Virus record (IMG/VR): IMGVR_UViG_2802429242_000007
Reading direction: 5' to 3' (one strand)
Length of the DNA: 9,683 nucleotides
DNA from: a virus
Taxonomy: Duplodnaviria > Heunggongvirae > Uroviricota > Caudoviricetes
Under the pieces are notes generated by a model that was given only the letters and a program-made list of their open reading frames with translations, ran no database searches and was not told where the DNA came from. The translations under genes and the position numbers were made by a program. How positions within the stretch are numbered: the stretch's first letter is position 1; the number at the start of each line of letters is the position of its first letter. Positions 1-9,683 of the stretch are shown piece after piece.

Positions 1-651
1 CTCAACACGCAGCTTCCCTACCGTTAGCGCAATTTCCTCGTTCTCCTGGTCGCGGCGTTTGATGTATTGCTGGTTTCTTTCCCGTTCATCCAGAAGCGCC
101 AGCACAGTAGCCGGATTGGCTGCGGCGATGAATTCAGCATTGGCCTGCTGTTCAGTTTGGAAATCTTCATCGAAACCGCTTTCAGGATGCGCTCCTTCAA
201 TTCTGCAAATGGGAATATATCCAGCAACTTCACGATGAATTAGTGCATCATCACCATCAAATCGGCCATCTCCATATTCGAGCGACCACTCGCCACACGT
301 TGCTTTCTCTGCCGCCTCGCGCAGTGCCTGATAATCATCTTGCTCCCTGGTTGCCTCCTTTGCTGGGCTTTCTAACTTCTGAGTGGTTGTATCAAAATCA
401 AACAACTTAACCACGTCATCAAACAGGACATAATCGCCATCAGAATCTTCAGTCATGTCAGCGCCACAATCCTGACCGCACGAGTCGCAACCTTCCATAT
501 CAAGCTCGTATCGCTTCAGGTTTGCGATATTTGATAAATTCAGCGCCAGTACAGCCAGGTCATAAACCTCTTCGGCGGTATACCCTGCACCATGCCCATA
601 CATTTCAATGCGGGATATGATTTCTTCTACCCGTTGTTTTGTGATCGTCAT
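1..651 (-). CDS. Ead/Ea22-like phage early protein, acidic and Cys-rich; start codon in window, 3' end runs off the left edge (217 codons visible)
   Basis: Hand translation of the minus strand from ATG 651..649 is open for 217 codons to position 1 (MTITKQRVEEIISRIEMYGHGAGYTAEEVYDLAVLALN...CDSCGQDCGADM...GEWSLEYGDGRFDGDDALIHREVAGYIPICRIEGAHPESGFDEDFQTEQQANAEFIAAANPATVLALLDERERNQQYIKRRDQENEEIALTVGKLRVE). It is absent from the ORF track because no stop lies in the window. The ATG overlaps the upstream gene's stop (ATGA at 648-651). Family call is from recalled resemblance to lambdoid Ea22-type proteins, not a search. Confidence 0.55.
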   Translation of the reverse strand, partial: MTITKQRVEEIISRIEMYGHGAGYTAEEVYDLAVLALNLSNIANLKRYELDMEGCDSCGQDCGADMTEDSDGDYVLFDDVVKLFDFDTTTQKLESPAKEATREQDDYQALREAAEKATCGEWSLEYGDGRFDGDDALIHREVAGYIPICRIEGAHPESGFDEDFQTEQQANAEFIAAANPATVLALLDERERNQQYIKRRDQENEEIALTVGKLRVE

Positions 652-1127
652 TTTTGCTCACCTCCCTGTTCTTCCAGAAAAATACGCATAGCCTCAAGCA
701 TCTCTTCGGTGTCATACGGAGACAGCTTGTCACGCAGGATGTGTTCAATGCTGTTAATGAACTTTCGGATTGCTTTGCGTTCAATTTCAGTCAGGAAAGC
801 ATCGGTGGCTGGGGTGTCAACACGGATGCTGTCGCGCAAGATGAAAAATGCATTGAGCATTCCAGTCTCTGGCACTTCATCCTGATGCTTCTCATACGCA
901 TCAAGAGCCTTCATCATCTCATGTCCGAATGGTTGAGGGTGCGCAGCCTTCAGCCCCGCATTCTCCGCCGCCATCGCATTAGCACGCACCAGTTGCACTT
1001 CCAGTTGCGTTGCCAAATCGCTGATCAGCTTTGCCACACTACGCATATCAACGGCACCACATTCTGCTTTCAGTTCCGAAGCCATCTCATGCCCGGCGGA
1101 AACTAACCCTTTGATATTACTTTCCAT
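648..1127 (-). CDS. hypothetical phage protein, 159 aa
   Basis: ORF-track ORF with ATG at 1127..1125 preceded by GAGGG about 6 nt upstream; stop TGA overlaps the next ATG. No recognisable motif. Confidence 0.6.
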   Translation of the reverse strand: MESNIKGLVSAGHEMASELKAECGAVDMRSVAKLISDLATQLEVQLVRANAMAAENAGLKAAHPQPFGHEMMKALDAYEKHQDEVPETGMLNAFFILRDSIRVDTPATDAFLTEIERKAIRKFINSIEHILRDKLSPYDTEEMLEAMRIFLEEQGGEQK

Positions 1128-1188
1128 CTTTACCCTCGCTTATCCACATAACTTATTGATTACATTGATAACTAAAAAGATCGTCGAT

Positions 1189-1533
1189 TCAGAACTCTTC
1201 GATATTCCAGCCACCACCTGCTTTCTTTGGTTTAACCGTTACCCCGATGATTCGGAACGGATACTGATCTGCGGCGACTTTGGTTTTCACCCTGGCGTCG
1301 TCGGTCCAGAAACCTTTCACTTCGTGCAGTTCCATCTCTCCGGTGGCGAGCATCACAGCGAAATCGGGCGTATAAAACGTGTTGTCAGCCAGCCGCAGCT
1401 TGATACCCTCGAACCGATACCAGGCGACTTCCCCTGCACGTTTACGCTGCTCAAGGTGCTGGCAATACGCAGATTCTGTTTTGTTCATCTGGCCTGTTTT
1501 GAGTCGACCAAGAGCCTGTATCTGTTTTCTCAT
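1189..1533 (-). CDS. small PD-(D/E)XK-type nuclease, DUF1064-like (114 aa)
   Basis: 114-aa ORF with a D...E-x-K signature (YTPDFAVMLATGEMELHEVKG) typical of restriction-endonuclease-fold phage nucleases; ATG 1533..1531 with AGAGGT 7 nt upstream. Family is from memory, not searched. Confidence 0.5.
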   Translation of the reverse strand: MRKQIQALGRLKTGQMNKTESAYCQHLEQRKRAGEVAWYRFEGIKLRLADNTFYTPDFAVMLATGEMELHEVKGFWTDDARVKTKVAADQYPFRIIGVTVKPKKAGGGWNIEEF

Positions 1534-1536
1534 GAT

Positions 1537-1614
1537 TTACCTCTAAGGTAATTAAAAACCACATAAGACACGAAATCAATAGATCTAAGAATATTTTGTT
1601 ACCCATTAGGTAAC
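1537..1614 (-). promoter_or_regulatory. promoter-operator cassette for the distal leftward operon: operator sites 1537-1551 and 1598-1614 flanking a sigma70-like promoter
   Basis: Perfect inverted repeats TTACC-tctaa-GGTAA (1537-1551) and GTTACC-catta-GGTAAC (1598-1614), starts 62 bp apart. On the minus strand, -35 TTGATT (1579..1574), 17-bp spacer, -10 TTTAAT (1556..1551); the downstream operator abuts the -10. Confidence 0.6.
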
Positions 1615-1625
1615 TATTGAGGCGT

Positions 1626-1647
1626 AAAAAAATGCGCTATCGCGCTG
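1626..1647 (-). terminator. weak candidate intrinsic terminator after the P-like gene
   Basis: On the minus strand a 4-bp GC stem (GCGC-gata-GCGC, plus 1634-1645) is followed by a run of 7 T (plus A-run 1626-1632). The stem is short, so confidence is low. Confidence 0.3.
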
Positions 1648-1650
1648 GTA

Positions 1651-2436
1651 TTACTTGATAAATCCTGCTGCCTTTCCTCGCCTGTATTCCTCCATCAGCC
1701 ACTGCGCCGGTGTTATTCCCCCCAGGGTGGCGGCGTTAGGCATGCACCCGAAACTTCGCCCTGGTGGATGGTAAACATCTCTCCCTGTGTCCGGAGGCGT
1801 ACTCATGGGTTCTGGCTTTGCCTGTATGCTGATCACCGGATCGGGTATCTGCTGTCCGGAAGCCACCTTTTTCGCCCAATCATCGAGCAGCCTGCGCGCG
1901 TGTTTCTCAACCTCAATCTCGCTAAGCTGGCGCTGATACATTGCACGGCGGGTATCACATACGACCCAGTACATAACCGGATGCCGCCACGGGAATCTTT
2001 CGGGACCACCAGGATATAAACTTTTTTCCTTGCTGTACCGGTGAAACTCCGCCATCACATCGTCAATGGTGACGCCAAGAACCATCTTGCTGTCTTTACA
2101 CCACTTGATGAATTGCCCTGGCGACGGCCAGAACGGAGACTCACTGGCGCGGGCGTGGCGCATACCAGCAGAAACCTGTTCACGGGTTCGGATCCCCCCT
2201 TCGGCAAACGCAGCAATCCACTGCTGTTTTGCAGCAACTTCCTGCTCTGGCGTCTTCAGGTTGGTTACCACTGCCGCCGGAAAGAGTTGTTTCAGCTGTT
2301 TGAAAAGGGCATCAACAAGCCTCTCTGCTGACATGTTCACCACGTTGTCATTGTTGGTGTACTGATGCTCATAACCTGACATGCGAGAAAGGGCTTCTCC
2401 GTCACGGTTTTGTATCGCGGTAAAAACGTTGTTCAC
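1651..2436 (-). CDS. lambda P-like replication protein (helicase loader)
   Basis: Translation contains ...FPAAVVTNLKTPEQEVAAKQQWIAAFAEGGIRTREQVSAGMRHARASESPFWPSPGQFIKWCK..., closely matching the remembered conserved core of lambda P (FLPSPGQF..WC). Start preferred at GTG 2436..2434 (GTGA overlap with the O-like stop) with a perfect GGAGGA 6 nt upstream, rather than the track's ATG at 2451. Confidence 0.85.
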   Translation of the reverse strand: MNNVFTAIQNRDGEALSRMSGYEHQYTNNDNVVNMSAERLVDALFKQLKQLFPAAVVTNLKTPEQEVAAKQQWIAAFAEGGIRTREQVSAGMRHARASESPFWPSPGQFIKWCKDSKMVLGVTIDDVMAEFHRYSKEKSLYPGGPERFPWRHPVMYWVVCDTRRAMYQRQLSEIEVEKHARRLLDDWAKKVASGQQIPDPVISIQAKPEPMSTPPDTGRDVYHPPGRSFGCMPNAATLGGITPAQWLMEEYRRGKAAGFIK

Positions 2437-3248
2437 AAGAAATCCTCCCATGCTTCAGGGCTGTTCCAGTGCGGAACGTTGTTATCAGGTAATGTTGATT
2501 GCTTCTGTCTGCTAATCTGCAGCCGCCTTGCCAGCTTCTGCTCCCACTGTGCCTGATGGTATGCCTTACCCTCAGCCATCCAGTAAATTCTGAACTCTGC
2601 AAGTTCCTGTGCCGTTGGCAGACTGTCCAGGTAGATCCCCTGCAATGAGCTTTTCCGAAGAAAGTCATCTGATGGCTGCCATTGTTCATGCATGACAAAT
2701 TTGCCTAATTGCCCTGGCCCACCAGGAGGAACAAAGTTATTCATCACGGCGTTGTTTGCACCGGGGTCATGAGGCACAGAATCCCCGCTTTTTGTCCTGC
2801 TCTCCCTCTCTTGGTTAAATGACTGGTTATATGACTGGTTCTGGATCCCGTTTTTGGGATCATTCAACATCCCGTTTTTGGGATCATTCAACATCCCGTT
2901 TTTGGGTATATTCCCGTTTTCGGGAACATTGCCGTTTTCGGGTTCATTGCTCCCTTTCCGGTTGCCTTTAATGTTCCCGTTTTTGGTTATATTAAGAGAG
3001 AAAACCCGCACTCTTTTCGTCGCTCCCTTTCTCTCTCCGGTATCTGAAATAAGCCCCATTTTCATGAGCAATATAAGCCCGGCCTGCACGGTTTTTTTAT
3101 TCAGGCAAGTGTCTTTAACGAGGCGTTCTATGCTGGGGTAGCAGAGGTTATATTCATCGGCTCTGTCAGCCATCGAGAGCAGTATGAGCTTTAATGACGA
3201 GCTACCTGGATCTGTCTCCCAGGCCCAATCTGTTGCATGTCTGCTCAT
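2433..3248 (-). CDS. O-like replication initiator: N-terminal winged-HTH, Asn/Gly/Pro-rich repeat linker, C-terminal DnaT-like domain
   Basis: N-terminus WAWETDPGSSSLKLILLSMADRADEYNLCYPSIERLVKDTCLNKKTVQAGLILLMKMGLI resembles the replisome-organizer HTH; C-terminus ...MHEQWQPSDDFLRKSSLQGIYLDSLPTAQELAEFRIYWMAEGKAYHQAQWEQKLARRL resembles the DnaT C-terminal domain. ATG 3248..3246 with GGAG 7 nt upstream. The iteron array lies inside the gene, as ori-lambda lies inside O. Confidence 0.8.
   Translation of the reverse strand: MSRHATDWAWETDPGSSSLKLILLSMADRADEYNLCYPSIERLVKDTCLNKKTVQAGLILLMKMGLISDTGERKGATKRVRVFSLNITKNGNIKGNRKGSNEPENGNVPENGNIPKNGMLNDPKNGMLNDPKNGIQNQSYNQSFNQERESRTKSGDSVPHDPGANNAVMNNFVPPGGPGQLGKFVMHEQWQPSDDFLRKSSLQGIYLDSLPTAQELAEFRIYWMAEGKAYHQAQWEQKLARRLQISRQKQSTLPDNNVPHWNSPEAWEDFL
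2845..2990. repeat. iteron array (candidate origin of replication) inside the O-like gene
   Basis: 24-bp direct repeats start at 2845, 2869 and 2893 (the first two identical: atcccgtttttgggatcattcaac). Degenerate copies follow at 2912-2925 (TCCCGTTTTCGGGA, itself palindromic), 2931-2942 and 2975-2986. Core motif is CCCGTTTT(T/C)GGG. Confidence 0.75.
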
Positions 3249-3263
3249 GATTAATCTCCGCTA

Positions 3264-3464
3264 TCAGCTTGAATGTTGTGGGGAGGAATTAATCATGATC
3301 TGCTTAATCTCTGCCCTGATGCGACGGTTTGATTCCATGGTGCACTCAACACAGTGTCCGTTGTAAACCCAGCGTTCACTGTCATGTCCGTGCTTACATG
3401 GTTTTCCGGTGTAGTAGCGTTTAAGTCCGCGCTTTGCGGCATCAATACGTGTAATGATTTCCAT
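3264..3464 (-). CDS. small zinc-finger (Cys/His cluster) phage early protein, 66 aa
   Basis: MEIITRIDAAKRGLKRYYTGKPCKHGHDSERWVYNGHCVEC... carries a C-x-H-x-H...C-x2-C cluster. It sits between the Cro-like gene and the O-like gene, the position of cII in lambda. Start chosen at ATG 3464..3462; the track's TTG start at 3527 adds a hydrophobic low-complexity extension. Function not assigned. Confidence 0.5.
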   Translation of the reverse strand: MEIITRIDAAKRGLKRYYTGKPCKHGHDSERWVYNGHCVECTMESNRRIRAEIKQIMINSSPQHSS

Positions 3465-3544
3465 GGTAAGCCCTGTTATTAGTATTGGGATTACGGTTAT
3501 TTTGTGCTGACACAAAAAAAAGATCAACCATATTTGGTTTTTTA

Positions 3545-3559
3545 TTACCTTTGAGGTAC
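3545..3559. promoter_or_regulatory. operator-like site (TTACC-tttga-GGTAc) between the terminator and the zinc-finger gene
   Basis: A 9/10 match to the TTACC-N5-GGTAA motif. On the minus strand it lies just upstream of a possible promoter (-35 TTGATC, 17-bp spacer, -10 CAAAAT). Confidence 0.4.
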
Positions 3560-3565
3560 GAATAG

Positions 3566-3593
3566 ATATGAAAAGACCGCCGGATGGCGGTCT
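3566..3593 (-). terminator. intrinsic terminator downstream of the Cro-like gene (tR1-like position)
   Basis: On the minus strand, 21 nt after the stop: AGACCGCC-atcc-GGCGGTCT (perfect 8-bp GC-rich stem, plus 3574-3593) followed by TTTTCATAT. Confidence 0.6.
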
Positions 3594-3614
3594 ACAGAGG
3601 GTTGTGGCTGGATA

Positions 3615-3845
3615 TCATGAGTAGAAGAAGTATGCCAGTTCTGCTTTTGAGCGCAGCCATTGTCTTGTTTTACAGGCTTTAAAAAGCCCATTCATCAATA
3701 CCTTACCTGGCATTTTGCGCTTACCTGTTAAGTGAGTCTGGATATAGTGACTCGTCGTTCCGGCTTCCTGTGCGAAGGCTTCACGCTCATCCGGAGTAAG
3801 TGCAAGCCAGTGCTTTTTGAAATCGAAATGTCCGTTATCGCTCAT
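3615..3845 (-). CDS. Cro/CII-like small HTH DNA-binding regulator, 76 aa
   Basis: First gene of the leftward operon, divergent from the repressor. An HTH-like segment (REAFAQEAGTTSHYIQTHLTGKRKMPGKVL) is visible. Functional role is inferred from position. Confidence 0.6.
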   Translation of the reverse strand: MSDNGHFDFKKHWLALTPDEREAFAQEAGTTSHYIQTHLTGKRKMPGKVLMNGLFKACKTRQWLRSKAELAYFFYS

Positions 3846-3870
3846 AGCTATTGCCTGATATTTATTTCAG

Positions 3871-3944
3871 ATAATAAATATTCACCTATAAGGTAACAAA
3901 AATCAAGGATAGTTACCCACGAGGTGCATTTACCTGTTGGGTAA
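3871..3944. promoter_or_regulatory. divergent control region: three operator sites plus a leftward PR-like promoter
   Basis: Sites TcACC-tataa-GGTAA (3882-3896), TTACC-cacga-GGTgc (3913-3927) and TTACC-tgttg-GGTAA (3930-3944). Leftward promoter on the minus strand: -35 TTGTTA (3899..3894), 17-bp spacer, -10 TATTAT (3876..3871), overlapping the first site. A weaker rightward promoter may overlap the third site. Confidence 0.55.
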
Positions 3945-3999
3945 TATTGCTTTAAATTGAATCATCTTCTGATTCAGATATGAGGCGATTTTCCAGAAA

Positions 4000-4584
4000 A
4001 TGAAAAGTATCCAGGACGTCCGCAGGCAAAATCTCAACGACTTGATCGACCGTGAATTCAATGGTGTTCAGACGCGGATGGCTGAAAAACTTGGAACTCA
4101 GGCAAATCTGGTAAACCGCTGGGCTCTTGGCAAGAAGGTTATCGGCGACCAGGTTGCACGAAAAATTGAAGCTGCCGCCAATAAACCCCGTAACTGGCTT
4201 GATATCGATCGCTCGCTTTCTCAGGAAGGTTTTCAGCCTGTCGGCCCAAGCGACATTGGCCAGCTGGCGGCTCACAACCTGGAACGCTGGATGAGCGAAA
4301 GCCGCGACCTTTCAACACAGGGAAAACTTCACCGCGCATCCGGCGTAGCCCAGGTGACAATCAGCCGCCTGTTAAACAATGAGGTCAGCGTTTCCATTTC
4401 CACCCTGGAGAATGTTGCATCCGCATTCGGGCGTCACGGCTATGAATTACTGATTCACCCGCACGACCCTGCGACCATCAACTATGATCGCTCGCGCTAC
4501 GCATTGTTACCCGAAACCGAGAAAGCAAAGATCGAAAGTTACATTGAATTTGTCATCAACCAGAACGAAAAAAACAAACAATAA
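4000..4584 (+). CDS. CI-like immunity repressor with two XRE-type HTH domains and no S24 peptidase domain, 194 aa
   Basis: Two HTH-like segments: QTRMAEKLGTQANLVNRWALGKKVIGDQVARKIEAAANKPRNWL and LSTQGKLHRASGVAQVTISRLLNNEVSVSISTLENVASAFGRHGYEL. No Ala-Gly/Ser...Lys autocleavage module is visible. Divergent from the Cro-like gene and flanked by operator clusters. Confidence 0.7.
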   Translation: MKSIQDVRRQNLNDLIDREFNGVQTRMAEKLGTQANLVNRWALGKKVIGDQVARKIEAAANKPRNWLDIDRSLSQEGFQPVGPSDIGQLAAHNLERWMSESRDLSTQGKLHRASGVAQVTISRLLNNEVSVSISTLENVASAFGRHGYELLIHPHDPATINYDRSRYALLPETEKAKIESYIEFVINQNEKNKQ

Positions 4585-4604
4585 AACCATATTTTTCAGT
4601 AAGT

Positions 4605-4630
4605 AAGCCGCCTTATGGCGGCTTTTTTAT
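4605..4630 (+). terminator. intrinsic terminator after the repressor gene
   Basis: AAGCCGCC-ttat-GGCGGCTT (8-bp stem) followed by TTTTTTAT, 20 nt after the stop. Confidence 0.7.
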
Positions 4631-4640
4631 TGCCTATTCG

Positions 4641-4718
4641 ATTACCTAACGGGTAATTTTTTTAACTCATATCTATTGACATCAAACCATATACGCATAA
4701 TTATTACCTCAACGGTAA
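4641..4718 (+). promoter_or_regulatory. promoter-operator cassette (PL-like) for the rightward operon: operator sites 4641-4657 and 4704-4718 flanking a sigma70-like promoter
   Basis: ATTACC-taacg-GGTAAT (4641-4657) and TTACC-tcaac-GGTAA (4704-4718), starts 62 bp apart. -35 TTGACA (4676-4681), 17-bp spacer, -10 AATTAT (4699-4704). The geometry matches the 1537-1614 cassette exactly. Confidence 0.6.
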
Positions 4719-4737
4719 CAGACCGAGGTAACAAGTT

Positions 4738-4890
4738 ATGCAGTGGAAAATCATCAACGGTTGGTACTGCGTTACTGCATGCGGATTCATGAGCTGGAAG
4801 TTCCGCACCTTACAGGAAGGCATTAAGTGGGCTTTCGTCAGCAAAGAAGCTCGCGATGTGGCCAACGATAACGAGATATGGGAGGGCTGA
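4738..4890 (+). CDS. small Trp/Cys-rich protein, 50 aa, first gene of the rightward operon
   Basis: ATG 4738 with GAGGT 8 nt upstream; MQWKIINGWYCVTACGFMSWKFRTLQEGIKWAFVSKEARDVANDNEIWEG. Not in the ORF track, probably because of a length cutoff. The stop lies within the next gene's ribosome-binding region. Confidence 0.45.
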   Translation: MQWKIINGWYCVTACGFMSWKFRTLQEGIKWAFVSKEARDVANDNEIWEG

Positions 4891-4892
4891 TA

Positions 4893-5192
4893 ATGAACGT
4901 TAATCAGCAGAAAAATCTTCAAAAAATCATGCTGGCATTCGACAAGGACTACCGCCTGTCAGAACAGCTATATGACCGACAAGTTGAACTGATTGAGAGC
5001 ATCCGACTTCATCAACTGTCCTCAACTTTCGACGTTGTAACAGGCAAAGGCGTTCGTCAGGAAGTACTGGAGGCTGCTAAAGACAGCCCTGAGTTCGAAG
5101 AACTGATGGATGCCTATCGGCGAGAGGCAATGGCAATTATCGCCCGCTGGGATCTGGCTGATCAGCTTGATGGGCAGAGGGACGCGGCATGA
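4893..5192 (+). CDS. hypothetical phage early protein, 99 aa
   Basis: ATG 4893 with GGAGGG 6 nt upstream (the track's start at 4878 is less likely); stop overlaps the exonuclease ATG (ATGA at 5189-5192). Confidence 0.6.
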   Translation: MNVNQQKNLQKIMLAFDKDYRLSEQLYDRQVELIESIRLHQLSSTFDVVTGKGVRQEVLEAAKDSPEFEELMDAYRREAMAIIARWDLADQLDGQRDAA

Positions 5193-6010
5193 AACCGGGA
5201 ATTTATTTCGACATCAGCAACGAAGACTACCACGCCGGTGACGGCGTGAGTAAGTCGCAACTGGACATGGTTGCCAAGAATCCGGCGCTTCTTAAATGGG
5301 TTCAGGCAGCACCAGAAGACGAAGAGAAAAAGTCTGCACTGGATATGGGAACCGCATTGCACTGCCTGCTTCTGGAACCTGGAGAATTCGACAAACGCTT
5401 CATCGTTTCACCGAAATTCGATCGTCGGACGAAACAAGGTAAAGCTGACGAAGAGGCATTTCTTCGTGATGTGGCGGATATGGGGATTACGGTACTTGAT
5501 GCCGAGCAGTGGCGGAAACTGGAGCTGATGCGTGATAGCGCAATGGCTCACCCGGCGGCACGCTGGATGCTGGAAGCCCCTGGTTACTGCGAAGCATCAA
5601 TGTACTGGAACGATGAAGATACGGGTGAGTTGTGCCGCATTCGTCCAGACAAATGGCTGAACGAGCACAACGTGATCGTCGACGTGAAAAAGGTTGCAGA
5701 TATGGACCGTTTTGCACGCCACATCGAGGAATTCCGCTACCACGTGCAGGACGCAATGTACCGCGAAGGCGCAATGAGGGTTACTGGTCAGCCGCATGGT
5801 TTTTTCTTTCTTGCCGTGAGCGAAAGCATTGATTGTGGTCGATATCCGGTACGCGTGTTCGAGCTGGATGCGCCGGATGTCGATGCCGGGCACGCTCTGT
5901 TCCGCCGGGATCTGAATACCTATCACGAATGCCGCATCAACGATGAGTGGGGCGGAGTGGAAATTATTAAACGCCATGACTGGGCACGTAAACAGGATAT
6001 GTACGTATGA
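5189..6010 (+). CDS. PD-(D/E)XK exonuclease of the RecE (exodeoxyribonuclease VIII) C-terminal-domain type, 273 aa
   Basis: N-terminus MKPGIYFDISNEDYHAGDGVSKSQL and an internal D...VDVKK motif fit the RecE-type nuclease domain as I recall it; ATGA-coupled to the downstream annealing protein, as in recE-recT. Confidence 0.7.
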   Translation: MKPGIYFDISNEDYHAGDGVSKSQLDMVAKNPALLKWVQAAPEDEEKKSALDMGTALHCLLLEPGEFDKRFIVSPKFDRRTKQGKADEEAFLRDVADMGITVLDAEQWRKLELMRDSAMAHPAARWMLEAPGYCEASMYWNDEDTGELCRIRPDKWLNEHNVIVDVKKVADMDRFARHIEEFRYHVQDAMYREGAMRVTGQPHGFFFLAVSESIDCGRYPVRVFELDAPDVDAGHALFRRDLNTYHECRINDEWGGVEIIKRHDWARKQDMYV

Positions 6011-6888
6011 GCAATGATATCGCAATCACATCACAACCAGGCGCAACTGTAGGTACTGCTGCGGCAATCTTCAGCCCGGAGGGCATGAATCAACTGGTGC
6101 GTTTCGCGGAGTTGATGTCACAAAGCAAAGCGACTGTACCGAAACATCTTGAAGGCAAACCTGCCGATTGTCTGGCGGTGACCATGCAGGCGGCACAGTG
6201 GGGAATGAACCCTTTCGCCGTGGCGCAGAAAACGCATGTGGTAAACGGAACGTTAGGCTACGAAGCACAGTTGGTAAACGCGGTCGTATCCTCTTCCAGC
6301 CTGCTAGCGACACGCCTGAATTATCGCTGGAGCGGTGACTGGTCGAATGTTAACGGCAAAACAGATAAATCACCGAATCTGACGGTAACTGTGTCAGCAG
6401 TTCTTAAAGGAGAAGCAGAACCCCGTGAGCTTACCATCAGTATGGCGCAAGCCGGAGTGCGTAACTCTCCATTGTGGGAACAGGATCCGCGCCAGCAACT
6501 TGCCTATCTTTGCACGAAACGATGGGCTCGCCTGCACGCTCCTGATGTACTTCTCGGTGTTTACACCCCAGACGAATTACAGGAAACGGCACCGCGCGTT
6601 GAGCGAGACATTACTCCGCAAACGACTACTGCTGCGGGAATGAACAGTCTGATCAACGCTAAACCAGCGAAAAAGCATGATGAGCAAACGCGTAAAGCGG
6701 ATAGCCGTGATCCAGAAGAAATGCTGATGGCCTTTACCAGCGCAGCGATGAATTACAGCACTGTCTCCGAACTGGATAAGGCTTACAAATACATTGCACA
6801 AAAACTTTCAGATGATGACGAACTGCTGGCAAAAGCCACCGACGTTTACAGCGTTCGTCGGGAAGAATTAAACGAAACATCTATGTAA
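6007..6888 (+). CDS. RecT/Red-beta family single-strand annealing protein, 293 aa
   Basis: Core ...CLAVTMQAAQWGMNPFAVAQKTHVVNG... resembles the RecT/Bet conserved region, and an ERDITP motif is shared with my recollection of lambda Bet. Sits immediately after the exonuclease with an ATGA overlap. Confidence 0.75.
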   Translation: MSNDIAITSQPGATVGTAAAIFSPEGMNQLVRFAELMSQSKATVPKHLEGKPADCLAVTMQAAQWGMNPFAVAQKTHVVNGTLGYEAQLVNAVVSSSSLLATRLNYRWSGDWSNVNGKTDKSPNLTVTVSAVLKGEAEPRELTISMAQAGVRNSPLWEQDPRQQLAYLCTKRWARLHAPDVLLGVYTPDELQETAPRVERDITPQTTTAAGMNSLINAKPAKKHDEQTRKADSRDPEEMLMAFTSAAMNYSTVSELDKAYKYIAQKLSDDDELLAKATDVYSVRREELNETSM

Positions 6889-6896
6889 CCACCACC

Positions 6897-6915
6897 GCGG
6901 CGCAACACGCGCCGC
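6897..6915 (+). other. GC-rich hairpin without a U-tract, between the annealing-protein and excisionase genes
   Basis: GCGGCGC-aacac-GCGCCGC (perfect 7-bp stem), 9 nt after the TAA stop; no T-run follows. Confidence 0.4.
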
Positions 6916-6937
6916 ACTGCAACCAAGAGAGGTATTT

Positions 6938-7186
6938 ATGAAAGGTGCATTAGGTAAGAAGGAACTCCTGGCGGTGGTGCCACTGTCATGGAGCACTATC
7001 GACCGTATGGAGCGCGCAGGGGAATTTCCTAAACGCTGGTATATCACTGACAAACGCTGCGCATGGAACCGTGATGAAGTTGAGCGTTGGCTTGATGAAC
7101 GTCAGGCAGCAAGCCCGGCAGAGTTCCAAGGTAAAAAACCTCCTGTTCAGCAACGTGTATATCGTCCTGTGAGCAACGCGGCATGA
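6938..7186 (+). CDS. AlpA/Xis-family excisionase-like DNA-binding protein, 82 aa
   Basis: LLAVVPLSWSTIDRMERAGEFPKRWYITDKRCAWNRDEVERWLDER fits the AlpA/excisionase winged-helix pattern; GAGAGG 6 nt upstream of the ATG. Confidence 0.75.
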   Translation: MKGALGKKELLAVVPLSWSTIDRMERAGEFPKRWYITDKRCAWNRDEVERWLDERQAASPAEFQGKKPPVQQRVYRPVSNAA

Positions 7187-7299
7187 GTGTGCTGCTAAAG
7201 CACTGGAGCAAATGGTCAGGATGGTACTTATTCCTGGCCTCTGTTTCAGCATGGCTTTATCTGCTGGCATTAATTTTCAGAGAGGGTTGGATTAAGTGA
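7183..7299 (+). CDS. small hydrophobic peptide, 38 aa, possibly membrane-associated
   Basis: ATG overlaps the excisionase stop (ATGA at 7183-7186); MSVLLKHWSKWSGWYLFLASVSAWLYLLALIFREGWIK has one predicted transmembrane-like stretch. Not in the ORF track (short). Confidence 0.4.
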   Translation: MSVLLKHWSKWSGWYLFLASVSAWLYLLALIFREGWIK

Positions 7300-7595
7300 G
7301 AGAGTTAAGCCGACTTGAAAAATATCACATGAACAAGGTTTCAATGCGCAGCCCTTCAAAGGTTGTTGCCGTTACTCCTGCGGCGATAGAGATCGAAAAA
7401 CGCGCGATTGAAAGAGAGCAAAAAGGGCAATTCCGAATTGCCGCCTACCTTTGGCTTCAGTGTATGGATGTTGCTTCTGGTGATGTTGAGCGTGCAAGGA
7501 TCGCGGTTCGCAGGGACCAATGTATCACAAAAGGTAACGGCCTTCGCCGTGGCGACTATAGCGGCATAGGATGTTGTGGGGTGGTTTATGACTAA
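7296..7595 (+). CDS. ANR-like (Aar-type) small regulatory protein; start uncertain
   Basis: ...AAIEIEKRAIEREQKGQFRIAAYLWLQCMDVASGDVERARIAVRRDQC... resembles the ANR family pattern. Start may be GTG 7296 (GTGA overlap with the peptide stop), ATG 7329 or ATG 7344. 3' end overlaps the methyltransferase start by 8 nt. Confidence 0.5.
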   Translation: MRELSRLEKYHMNKVSMRSPSKVVAVTPAAIEIEKRAIEREQKGQFRIAAYLWLQCMDVASGDVERARIAVRRDQCITKGNGLRRGDYSGIGCCGVVYD

Positions 7596-8238
7596 GAAAT
7601 ACACACTAATCTATGCAGATCCACCCTGGGTATACCGGGACAAAGCCGCAGATGGTAATCGCGGTGCCGGTTTTAAATATCCGGTTATGAGTGTGCTGGA
7701 TATCTGCCGCCTTCCTGTGTGGGATTTGGCCGATGAAAACTGTCTGTTGGCCATGTGGTGGGTGCCAACACAACCACTCGAAGCACTAAAAGTTGTTGAA
7801 GCCTGGGGATTCCGTCTGATGACGATGAAGGGCTTCACGTGGATAAAATGTGGTAGTCGACAACCAGATAAACTTGTTATGGGTATGGGACACATGACTC
7901 GCGCCAATAGTGAAGATTGCCTGTTTGCGGTAAAGGGAAAACTACCTACGCGCATTAATGCAGGGATCGTTCAGTCATTTACCGCACCGCGGCTTGAGCA
8001 TTCAAGAAAGCCAGATATCGTTCGTGAAAAACTTGTGCAATTATTAGGCGATGTTTCTCGCATTGAACTGTTCGCCCGCCAGACGTCTCATGGCTTCGAT
8101 GTTTGGGGTAATCAGTGCGAAGACCCGGCAGTGCAACTACACCCTGGATACGCGTTGGATATTGGCGGATTAACAAATGCATTCAGCAATGCTCCGCTGT
8201 CACCAACAGACAACCAGGGACGGGAGCGTGCTGCATGA
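7588..8238 (+). CDS. MT-A70-family DNA N6-adenine methyltransferase, 216 aa
   Basis: DPPW catalytic motif near the N-terminus (YTLIYADPPWVYRD) and downstream conserved blocks (LLAMWW, EAWGF, GMGHMTRANSEDCLFAVKG). Start at ATG 7588 with GGGGTGG upstream rather than the track's GTG at 7576. Confidence 0.85.
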   Translation: MTKKYTLIYADPPWVYRDKAADGNRGAGFKYPVMSVLDICRLPVWDLADENCLLAMWWVPTQPLEALKVVEAWGFRLMTMKGFTWIKCGSRQPDKLVMGMGHMTRANSEDCLFAVKGKLPTRINAGIVQSFTAPRLEHSRKPDIVREKLVQLLGDVSRIELFARQTSHGFDVWGNQCEDPAVQLHPGYALDIGGLTNAFSNAPLSPTDNQGRERAA

Positions 8239-8429
8239 ACAGGGCATCACCAGCAGATTTAAGAAAATGCCTTGAAACTGCAAACATGCTTGCACACAGC
8301 GGGATCAGGTTTGTTCCAATTCCCGCTGTCACTGATGCTGAATTTGCAACACTGTCAGCAATATTCGAAAACAAAATTGAATCACTGGCAGCAGAAGCAG
8401 AGATGGAAGAAAATCAGCAGAACTATTAA
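8235..8429 (+). CDS. hypothetical small protein, 64 aa, translationally coupled to the methyltransferase
   Basis: ATG 8235 overlaps the methyltransferase stop (ATGA); MNRASPADLRKCLETANMLAHSGIRFVPIPAVTDAEFATLSAIFENKIESLAAEAEMEENQQNY. The track's longer version (from 8115) overlaps the methyltransferase in another frame and is rejected. Confidence 0.55.
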   Translation: MNRASPADLRKCLETANMLAHSGIRFVPIPAVTDAEFATLSAIFENKIESLAAEAEMEENQQNY

Positions 8430-8432
8430 ACG

Positions 8433-9683
8433 TTATTCCCCCGCCATCCACTTCTCAAACTTCGACGGGGAGAACGGAATCAGATCCGTATGCTCCCCGT
8501 CAATCCATGAATCAATCATATCGGCCCACTGCTGCAACATGTAGGCGCGCTGTCTGGCGTATTCCGCTTTGTTATATACGGCGCGCACACCTTTCTGCTC
8601 ATGTGCCAGAGCCTTTTCAATCCAGTCTGAAGGATAACCAGCCTCATGCAACAACGTACTGGCTGTACGGCGCATATCATGTACAGTGAAGTCCTGAATA
8701 TGCTCACCATCTTCATTTATTATTTTCACCGTTCTGTCGATCAGAGAGTTCAGCGCGGCATTAGATAATGGCTTCCGGAAATTGTAACGACCAGGAACCA
8801 GATATTCACTTCCACCAGCGCACATCTGCAACCCGACCAATATATCCTGTGCCTGTTTAGGCAGGTAAATAACGTGCGCCCGGCTTCCCTTCATGCGGTC
8901 TGGAGGAATTGTCCATGTCCATTTTTTAAAATCTATTTCATCCCACGTTGCATTGGTGAATTCGCCCTTACGAACCATAGTGATAAGCACCAGTTTTAAA
9001 GCCATTTTCATAGTGCCCATAGCACCAATGGCATCCAGCGTGCGGAAGAACAGGCCAATTTCTTCTGGTGTCAGTGTTCGCTCTCGTGGTTTAAATATGG
9101 CGATAGACGAAGGTTTAATGTCAGCCGCAGGATTAAACAAACCATGACCACGGTCATTGGCGTGACGGTATACGCTACTGATGATCTCCCTGGCCTGCAC
9201 TGCTGTTGCCCGGCCACCGCGTTCGACAATCCGGTCACACAAATCACGAACCATCGATGTGGTAATTTCAGCCATCATTTTATTGCCAAGAGCCGGAAGT
9301 ATGTCACGGTCGATCACCGCCTGTTTCATTGCGCGGGTACTGTCAGCCAGGATGACGTGTTTCATATAACTGTCGGTATGTACCGCAAACGTCTCGGCAC
9401 CACGAATCTTTTTGATACCGTCACGTTTAGCCGCAGCCGGTGACTGGCCTGCTTTAAGCAGCTTCTTTGCAGCAATCAGTTCTTCTCGCGCTTCTGCCAG
9501 GCTGATACCGTCACGCCCATACTGCCCGATTACCAGTGTTTCGCGGCGACCGTTGATACGGTAGTCATAGCGAAACGAGACCGTGCCTGACGTAAGCACA
9601 GCTACATACAGCCCGTCACGATCGGAGACCTTGTACAGTTTGTCCTGCGGCTTGAGGTTTTTTAATTTTGTATCGGTAAGCAC
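8433..9683 (-). CDS. int: tyrosine site-specific integrase, P4-like family; 5' end at or just beyond the window edge
   Basis: 416 codons; N-terminal arm-binding-type sequence (LTDTKLKNLKPQDKLYKVSDRDGLYVAV) and a C-terminal catalytic region with the H-x-x-R box (HDMRRTASTLL) and a Tyr-containing tail (VYNKAEYARQRAYMLQQWADMID). The first in-window codon is GTG at 9683, so the true start may lie 1-3 codons outside. Confidence 0.9.
   Translation of the reverse strand: MLTDTKLKNLKPQDKLYKVSDRDGLYVAVLTSGTVSFRYDYRINGRRETLVIGQYGRDGISLAEAREELIAAKKLLKAGQSPAAAKRDGIKKIRGAETFAVHTDSYMKHVILADSTRAMKQAVIDRDILPALGNKMMAEITTSMVRDLCDRIVERGGRATAVQAREIISSVYRHANDRGHGLFNPAADIKPSSIAIFKPRERTLTPEEIGLFFRTLDAIGAMGTMKMALKLVLITMVRKGEFTNATWDEIDFKKWTWTIPPDRMKGSRAHVIYLPKQAQDILVGLQMCAGGSEYLVPGRYNFRKPLSNAALNSLIDRTVKIINEDGEHIQDFTVHDMRRTASTLLHEAGYPSDWIEKALAHEQKGVRAVYNKAEYARQRAYMLQQWADMIDSWIDGEHTDLIPFSPSKFEKWMAGE

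What the first reader, a model, noticed from the sequence alone, without database searches (positions are those of the whole stretch)
1537..4718. A 15-bp inverted-repeat operator (TTACC-N5-GGTAA) occurs eight times in four intergenic clusters
Five perfect copies: 1537-1551, 1599-1613, 3930-3944, 4642-4656, 4704-4718. Three near-copies: 3545-3559, 3882-3896, 3913-3927. Every copy is intergenic; a by-eye scan of all GGTAA and TTACC occurrences found no full site inside coding sequence. A specific 10-bp palindromic motif is expected well under once by chance in 9.7 kb. Lambda CI controls two operator regions; here one motif marks four control points, suggesting one repressor gates replication, recombination and cargo operons directly. 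Which protein binds (the tandem-HTH repressor or the Cro-like protein) is unknown.
Basis: seen in the sequence. Interest (0 to 1): 0.65.

Follow-up and report, generated by a model that had tools for sequence, protein, structure and literature searches.

The report
Rep repressor operators of phiV10-like prophage
The repeated TTACC-N5-GGTAA palindrome is real and is almost certainly the operator of this prophage's master repressor. The same motif is already annotated as the repressor-binding site in phage epsilon15, and the repressor has been studied in phage SPC32H, so the finding is correct but not new.

Summary
There are five perfect TTACC-N5-GGTAA sites against 0.01 expected. There are also two one-mismatch sites and one two-mismatch site. 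All eight are intergenic.

The window is the early region of an epsilon15/phiV10-type (Uetakevirus) prophage of E. coli beside guaA. The public epsilon15 record already annotates the same 17-bp palindrome, ATTACC-N5-GGTAAT, as "repressor / lysogeny" binding sites at the orthologous positions. The 194-aa protein at 4000-4584 is a full-length homologue of the SPC32H repressor Rep (PDB 5D50). Rep is reported to bind palindromic operators as a tetramer and to be inactivated by the antirepressor Ant.

My added results:
- The sites continue outside the window at about nine conserved promoter regions per phage genome, 8-11 perfect sites each.
- Half-sites are under purifying selection while the N5 spacer drifts.
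- Two early promoters are each bracketed by an operator pair 62 bp apart, centred near -62 and +1. That spacing is kept in 109 of 114 distinct sequences of this class.
- The motif does not change across Rep proteins from 42 to 100% identity.

Novelty is low. The bridging of the 62-bp pairs by one Rep tetramer is my inference and is untested.

The parts
4642..4656 (.). Upstream operator of the early-left (PL-like) promoter. Perfect TTACCTAACGGGTAA, centred about -62.
   Evidence: It lies 10 bp after the T-tract of the rep terminator and 19 bp before the -35 hexamer. It is orthologous to the epsilon15 'repressor' feature 32616-32632.
4676..4704 (+). PL-like sigma70 promoter, TTGACA-17-AATTAT. 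It drives 4738-4890, 4893-5192, the PD-(D/E)XK exonuclease, RecT, the AlpA-type gene, PerC, MT-A70 and DUF1382.
   Evidence: 10 of 12 consensus matches. The -35 and -10 elements are conserved in 12 related genomes.
4704..4718 (.). Downstream operator of the PL-like promoter. Perfect TTACCTCAACGGTAA; it shares its first T with the -10 hexamer and is centred about +1.
   Evidence: It is 62 bp centre-to-centre from 4642. It is orthologous to epsilon15 feature 32554-32570.
3930..3944 (.). Switch-region operator A. Perfect; 56 bp upstream of the rep ATG.
   Evidence: Perfect in all 12 related genomes compared.
3913..3927 (.). Switch-region operator B. Two mismatches (GGTGC); 17 bp from A.
   Evidence: The orthologous site is perfect in epsilon15, SPC32H and the Klebsiella phages, and has one mismatch in L009.
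3882..3896 (.). Switch-region operator C. One mismatch (TCACC). It lies in the spacer of the predicted rightward (PR-like) promoter of the 76-aa cro-like gene.
   Evidence: A -35 TTGATT (3906-3901, minus strand) is conserved in all 12 genomes. The site carries at least one mismatch (GGTGA-type, or GGTGT in the Klebsiella loci) in every genome compared.
3545..3559 (.). Single one-mismatch operator after the terminator of the cro-like gene. It is centred about -60 of the predicted gp40/replication promoter (TTGATC 3527-3522, CAAAAT 3504-3499, minus strand).
   Evidence: One-mismatch sites are conserved at this position in phiV10, Tyrion, L008 and BUCT711; the site is weaker (ACACC) in the epsilon15 type.
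1599..1613 (.). Upstream operator of the post-replication promoter. Perfect; centred about -62.
   Evidence: Orthologous to epsilon15 'repressor' feature 35906-35922.
1551..1579 (-). Predicted promoter TTGATT-17-TTTAAT for the DUF1064 gene and the downstream ea-type genes.
   Evidence: The geometry is identical to the PL module: a 19-bp gap, a 17-bp spacer, and the last T of the -10 hexamer serving as the first base of the operator.
1537..1551 (.). Downstream operator of the post-replication promoter. Perfect; centred about +1. It contains the Shine-Dalgarno GAGG of the DUF1064 gene (ATG at 1533).
   Evidence: It is 62 bp from 1599. A perfect orthologue exists in epsilon15 (35969) that the epsilon15 record does not annotate.
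4000..4584 (+). Rep, the prophage master repressor (194 aa): an N-terminal HTH DNA-binding domain, a variable linker, an HTH_3-like dimerisation domain and a C-terminal tetramerisation/Ant-binding segment.
   Evidence: 5D50, E 4e-42, residues 1-190; PMC9986798; PMC9638917. The identical protein, ORF21 of phage ZX5, affected the lytic-lysogenic cycle when overexpressed (PMC9782041).
3615..3845 (-). 76-aa Cro-like HTH protein (homologue of epsilon15 gp39), a possible second reader of the switch-region operators.
   Evidence: phrog_35, transcriptional repressor, E 5.6e-13; 58-84% identical across five phages, with AGTTSHYIQ and HLT invariant.
4605..4632 (+). Intrinsic terminator of rep, which insulates rep from the PL module.
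   Evidence: annotated in the phiV10 record.
3574..3593 (-). Intrinsic terminator after the cro-like gene.
   Evidence: annotated in the phiV10 record.
1626..1645 (-). Putative terminator after replication gene P.
   Evidence: Annotated in the phiV10 record (mapped by offset). The sequence is GCGCGATAGCGC followed by T7. The simple scan did not call it.

Best explanation
The eight sites are operators for Rep, the 194-aa repressor encoded at 4000-4584 of this epsilon15/phiV10-type prophage.

A pair of N-terminal HTH domains reads the two half-sites of ATTACC-N5-GGTAAT. In the lysogen, Rep occupies operators at every early promoter and so silences each terminator-insulated transcription unit directly, without a lambda-style N/Q antitermination cascade:
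- operator C (3882-3896) lies in the spacer of the rightward promoter of the cro-like gene;
- operators A and B (3930, 3913) lie upstream of rep and probably autoregulate it;
- the early-left promoter and the post-replication promoter are each bracketed by two perfect operators centred near -62 and +1, exactly 62 bp apart (about six helical turns).

I infer that one Rep tetramer, which carries two pairs of DNA-binding domains on flexible linkers, holds both operators of a pair at once and encloses the promoter.

Induction would not occur by RecA-stimulated self-cleavage, because Rep has no S24 peptidase domain. It would occur through the LexA-controlled antirepressor Ant, which is encoded elsewhere in the phage.

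Shown here: the sites, their positions relative to terminators and predicted promoters, selection on the half-sites, the spacing constraint, and homology of Rep to the SPC32H repressor.

Taken from others: the epsilon15 record's 'repressor' annotation of the motif, the tetramer, the domain roles and the action of Ant.

Inferred: which operator does what, and bridging of the 62-bp pairs.
For: Statistics: 5 perfect sites against 0.01 expected, and 7 against 0.18 at up to one mismatch. This is the top palindrome in an unbiased enumeration.

Identity of the element: the window is 96-98% identical to phiV10, phiv142-3 and ZX5, and lies beside guaA.

Prior annotation: the epsilon15 RefSeq record lists seven 'protein_bind, repressor, lysogeny' features. 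All are ATTACC-N5-GGTAAT, and three are orthologous to window sites 4642, 4704 and 1599.

The protein: full-length match to the SPC32H Rep structure 5D50 (E 4e-42). Citing papers describe Rep as binding palindromic sites as a tetramer, with a DBD-MDD-tetramerisation architecture. Overexpression of the identical protein in phage ZX5 affected the lytic-lysogenic cycle.

Comparative evidence:
- Five complete Uetakevirus genomes have 8-11 perfect sites at the same roughly nine regions.
- Six prophages in Superficieibacter, Erwinia, Klebsiella, Citrobacter and Scandinavium, plus four more loci with Rep at 54-65% identity, show the same motif as their top palindrome.

Selection: among 80 loci with an identical Rep, half-site columns are polymorphic in 2 of 50, N5 columns in 11 of 25 (Fisher P = 4.5e-5) and other intergenic columns in 45 of 232 (P = 0.006).

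Geometry: both bracketed promoters have an identical layout of 19-bp gap, -35, 17-bp spacer and a -10 overlapping the operator. Among distinct sequences of neighbouring pairs, the spacing is 62 bp in 109, 61 bp in 2 and 63 bp in 3, even though a slippage-prone T7 run lies between the two operators of the early-left (PL) pair.

DNA-binding domain: NL..RW of the putative recognition helix is invariant, while the linker (about residues 71-88) varies in sequence and length.

Pfam finds no S24 peptidase domain in Rep. phiV10 encodes a protein 88% identical to SPC32H Ant, with a LexA-box-like sequence upstream.
Against: No binding or reporter data exist for this phage, and none can be produced here.

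The three primary papers (Kropinski 2007, Kim and Ryu 2013, Kim 2016) are not in the held library. I therefore could not confirm that the operator DNA used in the SPC32H assays was this palindrome, or whether the epsilon15 annotation is experimental or predicted.

The cro-like protein is as conserved as the Rep DNA-binding domain, and the motif never changes across the family. Covariation therefore cannot assign the motif to Rep over the cro-like protein.

A single site centred at -60 (3545) would not by itself occlude RNA polymerase.

Bridging across 62 bp needs either a tight DNA bend or long linker reach. Some relatives (Serratia L100 and L099) use 18-bp or 75-bp arrangements at the same places, so 62 bp is not obligatory.

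Promoters and transcription start sites are consensus predictions only.
Confidence: 0.85

Rival explanations
1. The motif is read mainly, or also, by the 76-aa Cro-like protein (3615-3845). As in lambda, Cro and the repressor might share the switch-region operators. The cro-like protein might also use the dispersed sites to shut down early promoters late in infection.
For: The protein is an HTH family member (phrog_35, 'transcriptional repressor'). It is 58-84% identical across phages that share the motif, with an invariant AGTTSHYIQ-HLT segment. The switch region holds three sites of graded quality (perfect, two mismatches, one mismatch), the pattern that Cro/CI competition produces in lambda (established knowledge).
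Against: The epsilon15 record assigns the sites to the repressor. Rep is described as binding palindromic sites. A second conserved palindrome, AACC-N6-GGTT / ATRTGGTT, recurs at these promoters and could equally be the cro-like protein's or another regulator's target. Nothing here tests this rival directly.
Confidence: 0.3
2. The repeats are only a by-product of duplicated promoter/terminator modules (paralogous DNA) and are not a protein-binding site.
For: The PL and post-replication modules are clearly paralogous. They share CTATTGA at the -35 and have identical spacings.
Against: Half-sites are invariant while the N5 spacer and flanks drift. Both half-sites are conserved symmetrically, with a central A/T in 96% of sites. 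Sites also occur in non-paralogous contexts: inside a promoter spacer, upstream of promoters, over a ribosome-binding site, and before terS. The motif persists across genera where the surrounding sequence is only about 60% identical.
Confidence: 0.02
3. Some sites act as transcriptional roadblocks placed after leaky terminators, like the 'stoperators' of mycobacteriophage L5, and do not occlude a promoter.
For: Every cluster lies directly after an intrinsic terminator. In relatives, the terS-proximal pair and the third epsilon15 PL-side site follow a hairpin with no recognisable sigma70 promoter before the gene. The site at 3545 is centred at -60, too far upstream to block polymerase binding.
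Against: The sites are symmetric, so they cannot be orientation-dependent in the way L5 stoperators are (established knowledge). In the window, five of the eight sites overlap or abut the core elements of predicted promoters. The strict 62-bp pairing has no explanation under a roadblock model.
Confidence: 0.15
4. The motif is the target of a host protein, or of a replication, packaging or recombination function, and not of an immunity repressor.
For: No direct evidence. The motif does not fall inside the iteron array of the O-like gene (2812-2950).
Against: Among the loci examined, the motif occurs only where a full-length Rep homologue is encoded. It is absent from 78 kb of unrelated bacterial loci that encode only a distant N-terminal-domain homologue of Rep. 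Where a promoter can be recognised it sits at that promoter, and it is annotated as repressor-binding in epsilon15.
Confidence: 0.03

Closest known systems
Repressor-binding sites annotated in Salmonella phage epsilon15 (NC_004775.2 / AY150271; Kropinski et al. 2007, not readable here)
   Same: Same 17-bp palindrome ATTACC-N5-GGTAAT and same genus (Uetakevirus). The positions are orthologous: the PL pair 62 bp apart and the post-replication site. The flanking genes are the same.
   Different: The Rep proteins are only 42% identical overall. The epsilon15 record lists 7 of its 11 perfect sites and none in the rep/gp39 intergenic region. Switch-region site B is perfect in epsilon15 but degenerate here. 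Epsilon15 has a third PL-side site 76 bp further on. The site after the cro-like gene is stronger here.
Rep/Ant immunity system of Salmonella phage SPC32H (PDB 5D50, 5D4Z; Kim and Ryu 2013; Kim et al. 2016)
   Same: The window protein aligns over its full length with SPC32H Rep (E 4e-42). SPC32H carries the same motif at the same places. Rep is described as a tetramer that binds palindromic sites and is disassembled by a tetrameric antirepressor. phiV10 encodes a protein 88% identical to Ant.
   Different: About 42% identity, with most divergence in the linker and middle domain. The ant gene lies outside this window. I could not check which operators were tested experimentally.
Lambda CI/Cro with OR and OL
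   Same: Divergent repressor and cro-like genes with three operators of unequal quality between them, and a second operator cluster at the early-left promoter.
   Different: No S24 self-cleavage domain. The window shows no sign of N/Q-type antitermination; each unit has its own terminator, promoter and operator. There are operators at about nine regions per genome, not two. The operator is 15-17 bp with a 5-bp non-contacted centre. Pairs are 62 bp apart around a promoter, whereas lambda has adjacent sites about 24 bp apart plus a 2.4-kb loop (lambda facts from established knowledge).
Many-site phage repressors: mycobacteriophage L5 gp71 stoperators and Streptomyces phiC31 c-repressor conserved inverted repeats
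   Same: One repressor with many dispersed sites across early and late regions, giving direct genome-wide silencing. This is a resemblance in logic, recalled from established knowledge.
   Different: No homology was tested. L5 sites are asymmetric, orientation-dependent and mostly within transcribed regions. Here the sites are symmetric and promoter-proximal.
Tetrameric looping repressors: LacI, GalR and Rco of plasmid pLS20
   Same: A tetramer with two DNA-reading heads, and operator pairs that flank a promoter. Rco uses two operators 75 bp apart and shares the tetramerisation fold with SPC32H Rep, according to PMC9986798.
   Different: Bridging is untested here. At 62 bp, the distance is shorter than the classical lac (92 bp) and gal (113 bp) loops (those two figures are from established knowledge).

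Membership tests
Uetakevirus (epsilon15/SPC32H-type) Rep-operator immunity system | A Rep homologue with an N-terminal HTH DNA-binding domain, a middle HTH_3-like dimerisation domain and a C-terminal tetramerisation/Ant-binding segment. | tested here: met
   5D50, E 4e-42, query residues 1-190 aligned to chain residues 2-197. HTH_3 at 106-147 and a weak YdaS-type HTH at 21-61. Domain roles are from PMC9986798.
Uetakevirus (epsilon15/SPC32H-type) Rep-operator immunity system | The palindrome ATTACC-N5-GGTAAT at positions orthologous to the sites annotated as repressor-binding in epsilon15. | tested here: met
   Window sites 4642, 4704 and 1599 correspond to epsilon15 features 32616, 32554 and 35906.
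Uetakevirus (epsilon15/SPC32H-type) Rep-operator immunity system | Genome context: Uetakevirus early region with a P4-type integrase, integrated beside guaA. | tested here: met
   96-98% identity to phiV10 and phiv142-3; guaA lies next to int in E. coli TUM13773.
Uetakevirus (epsilon15/SPC32H-type) Rep-operator immunity system | A LexA-controlled small antirepressor Ant encoded in the same phage. | not testable with these tools
   The ant region lies outside the 9.7-kb window. In phiV10, which encodes an identical Rep, p24 is 88% identical to SPC32H Ant, with ACTGTATAAATACACAGT upstream.
Uetakevirus (epsilon15/SPC32H-type) Rep-operator immunity system | Physical binding of Rep to the palindrome, and repression of the adjacent promoters. 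| not testable with these tools
   This needs EMSA, footprinting or reporter assays. The primary papers are not held.
Lambda-type CI repressor (LexA/S24 family) | A C-terminal S24 peptidase domain for RecA-stimulated self-cleavage. | tested here: not met
   no Peptidase_S24 hit. The C-terminal part aligns with the SPC32H tetramerisation/Ant-binding region.
Lambda-type CI repressor (LexA/S24 family) | Operators confined to two regions (OL and OR), with late genes controlled by an antitermination cascade. | tested here: not met
   There are four clusters in the window and about nine per genome in relatives, including the terS, late-operon, tail-fibre and lysis promoters.
Mycobacteriophage L5-type stoperators | Asymmetric, orientation-dependent sites inside transcribed regions that block elongation. 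| tested here: not met
   The sites are perfect palindromes, and in the window most overlap or abut predicted promoter elements. A roadblock role for sites such as 3545 is not excluded.

The most novel reading that the evidence does not exclude
One Rep tetramer clamps the two operators that bracket a promoter at a fixed 62 bp (centres about -62 and +1). It does so either by a very small repression loop or by stretching its two DNA-binding pairs along nearly straight DNA on flexible linkers.

Because about 15 such operators are spread over every transcription unit, early and late, the immunity specificity cannot drift. This would explain why the half-sites are identical across Rep proteins from 42 to 100% identity in at least nine genera. 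It predicts broad cross-immunity, and free exchange of promoter-operator modules, among these phages.
Probability: 0.35. Interest if true: 0.5.

Novelty: already known. Interest (0 to 1): 0.25.

Why it matters
phiV10-type prophages are very common. In this search, 364 of 5426 complete E. coli genomes carry at least 80% of this window. phiV10 itself appears in several phage-engineering and reporter-phage papers. A full operator map for these phages helps with engineering them, predicting superinfection immunity and interpreting induction.

The immediate value is a clean annotation. The phiV10-type records lack the operator features that the epsilon15 record carries.

The two points that might go beyond existing knowledge are the strictly conserved 62-bp operator bracket around two early promoters and the invariance of the operator across very divergent repressors. 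Both are testable with simple spacing mutants and cross-immunity assays.

Tried and rejected
1. I tried to read the primary papers by PMC id, DOI and PubMed id: Kropinski 2007 (PMC2698709), Kim and Ryu 2013 (PMC3807360) and Kim 2016 (PMC4983836). None is held. I relied on the epsilon15 record and on papers that cite them.

2. Text searches for the motif itself and for 'Uetakevirus/SPC32H + operator' returned nothing that maps operators.

3. I collected Rep relatives down to 42% identity: five phage genomes, 11 GTDB loci and 4 loci from the protein search. The half-sites are identical in all full-length relatives, and both proteins keep their HTH segments, so the test has no power.

4. Distant hits sharing only the N-terminal 68 residues (Hydrogenovibrio, Thiomicrospira, Paraburkholderia) showed no enriched palindrome and were uninformative.

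5. The scan of viral contigs returned 80 loci that all encode the identical Rep. This was useless for diversity but useful for the polymorphism test.

6. A LexA box in the window: matches are at the chance level.

7. The two-mismatch match inside the cro-like gene (3721-3735) is rejected as an operator. It is not conserved at synonymous positions in relatives.

8. I could not place the promoter of rep (PRM-like) convincingly by eye, so I left it unassigned.

Full report
**What is in the window.** The 9683-bp window is 96-98% identical to the early regions of Escherichia phages phiV10, phiv142-3, PAS61 and ZX5. At least 80% of it is present in 364 of 5426 complete E. coli genomes. In E. coli TUM13773 the same element lies beside guaA. 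It is therefore the integrase-to-replication part of an epsilon15/phiV10-type (genus Uetakevirus) prophage.

The gene order, is:
- int, 8433-9683 (-), truncated by the window end
- DUF1382
- MT-A70 methylase
- PerC-like gene
- AlpA-type gene, 6938-7186
- RecT, 6007-6888
- PD-(D/E)XK exonuclease, 5189-6010
- two small genes, 4893-5192 and 4738-4890
- a 194-aa HTH protein, 4000-4584 (+)
- a 76-aa Cro-like protein, 3615-3845 (-)
- a 66-aa protein, 3264-3464 (-)
- a DnaT-like initiator, 2433-3248 (-)
- a lambda-P-like protein, 1651-2436 (-)
- a DUF1064 protein, 1189-1533 (-)
- ea-type genes

**The observation.** All five perfect TTACC-N5-GGTAA sites are at the stated coordinates, against 0.01 expected. 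Allowing one mismatch gives 7 sites against 0.18 expected. Allowing two gives 10 against 2.65. An unbiased count of every 5/gap/5 palindrome ranks this motif first, with five copies against two for the runners-up.

Each lies at a position where relatives also carry a site. The 3913 position is a perfect site in epsilon15, SPC32H and the Klebsiella phages. All eight sites are intergenic.

Two extra two-mismatch matches in coding DNA are within the chance expectation, and the one at 3721 is not conserved in relatives. About 78 kb of unrelated bacterial DNA contains no perfect site.

**It is a known operator.** The RefSeq record of epsilon15 carries seven 'protein_bind' features labelled repressor / lysogeny. 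Extracting them shows that every one is ATTACC-N5-GGTAAT. Three are the orthologues of window sites 4642, 4704 and 1599.

The 194-aa window protein matches the solved repressor Rep of Salmonella phage SPC32H over its whole length (PDB 5D50, E 4e-42). I could not read the primary papers. Two papers that cite them give the key points:
- Rep binds DNA as a tetramer. The two DNA-binding domains that read one palindromic site come from different dimers of the tetramer. A tetrameric antirepressor, Ant, breaks the tetramer (PMC9638917).
- Rep consists of an N-terminal DNA-binding domain, a middle dimerisation domain and a C-terminal p53-like tetramerisation domain, with the two pairs of middle domains about 100 Å apart (PMC9986798).

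The identical protein is ORF21 of phage ZX5. Its overexpression affected the lytic-lysogenic cycle, but that study mapped no operator (PMC9782041). Pfam finds no S24 self-cleavage domain in Rep. phiV10 encodes a protein 88% identical to SPC32H Ant, with a LexA-box-like sequence upstream.

The label 'tandem-HTH' overstates the role of the second HTH-like domain.

**The sites extend beyond the window.** Scans of five complete genomes (epsilon15, phiV10, SPC32H, Tyrion and Klebsiella phage BUCT711) give 8-11 perfect sites each, at the same set of regions:
- upstream of terS, as a perfect site, in most of these genomes with a one-mismatch partner 18 bp away
- upstream of the gp3 late operon
- in the ant / tail-fibre divergent region
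- upstream of the lysis cassette
- a one-mismatch site upstream of int
- the PL pair
- the rep/cro-like intergenic trio
- after the terminator of the cro-like gene
- after the replication genes

Six prophages from Superficieibacter, Erwinia, Klebsiella, Citrobacter and Scandinavium show the same layout. So do four further loci whose Rep is only 54-65% identical, including one from Serratia. 'Four control points' is thus a window-limited undercount. In this family one motif marks most transcription units in the genome, including the late ones.

**Evidence that the half-sites are functional.** Eighty IMG/VR loci encode the identical Rep. Across the two best-aligned intergenic regions, half-site columns are polymorphic in 2 of 50 cases. 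N5 columns are polymorphic in 11 of 25 (Fisher P = 4.5e-5), and other intergenic columns in 45 of 232 (P = 0.006). A compilation of 66 distinct perfect-core sites gives the extended consensus A-TTACC-WWWWW-GGTAA-T. The flanking A/T is present in 67% of sites and the central base is A or T in 96%. This is the pattern expected for a dimer contacting two 6-bp half-sites across a non-contacted, easily deformed centre.

**Anatomy and likely mechanism in the window.** Each cluster lies just downstream of an intrinsic terminator: 4605-4632, 3574-3593 and about 1626-1645.

The early-left promoter is TTGACA(4676)-17-AATTAT(4704). Operator 4704-4718 begins at the last base of the -10 hexamer, so it is centred near +1. 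Operator 4642-4656 ends 19 bp before the -35 hexamer, so it is centred near -62.

The post-replication module on the minus strand has exactly the same geometry: TTGATT(1579-1574)-17-TTTAAT(1556-1551), with operators 1613-1599 and 1551-1537. Its downstream operator also contains the Shine-Dalgarno sequence of the DUF1064 gene. The two modules are paralogous and are conserved in 12 genomes even where the downstream gene differs (DUF1064 or a RuvC-like resolvase).

In the switch region, a -35 TTGATT (3906-3901, minus strand) is conserved in all 12 genomes. Operator C (3882-3896) fills the spacer of that rightward promoter. Operators B and A lie 31 and 48 bp further towards rep. Site 3545-3559 is centred about -60 of a conserved TTGATC-17-CAAAAT promoter for the gp40/replication operon.

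My reading is that Rep occludes the core of three promoters directly, through C and the two +1 operators, and that the -60/-62 operators act cooperatively with them.

**The 62-bp constraint.** Among distinct sequences of neighbouring site pairs across all loci, the spacing is 62 bp in 109, 61 bp in 2 and 63 bp in 3. Other recurrent spacings are 48 bp (13 sequences), 17-18 bp (10), 30-31 bp (4) and 76 bp (4). The 62-bp spacing persists despite a T7 run between the two PL operators and only about 60% identity of the intervening DNA between the phiV10 and epsilon15 types.

Promoter geometry fixes the downstream operator. It does not fix the 19-bp gap between the upstream operator and the -35 hexamer. 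Sixty-two bp is about 5.9 helical turns, which places both operators on one face of the helix. Rep is a tetramer with two DNA-reading pairs. Its linker (about residues 71-88) is the most variable part of the protein in sequence and length, which suggests a flexible tether.

I therefore infer that one tetramer holds both operators and encloses the promoter. It could do so by a tight loop or, given about 100 Å between the middle-domain pairs plus two linkers, along nearly straight DNA. This is inference only. The Serratia locus and locus L099 use 18- or 75-bp arrangements at these places, so the architecture is not universal.

**Rivals.** The Cro-like protein is an HTH protein (phrog_35) and is as conserved as the Rep DNA-binding domain. 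Because the motif never changes across the family, covariation cannot separate the two readers. It may well share the switch-region sites, as Cro does in lambda.

A pure 'duplicated module' explanation is contradicted by the contrast between half-site and N5 polymorphism and by the occurrence of sites in non-paralogous contexts.

A roadblock role after leaky terminators is possible for some sites, namely 3545 and, in relatives, the terS pair. It does not explain the strict pairing.

**Comparison and novelty.** This element belongs to the Uetakevirus Rep-operator system: the protein, motif, positions and context criteria are all met. It works like lambda immunity in its divergent switch region. 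It fails lambda-family membership because it has no S24 domain and its operators are not confined to two regions. In logic it resembles many-site repressors (L5 gp71, the phiC31 c repressor) and tetrameric looping repressors (LacI, GalR, Rco). Those comparisons rest on established knowledge, not on tests made here.

The motif and its assignment are already in a public record of the type phage, and the repressor has solved structures. I therefore rate the finding as already known, with interest 0.25. The parts I could not find described are the conserved 62-bp bracket and the invariance of the operator across repressors from 42 to 100% identity. They would be modestly interesting if confirmed.

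Noticed in passing
window 1557-1564 (-), 3526-3539, 4585-4592 (-), 4685-4692 (-); also L004 3311, 20924, 24736-24749, 33132, 35119: A second conserved motif, ATRTGGTT, often forming the palindrome AACC-N6-GGTT. It occurs four times in the window, always intergenic and always on the minus strand; about 0.6 copies are expected from simple base odds. In relatives it lies 7 nt upstream of -10-like hexamers of the gp3 late operon, the tail-fibre gene and the lysis cassette, always downstream of a Rep operator. It may be the site of another regulator (the cro-like protein, the PerC-like protein or a gp49-like regulator) or a late-promoter element.
   Followed up: partly
window 2812-2950: Three adjoining tandem-repeat arrays inside the DnaT-like initiator gene: 12 bp x 2.4, 24 bp x 2.6 at 100% identity, and 18 bp x 3.1. 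This is very likely the replication origin (iterons), as in lambda gene O.
   Followed up: partly
L003-L013 and L099-L102 compared with the window: The operator half-sites are identical in every full-length Rep relative found, from 42 to 100% protein identity, in Escherichia, Salmonella, Klebsiella, Enterobacter, Citrobacter, Superficieibacter, Erwinia, Scandinavium and Serratia. Lambdoid phages diversify their immunity specificity; this family appears not to. Having about 15 dispersed operators per genome may make a change of specificity very hard.
   Followed up: partly
L004 (phiV10) 41-122: The perfect site at 87 and its one-mismatch partner at 105 lie inside the annotated phiV10 terS coding sequence (41-715). 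In epsilon15 and Tyrion the same pair lies upstream of the terS start codon. The phiV10 terS start is probably annotated too far upstream.
   Followed up: no
L004 20543-20890; L005 19676-20030: phiV10 p24 is 88% identical to the SPC32H antirepressor Ant, although the two Rep proteins are only about 42% identical. A LexA-box-like sequence (ACTGTATAAATACACAGT) and a Rep operator both lie in the ant / tail-fibre divergent region.
   Followed up: partly
L003 26865-26915 and the equivalent region upstream of int in L004-L012: The conserved one-mismatch 'site' upstream of int (TTACC-N5-GGTAT) is embedded in a larger inverted repeat (GACGGTAT ... ATACCGTC). The epsilon15 record labels this stretch as RNase III and integrase-binding sites, so it may not be a Rep operator at all.
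   Followed up: no
L100 (Serratia) 2285/2303 and 5922/5997; L099 2642/2660: Some more distant relatives replace the 62-bp bracket with an adjacent pair 18 bp apart, or with a 75-bp pair. The spacing rule therefore has alternatives within the family.
   Followed up: partly
window 1189-1613 compared with L003 35907-36451 and L006 37265-37809: The terminator-operator-promoter-operator module after the replication genes is conserved, while the first gene it drives differs: DUF1064 here, and a RuvC-like resolvase in epsilon15 and Tyrion. The module looks like a mosaic recombination boundary.
   Followed up: partly
window 5189-6888: The exonuclease (5189-6010) and RecT (6007-6888) are separate overlapping genes here. 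The phiV10 record annotates a single RecE-RecT fusion of 1761 bp at this place, which is either a frameshift difference or an annotation or sequencing issue in phiV10.
   Followed up: no

Follow-up and report, generated by a model that had tools for sequence, protein, structure and literature searches.

In the 9,683-nucleotide stretch of viral DNA analysed here (the window), two outward-facing cassettes with one common layout, at 1537-1614 on the minus strand and 4641-4718 on the plus strand, are probably early promoters repressed by the phage repressor Rep, with one operator (O2) on the transcription start, a helper operator (O1) at -62 and, probably, a single Rep tetramer bridging the two. 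Judged by its sequence, the window corresponds to the early/immunity region of a prophage located at guaA and related to phiV10/epsilon15 (Uetakevirus); the host is most likely E. coli, and the phage most likely a temperate podophage of the phiV10/epsilon15 type. The elements concerned are given below.

4642-4656, no strand: right O1, TTACCTAACGGGTAA, centred near -62; homologue of the epsilon15 'repressor' protein_bind feature at 32616-32632
4676-4681, plus strand: right -35, TTGACA, 19 bp after O1 (promoter scan)
4699-4704, plus strand: right -10, AATTAT, after a 17-bp spacer (promoter scan)
4704-4718, no strand: right O2, TTACCTCAACGGTAA; homologue of the epsilon15 'repressor' site at 32554-32570
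4605-4630, plus strand: strong intrinsic terminator of the rep transcript; an annotated terminator in phiV10
4738-4890, plus strand: 50-aa gene that opens the rightward operon
4000-4584, plus strand: rep, 194-aa prophage repressor (identity and structure match)
1599-1613, no strand: left O1, minus-strand sequence TTACCTAATGGGTAA; homologue of the epsilon15 'repressor' site at 35906-35922
1574-1579, minus strand: left -35, TTGATT, 19 bp after O1 (read directly)
1551-1556, minus strand: left candidate -10, TTTAAT, after a 17-bp spacer (read directly)
1537-1551, no strand: left O2, minus-strand sequence TTACCTTAGAGGTAA (motif search); kept in all relatives
1626-1645, minus strand: weak terminator-like hairpin GCGC-GAUA-GCGC plus U7; a putative terminator in the phiV10 annotation
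1189-1533, minus strand: gene that opens the distal leftward operon, Holliday-junction-resolvase-like (Pfam DUF1064; phrog_190 'Holliday junction resolvase', E=1.7e-42)

Perfect copies of the operator palindrome TTACC-N5-GGTAA occurred five times in the window against an expectation of 0.01, a number reached in none of 200 shuffles, and ten sites were detected when up to two mismatches were allowed (2.65 expected). Four of the five perfect operators fall into two pairs with a distance of exactly 62 bp within each, and both cassettes are built in the order O1, 19 bp, -35, 17 bp, -10 and O2. An earlier note on this DNA had described two outward-facing operator-promoter-operator units of identical geometry, and this description is supported on every point that can be tested in sequence: all elements were read directly at the coordinates claimed, in each cassette 62 bp separate the two operator starts, and the downstream genes of both point outward. 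Identity between the cassettes, estimated there as roughly 60%, was 49 of 78 positions (63%) in a MAFFT alignment that contained no gaps. The operator arms are invariant in relatives, and ATCTATTGA is present in exactly two copies, at equal offset in each cassette (0.07 expected). At the non-operator positions 23 of 47 bases are identical (P=0.005, fixed-register shuffle), a level attained by 7 of the 19,274 47-mers in the window, the self-match of the segment included. The constancy of the 62-bp distance arises partly because O2 abuts the -10 and the spacer is 17 bp; within it, only the 19-bp gap from O1 to the -35 is free to vary.

The two promoters proposed in the earlier note fared differently. 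On the right, TTGACA-17-AATTAT ranks first among sigma-70 matches in the window (10 of 12 consensus matches), and right O2, whose centre falls at the predicted start near 4711, has one base in common with the -10. The left promoter was not called by the consensus promoter scan of the window, because its -10, TTTAAT, has no A at the second position, where the -11 A is nearly invariant; the promoter is weak or unorthodox, and may need an activator or be very weak. The right arm of left O2 holds the Shine-Dalgarno sequence GAGG (1543-1540) of the next gene. The terminator at 4605-4630, with an 8-bp GC-rich stem and a U-run (-21.1 kcal/mol, z=-6.1), adjoins the right cassette upstream, and the hairpin at 1626-1645, with a 4-bp stem (-7.4 kcal/mol, z=-2.1), lies between the gene for replication protein P and the left cassette; AGCGCATTTTTTTAC, in the region of this hairpin, is kept in all relatives. 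Genes beyond each cassette run outward from it, and the rightward operon encodes, in order, proteins of 50 aa and 99-104 aa, an exonuclease, RecT, an AlpA-like excisionase, a PerC-like activator and an MT-A70 methylase.

Both cassettes were found at homologous positions, with a distance of 61-63 bp, in 13 relatives, which are phages and prophages of Escherichia, Salmonella, Enterobacter, Klebsiella, Citrobacter, Superficieibacter, Erwinia and Scandinavium and, being kin, are non-independent samples. The geometry is retained in these relatives despite swapped flanking genes and divergence of Rep to 42%. The columns that stay invariant across cassettes are those of the -35 block, CTATTGA, and of the operator arms; variation is found in the central N5 and in most of the sequence between the operators. 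Left (L) cassettes group with L and right (R) with R, and the duplication is therefore old, with both copies kept. Among 144 distinct perfect operator pairs 47-77 bp apart in IMG/VR, a set that requires perfect arms and hence says nothing on arm conservation, 97 have a distance of 62 bp and 14 one of 63 bp. The positions of the -35 and -10 are conserved in both R-type and L-type IMG/VR cassettes; in the R-type, the -35 is TTGACA or TTGACT in 42 of 42 and the -10 is AATTAT, AATCAT or GATTAT in 40 of 42. By these comparisons the paired-operator promoter design spans the whole genus. This breadth, the upstream terminators, the third cassette described below and the partial annotation in epsilon15 are absent from the earlier note.

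Further operators and associated features lie between the two cassettes.

3882-3944, no strand: central switch between the divergent rep and Cro-like genes; three operators, kept in relatives
3615-3845, minus strand: 76-aa Cro-like candidate, gp39 homologue (phrog_35 'transcriptional repressor', E=5.6e-13)
3499-3559, minus strand: third, degenerate cassette ahead of the gp40/replication operon (operator motif search)

The central operators are at 3882-3896, 3913-3927 and 3930-3944, and the promoter scan placed a leftward promoter, TTGTTA-17-TATTAT, at 3899-3871; a terminator follows the 76-aa Cro-like gene at 3593-3574. The third cassette consists of O1 at 3559-3545 (one mismatch), 17 bp, TTGATC at 3527-3522, 17 bp and CAAAAT at 3504-3499. 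Its O2 position has decayed in the window, and BUCT554 retains there an operator with one mismatch that abuts the -10.

Rep of the window has 100% identity with both phiV10p40 and the repressor of ZX5, ORF21, whose overexpression abolished free phage and lowered holin and endolysin transcripts by >99.9% (PMC9782041). The protein matches the Rep of Salmonella phage SPC32H (PDB 5d50_A) over its full length (E=4e-42; identity ~42%) and is made up of a DNA-binding domain at the N terminus, an HTH-fold domain in the middle and a tetramerisation region at the C terminus; in a Pfam search Rep matched HTH families alone, and an S24 peptidase domain was not detected. Identity to the Reps of relatives falls to 42%, which is the value for the epsilon15 repressor, and the segment NLVNRW, which we take for the recognition helix, does not vary among the six aligned Reps. 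The preprint text of PMC9638917 describes SPC32H Rep as a DNA-bound tetramer, for which pairing of DNA-binding domains across dimers was proposed, as a poor DNA binder in its dimeric form, and as being taken apart by Ant. Its C-terminal domain adopts the 'TetDloop' fold, which is also that of Rco, a loop-forming repressor (PMC9986798). Cooperativity or looping is plausible in the window because the homologous SPC32H Rep binds DNA as a tetramer.

We propose that in the lysogen Rep would hold both early lytic promoters silent, each promoter unit coming after the terminator of the preceding operon. Rep bound at O2, a site that takes in the final base of the -10 and has the predicted start at its centre, would occlude RNA polymerase, and O1, 62 bp (~5.9 helical turns) upstream and on the same face of the helix, would serve as an auxiliary site. 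With its DNA-binding domains arranged in two pairs, one Rep homotetramer would probably grip O1 and O2 together and bend the ~47 bp of promoter DNA between them, which would result in tight cooperative repression. A bound cassette could also stop read-through from the constitutive rep gene into the recombination/excision genes. On induction, the LexA-controlled antirepressor Ant would dismantle the tetramer and free all cassettes together; the right cassette, with its near-consensus promoter, would drive the recombination, excision, activator and methylase operon, and the left cassette, with its weak -10, the resolvase/ea-type operon heading toward the packaging genes. Rep binding at the exact sites, promoter activity (that of the left cassette especially) and looping are what we infer from the DNA.

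A bridge of 62 bp from centre to centre demands a very tight bend in the DNA, which is a point against bridging, and a loop of this size would be costly in energy. The two operators may instead act independently, with O2 alone repressing by occlusion in the absence of a tetramer bridge or loop, and with O1 only raising the local concentration of repressor or blocking terminator read-through; we consider this possible, though not the likelier reading. In both cassettes O1 comes directly after a terminator, which would suit a roadblock or insulator, and a single operator can suffice because the third cassette has only one good site in the window. However, the gap from O1 to the -35 has kept its length of 19 bp in the two paralogous cassettes through deep divergence while its sequence varies, and the homologous Rep is a tetramer with two DNA-binding units that binds DNA weakly as a dimer.

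The left cassette might also lack an independent promoter and serve as a roadblock or, in the manner of lambda OL toward OR, as a long-range loop anchor to the central operators, in which case the genes downstream would be read from the promoter of the replication operon. The absence of the -11 A and of a call in the scan would fit such a role, as would the weak upstream hairpin, since read-through into the left operon is possible where that hairpin is weak; moreover, the distance of ~2.3 kb to the central operators is similar to that between OL and OR of lambda. Nevertheless, all 53 distinct L-type cassettes in IMG/VR carry a -35-like TTGA (TTGA[AT][ATC]) at the offset found in the right promoter, within the most conserved non-operator block. 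The -10 of relatives is TTTAAT, TTAAAT or ATAAAT, with TAAATT or ATAAAT in the -10 region of many, and O2 is positioned exactly as in the right promoter. We therefore consider it unlikely that the left cassette is devoid of a promoter.

The sites could be bound chiefly by another phage protein, for instance the 76-aa Cro-like product, rather than by Rep. This protein belongs to a family named for transcriptional repressors, its gene is divergent from rep as lambda cro is from its repressor gene, and Cro and CI use common operators in lambdoid phages. The epsilon15 annotation, however, assigns the sites to the repressor, and the presumed recognition helix of Rep is as invariant as the half-sites, so that we find a chief role for another protein very unlikely; sharing of the sites by a Cro-like protein would supplement repression by Rep, not supplant it. 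Lastly, chance or a functionless relic of an old duplication, to which the modest identity beyond the operators and the -35 block (23 of 47, P=0.005) might point, is a negligible prospect already contradicted by the conservation data, given the excess of perfect sites, the equal geometry of both cassettes in 13 diverged relatives with swapped flanking genes, and the L/R clustering that indicates that both old copies were kept.

The proposed repression by a Rep tetramer on paired operators resembles that of lac O1-O3, gal OE-OI, deo and pLS20 Rco, in which a tetrameric repressor acts on a promoter operator and a second operator tens of bp away in helical phase. A loop of 62 bp would rank among the shorter natural ones. 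The Rco operators are direct-repeat arrays, whereas those of the window are single palindromes, and the lac, gal, deo and Rco proteins are looping repressors, whereas looping by the Uetakevirus Rep is a proposal.

In lambda, repressor sites overlap the early promoters, and control involves cooperative multi-site binding, looping by a CI octamer and N antitermination. The window is similar to lambda in having a repressor, a terminator and a co-directional promoter for recombination/excision genes on one side, with a cro-like gene, replication genes and a resolvase/nin-like region on the other, and the right cassette is the positional equivalent of lambda PL/OL. Unlike in lambda, where three sites are adjacent, two sites 62 bp apart bracket each promoter, Rep has no S24 self-cleavage domain, and a fresh repressible promoter follows each terminator. 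No N-like antiterminator gene was recognised in the window, which contains small genes of unassigned function.

Operator pairs at 62 bp are present on both sides in SPC32H (PDB 5D50, 5D4Z), as in the window, and Ant, not self-cleavage, inactivates SPC32H Rep. The operator N5 consists of A and T only in the sites inspected in SPC32H and epsilon15 but is mixed in the window. A close parallel is Salmonella phage epsilon15 (AY150271.2 / NC_004775.2), which has the genus, gene order, palindrome (A)TTACC-N5-GGTAA(T) and 62-bp spacing of the window, with sites at the homologous positions between the repressor gene and gp37 and between the replication and resolvase genes. Its record labels these sites 'protein_bind: repressor', marking three right sites and one of the two left sites, with no promoters and no comment on geometry; the phiV10 records, unlike that of epsilon15, carry no operator annotation. 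In epsilon15 the right unit contains one more operator, its third, which lies 76 bp downstream of O2, and its leader is longer. Since the design is conserved throughout the genus and in part already annotated in epsilon15, the finding is a largely ordinary, though solid, one.

Megablast assigned the 9.7-kb window to the early region of temperate podophages of the phiV10 type (genus Uetakevirus), with 97% identity to phiV10, phiv142-3, ZX5 and PAS61. In E. coli genomes guaA adjoins the window; 2,563 of 5,426 complete genomes match some part of it, and in 364 of these 80% or more is present. In left-to-right order, the leftward genes encode ea-type proteins, a DUF1064 resolvase-like protein, replication protein P, a DnaT-like initiator, a 66-aa protein and a 76-aa Cro-like protein. 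The rightward genes follow in the order 194-aa repressor (Rep), two small genes, exonuclease, RecT, AlpA-like excisionase, PerC-like activator and MT-A70 methylase, and a leftward integrase gene lies at the right end, after the methylase. A search of the whole window against Rfam returned zero known RNA families, and an RNA-element reading was therefore dropped. Tandem repeats of ~24 bp (CCCGTTTTTGGGATCATTCAACAT and variants) at 2819-2960, within the DnaT-like initiator gene, encode a repeated PKNGMLND peptide and look like origin iterons.

Control elements and neighbouring genes in the window
1189-1533, minus: DUF1064 resolvase gene
1537-1614, minus: left cassette
1626-1645, minus: terminator after the P gene; weak, conserved, a GCGC-GAUA-GCGC hairpin followed by U7
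3499-3593, minus: third cassette, a degenerate copy of the cassette unit, heading the gp40/replication operon
3615-3845, minus: Cro-like gene
3882-3944: central operators, three sites between rep and the Cro-like gene
4000-4584, plus: rep
4605-4630: terminator after rep; strong, -21.1 kcal/mol
4641-4718, plus: right cassette

The central operators, the third cassette with its operator at 3545-3559, the short leader on the left, and the presence of a terminator upstream of each cassette had been overlooked in the earlier note. That note described two cassettes with one layout, operator starts 62 bp apart in both and, from hand alignment, roughly 60% identity, and our analysis bore out each of these points. 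Both cassettes read as an upstream operator (O1), 19 bp, -35, 17 bp, -10 and a downstream operator (O2), which in both has one base in common with the -10. Computational alignment of the right unit with the reverse complement of the left was gap-free and gave 49/78 identical positions (63%). All four operators are perfect 15-mers of the palindrome (A)TTACC-N5-GGTAA(T), the motif also found in epsilon15 and SPC32H. Perfect copies of TTACC-N5-GGTAA number five in the window against 0.01 expected, and copies with up to two mismatches number 10 against 2.65. Four of the five perfect sites form two pairs with a start-to-start distance of exactly 62 bp (1537/1599 and 4642/4704), corresponding to 5.9 helical turns. 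Between the operators, 23 of 47 positions are identical (P=0.005, fixed-register shuffle), and only 7 of the 19,274 47-mers of the window, self-match included, are as good a match. The 9-mer ATCTATTGA, running into the -35, occurs nowhere in the window except in the two cassettes.

Repressor homologues came from a phage collection and from a genome set with one representative of each species. The 13 relatives comprised the phages phiV10, epsilon15, SPC32H, Tyrion and BUCT554, two Klebsiella elements, and prophages of E. coli, Citrobacter (two), Superficieibacter, Erwinia dacicola and Scandinavium. Both cassettes were present in 13 of 13, and the operator spacing in these 26 cassettes was 62 bp in 22, with two each at 63 bp and 61 bp, across repressors with as little as 42% identity to the window Rep. 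The DNA columns without variation were the operator arms, the CTATTGA block and a small number of positions in the -10; N5 and the remainder varied. The Rep segment NLVNRW, taken to be the recognition helix, was unchanged in all six aligned Reps. Left cassettes were closer to the left cassettes of other phages than to the right cassette of their own phage, which argues that the duplication is old and that both copies have been maintained; left cassettes group with each other across phages, as do right ones, and on that ground a recent gene conversion event was rejected. TTACC-N5-GGTAA was absent for distant Rep homologues that match in the N-terminal domain only (Paraburkholderia, Hydrogenovibrio, Thiomicrospira).

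A scan of IMG/VR for perfect operator pairs 47-77 bp apart returned at least 144 distinct sequences. Among the matches listed (144 distinct), 97 pairs were spaced at 62 bp, 14 at 63 bp and two at 61 bp, that is, 113/144 at 61-63 bp; a further eight were spaced at 76 bp, the distance from O2 to a third site in epsilon15. The same matches included 95 orientable 62-bp cassettes, 42 right-like (R-type) and 53 left-like (L-type). The promoter TTGAC[AT]-17-[AG]AT[TC]AT was found in 40 of these 42 R-type cassettes, and the 53 L-type cassettes listed carried TTGA[AT][ATC], 17 bp and mostly T[TA][TA]AAT.

Several further features of the cassettes were recorded. The Scandinavium prophage (L013) has 61-bp spacing in both cassettes, and an additional one-mismatch operator within its right-promoter spacer (L013 5140-5215). 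The 11-mer TCATATCTATT is present twice in the window, at 4667-4677 (plus), where it leads into the right -35, and at 3566-3576 (minus), in the interval separating the third cassette's O1 from the terminator; conservation is limited to the phiV10/Tyrion/BUCT554 group, and the 11-mer may be a trace of inter-cassette recombination or a site for another factor. A TCAATAG/CTATTGA inverted repeat around left O1 was dismissed, being absent from the relatives as a conserved feature. The gene directly 3' of the left cassette always encodes a Holliday-junction resolvase, of two unrelated types (window 1189-1533; L003 11988-12452; L005 1616-2080): DUF1064/phrog_190 in the window, SPC32H, Klebsiella and BUCT554, and RuvC-like in epsilon15 and Tyrion, with RuvC-type 5' coding sequence after the cassette also in Superficieibacter, Erwinia and C. 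werkmanii. The left cassette, conserved next to swapped resolvase types, therefore marks a junction of gene-module exchange. The TTACC/GGTAA half-sites are shared unchanged by phages with repressors of only 42% identity. Of the five bases between the half-sites, the epsilon15/SPC32H-type cassette and switch sites examined have only A/T and the phiV10-type phages a mixture, and this combination raises the question of heteroimmunity, and of how it would arise.

The cassettes lie at positions homologous to annotated repressor-binding sites of epsilon15, the right pair between rep and the gp37 homologue and the left pair between the replication and resolvase genes. In the GenBank and RefSeq records of epsilon15 (AY150271.2, NC_004775.2), features labelled 'protein_bind: repressor / lysogeny' stand at 32479, 32554, 32616 and 35906. 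By our reading of the sequence, 32554 and 32616, 62 bp apart, are the homologues of right O2 and O1, 32479 is a third site downstream of right O2, and 35906 is the left O1 homologue, with a perfect but unannotated operator 62 bp from it. The phiV10 records carry no operator annotation of these sites. The most likely reading is that both cassettes are early promoters repressed by Rep.

The rep gene adjoins the operators, and the protein it encodes shows 100% identity to the repressors of phiV10 and ZX5. Overexpression of the ZX5 repressor abolished free phage and reduced holin and endolysin transcripts by 99.97-99.99%, in a study that did not define operators (PMC9782041). The window Rep has HTH domains only, the S24 self-cleavage domain being absent, and matches the SPC32H Rep structure (5d50_A) over its full length (E=4e-42). 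According to a preprint that cites the SPC32H structure (PMC9638917), that protein binds DNA as a tetramer, pairs of DNA-binding domains are proposed to come from different dimers, the dimer binds DNA weakly, and the antirepressor Ant breaks the tetramer. A second citing paper (PMC9986798) describes the C-terminal domain of SPC32H Rep as having a tetramerisation fold in common with Rco of plasmid pLS20, a protein that forms DNA loops between operators separated by 75 bp. The window Rep is predicted to be a tetramer, judged from its full-length homology to SPC32H Rep.

O2 is centred on the predicted transcription start, at ~4711 (plus) and ~1544 (minus), and Rep bound there would therefore occlude RNA polymerase. 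O1 would be an auxiliary site on the same face of the helix, centred at about -62. With its two DNA-binding units, a tetramer could grip both sites and wrap the promoter, giving cooperative and tight repression; at the right cassette it would also stop transcription of rep from running on into the excision genes, and induction would proceed via Ant. It is possible, though in our view less likely, that the operators of each cassette act independently and form no loop.

The scan for sigma-70 promoters asked for -35 and -10 hexamers with a spacer of 16-18 bp, and for a -10 whose second base is A and whose sixth is T. The right promoter, TTGACA-17-AATTAT, was called with 10/12 matches and was the best match in the window; the left candidate, TTGATT-17-TTTAAT (9/12), was not called because position 2 of its -10 is T. 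Of the two promoters proposed earlier, the scan thus recovered the right and not the left. The window held six consensus matches, fewer than its shuffles (11.4), so that promoter match quality alone is weak evidence. A literature search found no mapped transcription starts for phiV10-type phages. The Shine-Dalgarno GAGG of the resolvase gene sits inside the right arm of left O2, and the predicted left leader would therefore be only ~11 nt. A TRTGG motif just 5' of the left -10, in the promoter spacer (1557-1563, minus), is kept in all relatives' L-type cassettes; as an extended -10 it was rejected, its register being wrong. The conserved -35 block and the geometry suggest that the left cassette is a promoter, with promoter activity less certain than on the right. 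That the left unit is merely a roadblock or a long-range anchor would agree with the scan, and we consider it unlikely.

The third cassette runs in the order terminator, O1 (3559-3545, one mismatch), 17 bp, TTGATC, 17 bp, CAAAAT. Its O2 position has decayed in the window; in the Enterobacter phage BUCT554 it is a one-mismatch operator at a spacing of ~60 bp. The Cro-like protein, whose gene borders the central operators, might be the main binder of the sites, which we regard as distinctly improbable; the epsilon15 annotation and the conservation suggest that Rep binds them. The enrichment, together with the retention of the cassettes where flanking genes have been swapped, excludes chance or a functionless relic as the explanation.

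Operator-like sites were also seen in the late half of phiV10 (L008, phiV10 1-26950) at 87, 105, 3252, 20497, 20877, 24692 and 26870, mostly intergenic: at the terminase small-subunit gene start, before p06, flanking p24, in the oac/lysis-gene gap and near attP. Three are perfect, against ~0.03 expected by our own estimate, and in epsilon15 the positions by the lysis genes and at attP are likewise occupied by sites. The direct targets of Rep may therefore include many more promoters than the early ones.

A more speculative extension, which as a whole we hold only tentatively, is that Uetakeviruses build their whole early programme, with perhaps some of the late programme as well, from repeated insulated modules, each operator pair being micro-looped by one Rep tetramer. 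The insulated unit would consist of terminator, O1, promoter and O2. A single trans-paired tetramer would clamp the 62-bp pair, forming a ~47-bp micro-loop around the promoter that, if real, would be among the tightest natural repression loops, and all modules would open together once Ant took the tetramer apart. With a fresh Rep-controlled promoter after each terminator, re-initiation would therefore replace lambda-style antitermination.

The conserved 62-bp pairs are a ready-made natural substrate on which to ask whether the Rep tetramer, with its unusual trans pairing, bridges two operators. The analysis also yields a concrete map, open to testing, of how immunity is controlled in phiV10-type prophages: the promoters expected to be silenced, the expected transcript starts and the base pairs to mutate. 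Phages of this type serve for O157 detection and as an engineering chassis.

That the epsilon15 sites are annotated as repressor-binding is already known, and the repressor family is structurally characterised; our finding extends the epsilon15 annotation, and the system it describes is not of a new kind. In the GenBank annotations and citing papers examined, we found no mention that operators bracket the promoter at a conserved 62 bp, that this arrangement is repeated at two or three promoters, or that the modules combine a terminator with a promoter. Compared with the three adjacent operators and S24 repressor of the lambda CI/OL-OR system, the cassettes here have two sites 62 bp apart and a repressor with no S24 domain. 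No N-like antiterminator was recognised. By our own inference the overall plan resembles that of lambda, with a repressor, a terminator and a PL-like promoter serving the recombination and excision genes on one side, and a cro-like gene, replication genes and a resolvase on the other; it differs from lambda in that a new repressible promoter follows each terminator.

Follow-up and report, generated by a model that had tools for sequence, protein, structure and literature searches.

In phages lambda and P22, the replication origin lies inside the initiator gene (gene O and gene 18, respectively), right after the region encoding the N-terminal winged-helix domain, and the P22 record annotates a rep_origin within this gene. 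Both origins contain several palindromic iterons of ~16-19 bp with the core ATCCC..AAAAC..GGGA, and both carry a strand-asymmetric element on the downstream side (PMC5043065). The next gene downstream encodes P or a DnaB-type helicase. It has also been reported that ori-lambda has a strand-asymmetric opening region with a purine-rich A+T region (PMC5043065), and that the number of iterons is four in lambda versus six in Stx phages (PMC7466680). In iteron plasmids such as RK2, F and pPS10, a winged-helix Rep protein binds the iterons as double-stranded DNA and, in the unwinding element, one of the two strands (PMC10602881, PMC5043065). The closest described protein architecture is that of DopC and DopE of Cellvibrionales and Oceanospirillales, in which an HTH_36 domain is combined with a DnaT-C motif and a lambda-P-like protein comes next (Brezellec et al. 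2017, PMC5509034). The C-terminal domain of DnaT itself forms helical filaments on single-stranded DNA that mark the helicase-loading site (PMC13377028).

We analyzed a 9,683-nt stretch of viral DNA (hereafter, the window), whose sequence shows it to be the early part of a phiV10-type (Uetakevirus) prophage of Escherichia coli. phiV10 is a reporter phage used to detect E. coli O157:H7. The order of genes in the window is the same as in phiV10, and the presence of integrase, repressor and RecT genes indicates a prophage context. The genes and domains are as follows.

8433-9683, minus strand: integrase
Next in order after the integrase: MT-A70 methylase gene
Between the MT-A70 methylase gene and RecT in order: PerC-like and AlpA-like genes
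6007-6888: RecT
5189-6010: PDDEXK nuclease
4000-4584: repressor
3871-3899, minus strand: candidate pR-like promoter (consensus scan and phiV10 gene order)
3615-3845, minus strand: cro-like repressor
3264-3527, minus strand: small ORF
2433-3248, minus strand: O-like replication initiator, 271 amino acids (ORF, Pfam, PHROG and PDB alignment)
2994-3248, minus strand: region encoding the N-terminal HTH_36 winged-helix domain, amino acids 1-85 (Pfam)
2454-2711, minus strand: region encoding the DnaT-C-terminal-like domain, amino acids 180-265 (PDB alignment and Pfam DnaT)
1651-2451, minus strand: lambda-P-like helicase loader (Pfam, PHROG and phiV10 annotation)
After the loader in the listed order: DUF1064 gene

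The 816-bp initiator gene is 96.7-98.9% identical to its counterparts in phages EC.W1-9, phiv142-3, PAS61 and phiV10. Its product matches Pfam HTH_36 at amino acids 18-67 (E 3.7e-10) and Pfam DnaT at amino acids 184-252 (E 1.1e-15), and it matches the PHROG family phrog_1032, 'replication initiation protein' (E 8e-108), the name that RefSeq also gives to it. The wing of the HTH_36 domain carries the conserved sequence DTGERKG, as in phrog_1032-type O-like initiators. The DnaT chains 9zbt and 4ou6 of the PDB match amino acids 180-265 (E ~1e-20), which align to residues 85-170 of E. coli DnaT (E 7e-21); the alignment is limited to these residues, and the N-terminus of the initiator is HTH_36 rather than the DnaT N-terminal oligomerisation domain. 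The protein differs from E. coli DnaT in lacking the DnaT N-terminal domain and the PriA/PriB context, and in having the DnaT-like domain fused to what would be a sequence-specific double-stranded DNA-binding domain. The label 'primosomal protein I' is a misnomer for it. An AlphaFold2 model built from a shallow alignment had a mean pLDDT of 36, too low to confirm the layout of domains and linker. The downstream gene matches Pfam Phage_lambda_P (E 1.5e-56) and phrog_109, 'P-like helicase loader' (E 2e-92). Its coding sequence overlaps the end of the initiator gene; in phiV10 the annotated start is 15 nt further in and overlaps the initiator stop codon.

Within the initiator gene, a repeat search and TRF revealed six copies of the palindromic core CCCGTTTTYGGG at 2845-2990. 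They begin at 2845, 2869, 2893, 2911, 2929 and 2974, with spacings of 24, 24, 18, 18 and 45 bp, and at most one very degenerate copy (~2947-2961) is found in the 45-bp gap before the sixth. All copies show the dyad symmetry ATCCC-N6-GGGAT, and the copies at 2845 and 2869 belong to identical 24-mers, ATCCCGTTTTTGGGATCATTCAAC. Numbered in the coding direction, the iterons are as follows.

2974-2990, minus strand: iteron 1, core ACCAAAAACGGG, one mismatch; promoter-proximal, distal to the putative unwinding element
2929-2945, minus strand: iteron 2, core CCCGAAAACGGC, one mismatch
2911-2927, minus strand: iteron 3, core CCCGAAAACGGG
2893-2909, minus strand: iteron 4, core CCCAAAAACGGG
2869-2885, minus strand: iteron 5, ATCCCAAAAACGGGAT, in a perfect 24-bp unit
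2845-2861, minus strand: iteron 6, ATCCCAAAAACGGGAT, in a perfect 24-bp unit; adjoins the 12-mer element

With up to two mismatches allowed, the core had seven matches in the window, six of them within the array, against a mean of 1.35 in shuffled windows; none of 200 shuffles reached seven. A candidate extra iteron at 4510-4521, in the repressor gene, has two mismatches and was rejected as being at chance level. The array is the sole multi-copy repeat cluster of the window, no other sequence there having more than two copies. Across the complete genome of phiV10, the core has six matches (one mismatch at most; 0.25 expected by chance), and they all fall within 141 bp of gene p43, at 33684-33824. 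These results confirm that the iteron repeats noticed in the original prediction are real. Its count of three 24-bp copies followed by three or four copies spaced by 18 bp was right about the two identical 24-mers, but only two copies are spaced by 18 bp and the sixth lies 45 bp further on. The array covers amino acids 86-135, and the Pfam assignments place it between the HTH_36 and DnaT domains with the P-like gene following, both as predicted.

The array resembles those of lambda and P22 in the size and core of its palindromic iterons, in its position right after the winged-helix domain of an initiator gene, in a probable counterpart of the strand-asymmetric element on its downstream side, and in being followed by a gene for a P-like loader. 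The lambda iterons, read on the coding strand just past Phage_rep_O, are ATCCCTCAAAACGAGGGA, compared with ATCCCAAAAACGGGAT (ATCCC-AAAAAC-GGGAT) in the window; the arms and the A-tract are the same, and the window spacer is shorter by 3 bp. In both groups of phages, relatives differ in the number of iterons. The proteins are more distant. The N-domain is HTH_36 in the window and Phage_rep_O in lambda O (HTH_36 is the best Pfam match of the window initiator, which has none to Phage_rep_O), and when the initiator was compared with lambda O and P22 gp18 by BLASTP, no significant similarity was seen. A weak profile link does exist: hhalign aligned the recognition helix and wing of the window N-domain with those of the lambda O and P22 gp18 N-domain (probability 52%, E 1.4e-4), and Brezellec et al. 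described a connection by HHpred between HTH_36 and the N-terminus of lambda O (PMC5509034). The C-domain is DnaT-like in the window and Phg_2220_C, by HHpred, in lambda O (PMC5509034).

We also compared the locus with the other two systems. As in the iteron plasmids, the array of presumed initiator sites stands beside short tandem repeats (13-mers of the unwinding element in the plasmids), whereas in the plasmids the iterons lie between genes, monomers bind them, and DnaA boxes usually accompany them. The two-gene architecture is identical to that of DopC/DopE; those genes, however, are chromosomal and domesticated, and the authors found no iterons in dopC (PMC5509034), whereas the window is a prophage with a full array. 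The window thus looks like a mobile, origin-bearing counterpart of the DopC/DopE architecture.

To see how far the array extends among relatives, we scanned genome contigs with an N-domain profile and obtained 80 species-representative genomes with 77 usable loci, whose N-domains are 40-86% identical to that of the window. They came from Enterobacterales, Vibrio, Pseudoalteromonas, Marinomonas, Acinetobacter, Desulfovibrio, Burkholderiales and Sphingomonadales. An array, defined as at least three copies of an 11-mer (one mismatch at most) in the 300 bp after the N-domain, was found in 64 of the 77 loci and in 5 of 458 control windows from the same loci. Ten phage lineages also carry at least three 11-mer copies within 300 bp past the N-domain. 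N-domains 37-57% identical to that of the window occur in phages of Edwardsiella, Vibrio, Acinetobacter and others (PPompW, Edwardsiella Edno5 and EPP-1, Vibrio Her, Acinetobacter AP22 and Ab105-2phi, Burkholderia Bcep176, an EBPR podovirus and Pseudomonas PseuP_224), all with three to six repeats directly after the N-domain coding region. Most of these share a related core, (T/A)CCC(A/G)AAA(A/T)(C/T)GGGA; the repeats of PseuP_224 have the unrelated sequence CCCCGCAGGAGCTGC. The iteron arms differ by lineage (TCCC/GGGA, GTCCC/GGGAC, GTACC/GGTAC or CCCCC/GGGGG), which is expected if the sites co-evolve with the N-domain. The array is tied to the initiator gene across unrelated phage backbones. 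Three phages served as natural controls, namely Salmonella SPN1S (epsilon15-like), Enterobacter Tyrion and Klebsiella ST512-KPC3phi13.3, which have the same DnaT-like C-domain behind an unrelated, non-HTH_36 N-domain; no repeat array was found in their genes. The repeats go with the HTH_36 domain and follow neither the C-domain nor the linker nor the phage backbone.

The last iteron is directly followed, in the coding direction, by a second repeated element, to which the original prediction had not extended. A purine tract overlaps its third unit.

2808-2843, minus strand: three tandem 12-nt units, CAGAACCAGTCA, TATAACCAGTCA and TTTAACCAAGAG (TRF period 12)
2782-2816, minus strand: strand-asymmetric purine tract, 30 of 35 purines (86%) on the coding strand

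By nearest-neighbour stability, the 12-mer element ranks second among the least stable 30-mers of the gene (z 2.1), and phiV10 has one additional unit. A strict GAAC-N5-9-GAAC pattern proved too narrow to follow the element among relatives (15 of 75 loci, though it was enriched at the expected position), and it was replaced by direct inspection together with the anchor CRGAAYC. In this way, the anchor CRGAAYCWNYCA was seen immediately after the last iteron in all 37 inspected lineages, usually followed by two or three more GAAYC units at 11-13 nt (modal unit spacing, 12-13 nt) and then often by an A-run. Its reading frame is 0 for 28 lineages, 1 for eight and 2 for one, with the translations QNQS, RTV, GTD, RNP or PES, and so it appears to be conserved as DNA. 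The anchor is kept even in PseuP_224, where the iterons are unrelated. In most lineages, duplex stability dips locally at the 12-mer element, which occupies the place of the A-rich, strand-asymmetric opening region of lambda and P22 (PMC5043065); in the EPP-1 subgroup it is followed by a CCCCC..GGGGG palindrome like that of the P22 origin. The purine tract would be the counterpart of the ori-lambda purine-rich region. Unlike in lambda, however, the downstream element has GAAYC 12-mers in place of A+T-rich DNA; composition revealed no clear A+T-rich unwinding region, with a GC content of 0.42-0.48 at 2780-2860, and GC reaches its minimum (0.35) on the opposite, promoter-proximal side of the array, at 2960-3019. 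We suggest that the 12-mers and the purine tract together are probably the unwinding or helicase-entry element of an origin.

Interpretation of the array as an origin made of initiator sites is supported because it follows the DNA-binding domain of an initiation protein and because the gene for a P-like loader comes next. We consider it highly probable that the array and the adjacent element form a theta-type, ori-lambda-like replication origin inside the initiator gene. The original prediction, that of an iteron-type origin mirroring ori-lambda, is upheld by the conservation of the array across the family, its uniqueness in phiV10, its co-occurrence with HTH_36 N-domains only, and its likeness to lambda. 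The phiV10 GenBank record has no annotated origin, and a literature search gave nothing specific, either on an origin in phiV10 or epsilon15 or on iterons associated with HTH_36 initiators.

Based on the lambda paradigm and on DnaT structures, we propose the following sequence of events. Dimers of the N-terminal winged-helix domain, the presumed iteron-binding domain, would occupy the six palindromic iterons (2845-2990), bending or wrapping the DNA, and the resulting stress would open the adjacent three GAAYC-type 12-nt units and the purine-rich tract (~2782-2843). The DnaT-like C-domains clustered there may hold the exposed single strand, dock the P-like protein, or both, so that host DnaB would be delivered by P to the open region. 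Rightward early transcription would pass through the origin. The candidate promoter at 3871-3899 may perhaps drive the cro-like gene, orf87 and the O-like and P-like genes, through the origin; it matches the consensus at 9 of 12 positions, no higher than shuffles predict, and its position agrees with the phiV10 gene order. Rfam found no RNA families in the window.

The repeats could also be initiator sites used mainly for control, either by autoregulation of the initiator's own gene and P or by handcuffing as in copy control, with opening and helicase loading occurring elsewhere. Plasmid iterons have control functions too, according to two reviews (PMC4980987, PMC6090056), the array sits within a transcription unit that binding could block, and its flank is not clearly A+T-rich. 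However, the conserved 12-mer and asymmetric element always adjoins the array, like the opening region of lambda and P22, there is no second array in the window or in the phiV10 genome, and the roles of control and origin are compatible with each other. We therefore regard a mainly regulatory array as unlikely.

The array in the window also encodes protein, since its minus-strand translation contains ...EPENGNVPENGNIPKNGMLNDPKNGMLNDPKNG..., and 77% of the linker residues are N, G, P, Q, S, E, K, D or T. This introduces another reading, in which the repeats are a slippage-prone, low-complexity linker selected only as a flexible Asn/Gly/Pro spacer, and the DNA repeats are a by-product. Indeed, all iteron copies of the window are in one reading frame, with units encoding xNG motifs, and the linker varies in length by whole units of 24 bp (PKNGMLND) or 18 bp (PENGNV/I). 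Our first scan of viral contigs yielded only relatives that were 98-99% identical, and it was used for this variation in unit number rather than for deep comparison. Among initiators at least 95% identical, the comparison of iteron number across related prophages that the original prediction had proposed gave 5-11 units, so that the number varies freely in close relatives; the window has the commonest form. With units of 18 and 24 bp, the reading frame survives each expansion, so that the protein is as repetitive as the DNA, unlike in lambda.

Because all copies in the window share one frame, the argument for selection on the DNA rests on the relatives. There, the iteron spacings are often 17, 22, 25, 26 or 33 bp, and the motif turns up in each of the three reading frames. 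In the phages PPompW, Edno5 and Her, TQKR or PKTE is encoded by the first copy and PKNG, PKIG or PENG by later ones. Since the first copy is read differently and the spacings are not multiples of three, the motif appears to be conserved as DNA whatever the frame, and not as protein, the linker varying in both length and sequence and not being repetitive in the relatives. In addition, the motif is palindromic and lambda-like, and it is gone when the N-domain is replaced, though a linker is still needed. The proline codon CCC, used in 5 of 5 cases in the repeats versus 5 of 31 elsewhere, lends weak support to DNA-level constraint, as the repeat copies are not independent. We therefore consider a linker selected as protein alone to be very improbable. 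The dual constraint of the original prediction holds in part: the same DNA does encode the interdomain linker, but the constraint is mostly on the DNA, since the linker tolerates 5-11 units and is not repetitive in the relatives. An origin in the coding region would thus also specify a flexible Asn/Gly/Pro-rich linker between the two domains, and gain or loss of whole 18- or 24-bp units would preserve the reading frame.

That the repeats serve another process, such as recombination or packaging, or are sites for Cro, the phage repressor or a host factor, is very improbable, because the two-mismatch copy in the repressor gene, which might point that way, is a lone match within chance expectation, the motif changes with the N-domain lineage and not with the host, and the array stays tied to the initiator gene in unrelated backbones.

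Returning to the replication origin, we considered what the DnaT-like domain might contribute to it. A single PHROG profile, phrog_15931, matches both this domain and P. In addition, the C-terminal tail VPHWNSPEAWEDFL of the initiator is also present in Tyrion and in the Klebsiella phage, both of which encode P, and is absent from SPN1S, a phage without a P gene. These patterns bear on a possible physical link between the initiator and P. P pairs with either C-terminal type, given that EPP-1 has P together with a lambda-type Phg_2220_C domain behind the same N-domain, and in Acinetobacter phages an N-domain of the same type is paired with DnaB-type helicases. For these reasons, the initiator C-domain appears to be an exchangeable adaptor. 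The original prediction had taken the DnaT-like C-terminus to suggest a different route to helicase loading. This is not borne out, because the combination of HTH_36 and DnaT-C next to P is already published (DopC/DopE, PMC5509034), and because of the pairing of P with both C-terminal types and the profile shared by the domain and P. Rather, the data fit normal delivery of DnaB by P, with the DnaT-like domain as a partner or as a module that holds single-stranded DNA.

The lambda-style arrangement is ordinary in itself; what the comparison adds is a two-part origin common to a large and poorly annotated initiator family. HTH_36-type O-like initiators occur in phages and prophages of Gamma-, Beta-, Alpha- and Deltaproteobacteria, and the CRGAAYCWNYCA triplet is retained where the iterons (PseuP_224), the C-terminal domain or the helicase or loader have been exchanged. 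A copy of the CRGAAYCWNYCA element is also found after the last iteron of P22. As a tentative and rather speculative extension, these initiators might share one ancient two-part origin, consisting of lineage-specific palindromic iterons and a near-invariant CRGAAYCWNYCA 12-mer triplet, in which the triplet would be a sequence-specific signal for single-strand capture or helicase entry, and the DnaT-like domains of the phiV10 type, brought together by the iterons, would form a filament on the captured strand. If this speculation is true, then the window protein would be an origin-specific counterpart of the DnaT restart filament.

The region at ~2780-2990 offers a concrete origin candidate for phiV10 and other Uetakevirus prophages. 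A DnaT C-domain tethered to a putative sequence-specific origin binder may also help to test how helicase-loading sites are marked. In addition, iterons and GAAYC 12-mers behind an HTH_36 domain form a signature that could help to annotate the origins of many prophages with initiators now mislabelled 'primosomal protein I' or 'helix-turn-helix protein'. The 816-bp initiator gene of the window is itself present in 424 of 5426 complete E. coli genomes (~8%).

Beyond the 17-bp iterons at 2845-2990, the array and the initiator (O-like) gene that contains it hold several further elements, which we list below by window position.

2808-2843: three tandem 12-nt units of the CAGAACCAGTCA type, directly past the last iteron
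2782-2816: a tract of 86% purine, also directly past the last iteron, together with the 12-nt units
2855-2874 and 2879-2898: two terminator-like hairpins with T5 behind them, on the plus strand, which is antisense to the initiator gene
2947-2961: a very degenerate iteron copy, CCCTTTCCGG, inside the 45-bp gap separating iterons 1 and 2
2681-2700: a 20-bp near-palindrome, ATTGTTCATGCATGACAAAT, within the stretch that encodes the beginning of the DnaT-like domain

Directly after the last iteron, we found an anchor, CRGAAYCWNYCA, kept at this place in 37 of the 37 lineages inspected, among which it occurs in all three reading frames; one phage with unrelated iterons retains it as well. The annotated origin of P22 carries a similar element, CCGAATCAGTCA, immediately past its last iteron (about 2905-2920 in the P22 sequence), and this is identical to the anchor of the HTH_36 initiator family at 11 of 12 positions, despite the fact that the N-terminal domain of P22 gp18 is Phage_rep_O. 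Because CCGAATCAGTCA overlaps an iteron arm, the likeness could be a chance match.

In the two terminator-like hairpins, the right arm of one iteron pairs with the left arm of the next, and they are probably a by-product of the palindromic iteron arms. The degenerate copy CCCTTTCCGG codes for the residues of the linker that vary most among close relatives (GNRKGS, GNREGG and GNLEGC).

At the C-terminus, the initiator ends in a tail, VPHWNSPEAWEDFL (amino acids 257-271; window 2433-2477), which is common to the initiators of Tyrion and a Klebsiella phage, in both of which a P gene also follows the initiator gene. The SPN1S initiator lacks this tail, and SPN1S has no P gene. We propose the tail as a candidate P-docking peptide. 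In addition, one PHROG profile of unknown function (phrog_15931, 482 positions) matches two proteins of the window: its positions 200-268 align with the DnaT-like domain of the initiator, and its positions 354-452 with the P-like protein. This double match suggests that the two are fused in some phages.

In the records of EBPR podovirus 1 (L088, 1501-2376) and PseuP_224 (L091, 1501-2202), the annotated CDS begins only past the iteron array, with its start placed at 1663 in the former and 1972 in the latter; therefore, the HTH_36 N-terminal domain and the repeats are left unannotated, and the rest of the initiator is named 'hypothetical' or 'primosomal protein I'. A PDDEXK (DUF3799) nuclease (5189-6010) and RecT (6007-6888) form two overlapping ORFs in the window, and a single RecE-RecT fusion CDS of 1761 bp is annotated at the equivalent place in the phiV10 record.

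Follow-up and report, generated by a model that had tools for sequence, protein, structure and literature searches.

The spacer between the cro-like gene and the replication genes of a phiV10-type prophage appears to hold the end of one transcription unit and the start of another. We consider it reasonably probable, judging from the sequence and its conservation, that PR yields a short cro transcript that mostly ends at a hairpin just past the gene, that the replication genes are expressed from a candidate promoter of their own (P_rep), and that repressor bound at 3545-3559, between hairpin and promoter, helps to silence these genes in the lysogen. Over 90-95% of its length, the 9,683-bp stretch of DNA analyzed (hereafter, the window) shares 96-98% identity with Escherichia phages YDC107_2, phiv142-3, and phiV10. 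It covers the early region, immunity functions included, of a temperate podophage of the phiV10/epsilon15 type, genus Uetakevirus, whose namesake is Salmonella phage epsilon15. A 421-bp segment around the hairpin was found in 539 of 5,426 complete E. coli genomes; the prophage is therefore very common.

The integrase gene occupies 8433-9683 on the minus strand. The repressor gene (4000-4584, plus strand) encodes a protein with two HTH domains and no S24 peptidase domain, which matches Pfam HTH_3 and is a homolog of SPC32H Rep (PDB 5D50; E = 4e-42, residues 1-190). Divergent from it, and first in the rightward operon, is the cro-like gene (3615-3845, minus strand), whose product, a 76-aa HTH regulator, is the equivalent of PhiV10p41 and epsilon15 gp39 and matched PHROG_35 ("transcriptional repressor") with an E value of 5.6e-13. 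The replication unit, also on the minus strand, begins with the gene for a 66-aa Cys/His-rich (zinc-finger) protein (3264-3464), which is followed by a DnaT/O-like gene (2433-3248) and a lambda-P-like gene (1651-2451); a DUF1064 gene (1189-1533, minus strand) lies after the third of the cassettes described below. On the plus strand, an operon of the leftward type starts at 4738 and encodes a 50-aa ORF, a 104-aa ORF, RecE-like, RecT-like, AlpA-like, and PerC-like proteins, and a methylase. Pfam gave no match for the cro-like, zinc-finger, or 50-aa proteins, even at E ≤ 5.

The presence of an 8-bp GC-rich hairpin after the cro-like gene, reported in the original prediction, was confirmed. It lies at 3593-3574 on the minus strand and starts 21 nt past the TGA stop codon (3617-3615) of the 76-aa HTH gene; the stem AGACCGCC (3593-3586) and the second arm GGCGGTCT (3581-3574) enclose an ATCC tetraloop (3585-3582). 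The predicted fold is worth -15.0 kcal/mol (z = -5.3), none of 200 shuffles folded as well, and only two sites in the window have eight pairs that include six G-C pairs. Terminator-like matches as a class are not above chance in the window (12, with 9.4 expected). The U-tract (3573-3560, minus strand; TTTCATATCTATTC) is short and interrupted, the RNA tail after the stem reading UUUC AUAUCU, with three to four U residues ahead of the interruption. With a score of the d'Aubenton-Carafa type, the hairpin obtained a positive value of 6.6-16.8, against 25.3 for the terminator that follows the repressor gene (4605-4624, plus strand). Given this moderate score and the short U-tract, the earlier description of the terminator as "strong" was an overstatement; an intrinsic terminator of moderate efficiency, in a phage of the E. 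coli type, is a plausible reading. Transcription from PR would then yield the cro-like mRNA, a substantial fraction of which would stop at 3593-3574.

The hairpin itself is an ordinary candidate terminator, previously annotated, in a well-sampled phage family. The RefSeq record of phiV10 (NC_007804.2) carries a "putative rho-independent terminator" at 33078-33100, between PhiV10p41 and p42, and the p41-p42 spacer is base-for-base the same as the spacer in the window, hairpin included. Two further hairpins, one past the repressor gene and one past the P gene, are annotated in the same record. As phiV10 already has the cro-proximal hairpin annotated, and epsilon15 its dispersed repressor sites, the puzzle of a terminator ahead of the replication genes is not a new one.

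A GC-rich stem was present in every spacer compared, with loops that varied in both sequence and length (ATCC, ACCC, ACTC, GCCT, TTCT, TCCT, TCAT, TCATT, and others of 5-8 nt). Compensatory changes in the stem were few: the sixth pair is A-U, G-U, or G-C, the seventh is G-C, U-A, or A-U, and in the stem core of Scandinavium a G-C pair has become A-U. When all hairpin types were aligned with MAFFT and RNAalifold, two size classes fell out of register, and pairs were therefore counted both on an anchored alignment and on the tetraloop class. In the tetraloop class, 91% of cells were paired (1 of 500 shuffles was as high), double changes occurred at two pairs (a number reached by 27 of 500 shuffles), and the covariation score was 0.138 vs. 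0.080 (4 of 500 shuffles). Covariation thus supports the stem positively but modestly.

Possession of the U-tract differs between clades. It occurs in the E. coli, Enterobacter, Erwinia, P. vulneris, Buttiauxella, and Scandinavium types; in the Salmonella type (epsilon15 and SPN1S) and in the Citrobacter and Klebsiella types, its place is taken by TCCTTCC or TCCTGCC. Salmonella and Klebsiella relatives that lack the U-tract scored -36 to -39, i.e., as non-terminators, and the Citrobacter type likewise scored as a non-terminator, so the terminator problem does not hold for the family as a whole. As the stem is kept in these three types without a U-tract, termination is not its sole conserved role, and 3'-end stabilization of the cro mRNA could be a simple additional one. 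One might go further and propose that RNA stability or processing is the primary function, the stem either protecting the 3' end of the cro-like mRNA or forming the 5' stem of a PRE-like antisense RNA transcribed on the plus strand across cro and into the repressor gene, with termination a clade-specific addition. Retention of the stem, with variable loops, even where the U-tract is missing speaks for such a proposal; we nevertheless consider it very improbable. The antisense version, which leaves a conserved AAAAT downstream, described next, unexplained, is taken up below with the palindrome on which it depends.

We collected an unbiased set of spacers through the Cro-like protein alone. This set contains 16 distinct spacers, drawn from 37 phage records, eight annotated loci, and nine more usable bacterial loci, and it spans Escherichia, Salmonella, Citrobacter, Klebsiella, Enterobacter, Erwinia, Kluyvera, Pseudescherichia, Buttiauxella, and Scandinavium. 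(A search of viral contigs with the Cro-like protein matched only 100%-identical loci.) The columns that are invariant in all 16 form GGTAA, the promoter-proximal half of the operator; GGTTGAT, which holds the hexamer TTGATC; and AAAAT. Divergence is found in the stretch past the stop codon, the hairpin loop, the spacer of the promoter, and the 5' leader. About 90 further spacers, obtained by a DNA pattern search, supplied variants of the hairpin and the operator; since the search pattern fixed both the -35 and the -10, these spacers are no evidence for either hexamer.

The predicted P_rep, identified by a position weight matrix (PWM) scan, consists of a -35 hexamer TTGATC (3527-3522, minus strand) and a -10 hexamer CAAAAT (3504-3499, minus strand) with a 17-bp spacer; across the 16 Cro-derived spacers, the spacing between -35 and -10 is 15-17 bp. 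The pair agrees with the consensus at 8 of 12 positions, among them the A at -11 and the T at -7, and its -10 is without the usual first T. A simple scan missed this promoter because 8 of 12 falls under its cut-off of 9 of 12. In a scan of both strands with a crude sigma-70 PWM (96,480 configurations), PL ranked first, PR second, and P_rep fifth. Transcription is predicted to start at about 3492, which gives a leader of approximately 28 nt, and a CAGGG Shine-Dalgarno sequence is found 6 nt ahead of the ATG at 3464. Thus, the suggestion that the replication genes have their own promoter past the terminator is favored, although the candidate sits at 3527-3499 with a start near 3492, and not at the 3500-3520 originally proposed for the start. 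This candidate is the best-conserved feature of the cro-replication spacer. Moreover, several different leaders and first genes, belonging to alternative downstream modules, join the conserved block at about -10, and joints at that position fit a promoter that would serve any module that follows. Judging from its hexamers, P_rep may be weak or activator-dependent.

Other candidate features of the spacer were rejected. A promoter-like sequence on the plus strand (3507-3534) has its -35 inside the P_rep spacer, which is variable, and relatives do not conserve it; the simple scan gave another plus-strand match at 3591-3618. A 29-codon ORF on the minus strand, with its ATG at 3531, lacks that codon in most relatives, where ACGG or GTGG is found. 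Finally, the sequence TTATCCAAA in Klebsiella and Enterobacter spacers can be read as a DnaA box, but is not conserved in the window or in the Salmonella types.

The replication genes might instead be reached by read-through from PR, with the hairpin acting as a leaky attenuator and the conserved downstream block being either a protein-binding site (AACCAAATATGGTT plus half an operator) or a recombination joint, and no promoter. The short U-tract and moderate terminator score are consistent with such leakiness, and in the Salmonella and Klebsiella relatives, which lack the U-tract, high read-through is to be expected. In addition, the -10 of P_rep is poor, the palindrome that overlaps its -35 recurs at other promoters, and mosaic joints fall at the conserved block. 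What this reading leaves unexplained, however, is (i) why, in the unbiased set, an invariant AAAAT lies 15-17 bp from an invariant GGTTGAT, (ii) why P_rep ranks close behind PL and PR in the PWM scan, and (iii) why the spacer parallels the PL and P3 cassettes (described below), in which a clear promoter follows the terminator and operator. We consider it rather unlikely, and favor expression of the zinc-finger, O-like, and P-like genes mainly from P_rep, which, from its sequence and conservation, would be a sigma-70 promoter.

The repressor operator was defined as the 15-mer TTACC-N5-GGTAA, part of a 15-17-bp palindrome, (A)TTACC-N5-GGTAA(T). At two mismatches or fewer, the window contains 10 matches (2.65 expected), a number that none of 200 shuffles reached; five of these, beginning at 1537, 1599, 3930, 4642, and 4704, are perfect. 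A pattern with a 6-bp spacer gave eight matches (2.7 expected) and missed real sites, and N5 was adopted. The site after the cro-like gene, GTACCTCAAAGGTAAT, has a single mismatch within the 15-mer (3545-3559; TTACCTTTGAGGTAC, or GTACCTCAAAGGTAA on the minus strand). In a PWM built from perfect sites of relatives it ranked sixth in the window, on a par with the OR site at 3882-3896, and the half-site variants GTACC, GCACC, and TCACC were found in OR sites too. The position is occupied, at two mismatches or fewer, in seven of eight phages; the left half of the operator has been lost in the BUCT554, Erwinia, and Buttiauxella relatives. A single operator specificity is common to all relatives. 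We therefore agree with the original prediction of an operator-like site here, and regard 3545-3559 as a credible repressor operator.

Whether a site in this position could control P_rep is a separate matter. Its center lies at about -60 from the predicted start, where an operator does not by itself occlude RNA polymerase, and the partner position downstream (3485-3499; TAACCGTAATCCCAA) is degenerate in this phage, with four mismatches. In Enterobacter phage BUCT554, the equivalent of that downstream position carries an operator with one mismatch. According to PMC9638917, which cites work on SPC32H, the repressor is tetrameric. The related phage ZX5 shares its Cro-like protein with the window and has 97.8% identity to it over the aligned 76%; when the ZX5 repressor was over-expressed, the mRNAs for holin and endolysin fell by more than 99.9%, and free phage were abolished (PMC9782041). 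Repressor control of P_rep through 3545-3559 is plausible on the sequence of the region.

The order of elements in the spacer recurs elsewhere in the window. Each of three cassettes consists of a terminator hairpin, an operator 14-20 bp farther on, an interval of 17-19 bp, a TTGAYN -35, 17 bp, a -10, and a TTACC operator; one is located at PL (4605-4718), one past the cro-like gene (3593-3485), and one past the P gene (1645-1537). The PL cassette, on the plus strand, opens with the terminator after the repressor gene and continues with an operator (4642-4656), a -35 TTGACA (4676-4681), a -10 AATTAT (4699-4704), and a second operator (4704-4718); its promoter is the one ranked first by PWM. The third cassette (P3, minus strand) has a weak hairpin (1645-1634) with a T7 run, an operator at 1599-1613, a -35 TTGATT (1579-1574), a -10 TTTAAT (1556-1551), and an operator at 1537-1551, and ranked 14th; its hairpin is an annotated terminator in phiV10, and its operator is annotated in epsilon15. 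PR (minus strand; -35 TTGTTA at 3899-3894, -10 TATTAT at 3876-3871, within the PR/OR region 3871-3944) has three OR operators (3882-3896, which overlaps the PR spacer, 3913-3927, and 3930-3944).

Alignment of the PL cassette with the third cassette gave z = 7.3. With the P_rep cassette the value was z = 3.4, and the similarity was concentrated in the terminator and operator, which share the block GTA(A/G)(G/A)CCGCC...GGCGG...CTATTCG(AT)TACC-N5-GGTAAT; the 3545-3559 site and its terminator are thus paralogous to the upstream OL operator and its terminator. All eight phages examined have a distance of exactly 62 bp between the two operators of PL and likewise between those of the third cassette, a pairing that fits a repressor, tetrameric according to the source cited above, bridging two sites around a promoter. 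In the cro-proximal cassette the operators are approximately 60 bp apart, and the pair always includes a weak site (the downstream one here, the upstream one in BUCT554).

These distances bear on a further possibility, namely that repressor at 3545-3559 acts as a roadblock, in the manner of a stoperator, stopping polymerases that escape the hairpin and so insulating the replication genes in the lysogen, with no role in initiation at P_rep. The upstream operator does lie just beyond the hairpin (14-18 bp past it in the PL and P_rep cassettes, approximately 20 bp in the third), the order of terminator and then operator(s) is also seen before terS and int in phiV10, and a site at -60 is ill placed for simple occlusion. 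PR, however, is itself covered by operators, so there should be little transcription to block in the lysogen, and the 62-bp pairing of the upstream operator with a start-site operator at PL and P3 suggests repression of initiation by looping. We judge an exclusive roadblock unlikely; such a role is compatible with the explanation that we favor. Under that explanation, repressor bound at 3545-3559, some 60 bp upstream of the P_rep start, would probably help to silence the replication unit in the lysogen. The least certain step is the route, which may be bridging, through the tetramer, to the weak downstream site or to OR, or a block to read-through.

Operators of this type are dispersed over the whole of phiV10, where 14 were found at one mismatch or none (0.72 expected). 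Twelve of them fall in stretches annotated as intergenic: they are found at OL and OR, ahead of int and of the head gene p06, past the cro-like and P genes, between p24 and the antirepressor gene, and in the divergent regions of the tail-fiber and lysis genes. The other two are at the very start of terS, and in epsilon15 and Tyrion the corresponding operators are upstream of the terS start. The epsilon15 record (NC_004775.2, protein_bind features) lists "repressor" sites at OL, before terS, the head gene, and the tail-fiber gene, and after the replication genes; it has no annotated repressor site between gp39 and gp40. The repressor appears, from this distribution and the ZX5 result, to act directly on most transcription units.

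Five nucleotides from the 3545-3559 operator is a second palindrome, the 14-bp sequence AACCAAATATGGTT (3526-3539), which we call motif 2; the P_rep -35 hexamer starts with its final two T's. Motif 2 has three matches in the window (0.38 expected) and, at two mismatches or fewer, five in phiV10 (approximately 0.1 expected), where copies are located before the head gene, at the 3' end of p24, and in the tail-fiber and lysis promoter regions. Copies are present in epsilon15 at three of these four positions (head, tail fiber, and lysis), and Tyrion shares the motif at its head, tail-fiber, and lysis promoter regions and has copies inside the PL and P3 spacers. At two mismatches or fewer, the copies lie 20-53 bp from a Rep operator, the exception being the epsilon15 P_rep copy, whose neighboring site has two mismatches. 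The motif is annotated in none of the records examined.

It is a speculation, and one we hold to be doubtful, that the spacer is a shared regulatory node in which motif 2 either binds a further phage regulator that times the replication and late units by promoter control, as N and Q do by antitermination in lambda, or drives a PRE-like antisense promoter toward the repressor gene. Candidates for the binding protein would be the cro-like protein, the PerC-like activator of the PL operon, the gp49/p55 regulator, and the second HTH domain of Rep. An antisense promoter would also serve the proposal, raised above, that the hairpin is the 5' stem of a plus-strand transcript. On that strand, the palindrome, -10, and operator that make up the core of PL recur in mirror image at 3526-3559, the candidate core being AACCATATTTGGTT, TTTTAT, and a TACC operator. 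Yet the plus strand is without a -35, the candidate was unranked by the PWM, the match that was flagged on that strand (3507-3534) is in a non-conserved register, and the palindrome falls within the PL and P3 spacers in some relatives only.

We found no sign of an N-type antiterminator, in agreement with the original prediction. The 50-aa ORF at 4738-4890, which had been noted as unlike N, has two Arg residues and matches PHROG_898, for which no function is assigned. A scan of all genes in the window for Arg-rich motifs found none at an N terminus, and a search for boxA found none in the PL or PR leader, with four elsewhere in the window (6.8 expected). Rfam, searched with the whole window at E ≤ 1, returned only a chance isrG match far under threshold, and no known RNA element. 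A hidden system, in which an unrecognized protein or a put-like RNA carries PR transcription past the hairpin as N does in lambda, could draw on the several small PL-operon proteins that have no assigned function; furthermore, a regulator gene and a terminator lie ahead of terS in phiV10 and epsilon15, and some antitermination may exist elsewhere in the genome. Besides the negative searches, several points count against it here: the PL leader runs only about 30 nt to the start codon, so that a put-like element would hardly fit there; the hairpin loop varies freely, in contrast to the conserved loop of boxB; and the candidate promoter downstream would make antitermination unnecessary. We consider such a system highly improbable. 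The early region would, on the reading we prefer, be a chain of separately repressed transcription units, and with units of this kind, and operators placed genome-wide, no N-type antiterminator would be needed.

The locus would thus illustrate how a very common E. coli prophage family does without lambda-style antitermination: a terminator bounds each of its short units, and a single repressor, itself controlled by an antirepressor, most likely gates every unit directly. This view should be useful for the annotation of these prophages and for the reuse of their terminator-operator-promoter cassettes. Since public annotations already contain the terminator and the dispersed operators, current understanding is unchanged; the only additions are a weak operator absent from those annotations, a conserved promoter candidate ahead of the replication genes, and a second palindrome that recurs.

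The region resembles that of lambda in its order of cI-like, cro-like, O-like, and P-like genes, in its divergent PL and PR, and in having a termination signal directly after cro, ahead of the replication genes. The lambda signal, tR1, depends on Rho, and N overcomes it through boxA and boxB. The comparison with tR1 made in the original prediction holds for position, but not for mechanism: here the hairpin is of the intrinsic type, N, boxA, and boxB are lacking, and a separate candidate promoter comes next. HK022, a lambdoid phage, passes its early terminators without an N protein by means of put, RNAs of about 70 nt with two stems that are located downstream of PL and PR; no comparable structured leader is present here, at least at PL, and Rfam was empty. 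Among closer relatives, phiV10 has the same hairpin as an annotated terminator, and its record annotates neither the equivalent of the 3545-3559 operator nor a promoter in the spacer. The repressor family and the TTACC-N5-GGTAA half-sites are shared with the Rep/Ant system of epsilon15 and SPC32H; in epsilon15, however, the site after the cro-like gene, which is imperfect in both phages (one mismatch here, two there), is unannotated, as are the OR sites. In apparently having one repressor act directly at many units and intergenic sites, with no cascade from two early promoters, the system resembles P1 C1 and gp71 of mycobacteriophage L5. P1 C1 serves many dispersed operators, which are asymmetric 17-mers, and the L5 stoperators act on elongation and depend on orientation. 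The repressor families are unrelated, and the operators described here, in contrast to those of P1 and L5, are palindromes that are often paired 62 bp apart around a promoter.

Besides the Rep operator (TTACC-N5-GGTAA, the predicted site of the phage repressor), promoter regions carry a recurrent second palindrome, AACCATATATGGTT, which is annotated in no record. The palindrome is located at 3526-3539 in the window, with a weaker copy at 4685-4698, and recurs at 3305, 20539, 20918, 24736, and 33132 in phiV10 (record L222), at 2985, 19937, 24748, and 33749 in epsilon15, and at 21435, 26452, 34215, 35385, and 37308 in Tyrion. When two or fewer mismatches were allowed, phiV10 yielded five sites, relative to approximately 0.1 expected, and copies within this limit were located 20-53 bp from a Rep operator; their placement relative to the -10 element varies by promoter class.

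At P_rep, the predicted promoter of the replication genes, the -10 element and start site constitute a mosaic joint (about 3485-3504), which falls at the same point in the relatives' loci (L102-L221). Here, the conserved hairpin-operator-promoter block is joined to leaders and first genes of four or more unrelated kinds, and, across the window and these loci, the type of hairpin is independent of the module that follows. A third cassette with the order terminator, operator, promoter, operator is found after the P-like gene, at 1537-1645. Its two perfect operators are spaced 62 bp apart, and the Shine-Dalgarno sequence of the DUF1064 gene sits inside the downstream one, 3 nt upstream of the ATG. 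Despite differing upstream replication genes, this layout was identical in all eight phages compared. Tandem repeats span 2812-2950, inside the DnaT/O-like gene (2433-3248), as three arrays lying side by side (12 bp x 2.4; 24 bp x 2.6, with 100% identity; and 18 bp x 3.1) that encode the repeated peptide NGMLNDPKNG; these arrays look like iterons, i.e., a lambda-style origin within the initiator gene.

The repressor (4000-4584) contains two helix-turn-helix domains and carries no S24 peptidase domain. Because it is homologous to SPC32H Rep, induction should proceed through an antirepressor, and not by RecA-mediated cleavage. Elsewhere, phiV10 encodes a Bro-N antirepressor gene and contains a LexA-box-like sequence, CTGTATAAATACACAG. 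An inverted repeat, GAATCA-TCTTC-TGATTC (3959-3975), separates the OR operators from the start codon of the repressor gene and could be the site for another regulator; the likely repressor promoter, PRM (TTTACC-18-TAAATT, 3929-3958; PWM rank 9), is nearby.

Two observations concern the database records. The window carries separate, overlapping RecE-like (5189-6010) and RecT-like (6007-6888) ORFs, whereas a phiV10 record (L001, 6712-8472) annotates a single 1,761-nt "RecE-RecT fusion" gene, a discrepancy that probably reflects a frameshift or a sequencing difference. In addition, a Cro-like protein 100% identical to that of the window is encoded on a 408-bp contig (coverage 0.75) in the myxobacterial assembly of Corallococcus exercitus (NZ_RAVW01000927.1); this contig is almost certainly contaminating E. 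coli prophage DNA.

Outside the window, the rightward operon of both phiV10 and epsilon15 ends with a gene for a 112-aa "transcriptional regulator". Downstream of this gene come a GCCGCC...GGCGGC terminator and a pair of Rep operators, immediately upstream of terS (phiV10 L222, 38766-39104 and 1-120; epsilon15, 39277-39672 and 12-44). As this arrangement of regulator, terminator, and operators before terS recalls that of lambda Q-tR', control of late genes by antitermination is conceivable in these two phages.

Follow-up and report, generated by a model that had tools for sequence, protein, structure and literature searches.

Immunity repressor of a phiV10-type Escherichia coli prophage: two helix-turn-helix folds, no S24 peptidase domain and probable release by a LexA-controlled antirepressor

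The closest precedent for the repressor described here is Rep of Salmonella phage SPC32H, a member of the same genus, Uetakevirus, which comprises epsilon15-like temperate podoviruses. The primary studies of the SPC32H mechanism are said to be those of Kim and Ryu in J Virol in 2013 and of Kim et al. in PNAS in 2016. In their 2013 study, Kim and Ryu reportedly found that SPC32H Rep stays uncleaved in the SOS response, that the antirepressor gene ant is under LexA repression and that a single base change in the LexA box renders the sister phage SPC32N lytic. Lemire et al. are said to have described, in 2011, Gifsy prophage repressors with LexA-controlled antirepressors. The Gifsy repressors, CI/Tum of coliphage 186 and CB/AntC of N15 can be likened to the present system by logic alone (a non-self-cleaving repressor and a distant LexA-repressed antirepressor gene), whereas they differ in how the antirepressor folds and acts; according to the SPC32H work, Ant attaches to the end of Rep that serves oligomerisation and does not simply cover the DNA-binding surface. 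Lambda CI and LexA resemble the present repressor in the N-terminal XRE-type helix-turn-helix (HTH), the divergent rep/cro arrangement and the multiple operators in an OL/OR-like layout. In contrast to them, the present repressor has no S24 domain and no cleavage site, and appears to use another oligomerisation module.

Structures have been solved for SPC32H Rep alone (PDB 5D4Z) and for Rep bound to the antirepressor Ant (5D50). According to one study, only the N-terminal HTH of SPC32H Rep is the DNA-binding domain; dimerisation falls to the middle domain (MDD), and tetramer formation and Ant binding to the C-terminal one (CAD, 'TetDloop') (PMC9986798). In a second source, Rep is described as occupying palindromic sites in tetrameric form; Ant, itself a tetramer, holds two Rep dimers and splits the Rep tetramer (PMC9638917). 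A recent preprint describes Ant as pushing Rep into a non-functional conformation (bioRxiv 2025.11.27.690993).

The DNA analysed here is a 9,683-nt stretch of a Caudoviricetes virus (IMG/VR record IMGVR_UViG_2802429242_000007; hereafter the window), in which a 194-aa immunity repressor gene, rep, had been noticed (Table 1). It encodes the immunity repressor of an E. coli prophage of the phiV10/epsilon15 type (Uetakevirus) that adjoins guaA. Its product is 100% identical, without any difference, to ORF21 of phage vB_EcoP_ZX5 and to phiV10 p40, which has for years carried the annotation 'putative transcriptional repressor; two helix-turn-helix motifs'. It is also 42% identical to the epsilon15 repressor gp38; in the epsilon15 record, 5D50 is cited and operator sites are marked. 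The rep region (window 3500-5200) shares 97-99% identity with Escherichia phage phiV10 and related phages of the genus Uetakevirus, and 100% with a prophage located between yfgI and guaA in E. coli N1131; positions prefixed L002 below refer to a 46-kb stretch of N1131 carrying that prophage. Of 5426 complete E. coli genomes, 562 (~10%) contained related DNA.

The gene order of the window follows that of phiV10, with integrase, methylase, PerC-like, AlpA-like, recT and recE-like genes and two small ORFs leading to rep. Divergent from rep, again as in phiV10, are the cro-like gene, a small ORF, a DnaT-like O gene, a P gene and nin-like genes, and the cro-like gene occupies the position of epsilon15 gp39 and SPC32H_042. 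The likeness to SPC32H covers genus, gene order and full-length homology of both Rep (42%) and Ant (88%). As a separate observation, the recE-like nuclease and recT (window 5189-6888) are two ORFs with a 4-bp overlap, and the phiV10 record has one fused recET.

Published experiments bear on the same sequence. Phage ZX5 integrates at the guaA 3' end, and overexpression of its ORF21 left no free phage, with endolysin and holin transcripts down by 99.97-99.99% (PMC9782041). Lysogens of phiV10nluc gave a ~10-fold higher titre after mitomycin C (PMC5021930), and a DNA-damaging microcin brought about a 21- to 47-fold induction of prophages belonging to the Uetakevirus phiV10 species (bioRxiv 10.64898/2026.05.26.727859). 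Under control by a LexA-repressed antirepressor, one would expect just such a response to DNA damage in the absence of an S24 domain. The system was already known genetically (2013), structurally (2016) and, for the sequence of the window, functionally (2022).

Table 1. Features of the repressor, its operators and the antirepressor region. Positions are those of the window unless prefixed L002 (46-kb E. coli N1131 stretch with prophage) or given as residues.
Feature	Position	Strand	Remarks
rep, immunity repressor, 194 aa	4000..4584	+	ATG-start ORF; Pfam, PHROG, PDB, AF2 and Foldseek
Rep N-terminal HTH DNA-binding domain (putative)	~residues 1-70		Naming after PMC9986798
Rep linker	residues 71-82		Low confidence at 60-82 in AF2 model
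Rep middle HTH_3-like dimerisation domain (putative)	~residues 83-151		Naming after PMC9986798
Rep C-terminal tetramerisation and Ant-binding module (putative)	~residues 152-194		Assigned via homology to SPC32H Rep, PMC9986798
cro-like gene, 76 aa	3615..3845	-	PHROG_35 'transcriptional repressor', E=5.6e-13; divergent from rep
Promoter-like site, cro direction	3899-3871	-	
Candidate operator TCACCTATAAGGTAA	3882..3896		In spacer/-35 of candidate rightward (cro-direction) promoter; position kept in five Uetakeviruses
Candidate operator TTACCCACGAGGTGC	3913..3927		2 mismatches to palindrome
Candidate operator TTACCTGTTGGGTAA	3930..3944		Overlaps -35 of candidate rep promoter
Candidate rep promoter, TTTACC/TTACCT, 17 nt, TAAATT	ends at 3958	+	Inferred from alignment
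Intrinsic terminator 3' of rep	4605..4634	+	Also annotated as terminator in phiV10
Candidate distal operator of pL-like promoter, TTACCTAACGGGTAA	4642..4656		Motif search
pL-like early-left promoter (candidate), TTGACA-17-AATTAT	4676..4704	+	10/12 consensus matches; drives recE-like/recT operon from 4738
Candidate proximal operator of pL-like promoter, TTACCTCAACGGTAA	4704..4718		Abuts -10; 62 bp from distal operator
Second candidate operator pair, 62-bp spacing	1537-1551 and 1599-1613		Brackets candidate promoter after P gene
Candidate promoter, TTGATT-17-TTTAAT	within 1537..1613	-	Upstream of DUF1064 gene; read by eye
ant, 85 aa	L002:11182-11439		Between tail genes and tail-fibre gene
Predicted LexA box CTGTATATTTATACAG, near-consensus	L002:11145-11160		22 nt upstream of ant ATG
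Weak terminator	L002:11579-11592		
Bro-N protein with C-terminal Ant-like domain	L002:11752-12438		Beside ant, outside window

The domain architecture of Rep was determined computationally. An initial annotation, made from the sequence, had read two XRE-type HTH segments in the 194-aa ORF, and Pfam, PHROG and the AlphaFold2 model agree on both. The Pfam family HTH_3 matches two stretches of the protein (E=1.2e-9; 38.5 bits, where the gathering threshold is 23), the better one at residues 106-147, and HTH_26 is a further Pfam match. Residues 21-61 resemble a YdaS/Cro-like HTH family at E=3e-4, under the Pfam cut-off, and both halves of the protein are matched by PHROG repressor and regulator families. 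The AlphaFold2 model (29 homologues, mean pLDDT 78) contains two separate helical HTH bundles, a four-helix bundle at residues 4-59 and a five-helix HTH_3-type bundle at 83-151, followed by a long C-terminal helix at 164-193; confidence is low at residues 152-163, within the C-terminal module. An internal duplication as the source of the two folds was rejected: a BLASTP comparison of residues 1-80 with 81-194 returned nothing at E<=100, and the two folds are therefore not recent repeats.

In phmmer searches of the PDB, Rep matched chain 5D50_A ('Repressor') over its full length (E=4e-42, residues 1-190) and the 5D4Z fragment, which covers SPC32H Rep 92-198, over residues 89-190 (E=4e-20). Overall, Rep and its SPC32H counterpart are 41.8% identical; the N-terminal domains share 54% and the C-terminal modules 44%, and the value falls to 30% in the middle domain, where the two proteins have diverged most. 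Foldseek against the PDB likewise placed 5D50 and 5D4Z first, followed by XRE-type HTH proteins; the few other matches (Stl repressors and phosphonate-pathway enzymes) were made via the HTH domain only. The earlier description of a 'tandem HTH' protein thus holds for the two folds, but not for two DNA-binding domains, since the second corresponds to the dimerisation domain of SPC32H Rep.

The same analyses bear out the reported absence of the LexA/CI S24 module. Peptidase_S24 had no Pfam match in Rep at E<=1, no S24 peptidase was among the Foldseek matches of the model in the PDB, and all 86 homologue clusters likewise lack an S24 domain. The protein contains neither an Ala-Gly nor a Cys-Gly dipeptide, and no cysteine. 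Only ~43 residues lie C-terminal to the second HTH, and an S24 domain therefore cannot fit there.

The initial annotation had expected an antirepressor encoded elsewhere or another inactivation route, and had proposed looking for small LexA-box-controlled genes in the rest of the prophage. A gene of this kind, ant, is located ~27 kb from rep in the N1131 prophage and outside the window. The encoded Ant is 88% identical to SPC32H Ant, and the corresponding phiV10 protein p24, annotated as 'hypothetical', matches 5D50_E ('Anti-repressor protein') at E=3.8e-46. Directly 5' of the N1131 gene is tACTGTATATTTATACAGtt, a predicted near-consensus LexA box, and CTGT-N8-ACAG lies 22 nt before the ant ATG in all five genomes compared (the N1131 prophage, phiV10, SPC32H, epsilon15 and ZX5), so that the box has a matching position in SPC32H. 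Homologues of Rep and Ant were found in the same 35 phage records. The expectation of an antirepressor encoded elsewhere is thereby supported by a gene with a predicted LexA box in the matching prophage, and such a switch has been demonstrated experimentally for the homologous Rep/Ant pair of SPC32H. The Gifsy prophages, which had been named as the precedent, have the same type of switch, but SPC32H is the closer one.

Within the window itself, tblastn detected no homologue of Ant or Bro (best E>1), in agreement with the earlier remark that no antirepressor candidate is visible there. The sole A/T-rich CTG-N10-CAG element of the window, CTGATATTTATTTCAG at 3857-3872 in the rep-cro spacer, was rejected as a LexA box. 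Although kept in phiV10 and Tyrion, it does not conform to the CTGT...ACAG core and has no counterpart in SPC32H or epsilon15, and was judged a chance occurrence.

These comparisons make it very probable that the window encodes an SPC32H-family Rep of a phiV10-type Uetakevirus that is operator-bound and is released by LexA-controlled Ant. In the proposed mechanism, the N-terminal HTH of Rep would bind 15-bp TTACC-N5-GGTAA palindromes, the middle HTH-like domain would dimerise the protein and the C-terminal module would assemble tetramers. Putative operators lie between rep and cro and, in pairs 62 bp apart, on either side of two promoters, the early-left one and one that follows the replication genes; further copies precede most other phage transcription units. 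Upon DNA damage, Rep would remain uncleaved, and RecA-activated cleavage of host LexA would derepress ant. Ant would then bind the C-terminal part of Rep, break the DNA-binding tetramer and free the operators. Tetramerisation, Ant binding and non-cleavage are extrapolated to the Rep of the window from SPC32H Rep at 42% identity. Taken with this precedent, rep is almost certainly switched off by the small LexA-controlled antirepressor encoded 27 kb away.

Across Uetakeviruses of E. coli, Salmonella and Enterobacter, Ant is 84-88% identical, and the Reps fall to 42% (44% in the C-terminal module). The ligand is thus far better conserved than its target, a pattern that hints at possible cross-induction between related prophages.

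A different physiological inducer, acting instead of or besides small Ant, could be the Bro-N protein encoded next to ant, a reading that we consider unlikely. Residues 147-224 of this protein share 40% identity with Ant (E=8e-16), and the fusion gene is present in the prophage of the window but absent from SPC32H. The ZX5 orthologue, ORF4, is 82% identical overall and identical across the C-terminal 132 aligned positions. Overexpression of ORF4 reduced prophage numbers ~1000-fold, and it is this Bro-N protein, not small Ant, that is called the 'anti-repressor' in the ZX5 study (PMC9782041). Moreover, 3' of ant and ahead of the Bro-N::Ant-like gene, a promoter-like TTGCAA-17-TATATT directly adjoins the perfect operator TTACCTTTGCGGTAA (L002:11443-11485). 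However, SPC32H and epsilon15 use Ant and lack such a gene, the phiV10 Bro protein has a truncated Ant-like segment only, and no LexA box precedes the Bro-N gene. If it were controlled by Rep, its product could amplify induction but not start it.

The small LexA-controlled Ant is thus preferred as the trigger, and the promoter-like site with its perfect Rep operator suggests that the Bro-N::Ant-like gene may be under Rep control, which would create positive feedback. A two-stage circuit can be imagined in which LexA-controlled Ant triggers induction and the Rep-operator-controlled Bro-N::Ant-like fusion locks it in by feedback. Separately, Ant might act in trans on the Reps of other Uetakevirus prophages, in the manner of Gifsy; we regard both ideas as speculative and rather doubtful. 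Beside the Bro-N gene, the moron region contains a YafO-family toxin gene (L002:12739-13284), and a Rep-type palindrome is present upstream of it (L002:12510-12524).

The operator layout was obtained by a motif search for the 15-bp palindrome TTACC-N5-GGTAA. With up to two mismatches, the window contains 10 occurrences against 2.65 expected, a number reached in 0 of 200 shuffles; with up to one mismatch, the 46-kb N1131 stretch contains 19 against 0.93 expected. The half-sites TTACC/GGTAA, the three rep-cro sites and the pairs 62 bp apart are shared with SPC32H, whereas the operator centres are less A/T-rich in the window. In both 62-bp pairs (4642-4718 and 1537-1613), the distal operator lies upstream of the -35 and the proximal one abuts the -10. 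Operator positions and the spacing of the pairs are kept in phiV10, SPC32H and epsilon15, the layout being conserved across five phages, and the epsilon15 GenBank record annotates the corresponding sites, at coinciding positions, as 'repressor' binding sites. A promoter scan found nothing at 1537-1613, where TTGATT-17-TTTAAT breaks the rule of the scan that requires A at position 2. The 62-bp pairs fit a single Rep tetramer gripping both sites.

Outside these groups, a near-perfect operator palindrome, ATACCTTTAAGGTAA, is located at L002:43819-33 between int and guaA, ~43 bp beyond the integrase end of the window. It is placed identically in phiV10, SPC32H and epsilon15, and may reflect control of int by Rep or form part of attP.

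The operators also bear on the question of which HTH contacts DNA. Rep could act as a single-chain pseudo-dimer in which both HTH domains bind DNA, one half-site per HTH, and the second domain is indeed the better Pfam HTH_3 match (residues 106-147) and was taken by the ZX5 authors as the DNA-binding part. This is nevertheless very unlikely, as the middle domain of SPC32H Rep is described as a dimerisation domain (PMC9986798). The operators are, moreover, symmetric with identical half-sites, yet the two HTH domains have no detectable mutual similarity. The candidate recognition helix NLVNRW in the N-terminal domain is kept between the phiV10-type and SPC32H Reps, which share the same half-site, and the middle domain is only 30% identical. 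The identical symmetric half-sites and the conserved NLVNRW fit binding by pairs of N-terminal domains, in line with the preferred SPC32H-like organisation.

Inactivation of Rep by RecA-stimulated self-cleavage through a cryptic, non-S24 route is scarcely credible: we found nothing in its support, the DNA-damage inducibility of phiV10-type prophages being equally explained by LexA-controlled Ant, and the protein has no S24 match, no Ala-Gly or Cys-Gly and no space for a peptidase domain, while SPC32H Rep reportedly, from the 2013 work of Kim and Ryu, is uncleaved in the SOS response. The initial suggestion that induction does not proceed by RecA-stimulated self-cleavage therefore very probably holds, in agreement with the homologous SPC32H Rep/Ant pair. 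An equally implausible reading, that the protein is an XRE-family antitoxin or accessory regulator and not an immunity repressor, could draw on the generic HTH annotations in RefSeq and on a 'VapI antidote' label in PP488543.1, but is opposed by the classic immunity region (three operators separate the gene from a divergent cro-like gene, beyond which the replication genes follow), by the lack of an adjacent toxin gene and by homology to an experimentally proven repressor.

The value of these results lies mostly in the correct annotation of the rep/ant pair. RefSeq labels rep as 'helix-turn-helix domain-containing protein' and ant as 'hypothetical protein'. Once Rep and Ant are recognised, these common guaA-integrated prophages can be read as SOS-inducible via LexA and Ant, not via repressor cleavage.

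Translation of rep from a leaderless or weakly led mRNA had also been proposed, with a Shine-Dalgarno (SD)-like GAGG 14 nt upstream of the start codon as the nearest candidate. The GAGG was confirmed at 3982-3985, 14 nt before the ATG; its anti-SD pairing energy is -5.6 kcal/mol, and its spacing is non-functional. Alignment of the rep-cro spacers of five Uetakeviruses contained no conserved SD-like element 5-12 nt from the rep ATG; therefore, judging from this alignment, the lack of an SD before rep is a genus-wide trait. The start codon itself can be assigned with confidence, since all 29 aligned homologues begin with MKSI, which identifies the ATG at 4000 and rules out an alternative start.

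In leaderless mRNAs of the type produced for lambda cI from P_RM, the -10 lies ~7 nt upstream of the start codon and transcription starts at the ATG. The five-phage alignment showed no conserved -10 adjoining the rep ATG. Instead, a conserved TTTACC/TTACCT-17-TAAATT shares sequence with the rep-proximal operator and has its 3' end 41 nt before the ATG. If this element is the maintenance promoter, the rep mRNA would have a leader of ~34 nt without an SD and would not be leaderless. The missing SD is thus real and shared by five phages, whereas a leaderless form would not be supported by this candidate promoter. A seven-codon upstream ORF (MRRFSRK, 3980-4003), whose stop overlaps the rep start (ATGA), was considered as a translational-coupling device and rejected, as it is not conserved in Tyrion or other phages.

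Finally, iteron-like tandem repeats were observed at 2812-2950, inside the DnaT-like O gene. They consist of a 24-bp unit repeated 2.6 times (100% identity), an 18-bp unit repeated 3.1 times and a 12-bp unit repeated 2.4 times, and the 24-bp unit holds the short inverted repeat ATCCC..GGGAT. These repeats are probably the replication origin, as in lambda.

What the first reader, a model, noticed from the sequence alone, without database searches (positions are those of the whole stretch)
4738..5192. Two uncharacterised small proteins lead the rightward operon
The 50-aa Trp/Cys-rich ORF (4738-4890) has a good Shine-Dalgarno sequence and lies immediately after the PL-like promoter. The 99-aa protein (4893-5192) is ATGA-coupled to the exonuclease. 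In lambdoid phages this slot usually holds host-takeover functions (Kil, Gam, Abc, CIII-type), and neither protein matches one I can name. A small protein coupled to a recombination exonuclease could be a host nuclease inhibitor.
Basis: inference. Interest (0 to 1): 0.4.

Follow-up and report, generated by a model that had tools for sequence, protein, structure and literature searches.

The report
Probable Gam-like nuclease inhibitor plus orphan
The two small genes are real early genes of a phiV10/epsilon15-type prophage: the 99-residue one is probably a diverged relative of phage lambda's Gam protein, which blocks the host's DNA-degrading RecBCD enzyme, and the 50-residue one is a conserved protein of unknown function.

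Summary
ORFs 4738-4890 (50 aa) and 4893-5192 (99 aa) are the first two genes behind a repressor-controlled promoter. The second overlaps the exonuclease start by ATGA. The window is a phiV10/epsilon15-type (Uetakevirus) prophage next to guaA. The genes are phiV10 gp39 and gp38 (PHROGs 898 and 856), annotated "hypothetical" everywhere.

The 99-aa protein is probably a diverged Gam-type host-nuclease inhibitor (confidence about 0.55).
- Its family profile matches lambda Gam's C-terminal half (hhalign 87%; best Pfam hit of one member is PF06064, E 0.0042, below threshold).
- It has GamS's length and acidity.
- It always sits at the head of the recombination module, in front of RecE-type, lambda-Exo-type or RecT genes.
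- In sister phages it lies exactly where phi80 carries gamL, directly after a homolog of phi80 Mog ("modifier of Gam").

Against this: the N-terminal helix is unrelated to Gam's, Foldseek found nothing, and phiV10 and epsilon15 are Chi-rich, unlike known inhibitor-encoding lambdoid phages.

The 50-aa protein is under purifying selection (dN/dS 0.1-0.3). It has no detectable homolog or confident fold. A Kil-like host-takeover role is only a positional guess.

This is a new variant of a known kind, of moderate interest.

The parts
4000..4584 (+). Context: 194-aa double-HTH prophage repressor (phiV10 gp40 / epsilon15 gp38 type), transcribed in the same direction as the operon
   Evidence: PF01381 HTH_3 E 1.2e-9. 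Annotated as repressor in phiV10 and epsilon15.
4605..4630 (+). Rho-independent terminator of the repressor gene (8-bp stem, T-run)
   Evidence: Annotated as terminator in phiV10.
4641..4657 (.). Operator ATTACCTAACGGGTAAT (perfect ATTACC-N5-GGTAAT palindrome) upstream of the -35
   Evidence: 0 matches expected by chance. Same motif annotated as repressor-binding sites in epsilon15.
4676..4704 (+). Sigma-70 promoter TTGACA-17-AATTAT, the early ('PL-like') promoter of the operon
   Evidence: 10 of 12. Same TTGACA-17-GATTAT layout in epsilon15.
4703..4719 (.). Second operator ATTACCTCAACGGTAAC, overlapping the -10 hexamer
   Evidence: 1 mismatch. Equivalent site in epsilon15.
4725..4729 (+). Shine-Dalgarno GAGGT for the 50-aa gene
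   Evidence: Read from the sequence.
4738..4890 (+). gp39-type gene: 50-aa conserved early protein of unknown function (PHROG 898). N-terminal 25 aa are invariant and the C-terminus is variable.
   Evidence: dN/dS 0.11-0.30. Always the first gene after the repressor/operator region in relatives.
4881..4885 (+). Shine-Dalgarno GGAGG for the 99-aa gene, inside the end of the 50-aa gene
   Evidence: Read from the sequence.
4893..5192 (+). gp38-type gene: 99-aa acidic all-helical protein (PHROG 856), a probable diverged Gam-type host-nuclease inhibitor. Residues ~31-86 align with lambda GamS 33-90.
   Evidence: sequence. (helices 3-48, 56-63, 66-98). (pI 4.7). (context).
5189..6010 (+). 273-aa PD-(D/E)XK exonuclease equal to the RecE C-terminal nuclease domain. 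Its start overlaps the gp38 stop (ATGA).
   Evidence: PF12684 E 5.3e-22. NF007259 positions 606-873, E 1.6e-91.
6007..6888 (+). RecT-family single-strand annealing protein, overlapping the exonuclease gene by 4 nt
   Evidence: PF03837 E 1.3e-31. PHROG 561.

Best explanation
The window is the immunity and early region of a phiV10/epsilon15-type temperate podophage.

When the repressor leaves the two ATTACC-N5-GGTAAT operators, transcription from the promoter at 4676-4704 runs through gp39, gp38, the exonuclease, RecT, Xis/AlpA and onward.

The 99-aa protein (gp38) is a diverged Gam-type protein. It is an acidic, helical and probably dimeric protein made just ahead of the phage's own exonuclease/annealase pair. 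It binds a host end-processing nuclease (most likely RecBCD, possibly also SbcCD). This protects linear phage DNA ends and leaves recombination to the phage Exo/RecT pair.

Its C-terminal ~56 residues are homologous to the C-terminal half of lambda Gam. From my knowledge of the GamS structure I take that half to be the dimerisation/duplex-DNA-mimic part; this was not checked here. Its N-terminal long helix is a different sequence type.

Shown:
- gene reality and operon anatomy;
- the sequence relationship to Gam at moderate significance;
- positional equivalence with gamL.

Inferred:
- dimerisation;
- binding and inhibition of RecBCD.

The 50-aa protein (gp39) is a genuine protein tied to the immunity/promoter module and not to the recombination module. 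Its function is not established. My best guess is a small host-takeover factor occupying the kil/cIII-type position (about 0.2).
For: SEQUENCE
- An HMM of the gp38 family was searched against 38 early proteins of lambda, P22 and Rac. It ranks lambda Gam first (E 1.5e-4), aligning gp38 36-86 with Gam 78-130.
- The same test with the gp39 HMM gives nothing better than E 1.2, which serves as a negative control.
- A profile search of all PDB sequences gives Gam chains 5mbv_A and 2uuz_A as the best of the four hits that rest on a single matched stretch (E 0.16). Three hits score better overall, but none of them has any stretch that passes on its own.
- Family member P0087 has PF06064 (Gam) as its best Pfam hit: E 0.0042, residues 31-94 against profile 33-96 of 98.
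- hhalign of the gp38 family against 24 Gam sequences gives probability 87%, E 4e-6, score 36, columns 31-86 against 33-90.
- Controls for that comparison: 200 column shuffles reach at most 21.4 (mean 11.5, sd 2.4), and the reversed profile scores 17.6. DUF1382, another small helical protein of the same region, scores 0.9%.
- In the reverse direction, the Gam HMM against all 482 stop-to-stop ORFs of phiV10 puts the gp38 ORF first (E 0.018).
- The most conserved positions of the two families line up: Gly (gp38 nearly invariant G53, Gam invariant G56), the EF(E/Q)E motif, and an Arg in the following helix (gp38 R76/R77, invariant among the close relatives, against Gam invariant R81).

PHYSICAL PROPERTIES
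- 99 aa against 98 aa for GamS, and pI 4.7 against 5.0.
- The AF2 model has a long N-terminal helix followed by two shorter helices. GamS has 'long N-terminal helical extensions' (PMC5218532).

CONTEXT
- gp38 homologs always lie immediately 5' of the first recombination gene, usually with a 4-nt overlap.
- That downstream gene is a RecE-type DUF3799 nuclease in the window, L169, L170, L173, L174 and L182.
- It is a YqaJ/lambda-Exo-type nuclease in epsilon15, L172, L180 and L181.
- It is RecT directly in L171.
- In a lambdoid contig the order is KilR, gp38-like, exo, recT, like lambda's kil-gam-bet-exo.
- In phiv142-3, L170, L173 and L174 the gene directly upstream is a clear homolog (45-69% identity, E 1e-53 to 1e-127) of phi80 Agt/Mog. 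GenBank annotates that protein as 'anti-toxin for Gam / modifier of Gam', and in phi80 it directly precedes gamL.
- The mog 3' end of phiv142-3 is nearly identical in DNA to phi80's up to the stop codon. Both next genes then open with the same ATGAACG, after which the sequences diverge, so gp38 sits in the gamL slot.
- phi80 GamL is accepted as an anti-RecBCD protein although it resembles lambda Gam only in its N-terminal ~34 residues (PMC12315714).
- No canonical Gam, GamL or Abc2 is found anywhere in phiV10 or epsilon15.
Against: - The window protein gives no Pfam or NCBIfam hit even at E 10. The best family member is below Pfam's gathering score (17.7 against 25 bits).
- With single sequences as template, hhalign probability is only 15%, and lambda orf61 scores 12%.
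- Only the C-terminal ~56 columns align. The N-terminal helix is the part of Gam that plugs RecB's ssDNA channel, and it has no similarity here.
- The AF2 model is of modest confidence (pLDDT 66, pTM 0.32). Foldseek found nothing in the PDB and nothing meaningful in BFVD.
- phiV10 has 8 Chi sites against ~2.7 expected, and epsilon15 has 6 against ~3.2, all in one orientation. Lambdoid phages that encode RecBCD inhibitors are depleted of Chi (PMC3784561; PMC12315714).
- Mog homologs are not always next to a Gam-type gene. In Sf6 the Mog homolog precedes cIII-kil...erf...abc2.
- There are no experimental data on either protein.
Confidence: 0.55

Rival explanations
1. gp38 is an accessory recombination factor in the manner of P22 Arf or Abc1. 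It would work with the phage exonuclease/RecT pair, for example by loading or bridging them, and would not inhibit a host nuclease. The Gam-like C-terminal half would then be only a shared dimerisation module.
For: - It is tightly translationally coupled to the first recombination gene in every relative.
- The Chi-rich genomes suggest RecBCD-Chi recombination stays in use.
- Only the C-terminal half resembles Gam.
- Small Rec-module accessory proteins of unknown mechanism do exist (PMC12315714).
Against: - The immediate partner belongs to three unrelated families: RecE-type PDDEXK, YqaJ/lambda-Exo and RecT. This is hard to reconcile with a specific physical partner.
- There is no similarity to Arf or Abc1.
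- It replaces gamL at an identical junction behind Mog.
Confidence: 0.17
2. gp38 has the Gam scaffold, but its new N-terminal helix directs it to another target. That target could be SbcCD or a nuclease of an anti-phage defence system. RecBCD-Chi activity would be left largely intact.
For: - The N-terminal 30 residues are unrelated to the RecB-channel helix shared by Gam and GamL.
- phiV10 and epsilon15 are Chi-rich with strict orientation.
- phi80 GamL is annotated as inhibiting both RecBCD and SbcCD.
Against: - There is no direct evidence for any alternative target.
- Chi excess on the coding strand may partly reflect codon usage, since all sites are on the strand of the structural genes.
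- The simplest transfer of function from Gam and GamL is RecBCD.
Confidence: 0.15
3. The resemblance to Gam is a chance match between two small acidic helical proteins. gp38 would then have an unrelated role, for example as a regulator or an anti-defence protein of another kind.
For: - All sequence scores are below curated thresholds.
- Single-sequence hhalign gives 15%.
- There is no Foldseek support.
Against: - Independent lines converge: reciprocal best hits, equal length and colinearity, aligned conserved motifs, position at the head of Rec modules, and the gamL-slot replacement.
- Real-protein and shuffle controls score far lower.
Confidence: 0.13
4. For the 50-aa gene: it is not a functional protein but a leader ORF or RNA element that only serves translation or attenuation of the operon.
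For: - It is the first ORF after the promoter.
- Its first 12 codons are identical at DNA level in three phages that differ at many later synonymous sites.
- Its C-terminus is variable.
Against: - dN/dS is 0.11-0.30 in comparisons with the window, with synonymous sites near saturation. In the first 25 codons pS is 0.5-0.6 against pN 0.02-0.07 for window vs BUCT554 and PAT1.
- It has a good Shine-Dalgarno sequence.
- There is no RNA-structure signal (z -1.4) and no Rfam hit.
- It is retained when mog or a 57-aa gene is inserted behind it.
Confidence: 0.08

Closest known systems
Lambda Gam (GamS, Pfam PF06064; PDB 2UUZ, 5MBV)
   Same: - 98 aa against 99 aa, both acidic and all-helical, with a long N-terminal helix.
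- The C-terminal ~56 residues align (hhalign 87%), with the conserved positions Gly / EF(E/Q)E / Arg in register.
- The gene lies at the promoter-proximal edge of the recombination module, after a kil-type gene in one lambdoid relative.
   Different: - Scores are below the Pfam threshold.
- The N-terminal helix that plugs the RecB channel is unrelated.
- The host phage is a Chi-rich podophage with RecE- or Exo-type nuclease plus RecT.
- RecBCD binding is untested.
phi80 GamL with its partner Agt/Mog
   Same: - 93 aa and acidic, and the first gene of the Rec module.
- In sister phages (phiv142-3, L170, L173, L174) gp38 lies directly after a Mog homolog. In phiv142-3 the mog/next-gene junction DNA is nearly identical to phi80's.
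   Different: - There is no sequence similarity between gp38 and GamL. GamL shares only Gam's N-terminal segment, and gp38 shares only Gam's C-terminal segment.
- The window itself has no mog gene.
P22 Abc2 (PF11043), Abc1 and Arf
   Same: Small proteins of a phage recombination module that modulate host RecBCD or aid the phage recombinase.
   Different: - No sequence similarity (E >= 0.69 in a 38-sequence search).
- In P22, Abc1 and Abc2 lie downstream of erf, not at the head of the module.
Small early-left host-takeover proteins (lambda Kil and CIII, Rac KilR, YdaF, YdaG), compared with the 50-aa protein
   Same: Similar size and a similar position near the start of a repressor-controlled early operon, upstream of the gam-type gene.
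   Different: - No detectable similarity to any of them (best E 1.2).
- No Pfam, NCBIfam or PDB match.
- Restricted to Uetakevirus-type immunity regions.

Membership tests
Lambda Gam family (Pfam PF06064) | Match to the PF06064 profile at or above the gathering score (25 bits) | tested here: not met
   The window protein has no hit even at E 10. The best family member, P0087, scores 17.7 bits, E 0.0042.
Lambda Gam family (Pfam PF06064) | Profile-profile homology over the whole ~98-aa protein | tested here: inconclusive
   hhalign gives 87% probability and E 4e-6, but only for columns 31-86 against 33-90. Shuffle, reversed and real-protein controls score much lower. The single-sequence template gives 15%.
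Lambda Gam family (Pfam PF06064) | Conserved N-terminal helix (MNAY..DR.E..W...) that enters the RecB ssDNA channel | tested here: not met
   gp38 residues 1-30 do not align with Gam. phi80 GamL does share this segment with Gam.
Lambda Gam family (Pfam PF06064) | Helical fold: long N-terminal helix plus a C-terminal helical dimerisation domain; dimer | tested here: inconclusive
   The AF2 monomer has helices 3-48, 56-63 and 66-98, with pLDDT 66 and pTM 0.32. Foldseek found no PDB hits and only noise in BFVD. A dimer could not be modelled.
Lambda Gam family (Pfam PF06064) | Gene at the promoter-proximal edge of the phage recombination module | tested here: met
   Window and all relatives examined.
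Lambda Gam family (Pfam PF06064) | Binds RecBCD and blocks its nuclease/helicase | not testable with these tools
   Needs biochemistry or genetics. No literature on these proteins was found.
Lambda Gam family (Pfam PF06064) | Associated trait, not a definition: phage genome depleted of Chi | tested here: not met
   phiV10 has 8 Chi against ~2.7 expected, and epsilon15 has 6 against ~3.2. The trait is described in PMC3784561 and PMC12315714.
phi80 GamL type | Sequence similarity to GamL | tested here: not met
   HMM E 0.07 among 4 sequences. hhalign probability 0.5%.
phi80 GamL type | Gene directly downstream of an Agt/Mog homolog | tested here: inconclusive
   Met in sister phages phiv142-3, L170, L173 and L174. 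Not met in the window, which lacks mog. The Mog homolog in Sf6 is not adjacent to a Gam-type gene.
P22 Abc2 (PF11043) | Sequence similarity to Abc2 | tested here: not met
   No Pfam hit. HMM against P22 Abc2 gives E 0.69.
Kil / KilR / CIII small early proteins (for the 50-aa protein) | Sequence similarity to any of these families | tested here: not met
   The gp39 HMM against lambda Kil and CIII, P22 Kil and C3, and Rac KilR, YdaE, YdaF and YdaG gives best E 1.2. The Pfam per-member scan shows nothing relevant.
Kil / KilR / CIII small early proteins (for the 50-aa protein) | Toxicity or filamentation on expression, or FtsH/FtsZ binding | not testable with these tools
   Needs an experiment.

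The most novel reading that the evidence does not exclude
Gam-type inhibitors are two-part mosaics. Lambda Gam shares its N-terminal channel-plugging helix with phi80 GamL and its C-terminal domain with the gp38 family. gp38 carries a third, unrelated N-terminal helix that retargets the scaffold, either to another nuclease (SbcCD or a defence nuclease) or to a partial, Chi-compatible modulation of RecBCD. This would explain why these phages, unlike known inhibitor-encoding phages, keep many co-oriented Chi sites. Separately, the invariant 25-residue N-terminus of gp39 could define a new class of small host-takeover protein linked to the Uetakevirus immunity switch.
Probability: 0.15. Interest if true: 0.7.

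Novelty: new variant of a known kind. Interest (0 to 1): 0.45.

Why it matters
If gp38 is a working Gam analogue, three things follow.

1. It adds a further sequence type of anti-RecBCD protein, found outside lambdoid phages, to the four catalogued in lambdoid phages (Gam, GamL, Abc2, MuGam).
2. It gives RecE/RecT- and Exo/RecT-type recombineering cassettes from this lineage their own native end-protection factor.
3. It shows that Gam-type proteins evolve by swapping N- and C-terminal halves.

RecBCD inhibitors also trigger several anti-phage systems, so recognising a hidden one matters for predicting phage-defence outcomes. That point comes from my own knowledge and from abstracts listed.

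The segment is present in about 10% of complete E. coli genomes. The conflict with Chi abundance offers a direct test of the rule that inhibitor-encoding phages avoid Chi.

The 50-aa protein remains a well-conserved orphan at the first position of the early operon.

Tried and rejected
- Pfam, NCBIfam and PHROG function calls for both proteins gave nothing beyond the unannotated PHROGs 898 and 856.
- An exhaustive HMMER search of 1.84 billion representatives with the gp38 profile found only 32 hits, all the same small family. No bridge to a named family emerged.
- Foldseek with the gp38 model gave 0 hits in the PDB and 2 noise hits in BFVD.
- The AF2 model of the 50-aa protein has pLDDT 54 and is unusable, so I ran no further search on it.
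- I tested whether gp38 is a detached piece of full-length RecE's N-terminal region. Rac RecE is not among the HMM hits, so I rejected this.
- A weak HMM hit of gp38 to lambda orf63/DUF1382 (E 0.008) was not confirmed by hhalign (0.9%), so I rejected it.
- By eye, gp39 resembles YdaF (S..F.T......W) and the start of lambda CIII (MQ[YW].I..GW). The HMM does not support either (E 2-2.8), so I kept these only as unverified leads.
- A PDB hit of gp39 to a mucolipin-2 segment (E 1.3) looks like chance. By my rough hand calculation, the mean hydropathy of gp39's N-terminal segment is too low for a membrane helix.
- I looked for an RNA element in the 5' end of gp39. Folding gives z -1.4 and Rfam finds nothing.
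- Literature: searches by accession found nothing. The phi80 genome paper (Rotman et al. 2012) is not held, so the roles of GamL and Mog rest on the GenBank annotation and on PMC12315714.
Full report
**1. What the window is**

The 651 bases around the finding are 99.2% identical to Escherichia phage phiV10 and 100% identical to a prophage in E. coli N1131. That prophage sits next to guaA.

The gene order matches phiV10 and epsilon15 (genus Uetakevirus):
- replication genes on the minus strand;
- a Cro-like gene at 3615-3845 (-);
- a 194-aa double-HTH repressor at 4000-4584 (+);
- the two small ORFs;
- a 273-aa PD-(D/E)XK nuclease;
- RecT;
- an AlpA-type excisionase;
- a 38-aa membrane ORF;
- a PerC-like gene;
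- an MT-A70 methylase;
- a DUF1382 gene;
- a P4-type integrase on the minus strand.

The two ORFs are phiV10 gp39 and gp38, equivalent to epsilon15 gp37 and gp36. They belong to PHROG 898 (E 1.9e-38) and PHROG 856 (E 1.5e-55), both of 'unknown function', and are 'hypothetical protein' in every annotated record seen. The segment occurs in 561 of 5,426 complete E. coli genomes.

**2. Check of the observation**

All the stated features are present.
- ORF1 runs from ATG 4738 to TGA 4888-4890, with GAGGT at 4725-4729.
- ORF2 runs from ATG 4893 to 5192, with GGAGG at 4881-4885.
- The ORF2 stop overlaps the nuclease ATG at 5189 (ATGA).
- The promoter TTGACA-17-AATTAT at 4676-4704 is the best sigma-70 match in the region (10 of 12).
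- The repressor gene's terminator lies at 4605-4624.

One feature is new. The promoter is bracketed by two 17-bp palindromes, ATTACC-N5-GGTAAT, at 4641-4657 and 4703-4719. None is expected by chance. The same motif, in the same arrangement around TTGACA-17-GATTAT, is annotated as repressor-binding sites in epsilon15. This is therefore a repressor-controlled early promoter.

Both ORFs are under purifying selection.
- For the 50-aa ORF, dN/dS is 0.11-0.30 in comparisons with the window, with dS above 1. In its first 25 codons pS is 0.5-0.6 against pN 0.02-0.07 for window vs BUCT554 and PAT1.
- For the 99-aa ORF, pN is 0.15-0.47 against pS 0.48-0.84.

**3. The 99-aa protein: sequence evidence**

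The family is small and evolves fast.
- The word-indexed search found only relatives of at least 74% identity in Escherichia, Salmonella, Shigella, Citrobacter and Kluyvera.
- An exhaustive profile search of 1.84 billion representatives found 32 proteins, with full-length members down to about 31-41% identity.
- No named family was reached.

I took the early-left proteins of lambda, P22 and Rac from annotated records and searched them with a family HMM.
- Lambda Gam came first of 38 (E 1.5e-4), aligning gp38 36-86 with Gam 78-130.
- The identical test with the 50-aa family gave nothing better than E 1.2.
- Against all PDB sequences, the Gam chains 5mbv_A and 2uuz_A are the best of the four hits that rest on a single matched stretch (E 0.16). 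Three hits score better overall, but none of them has any stretch that passes on its own, and two of those shown are sums of weak matches to repeated units.
- One family member (P0087) has PF06064 'Gam' as its best Pfam hit. The match is E 0.0042, 17.7 bits against a cut-off of 25, residues 31-94 against profile 33-96 of 98.
- Profile against profile, the gp38 family and 24 Gam sequences give hhalign probability 87%, E 4e-6 and score 36 over columns 31-86 against 33-90.

Controls for the profile comparison:
- 200 column shuffles of the Gam alignment reach at most 21.4 (mean 11.5, sd 2.4);
- the reversed alignment scores 17.6;
- DUF1382, a small helical protein from the same region, scores 0.9%.

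In the reverse direction, a Gam HMM ranks the gp38 ORF first among 482 stop-to-stop ORFs of phiV10 (E 0.018).

The most conserved positions of the two families coincide: a Gly (nearly invariant in gp38, invariant in Gam), the EF(E/Q)E motif, and an Arg in the following helix.

The weak points are real. Every score is below curated thresholds. With a single lambda Gam sequence as template the probability is only 15%, and lambda orf61 scores 12%. The N-terminal 30 residues do not align.

**4. The 99-aa protein: physical properties**

gp38 is 99 aa with pI 4.7. GamS is 98 aa with pI 5.0. phi80 GamL is 93 aa with pI 4.7.

The AF2 model (pLDDT 66, pTM 0.32) has a long helix at 3-48, then helices at 56-63 and 66-98. 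GamS is described as a dimer with 'long N-terminal helical extensions', one of which enters the RecB ssDNA channel, while acidic side chains mimic duplex DNA (PMC5218532).

Foldseek gave no PDB hit and only noise in BFVD. That is uninformative for an elongated, low-confidence monomer, but it is not support either.

**5. The 99-aa protein: context**

gp38 homologs always sit immediately upstream of the first recombination gene, usually with a 4-nt overlap. That downstream gene varies:
- a RecE-type DUF3799 nuclease in the window, BUCT554, PAT1, L169, L170, L173, L174 and L182;
- a YqaJ/lambda-Exo-type nuclease in epsilon15 (gp35; HHpred hit to lambda Exo in the record's own note), L172, L180 and L181;
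- RecT directly in L171.

A dedicated subunit of one nuclease is therefore unlikely.

In a lambdoid contig (L169) the order is CI-type repressor, a 126-aa ORF, KilR, gp38-like, exo, recT. This parallels lambda's kil-gam-bet-exo.

The strongest context evidence comes from phi80. Its record annotates gamL as 'host RecBCD/SbcCD enzymes inhibitor; toxic without Mog'. Directly before it lies agt, annotated 'anti-toxin for Gam; Mog, modifier of Gam'.
- The 319-337-aa genes directly upstream of gp38-like genes in L170, L173 and L174 are clear Mog homologs by blastp (45-69% identity, E 1e-53 to 1e-127).
- The 344-aa gene upstream of gp38 in phage phiv142-3 is also a Mog homolog, found by tblastn at 72% identity.
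- The last 45 nt of mog in phiv142-3 are nearly identical to phi80's up to the stop codon. Both next genes then open with the same ATGAACG, and after that the sequences diverge into gamL in one phage and gp38 in the other.
- The gp38 of phiv142-3 is about 96% identical in DNA to the window's.

So gp38 occupies the gamL slot at a precise mosaic junction.

The caveat is that Mog homologs are widespread (134 phage records). In Sf6 the homolog precedes cIII-kil-...-erf-ssb-abc2 and not a Gam-type gene.

**6. A mosaic picture**

Lambda Gam and phi80 GamL resemble each other only in the N-terminal ~34 residues (hhalign 91%). Lambda Gam and gp38 resemble each other only in the C-terminal ~56 residues (87%). 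gp38 and GamL do not resemble each other at all (0.5%).

GamL is accepted as an anti-RecBCD type on no stronger sequence grounds. PMC12315714 calls Gam and GamL different sequence types with similar predicted folds. That paper lists four anti-RecBCD types in lambdoid phages: Gam, GamL, Abc2 and MuGam. The gp38 family is not among them.

No Gam, GamL or Abc2 match other than gp38 exists in phiV10 or epsilon15.

**7. Evidence against a full Gam-like function**

phiV10 carries 8 Chi octamers, all on one strand, against about 2.7 expected under a trinucleotide Markov model. epsilon15 carries 6, all on one strand, against about 3.2.

In lambdoid phages, those encoding Gam or Abc2 are depleted of Chi (median observed/expected 0-0.3). 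Recombinase-positive, inhibitor-negative phages are enriched (about 2.5) (PMC3784561; the same trend is in PMC12315714). By that rule these phages look inhibitor-negative.

Part of the excess could be codon usage, since all sites lie on the strand of the structural genes, and the rule was derived for lambdoid phages. Still, it is the main reason I keep two rivals open: a recombination accessory factor, and a Gam scaffold retargeted by its different N-terminal helix.

**8. The 50-aa protein**

Homologs occur in Escherichia, Salmonella, Klebsiella and Enterobacter phages and prophages.

- The first 25 residues (MQWKIINGWYCVTACG[LF]MSWKFRTL) are almost invariant. The C-terminal half varies, partly because it abuts a recombination junction.
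- It is always the first gene after the repressor/operator region in Uetakevirus-type elements.
- It is separable from gp38. mog (in phiv142-3, L170 and L174) or a 57-aa gene (in L182) can lie between them. L173 has an unrelated 50-aa ORF in its place. The lambdoid L169 lacks it.
- It has no Pfam, NCBIfam or PDB relative.
- It has no similarity to Kil, KilR, CIII, YdaE, YdaF, YdaG, Ral or Arf.
- Its AF2 model is unusable (pLDDT 54).
- There is no RNA-level signal.

It belongs to the immunity/promoter module and not to the recombination module. A Kil- or CIII-like host-takeover role is a positional guess only (about 0.2). The identical first 12 codons in three otherwise diverged phages remain unexplained.

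**9. Verdict**

The 99-aa gene is best explained as a diverged Gam-type host-nuclease inhibitor at the head of the recombination module (about 0.55). It is a new variant of a known kind that current annotation misses. The 50-aa gene is a genuine, conserved orphan.

Nothing here is categorically new. The mosaic relation among Gam, GamL and gp38, and the conflict with Chi abundance, make it a moderately interesting and easily testable case.

Noticed in passing
L175 (phiV10 whole genome) and L179 (epsilon15); window 8812 (-): All Chi octamers lie on one strand. phiV10 has 8 and 0 against 2.0 and 0.7 expected. epsilon15 has 6 and 0 against 2.0 and 1.2 expected. The site in the integrase gene is at the same offset (864) in both phages and is the one seen in the window.
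   Followed up: partly
window 1536-1552 and 3929-3945: Two further operator-like sites (TTTACC-N5-GGTAAT, one mismatch each). One lies in the divergent region between the Cro-like gene and the repressor gene. The other lies upstream of the DUF1064 gene. epsilon15 also has such sites scattered through its genome.
   Followed up: no
between window 4890 and 4893; L178 3004-4038, L170 264-1244, L174 2980-3993, L182 4147-4320: The 2-nt gap between the two small genes is an insertion hot spot in relatives. A 326-344-aa homolog of phi80 Agt/Mog, or an unrelated 57-aa gene, sits there. The window and phiV10 have nothing there.
   Followed up: yes
L176 (phi80) 5555-5836 compared with lambda gam (L166 2317-2733): phi80 GamL and lambda Gam share only their N-terminal ~34 residues (hhalign 91%). 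This complements the C-terminal-only similarity between Gam and the gp38 family.
   Followed up: partly
window 5189-6888 compared with L001 5590-7350 (phiV10): The phiV10 reference record annotates the exonuclease and RecT as one fused 1761-nt CDS ('RecE-RecT fusion'). In the window, in RefSeq E. coli and in other relatives they are two genes overlapping by ATGA at 6007-6010. This could be a real fusion or a sequencing or annotation difference in phiV10.
   Followed up: no
L179 31113-32012 (epsilon15 gp35), L180/L181 4443-5342, L172 715-1614 compared with window 5189-6010: Within this phage lineage the exonuclease has been swapped between a RecE-type PD-(D/E)XK (DUF3799, 273 aa) and a YqaJ/lambda-Exo-type enzyme (299 aa). 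The gp38-like gene upstream and RecT downstream are kept.
   Followed up: partly
window 8235-8429 (+) and 7183-7299 (+): A DUF1382 gene (homolog of lambda orf63, E 1.8e-30) lies just before the integrase gene. A 38-aa ORF annotated in phiV10 as a membrane protein follows the AlpA/Xis gene. Both are of unknown function.
   Followed up: no
window 4738-4773: The first 12 codons of the 50-aa gene are identical at DNA level in the window, Enterobacter phage BUCT554 and Salmonella phage PAT1. Later codons carry many synonymous differences. No RNA structure or Rfam family explains this.
   Followed up: partly

Follow-up and report, generated by a model that had tools for sequence, protein, structure and literature searches.

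The integrase-proximal genes of a phiV10-type E. coli prophage as a probable mosaic end of the early-left operon, with an orphan MT-A70 methyltransferase

The five genes at positions 6938–8429 of the DNA analysed very probably make up the end of the early-left operon that lies next to the integrase in a phiV10/epsilon15-like (Uetakevirus) E. coli prophage, a counterpart of the lambda exo-xis region in which separately acting accessory genes are assembled as a mosaic. The block is ordinary and already known: it is annotated in phiV10, all five of its genes belong to catalogued protein families, and it does not represent a new system. The analysis covered the whole stretch of 9,683 nucleotides from the IMG/VR record IMGVR_UViG_2802429242_000007, which is called the window below and has the following features.

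4738..6888, + strand: upstream part of the operon, with two small ORFs, a PDDEXK exonuclease and RecT (Pfam DUF3799, RecT)
6897..6915, + strand: GC-rich hairpin with a 7-bp stem, an AACAC loop and no U tract (fold of 6880–6945)
6938..7186, + strand: AlpA-family winged-helix protein, 82 aa (Pfam Phage_AlpA, PHROG 66, PDB 8C3T)
7183..7299, + strand: predicted single-pass membrane peptide, 38 aa (PHROG 17484; hydrophobic segment at about residues 14–32)
7296..7595, + strand: PerC-family small helical protein, 99 aa, GTG start (Pfam PerC, PHROG 868)
7588..8238, + strand: orphan MT-A70 (beta-class) putative N6-adenine methyltransferase, 216 aa (Pfam MT-A70; DPPW at 7618–7629)
8235..8429, + strand: lambda Orf63 homolog, DUF1382, 64 aa (Pfam DUF1382, PDB 8DSB)
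8433..9683, − strand: P4-type tyrosine integrase (Pfam Arm-DNA-bind_3, Phage_int_M, Phage_integrase)

The sequence was read directly at each junction of the five plus-strand genes. The TGA stop codon of the first gene (7184–7186) overlaps the ATG at 7183 within ATGA, and the TGA of the second (7297–7299) overlaps the GTG at 7296 within GTGA. The third gene ends with TAA at 7593–7595, while the methyltransferase ATG lies at 7588, which gives an overlap of 8 nt. The TGA of the methyltransferase gene (8236–8238) overlaps the ATG at 8235, again within ATGA, and the last, 64-aa ORF ends at 8429. The gene calls and all four overlaps given in an earlier note on this DNA were thus correct. All five ORFs look real, four of them scoring above the Pfam gathering thresholds, and comparison with relatives supports the start codons as chosen. 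Tyrion, SPC32H and a Klebsiella phage all retain the [A/G]TGA junction that precedes the PerC gene, the methyltransferase N-terminus M..KYTLIYADPPW is common to all relatives compared, and the alignment with lambda Orf63 begins at residue 2 of the 64-aa ORF.

The same chain of overlaps had also been taken to imply that the five genes are co-translated as a unit, and this part of the claim did not hold. Overlaps were found at 7 of the 8 junctions across the whole operon (4738–8429), including exo, recT and the other upstream genes at 4738..6888, which are joined by overlaps of the same kind; the overlaps of the five-gene block are therefore not distinctive. Nor are the five genes conserved together as a dedicated coupled module, as the genes beside the methyltransferase vary among related phages.

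The block aligns with phiV10 (NC_007804) along its full 1492 bases at 97.5% identity, and its counterpart there, PhiV10p36–p32, has all five genes annotated. What had been described as not a standard named module is therefore a named and annotated gene set. The block was present in 559 of 5426 complete E. coli genomes. A scan of IMG/VR with the methyltransferase returned 80 loci, all of them 98–100% identical, which consequently add prevalence and no diversity.

In Tyrion, SPC32H and the Klebsiella phage, the AlpA gene, the 38-aa gene and the PerC gene stay together, and one or two genes (DUF1317, a winged-helix gene or DndB) lie between PerC and the methyltransferase. The gene that follows the methyltransferase in the relatives is DUF1382 or a winged-helix-like, coiled-coil or membrane gene; the order methyltransferase–DUF1382 is also found in Stx2a phages. 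There are also natural deletion variants in which PerC is fused to DUF1382 and the methyltransferase is removed. As the flanks of the methyltransferase vary while the AlpA, 38-aa and PerC genes hold together, we conclude that this is a mosaic accessory region rather than one module.

A promoter-like site is located downstream of the repressor-like gene at 4676–4704, after a terminator at 4605–4624; the site is a consensus match only, in a region that has fewer such sites than its shuffles. The promoter and terminator scan of the plus strand detected no internal promoter or terminator in 6900–8500. The operon has a single spacer, which separates recT from the AlpA gene and holds the hairpin. 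This element dominates the fold of the 66-nt segment 6880–6945 (−17.7 kcal/mol, z −1.76) and is shared by five phages, of which SPC32H shows a compensatory change. The Rfam search of the whole window at E <= 1 returned just a chance-level match to isrG, outside the block. At the other end, the integrase is convergent with the operon, with 3 nt between its stop and that of the Orf63 homolog; the terminator scan found no terminator-like site between the two genes. The same convergent layout is seen in phiV10, Tyrion, SPC32H and PA8.

The 82-aa protein, the counterpart of phiV10 p36, scored 24.2 bits against Pfam Phage_AlpA (PF05930, cut-off 21) and matched PHROG 66, “excisionase and transcriptional regulator” (E 2e-16), as well as PDB 8C3T, an AlpA family protein (E 1.8e-11), for which a literature search found no paper. 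A profile match above the gathering score and a P4-type integrase in the same element place it in the AlpA family, which agrees with the earlier description of the first gene as an excisionase. Judged from its sequence, it probably serves the P4-type integrase as excisionase (recombination directionality factor). The alternative is a transcription regulator, as the AlpA family comprises both excisionases and transcription activators, such as the AlpA of PICIs, a pure activator (PMC11773190, PMC6092414).

The 38-aa ORF, which is phiV10 p35, matched PHROG 17484, “membrane protein”, over 38 of 38 positions (E 2.6e-26). The membrane peptide proposed for this position was borne out as a conserved, predicted single-pass protein. 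In every comparison between distinct phages, the gene showed dN/dS values of 0.11–0.26 and substitutions biased to third positions, and five phages from four host genera retain its length as well as the overlaps at its two ends. The window and phiV10 differ in this gene at 2 sites only, both non-synonymous. The gene is left unannotated by PGAP in E. coli genomes, and the peptide falls into only 5 representative clusters among 1.84 billion proteins.

In size and composition, the hydrophobic 38-aa peptide is like small membrane toxins. Together with the accessory position beside the integrase, this would suit a prophage-borne system of anti-phage defence or abortive infection, such as a membrane toxin peptide accompanied by regulators. 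We nevertheless consider such a system extremely improbable: when the five proteins were submitted to PADLOC, its MTase_II models matched the methyltransferase only and the other four proteins had no match. Moreover, the genes lie in a lytic early operon and not under a lysogenic promoter, and the four genes other than the methyltransferase belong to catalogued phage families.

The 99-aa protein had been called an ANR-like regulator. It passed the threshold of Pfam PerC (PF06069, 28.2 bits vs 22.6), with profile positions 5–50 of 90 covered, and failed that of NCBIfam ANR_neg_reg (NF033650, 23.2 bits vs 32; E 4.5e-5, residues 35–77) over the same residues. As far as the profiles tell, its likeness to ANR is a distant resemblance only. 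The PerC assignment agrees with PHROG 868 (E 2.7e-60) and with PGAP, which also names the protein PerC-family in E. coli genomes. The residues upstream of an internal ATG are conserved across the family and thus support the long GTG start. The AlphaFold2 model was predicted to be all-helical (pLDDT 73, core 80–90), and Foldseek gave no match to the PDB at E <= 0.001. The weak Foldseek matches were of a generic kind (TPR- or MIT-type helical repeats), and no mechanism can be derived from them.

The 64-aa protein matched Pfam DUF1382 (PF07131) with 105.2 bits over profile positions 1–60 of 60 and PDB 8DSB with E 8.5e-13 over residues 2–62, the core strand GIRFVPIP being conserved. It should be noted that the label of this entry, “Xis (Excision72)”, is misleading, and 8DSB was rejected as an excisionase: it is the NMR structure of lambda Orf63, a protein of the exo-xis region with published pro-lytic developmental phenotypes (PMC10869804). 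The full-length profile match and the alignment to the solved lambda protein, including its beta-strand, identify the 64-aa ORF as an Orf63 homolog. The pro-lytic effect and the dimer have been described for the Orf63 proteins of lambda and Stx phages (PMC10869804). The ORF can therefore no longer be called uncharacterised; the earlier note had itself named well-characterised homologs of the small ORFs as an outcome that would speak against its reading, and this is in part what was found.

The fourth gene product scored 80 bits against Pfam MT-A70 (PF05063, cut-off 23.9, E 2.6e-22) over profile positions 1–172 of 172. The match spans residues 5–176 of 216, leaving little beyond the catalytic domain. 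Residues 11–14 form the DPPW motif, whose N-terminal location corresponds to the beta-class motif order; DPPW is also the active-site motif of the enzyme of phage PA8 (PMC10810198). The PDB matches were the Tetrahymena MTA1 complex and METTL3. Neither the window nor the 13.5 kb of annotated phiV10 sequence inspected contained a restriction endonuclease, and with the PADLOC match limited to the methyltransferase itself, the description of the enzyme as an orphan stands. Over residues 1–187, it is 83.4% identical to PA8 gp5, M.EcoPA8orf6770P, and is orthologous to that catalytic subunit. M.EcoGIX was rejected as a relative, being a plasmid enzyme with no link to the block.

The substrate of such small MT-A70 enzymes is disputed in the literature, GATC in DNA standing against 16S rRNA. 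The earlier note had most simply taken the orphan enzyme for an anti-restriction, self-methylating one. On this explanation, the methyltransferase protects phage DNA from host restriction, and the chained small genes make up one anti-defence or host-modulating unit with it. The missing endonuclease and the PADLOC view of a Type II-like methyltransferase are consistent with this, and early expression would suit the protection of replicating DNA. According to PMC10810198, M.EcoPA8orf6770P also has a high similarity to M.EcoGV, an enzyme that on overproduction methylates GATC in vivo, and GATC is given for M.EcoGV in REBASE-based tables.

However, GATC is already methylated by E. coli Dam, and the window contains 37 GATC sites against 38–50 expected, which is neither depletion nor enrichment and gives no clue to the target. 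Purified M.EcoPA8orf6770P is weak on DNA in vitro, while together with its partner PNB-2 it prefers 16S rRNA and raises spontaneous induction (PMC10810198); with these properties in the closest studied enzyme, self-methylation as the simplest explanation became doubtful. The proposed unit is further contradicted by the free swapping of neighbours among related phages, by the operon-wide overlaps, which leave no defined unit, and by the existence of the deletion variants without the methyltransferase. We regard protection by self-methylation, with the small genes as its partners, as possible but rather unlikely.

MT-A70 enzymes are usually heteromeric, and the PA8 enzyme needs the upstream-encoded PNB-2 for its 16S rRNA preference (PMC10810198). 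In parallel to this PA8 holoenzyme, the methyltransferase of the window could be the catalytic subunit of a heteromeric 16S rRNA methyltransferase, with the PerC-like or the Orf63-like neighbour as its specificity subunit. Its identity to the PA8 enzyme, its confinement to hardly more than a catalytic domain and the methyltransferase–DUF1382 order of the Stx2a phages point in this direction. The construct used for the published co-expression extended as far as the DUF1382 stop codon and thus encoded an Orf63 homolog. Orf63 also has a cleft that binds a helix (PMC10869804), and the PerC-like protein is modelled as a helical bundle with no match to a DNA-binding fold.

Meanwhile, several observations argue against such a heteromer. 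In the BLASTP comparison, PNB-2 had no similarity to any of the block products, and the gene upstream of the methyltransferase is of the PerC family; the PerC-like protein was thus rejected as the PNB-2 equivalent. The C-terminal ~27 residues of the PA8 enzyme have been proposed to be needed for PNB-2 binding (PMC10810198), but the alignment of the two enzymes ends at residue 187 and their last 21–29 residues are unrelated. The methyltransferase of Tyrion shares the tail of the window's enzyme and yet has no DUF1382 downstream; the idea that the tail co-varies with a downstream DUF1382 gene was therefore rejected. In Tyrion, SPC32H and the Klebsiella phage, as already mentioned, PerC does not adjoin the methyltransferase. 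Finally, lambda has Orf63 and is not known to carry an MT-A70 gene. An rRNA methyltransferase of this composition is, in our estimate, distinctly unlikely.

Decidedly improbable in our judgement, too, is the wider proposal that the small MT-A70 enzyme of phiV10-type prophages forms the catalytic core of a heteromeric enzyme that methylates RNA or rRNA, and is not a Dam-like anti-restriction enzyme. Its specificity would then come from a coupled neighbour, the Orf63-like dimer or the PerC-like helical adaptor, both unrelated to PNB-2.

For the preferred reading, a mosaic end of the early-left operon, the following course of events may be proposed. After infection or induction, a transcript would start from the promoter just downstream of the repressor-like gene and run through exo and recT into the five genes, and ribosomes would re-initiate at the overlapping stop and start sites. 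The five products, whose family membership is shown and whose functions are inferred, would then act separately. The AlpA-family protein most likely turns the P4-type integrase to excision, and the 38-aa peptide is expected to insert in the inner membrane. The helical protein of the PerC family is most likely a modulator of transcription that works via protein contacts. The MT-A70 enzyme would methylate adenine at N6, its most likely target being GATC in DNA and, given a partner, possibly RNA. The Orf63 homolog would bias development to lysis.

With the block belonging to a well-known phage group, there is little new in it as such, and its value is that of a pointer. Prophages of the phiV10 type occur in roughly one in ten complete E. 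coli genomes, and in this very common prophage a close homolog of the MT-A70 enzyme of Stx phages is found without the specificity partner PNB-2. Comparing this natural “PNB-2-less” version with that of the Stx phages would help to decide between DNA and RNA as the target of small MT-A70 enzymes. If the heteromeric RNA reading were true, it would link two “mystery” families to epitranscriptomic control of the lysis–lysogeny decision.

Among known systems, phiV10 is the nearest: it has the same five genes in the same order, with the same overlaps and the convergent integrase. It differs by a few amino-acid substitutions and by its RefSeq annotation, in which exo and recT are one fused CDS, whereas the window has two ORFs. 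The Uetakevirus relatives (the epsilon15 group, SPC32H/SPN1S and Tyrion) also carry the block, the more distant ones inserting other genes around the methyltransferase.

M.EcoPA8orf6770P with PNB-2 of Stx2a phages, together with M.EcoGV, is another close system; the enzyme of the window resembles that of PA8 over residues 1–187 and in the DPPW motif. PA8 also has the downstream DUF1382 gene and the convergent integrase of the window. However, it encodes PNB-2, a winged-helix protein of 143 aa, where the window has a PerC-family gene upstream of the methyltransferase.

With the winged-helix excisionases and regulators of the AlpA/Vis/Xis type, the block shares the Pfam AlpA and PHROG matches and the nearby P4-type integrase, but here four genes lie between the AlpA gene and the integrase and the orientation is convergent. 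The 99-aa protein is related to the PerC/Pch regulators of EPEC, EHEC prophages and PICIs by a PerC score above the threshold, and to the ANR family by one below it, both reflecting the same helical core. Like Pch and the PerC of PICIs, it is a small protein on a mobile element. PerC-family members can activate or repress LEE1 (PMC11773190). The 99-aa protein differs from the PerC/Pch regulators in that just part of the profile (positions 5–50) matches and that the predicted helical bundle has no recognisable DNA-binding motif.

The lambda exo-xis region, finally, resembles the block in the full-length alignment of Orf63 with the 64-aa product, including the GIRFVPIP strand, and in the placing of Orf63, which in both lies within the early-left operon, with the recombination genes on one side and the integrase on the other. 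In contrast to lambda, the window lacks orf60a, orf61, orf73 and ea22 of the exo-xis region, and its Orf63 homolog is the last gene of the operon, abutting the convergent integrase.

The five plus-strand genes at 6938-8429 were delimited by direct reading of the sequence together with the ORF table, and both bore out exactly the anatomy described in the earlier note, namely five consecutive ORFs with four overlaps.

Genes of the block at 6938-8429
6938-7186, plus strand: ORF 1, 82 aa, AlpA family
7183-7299, plus strand: ORF 2, 38 aa, membrane peptide
7296-7595, plus strand: ORF 3, 99 aa, GTG start, PerC family
7588-8238, plus strand: ORF 4, 216 aa, MT-A70 methyltransferase
8235-8429, plus strand: ORF 5, 64 aa, Orf63/DUF1382 homolog

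The junctions are, in order, ATGA, GTGA, an 8-nt overlap and ATGA. The chosen start codons are backed by relatives: an [A/G]TGA junction also lies 5' of the 99-aa gene in Tyrion, SPC32H and a Klebsiella phage; LxxLEKYH, the residues upstream of the internal ATG of the 99-aa ORF, is kept across 32 family members; M..KYTLIYADPPW is the N-terminus in all methyltransferase relatives; and the alignment with lambda Orf63 starts at residue 2 of the 64-aa product. Across 4738-8429, with the upstream genes, exo and recT included, seven of the eight junctions overlap, the sole gap being a 49-nt spacer 5' of 6938, and the overlaps are no distinguishing mark of the five block genes.

Over its 1492 bases the block is 97.5% identical to Escherichia phage phiV10 (genus Uetakevirus, epsilon15 group), in which the same five genes are annotated PhiV10p36 to p32 and are followed by the same convergent integrase. 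Of 5426 complete E. coli genomes, 559 carry it, as do at least 80 IMG/VR prophage contigs that are near-identical; guaA is the neighbour of the prophage in E. coli SF-468. Four of the products match Pfam families above threshold, and by sequence comparison these are AlpA, PerC, MT-A70 and DUF1382/Orf63, the remaining product being a member of a small family of phage peptides. The proposal that the block is an unnamed, uncharacterised module was therefore abandoned: it is the already known phiV10 p36-p32, with parts in known families. It belongs neither to the holoenzyme of the Stx2a phage PA8, nor to the ANR family, nor to any PADLOC defence system.

The 82-aa product matches Pfam Phage_AlpA (24.2 bits, threshold 21) and PHROG 66, 'excisionase and transcriptional regulator' (E 2e-16). 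PDB 8C3T, an AlpA family protein, is among its matches, and PA8 Xis aligns with it in register but weakly. The AlpA family holds excisionases working with P4-type integrases as well as pure activators such as PICI AlpA (PMC11773190, PMC6092414). As the only excisionase-type protein near this integrase, the 82-aa product is most likely an excisionase.

The 38-aa ORF matches PHROG 17484 and encodes a peptide that is basic at its N-terminus and carries some 19 hydrophobic residues in a row. Its length and both overlapping junctions are kept in five phages (Escherichia, Enterobacter, Salmonella, Klebsiella), all comparisons of distinct phages give a dN/dS of 0.11-0.26, and third positions hold most of the substitutions, so that it is a real gene. 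The window and phiV10 differ here at only two sites, both non-synonymous. The family is tiny (five representative clusters among 1.84 billion proteins), with the motif RHWxKWSGWY...AWLYLLAxIF..GW[IL]K, and in all five phages examined the gene sits between the AlpA and PerC genes. PGAP leaves it unannotated in E. coli SF-468 (L089 4246-4362, equal to window 7183-7299), the one genome examined, and it does not figure in the feature lists of the top E. coli matches either; the phiV10 RefSeq record has it.

The 99-aa product passes the Pfam PerC threshold (28.2 vs 22.6 bits, profile positions 5-50 of 90). Over the PerC-matching residues it does not reach the NCBIfam ANR cut-off (23.2 vs 32 bits), so that the label 'ANR-like' given to it previously holds as a distant resemblance and not as family membership, and PerC is the proper label. 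An AlphaFold2 model (32 homologs) gave a four-helix protein (pLDDT 73, core 80-90), for which no significant fold match was found in the PDB; action through protein contacts would fit this model. PerC-family proteins of mobile elements can activate or repress LEE1 (PMC11773190).

The 216-aa product has a complete MT-A70 domain, with DPPW at residues 11-14, and a tail of about 40 residues. Neither the window nor 13.5 kb of annotated phiV10 sequence contains an endonuclease gene, and methyltransferase models were the only PADLOC matches, which confirmed the orphan status proposed before. The enzyme is 83.4% identical over residues 1-187 to PA8 gp5 (M.EcoPA8orf6770P), whose C-terminal tail is unrelated. 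M.EcoPA8orf6770P raises spontaneous induction and virulence in a DPPW-dependent manner; alone it is weak on DNA. Its partner in a 1:1 complex is PNB-2, a winged-helix protein of 143 aa whose gene lies immediately upstream, and this complex prefers 16S rRNA as substrate (PMC10810198). M.EcoPA8orf6770P also shows high similarity to M.EcoGV, an enzyme that upon overproduction methylates GATC in vivo (PMC10810198). Since PNB-2 is absent from the window and the enzyme tail differs, the PA8 holoenzyme is not encoded here. The PerC-like protein shows no similarity to PNB-2.

For the methyltransferase, we rank first a Dam-like GATC DNA methylase that would act on phage or host DNA and influence induction, and second an RNA methyltransferase that would work with a further partner. 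GATC occurs in the window at an unremarkable frequency, which favours neither target over the other. The reverse primer of p-M.EcoPA8F2, the plasmid co-expressing PNB-2 and the methyltransferase (PMC10810198), matches the stop end of the PA8 DUF1382 gene (L004 2056-2268); thus, the construct from which the 'two-subunit' holoenzyme was purified encodes an Orf63-like protein as well.

The 64-aa product matches Pfam DUF1382 (105 bits) and PDB 8DSB (E 8.5e-13), with the GIRFVPIP strand conserved, and these alignments identify it as a full-length homolog of lambda Orf63. The label of 8DSB, 'Xis (Excision72)', is misleading, as the entry is Orf63. A dimer encoded in the exo-xis region, Orf63 accelerates lysis and makes fewer hosts survive in lambda and Stx phages (PMC10869804).

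In related phages the AlpA-38-aa-PerC trio is constant and the surroundings of the methyltransferase gene vary; the start of this gene overlaps its upstream gene in each of them, whichever gene that is.

Neighbours of the methyltransferase gene in related phages
Tyrion: upstream, DUF1317 gene, then winged-helix gene; downstream, small non-DUF1382 gene, no Pfam match
SPC32H: upstream, DUF1317 and DndB genes; downstream, coiled-coil gene
Klebsiella phage: upstream, DUF1317 gene; downstream, membrane gene, then coiled-coil gene
PA8 (Stx2a): upstream, PNB-2; downstream, DUF1382 gene
06-3462 (Stx2a): upstream, unrelated 76-aa gene; downstream, DUF1382 gene
HK639 (L008 1912-3160): PNB-2 homolog, 142 aa, two genes upstream of a 45%-identical MT-A70 gene
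Hafnia phage: upstream, DUF4060 gene

The Tyrion methyltransferase has the same tail as that of the window and no DUF1382 gene downstream, indicating that this tail and Orf63 do not travel together. Natural variants in public genomes (P0118, P0094, P0109) carry deletions or fusions of block genes: in one, the N-terminal half of PerC is joined to DUF1382 with loss of the methyltransferase gene; in others, the 38-aa peptide is joined to PerC, or PerC to DUF1317. We conclude that the block is not one unit but an accessory-gene mosaic of the usual kind, in which exchange takes place at gene boundaries. In Tyrion (L003 2784-3851), the upstream winged-helix gene is Pfam HTH_24, and the small downstream gene resembles its sequence pattern. 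Small winged-helix proteins may be frequent companions of this subfamily of small MT-A70 enzymes, although this is not the case in the window.

Operon setting of the block
4000-4584: repressor-like gene
4605-4624, plus strand: strong terminator-like hairpin, directly 3' of the repressor-like gene
4676-4704, plus strand: promoter-like site, the best in the region, TTGACA-17-AATTAT
Between promoter-like site and block: two small ORFs, PDDEXK exonuclease, RecT
Opposite strand: P4-type integrase, stop codon separated by 3 nt from that of the last block gene

No terminator-like or promoter-like site was found on the plus strand in 6900-8500, which makes the block the promoter-distal part of the early-left operon. 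The putative early-left promoter would sit 3' of the repressor-like gene and point in the same direction, which differs from lambda. The exonuclease (5189-6010) and RecT (6007-6888) are separate ORFs with an ATGA overlap in the window, and one fused RecE-RecT CDS is annotated in RefSeq phiV10 (L001 4191-5951); this fusion may be genuine, or it may reflect how phiV10 was sequenced or annotated. A GC-rich hairpin without a U tract (6897-6915, plus strand, GCGGCGC-AACAC-GCGCCGC) lies in the spacer that separates recT from the AlpA gene, the single intergenic gap of the operon. phiV10, Tyrion, a Klebsiella phage and SPC32H all keep it, SPC32H with compensatory C>T and G>A changes; possible roles are processing or stabilisation of RNA or, as a palindrome, protein binding. 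At 8429-8433, the operon and the integrase gene converge with 3 nt between stops and no terminator, and the convergent layout recurs at the corresponding junction in phiV10 (L001), Tyrion (L003), PA8 (L004) and records L005 and L006. In SPC32H the operon end and the integrase gene overlap by 4 nt, and the xis/int overlap of PA8 is 17 nt. Early-promoter transcripts that read past this junction would be complementary to integrase mRNA and might thereby damp integrase in lytic growth.

The analysis establishes how the genes are built, which families they belong to, how the operon is laid out, and its conservation and mosaicism; the mode of action given next is inferred. Upon infection or induction, an early-left transcript would run through exo and recT into the block genes, ribosomes would re-initiate at the overlaps, and the products would act independently of one another. 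The AlpA-family protein would control excision, the 38-aa peptide would serve some membrane function, the PerC-family protein would modulate transcription via protein contacts, the MT-A70 enzyme would methylate adenine, and the Orf63 homolog would push the phage to lytic development. Compared with lambda, the block is the counterpart of the exo-xis region.

Follow-up and report, generated by a model that had tools for sequence, protein, structure and literature searches.

A conserved hairpin within the integrase gene at the convergent early operon-integrase junction of phiV10-like prophages

The early-left and integration region

The window analysed here, a 9,683-nt stretch of viral DNA (IMG/VR record IMGVR_UViG_2802429242_000007), is the early-left and integration region of a phiV10/epsilon15-like (Uetakevirus) E. 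coli prophage that integrates at guaA. This 9.7-kb window shares 97-99% identity with phiV10-type phages. Its segment 6800-9683 is 97.9% identical to phiV10 (DQ126339 / NC_007804), and the nearest relatives are phiv142-3 and some unannotated prophage records (99%). A chromosomal copy with 100% identity adjoins guaA, with guaA and int both on the minus strand, in that order and 192 nt apart. The phiV10 attP core, 190 bp upstream of int, matches the guaA 3' end (PMC9782041); the core and the guaA site are common to phiV10 and the window prophage, which is carried by about 7-10% of complete E. coli genomes.

The minus strand of the right-hand part (8433-9683) encodes a P4-type tyrosine integrase of 416 aa, 98.6% identical to phiV10 Int, with the Pfam domains Arm-DNA-bind_3 (3.9e-20), Phage_int_M (5.9e-12) and Phage_integrase (1.3e-19). 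The int 5' end adjoins att, and int is co-oriented with its target guaA. Because the window stops at the int GTG start, the int promoter and attL lie outside it. Int would be transcribed from its own promoter beside attP/attL at guaA; a scan of the int promoter region gave no consensus promoter, and a canonical terminator was detected upstream of int in phiV10. Within int, the sequence CGTGACGGTAT occurs in three exact copies, at 9161-9171 (plus strand), 9415-9425 (minus) and 9505-9515 (minus), against 0.10 expected in the window, and these are candidate arm-type Int-binding repeats. Copies related to CGTGACGGTAT flank the attP core in phiV10, and the epsilon15 annotation places integrase-binding sites inside int. 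In the related locus L002, GGTGACGGTAT-like candidate arm repeats flank the core at 5910, 5941 and 6163, with three more inside int (9 matches against 1.75 expected).

The plus strand carries a repressor-controlled early-left operon comprising an exo-like nuclease, RecT, an AlpA-type candidate RDF, a PerC-like protein, an MT-A70 methylase and then a cargo slot. A candidate pL-like promoter that would drive this operon, a consensus match only (4676-4704, TTGACA-17-AATTAT, 10/12 positions), lies just past the repressor gene (4000-4584) and its canonical terminator, detected at 4605-4624; epsilon15 annotates operators there. The ORF at 6938-7186 encodes an AlpA-family protein, a candidate excisionase (RDF) and regulator on the basis of Pfam Phage_AlpA (24.2 bits, cutoff 21), PHROG 66 'excisionase and transcriptional regulator' (E 2e-16) and PDB 8c3t, an AlpA-family structure (E 1.8e-11). 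In phiV10, one further small ORF is annotated after AlpA. An MT-A70 family DNA methyltransferase follows at 7576-8238 (Pfam MT-A70, E 2.8e-22), and its stop overlaps the next start in an ATGA at 8235-8238. The last rightward gene, starting with ATG 8235 and running to 8429, encodes a 64-aa homologue of lambda Orf63 (DUF1382, E 1.8e-30, matching profile positions 1-60 of 60), which also matches the solved Orf63 sequence, PDB 8dsb (E 8.5e-13). In lambda, Orf63 has been equated with DUF1382 and belongs to the pL-transcribed exo-xis genes (PMC10869804).

A near-spacerless junction and its cargo slot

The two transcription units converge, as the first-pass annotation of this DNA had claimed, and its coordinates hold: the rightward stop (TAA, 8427-8429) and the minus-strand int stop (8433-8435, TTA on the plus strand, the reverse complement of TAA) are separated by the 3 nt ACG at 8430-8432, and Pfam identifies both ORFs as real genes. 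This 3-nt junction is counted in 373/5,426 complete E. coli genomes; it is annotated in phiV10 and found in about 120 related loci. Genes p32 (DUF1382) and p31 (integrase) of phiV10, and their counterparts in other Uetakevirus, have the identical order and the identical 3-nt gap, and phiV10 departs from the window only by point differences.

The interval from the methylase stop to that of int is a swappable one-gene cargo site, occupied here by the Orf63 homologue. The gene found there differs between Tyrion, PAT1, SPN1S and PAS61, in each case extending from the methylase stop to within -4 to +4 nt of the int stop, and at least 15 cargo types occur among loci whose integrases are at least 78% identical. 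In these loci the gaps to the int stop are -4, 0, 2, 3, 4, 13-17 and 31-35 nt, and the tail-to-tail arrangement is kept across the clade. Cargo is exchanged exactly from the methylase stop (the ATGA overlap) to the int stop, which would explain the near-zero spacer. Real hairpins or terminators are inserted in the spacer of epsilon15 and of loci L012 and L142; in epsilon15 the gap is 154 nt and contains a terminator-like hairpin.

The candidate excisionase gene lies on the opposite strand from int, 1,246 nt from the int stop and in a different transcription unit, in agreement with the roughly 1.2 kb given earlier. The earlier presentation of this layout as unusual relative to lambda is weakened: it is standard in P4/KplE1-type modules (PMC2951348), it is seen in the Stx phage Phi24B (PMC3064807), and it is already annotated in phiV10. 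The gene layout is ordinary for such integrase modules and not new. In P4/KplE1-type modules, a dedicated promoter overlapping the att site drives int, which is not coupled to the RDF (PMC2951348). The window resembles them in having the int 5' end beside att and an AlpA/TorI/Vis-type RDF encoded elsewhere and transcribed independently, an arrangement that makes int converge on the rest of the prophage. The dedicated promoter region with arm-type repeats of KplE1/P4 would have its counterpart here in the candidate repeats. Unlike KplE1, this prophage integrates at the guaA 3' end and not at a tRNA gene, and its RDF candidate lies 1.25 kb from int within the early operon and not at the far prophage end. 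In Phi24B, int is inverted relative to lambda, pL and xis (PMC3064807), an inversion through which Int escapes pL/CI control. The window shares with Phi24B a lambda-like early-left region in which xis belongs to a pL operon converging on int, whereas in Phi24B xis adjoins the int 3' end and here the PerC-like, methylase and Orf63 genes intervene; the two integrases also belong to different families.

A conserved hairpin within the end of int

Neither strand has a stem-plus-U-tract terminator close to the junction in a consensus scan that does recognise the phage's canonical terminators at other sites, which bears out the earlier statement that no classical intrinsic terminator is present. A scan for promoters at the junction was likewise empty. 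The accompanying statement that no hairpin is visible needs correction. A GC-rich hairpin at 8464-8501, in int codons 395-407, begins 35 nt past the rightward stop and nine codons before the int stop, partly inside the interval 8380-8480 given there. Folding those 101 nt alone gives no significant structure (z +0.9 and +0.7), since the edge of the interval splits the hairpin; widening to 8300-8560 exposes it. The int-sense strand additionally shows imperfect long-range pairing across the stop codons, with a local z-score that is not significant.

The hairpin, GACGGGGAG-a-ACGGA-atcaga-TCCGT-atg-CTCCCCGTC, has an outer stem of 9 bp and an inner stem of 5 bp. No other 40-nt fold in the window is as stable on either strand: it reaches -25.3 (plus) and -26.2 (minus) kcal/mol, and the next best reach -21.1 kcal/mol (plus, the canonical terminator that follows the repressor gene) and -20.7 kcal/mol (minus, 6921-6882). 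In its 261-nt context (8300-8560), z is -3.2 on the minus strand and -1.75 on the plus strand. A U tract (at least 5 U in 8) is absent 3' of the stem on both strands, the tails reading AAUCCAUGAAUCAA (plus) and GAAGUUUGAGAAGU (minus), and the hairpin was rejected as an intrinsic terminator: its 14-bp stem-loop is suitably GC-rich, and the U tract is missing. Its arms have no second copy in the window, as repeated protein-binding sites would, and do not resemble the attP core. An Rfam scan of 7000-9683 (E up to 1) finds no known RNA family. None of the published phiV10/Uetakevirus annotations retrieved marks a hairpin in int.

Comparison with relatives shows that the hairpin is kept where int is at least 79% identical in amino-acid sequence and is missing below about 75%. 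A first IMG/VR scan returned near-identical copies only, and scans with diverged integrases contributed some new hairpin variants. RNAalifold yields the matching consensus stem, and 88% of alignment cells are paired. Compensatory changes occur at two pairs, and 2/500 shuffles reach the observed covariation score, a signal that comes from three cells only. Pairing survives these changes even though they replace residues on both arms of the stem (Asp/Asn to Ala with Ser to Ala), and CACC/GGTG variants re-form the inner stem in another register. Five variant lineages hold pairing through G-U in the int-sense RNA only; the TCT and AAT variants form G-U pairs in int mRNA and A-C mismatches in the rightward RNA. 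A stem pair is broken in some lineages (L146/L151, SPN1S).

Mean synonymous diversity at the five stem codons is 0.08, compared with 0.32-0.60 where these amino acids occur in the rest of int, and 0/20,000 resampled sets are as low. Within the 13-codon stretch, stem codons range from 0 to 0.21 and loop codons from 0.21 to 0.45. Synonymous diversity is lower in the last 32 codons than anywhere else in int (0.22-0.25, compared with 0.41-0.59 for most of the gene), despite amino-acid conservation below that of most bins. Low diversity spans about 30 codons, beyond the stem, and recombinational homogenisation at the module boundary could lie behind part of it. The idea that the int C-terminal tail arose by recent read-through over an old intergenic hairpin was discarded: integrases of 70-73% identity share the PFSP..[FY]E.WM tail and lack the hairpin.

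A candidate end of the early transcript and competing readings

The reading we tentatively prefer, at somewhat less than an even chance, is a compact phiV10-like module boundary at which early RNA is ended by Rho-dependent termination and keeps a hairpin-protected 3' end. The end-of-operon signal would then sit in the last 70 nt of int and not in the spacer. Past the Orf63 stop, the rightward RNA would be untranslated and C-rich and would fold into the 8464-8501 hairpin, which lacks a U tract; Rho would terminate transcription inside the antisense-int RNA, and 3' exonucleases would trim back to the stem-loop, leaving a stable early-transcript 3' end near 8502. From these features we infer both the Rho dependence and the position of that end. 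A candidate part of the Rho loading site is the C-rich, G-poor untranslated tract at 8430-8463 (plus strand), antisense to int codons 408-416. C/G ratios in 78-nt windows are 1.76 (8420-8497) and 1.90 (8440-8517), in the 95th-97th percentile of the window; just past the hairpin it falls to a modest 1.3-1.5, the richest C tract lying upstream of the hairpin and across it. Rho termination would be bypassed if the early operon were antiterminated as lambda pL is.

The junction resembles Rho terminators of the Dar & Sorek type in having a stable stem-loop without a U tract soon after the last stop, with untranslated RNA that is C-rich upstream of it and across it. It differs in that the stem-loop falls within the coding sequence of a convergent gene. 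In that type, rut sites reportedly lie just downstream of the stem-loop, where the C/G ratio here is modest, a point against this reading. A literature search for Uetakevirus transcriptomes found nothing relevant.

The earlier expectation was that rightward RNA should run antisense into int, and it leaned on the absence of a hairpin. In its full form, nothing stops transcription at the junction: early polymerase crosses int in antisense, int RNA enters the Orf63/methylase cassette, and polymerase collision and/or RNase III cleavage of the sense-antisense duplex makes Int expression inverse to early-operon activity. Several observations speak for this, among them the missing stem-plus-U-tract terminator on either strand, the 3-nt gap with a tail-to-tail layout conserved clade-wide, and the KplE1 theme of int being down-regulated once the RDF operon is on (PMC2951348); even an early end at the hairpin would leave an overlap of about 70 nt with int mRNA. 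Directly past the rightward stop, nevertheless, come an untranslated C-rich tract and the most stable hairpin of the window, and the candidate promoters are 3.7 kb (the pL-like one) and at least 1.25 kb from the junction. Untranslated antisense RNA is, moreover, a classic Rho substrate. The spacer hairpins and terminators of epsilon15, L012 and L142 suggest selection for insulation and not for read-through. Excision requires Int together with Xis, so strong silencing of int at induction would be counter-productive unless Int were pre-made. Given this hairpin and the C-rich, G-poor untranslated RNA around it, polymerase would not by default be expected to transcribe far into int in antisense, and we consider unimpeded read-through unlikely; antisense coupling of int to the early operon may still occur.

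The wobble pairs, which slightly favour the int-sense strand, raise the prospect that the hairpin acts on int mRNA instead. There it would limit Int by slowing ribosomes, by offering an RNase III site or by forming an exonuclease barrier that yields non-stop messages, in effect a sib-like retroregulator built into the ORF. Stability is slightly greater on that strand (-26.2 vs -25.3 kcal/mol; context z -3.2 vs -1.75), five lineages keep G-U pairing only in the int-sense RNA, and the window has no protective hairpin past the int stop. Translating ribosomes normally unwind such stems, however, and a stem of 14 bp interrupted by an internal loop falls short of the usual RNase III substrate. The C-terminal PFSP..E.WM tail is also found, without the hairpin, in integrases less than about 75% identical, so the hairpin is not essential for Int, and no regulatory signal is tied to its action; such a role appears improbable. 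In lambda, sib is located past attP on the downstream side of int, and its targets are pL read-through RNAs that carry int in sense. Retroregulation of precisely that type was rejected here, where the hairpin is in int codons 395-407, attP is upstream of int and int is antisense to the early operon. What the locus shares with lambda sib/tI is an RNA hairpin near the end of a lysogeny gene that could control mRNA stability via RNase III.

Another reading makes the hairpin a functionless by-product of conserved Gly-Glu...Phe-Ser-Pro codons, with low synonymous divergence arising from frequent homologous recombination at the cargo-swap boundary. The spread of low diversity over about 30 codons, past the stem, fits this, as do the position of the region against a highly mosaic slot, the three-cell basis of the covariation and the mismatches in some lineages. 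It accommodates less well the far stronger constraint on stem than on loop codons (0-0.21 vs 0.21-0.45), compensatory changes that preserve pairing while altering amino acids, the re-registered inner stem of CACC/GGTG variants, and the fact that no fold on either strand of the 9.7 kb is more stable. We judge it distinctly unlikely.

Under the preferred Rho-dependent end, early RNA finishing near 8502 and int mRNA would share only about 70 nt, an overlap comparable to that of lambda OOP with the cII 3' end. One reading, a long shot, treats the hairpin as a strand-symmetric node. While the early operon is active, early RNA ending there would base-pair with the final ~70 nt of the int message, and RNase III, cutting that duplex, would strip off the int stop codon. 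Int translated from such non-stop RNA would be tagged and degraded, and productive Int would appear only after the repressor shuts the early operon. If true, the node would be a sib-like retroregulator moved into the int coding sequence and run by convergent transcription, coupling the lysis-lysogeny state to Int.

These observations also suggest that end-of-operon signals can hide inside the reading frame of a converging gene, so that a judgement of 'no terminator' from the spacer alone can mislead. Relatives of this phage serve as reporter phages. Because of that use, and because the prophage is common in E. coli, the ends of its early transcripts and the control of Int would be practically useful to know. 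The general points are modest, and the conserved hairpin offers a cheap and specific handle on whether convergent early transcription modulates the integrase.

Gene order and the convergent int junction

Segment 6800-9683 of the window shares 97-99% identity with temperate podophages of the phiV10 type, genus Uetakevirus (phiV10, phiv142-3, ZX5 and TL-2011b); with Salmonella phage epsilon15 the figure is about 80%. ORFs together with Pfam/PHROG matches define, on the plus strand, a repressor (4000-4584), two small ORFs (4738-5192), a PD-(D/E)XK nuclease (5189-6010), RecT (6007-6888), an AlpA-family protein (6938-7186), a PerC-like protein (7296-7595), an MT-A70 methylase (7576-8238) and a 64-aa DUF1382 protein (8235-8429), followed on the minus strand by a P4-type tyrosine integrase (int, 8433-9683). 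The terminator scan places a canonical intrinsic terminator at 4605-4624 (+), and the promoter scan a pL-like promoter candidate at 4676-4704 (+). The 64-aa protein, whose start overlaps the methylase stop (ATGA), is homologous to lambda Orf63 (PDB 8dsb, E 8.5e-13), whose gene lies in the exo-xis region and is transcribed from pL (PMC10869804).

Elsewhere in the window, the nuclease and RecT form two ORFs with an ATGA overlap at 6007-6010. RefSeq annotates them the same way in E. coli; the GenBank record originally deposited for phiV10 (L002) carries one fused 'recET' CDS (window 5189-6888 vs L002 1329-3089), so that either the sequences differ by a frameshift or the region was annotated differently. 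A stable hairpin at 6882-6936 (-17.9 kcal/mol on the plus strand, -20.7 on the minus) sits in the 49 nt that separate recT from the AlpA-family gene; at the corresponding position, the epsilon15 annotation marks a stem-loop as 'transcriptional pausing'. Tandem repeats of periods 12, 24 and 18 (e.g. ATCCCGTTTTTGGGATCATTCAAC x 2.6) at 2812-2950 encode the NG-rich peptide repeats of a 271-aa leftward ORF (2433-3248) and probably include origin iterons.

The first-pass annotation placed the stops of the early operon and int 3 nt apart, and its coordinates are exact: TAA at 8427-8429, an ACG spacer and TTA at 8433-8435. The phiV10 annotation has the identical gap, and a 701-nt junction probe matches 373 of 5,426 complete E. 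coli genomes at a coverage of at least 80%, with PGAP labelling the matched loci methyltransferase, DUF1382 protein and integrase. The junction itself is not new: existing annotations show this layout, and integration modules of this kind are known. This module has the P4/KplE1 layout, in which int is served by a promoter of its own that overlaps att and the excisionase gene is transcribed separately, an arrangement reported to be widespread (PMC2951348). Phi24B offers an experimentally characterised case, in which int is inverted, converges on a xis under the control of pL and escapes CI control (PMC3064807). The placement of xis and int does differ from that of lambda, as had been pointed out, but given these precedents it is not unusual.

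A conserved hairpin inside int

The one new item here is a hairpin within the int ORF that is conserved and under synonymous constraint. Folding of 8300-8560 reveals a GC-rich 9 + 5 bp hairpin at 8464-8501, GACGGGGAG-a-ACGGA-atcaga-TCCGT-atg-CTCCCCGTC (z = -3.2, minus strand), which begins 35 nt past the rightward stop and lies within int codons 395-407. The first-pass annotation saw no hairpin; its 101-nt interval cuts this one in half, so folding that interval alone yields no significant structure. When every 40-nt window was scanned on both strands, this was the most stable local fold of the 9.7-kb window, at -25.3 kcal/mol (+) and -26.2 kcal/mol (-). The next-best folds reach -21.1 kcal/mol on the plus strand, at the canonical terminator that follows the repressor gene, and -20.7 kcal/mol on the minus strand, at 6921-6882. 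Neither side of the int hairpin carries a U tract, and Rfam yields no match.

Conservation was assessed in 17 diverged relatives (Int 79-99% amino-acid identity; phage records plus one genome per species). The outer stem is found in nearly all of them and is missing from integrases at 70-73% identity, despite a common C-terminal PFSP..[FY]E.WM tail. RNAalifold yields the same consensus stem, and 88% of cells are paired across relatives. Compensatory changes affect two pairs: Scandinavium sp. and P. vulneris have C-G in place of A-U, and BUCT554 has A-U in place of C-G. These substitutions change the encoded residues on both arms of the stem; the covariation score, which comes from only three cells, is reached by only 2 of 500 shuffles. 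For the inner stem there are two registers, one pairing ACGGA with TCCGT and the other CACC with GGTG.

In 16-codon bins, synonymous diversity falls to 0.22-0.25 at codons 385-416, vs 0.41-0.59 over most of int, and amino-acid conservation there is lower than in most int bins. Additionally, the 15 lowest-diversity 13-codon windows all begin within codons 385-402. The full stem codons (Gly396, Glu397, Phe404, Ser405 and Pro406) average 0.08, compared with 0.32-0.60 for these amino acids at other int positions, and none of 20,000 amino-acid-matched resamples is as low. The low-diversity stretch extends beyond the stem, however, stem mismatches occur in a few lineages and the covariation signal is confined to three cells. 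Homogenisation by recombination at a mosaic boundary could therefore play a part.

Transcript ends and the att side of int

In agreement with the first-pass annotation, the terminator scan finds no stem-plus-U-tract on either strand near the junction; the same scan does detect canonical terminators of this phage elsewhere. Past the Orf63 stop, the rightward RNA is no longer translated; it opens with 34 nt strongly enriched in C and poor in G, and the hairpin without a U tract comes next. In 78-nt windows over 8420-8517 the C/G ratio is 1.76-1.90, which ranks at the 95th-97th percentile for the window as a whole. Most likely, the early transcript would undergo Rho-dependent termination within the antisense-int RNA and be trimmed back to about 8502, leaving an overlap with int mRNA of only ~70 nt. 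The hairpin site is probably a stem-loop-protected, Rho-dependent operon end inside a convergent gene. By analogy, the short 3' overlap could support antisense control of int resembling that of OOP and cII in lambda.

Read-through across the junction, causing transcriptional interference with int as the first-pass annotation proposed, would fit the missing classical terminator; set beside the C-rich tract and hairpin it appears rather unlikely, and the case for inverse coupling of int to the early operon seems less compelling than at first sight. The hairpin may instead act on int mRNA itself, a further rival, since the wobble pairs point slightly towards a role in the int-sense RNA. On the minus strand 3' of the int stop, the C/G ratio is about 1, i.e. 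not C-rich, and no hairpin was found there in this variant.

Upstream of int, the attP core ATTGAGTGGGAATGATT matches the guaA 3' end and lies 190 bp from the gene (PMC9782041). A 100% identical chromosomal copy shows guaA then int in the same orientation. A strong canonical terminator is predicted between attP core and int start; this terminator shields int against guaA or late-operon read-through. GGTGACGGTAT-like repeats occur in the same interval, and GGTGACGGTAT-like copies flank the phiV10 attP core (L002 5910-5951, 6163-6173). The 11-mer CGTGACGGTAT has three copies in the int 5' half, at 9161-9171 (+), 9415-9425 (-) and 9505-9515 (-), vs 0.10 expected; two of these three lie in bins of reduced synonymous diversity (aa 49-64, 81-112), and epsilon15 carries annotated Int-binding sites where the int-internal repeats recur. 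These repeats look like candidate arm-type Int-binding sites reaching into the int ORF. The window's last bases, 9681-9683, are exactly the annotated GTG start of int, so the int promoter, attL and guaA lie outside it. Many IMG/VR viral contigs begin or stop at the same base, and the record was therefore probably trimmed at a gene boundary.

A swappable cargo slot beside int

Between the methylase and int stops lies a single-gene slot (here 8235-8429) that holds at least 15 unrelated cargo genes among loci with Int at least 78% identical (L003-L017 plus IMG/VR), including the Orf63 homologue, a NinI-type Ser/Thr phosphatase and several unknowns. Whatever its identity, the slot gene starts where the methylase gene stops and runs right up to int. 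Gaps to the int stop among these loci are -4, 0, 2, 3, 4, 13-17 and 31-35 nt: +4 nt in Tyrion, a 4-nt overlap (TTAA) in PAT1 and SPN1S, +2 nt in PAS61, whose slot holds the NinI-type phosphatase, and +35 nt in BUCT554, which lacks a cargo gene. Spacers of 13-17 nt are small palindromes (e.g. TAGCCGCCnnnnGGCGGCTA), perfect in several relatives, whose stem takes in both convergent stop codons, making each a minimal hairpin common to two genes. Such junctions occur in relatives L012, L016, L142-L146 and L151, and in L012 a U-rich tail follows on the int strand.

The epsilon15 gap is 154 nt and holds a bidirectional terminator-like hairpin, AAGCCCgtaaGGGCTTTTTT, annotated 'RNaseIII'. This 'RNaseIII, mRNA processing' site, between the last early gene and int (4749-4787 in L001, the epsilon15 record), scores as bidirectional intrinsic-terminator-like, with AAGCCCgtaaGGGCTT then TTTTGT. 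Even beside integrases at 55-65% identity (Edwardsiella, Oceanimonas and Chromobacterium), the convergent ORFs end 0-5 nt away.

Spacer hairpins are gained and lost, and the int-internal hairpin is constant in the clade with Int at least 79% identical. Given the varied slot genes and gaps in relatives, the 3-nt gap is not peculiar to this phage; it is one state of a swappable slot bounded by two conserved genes, a sharply delimited cargo hotspot.
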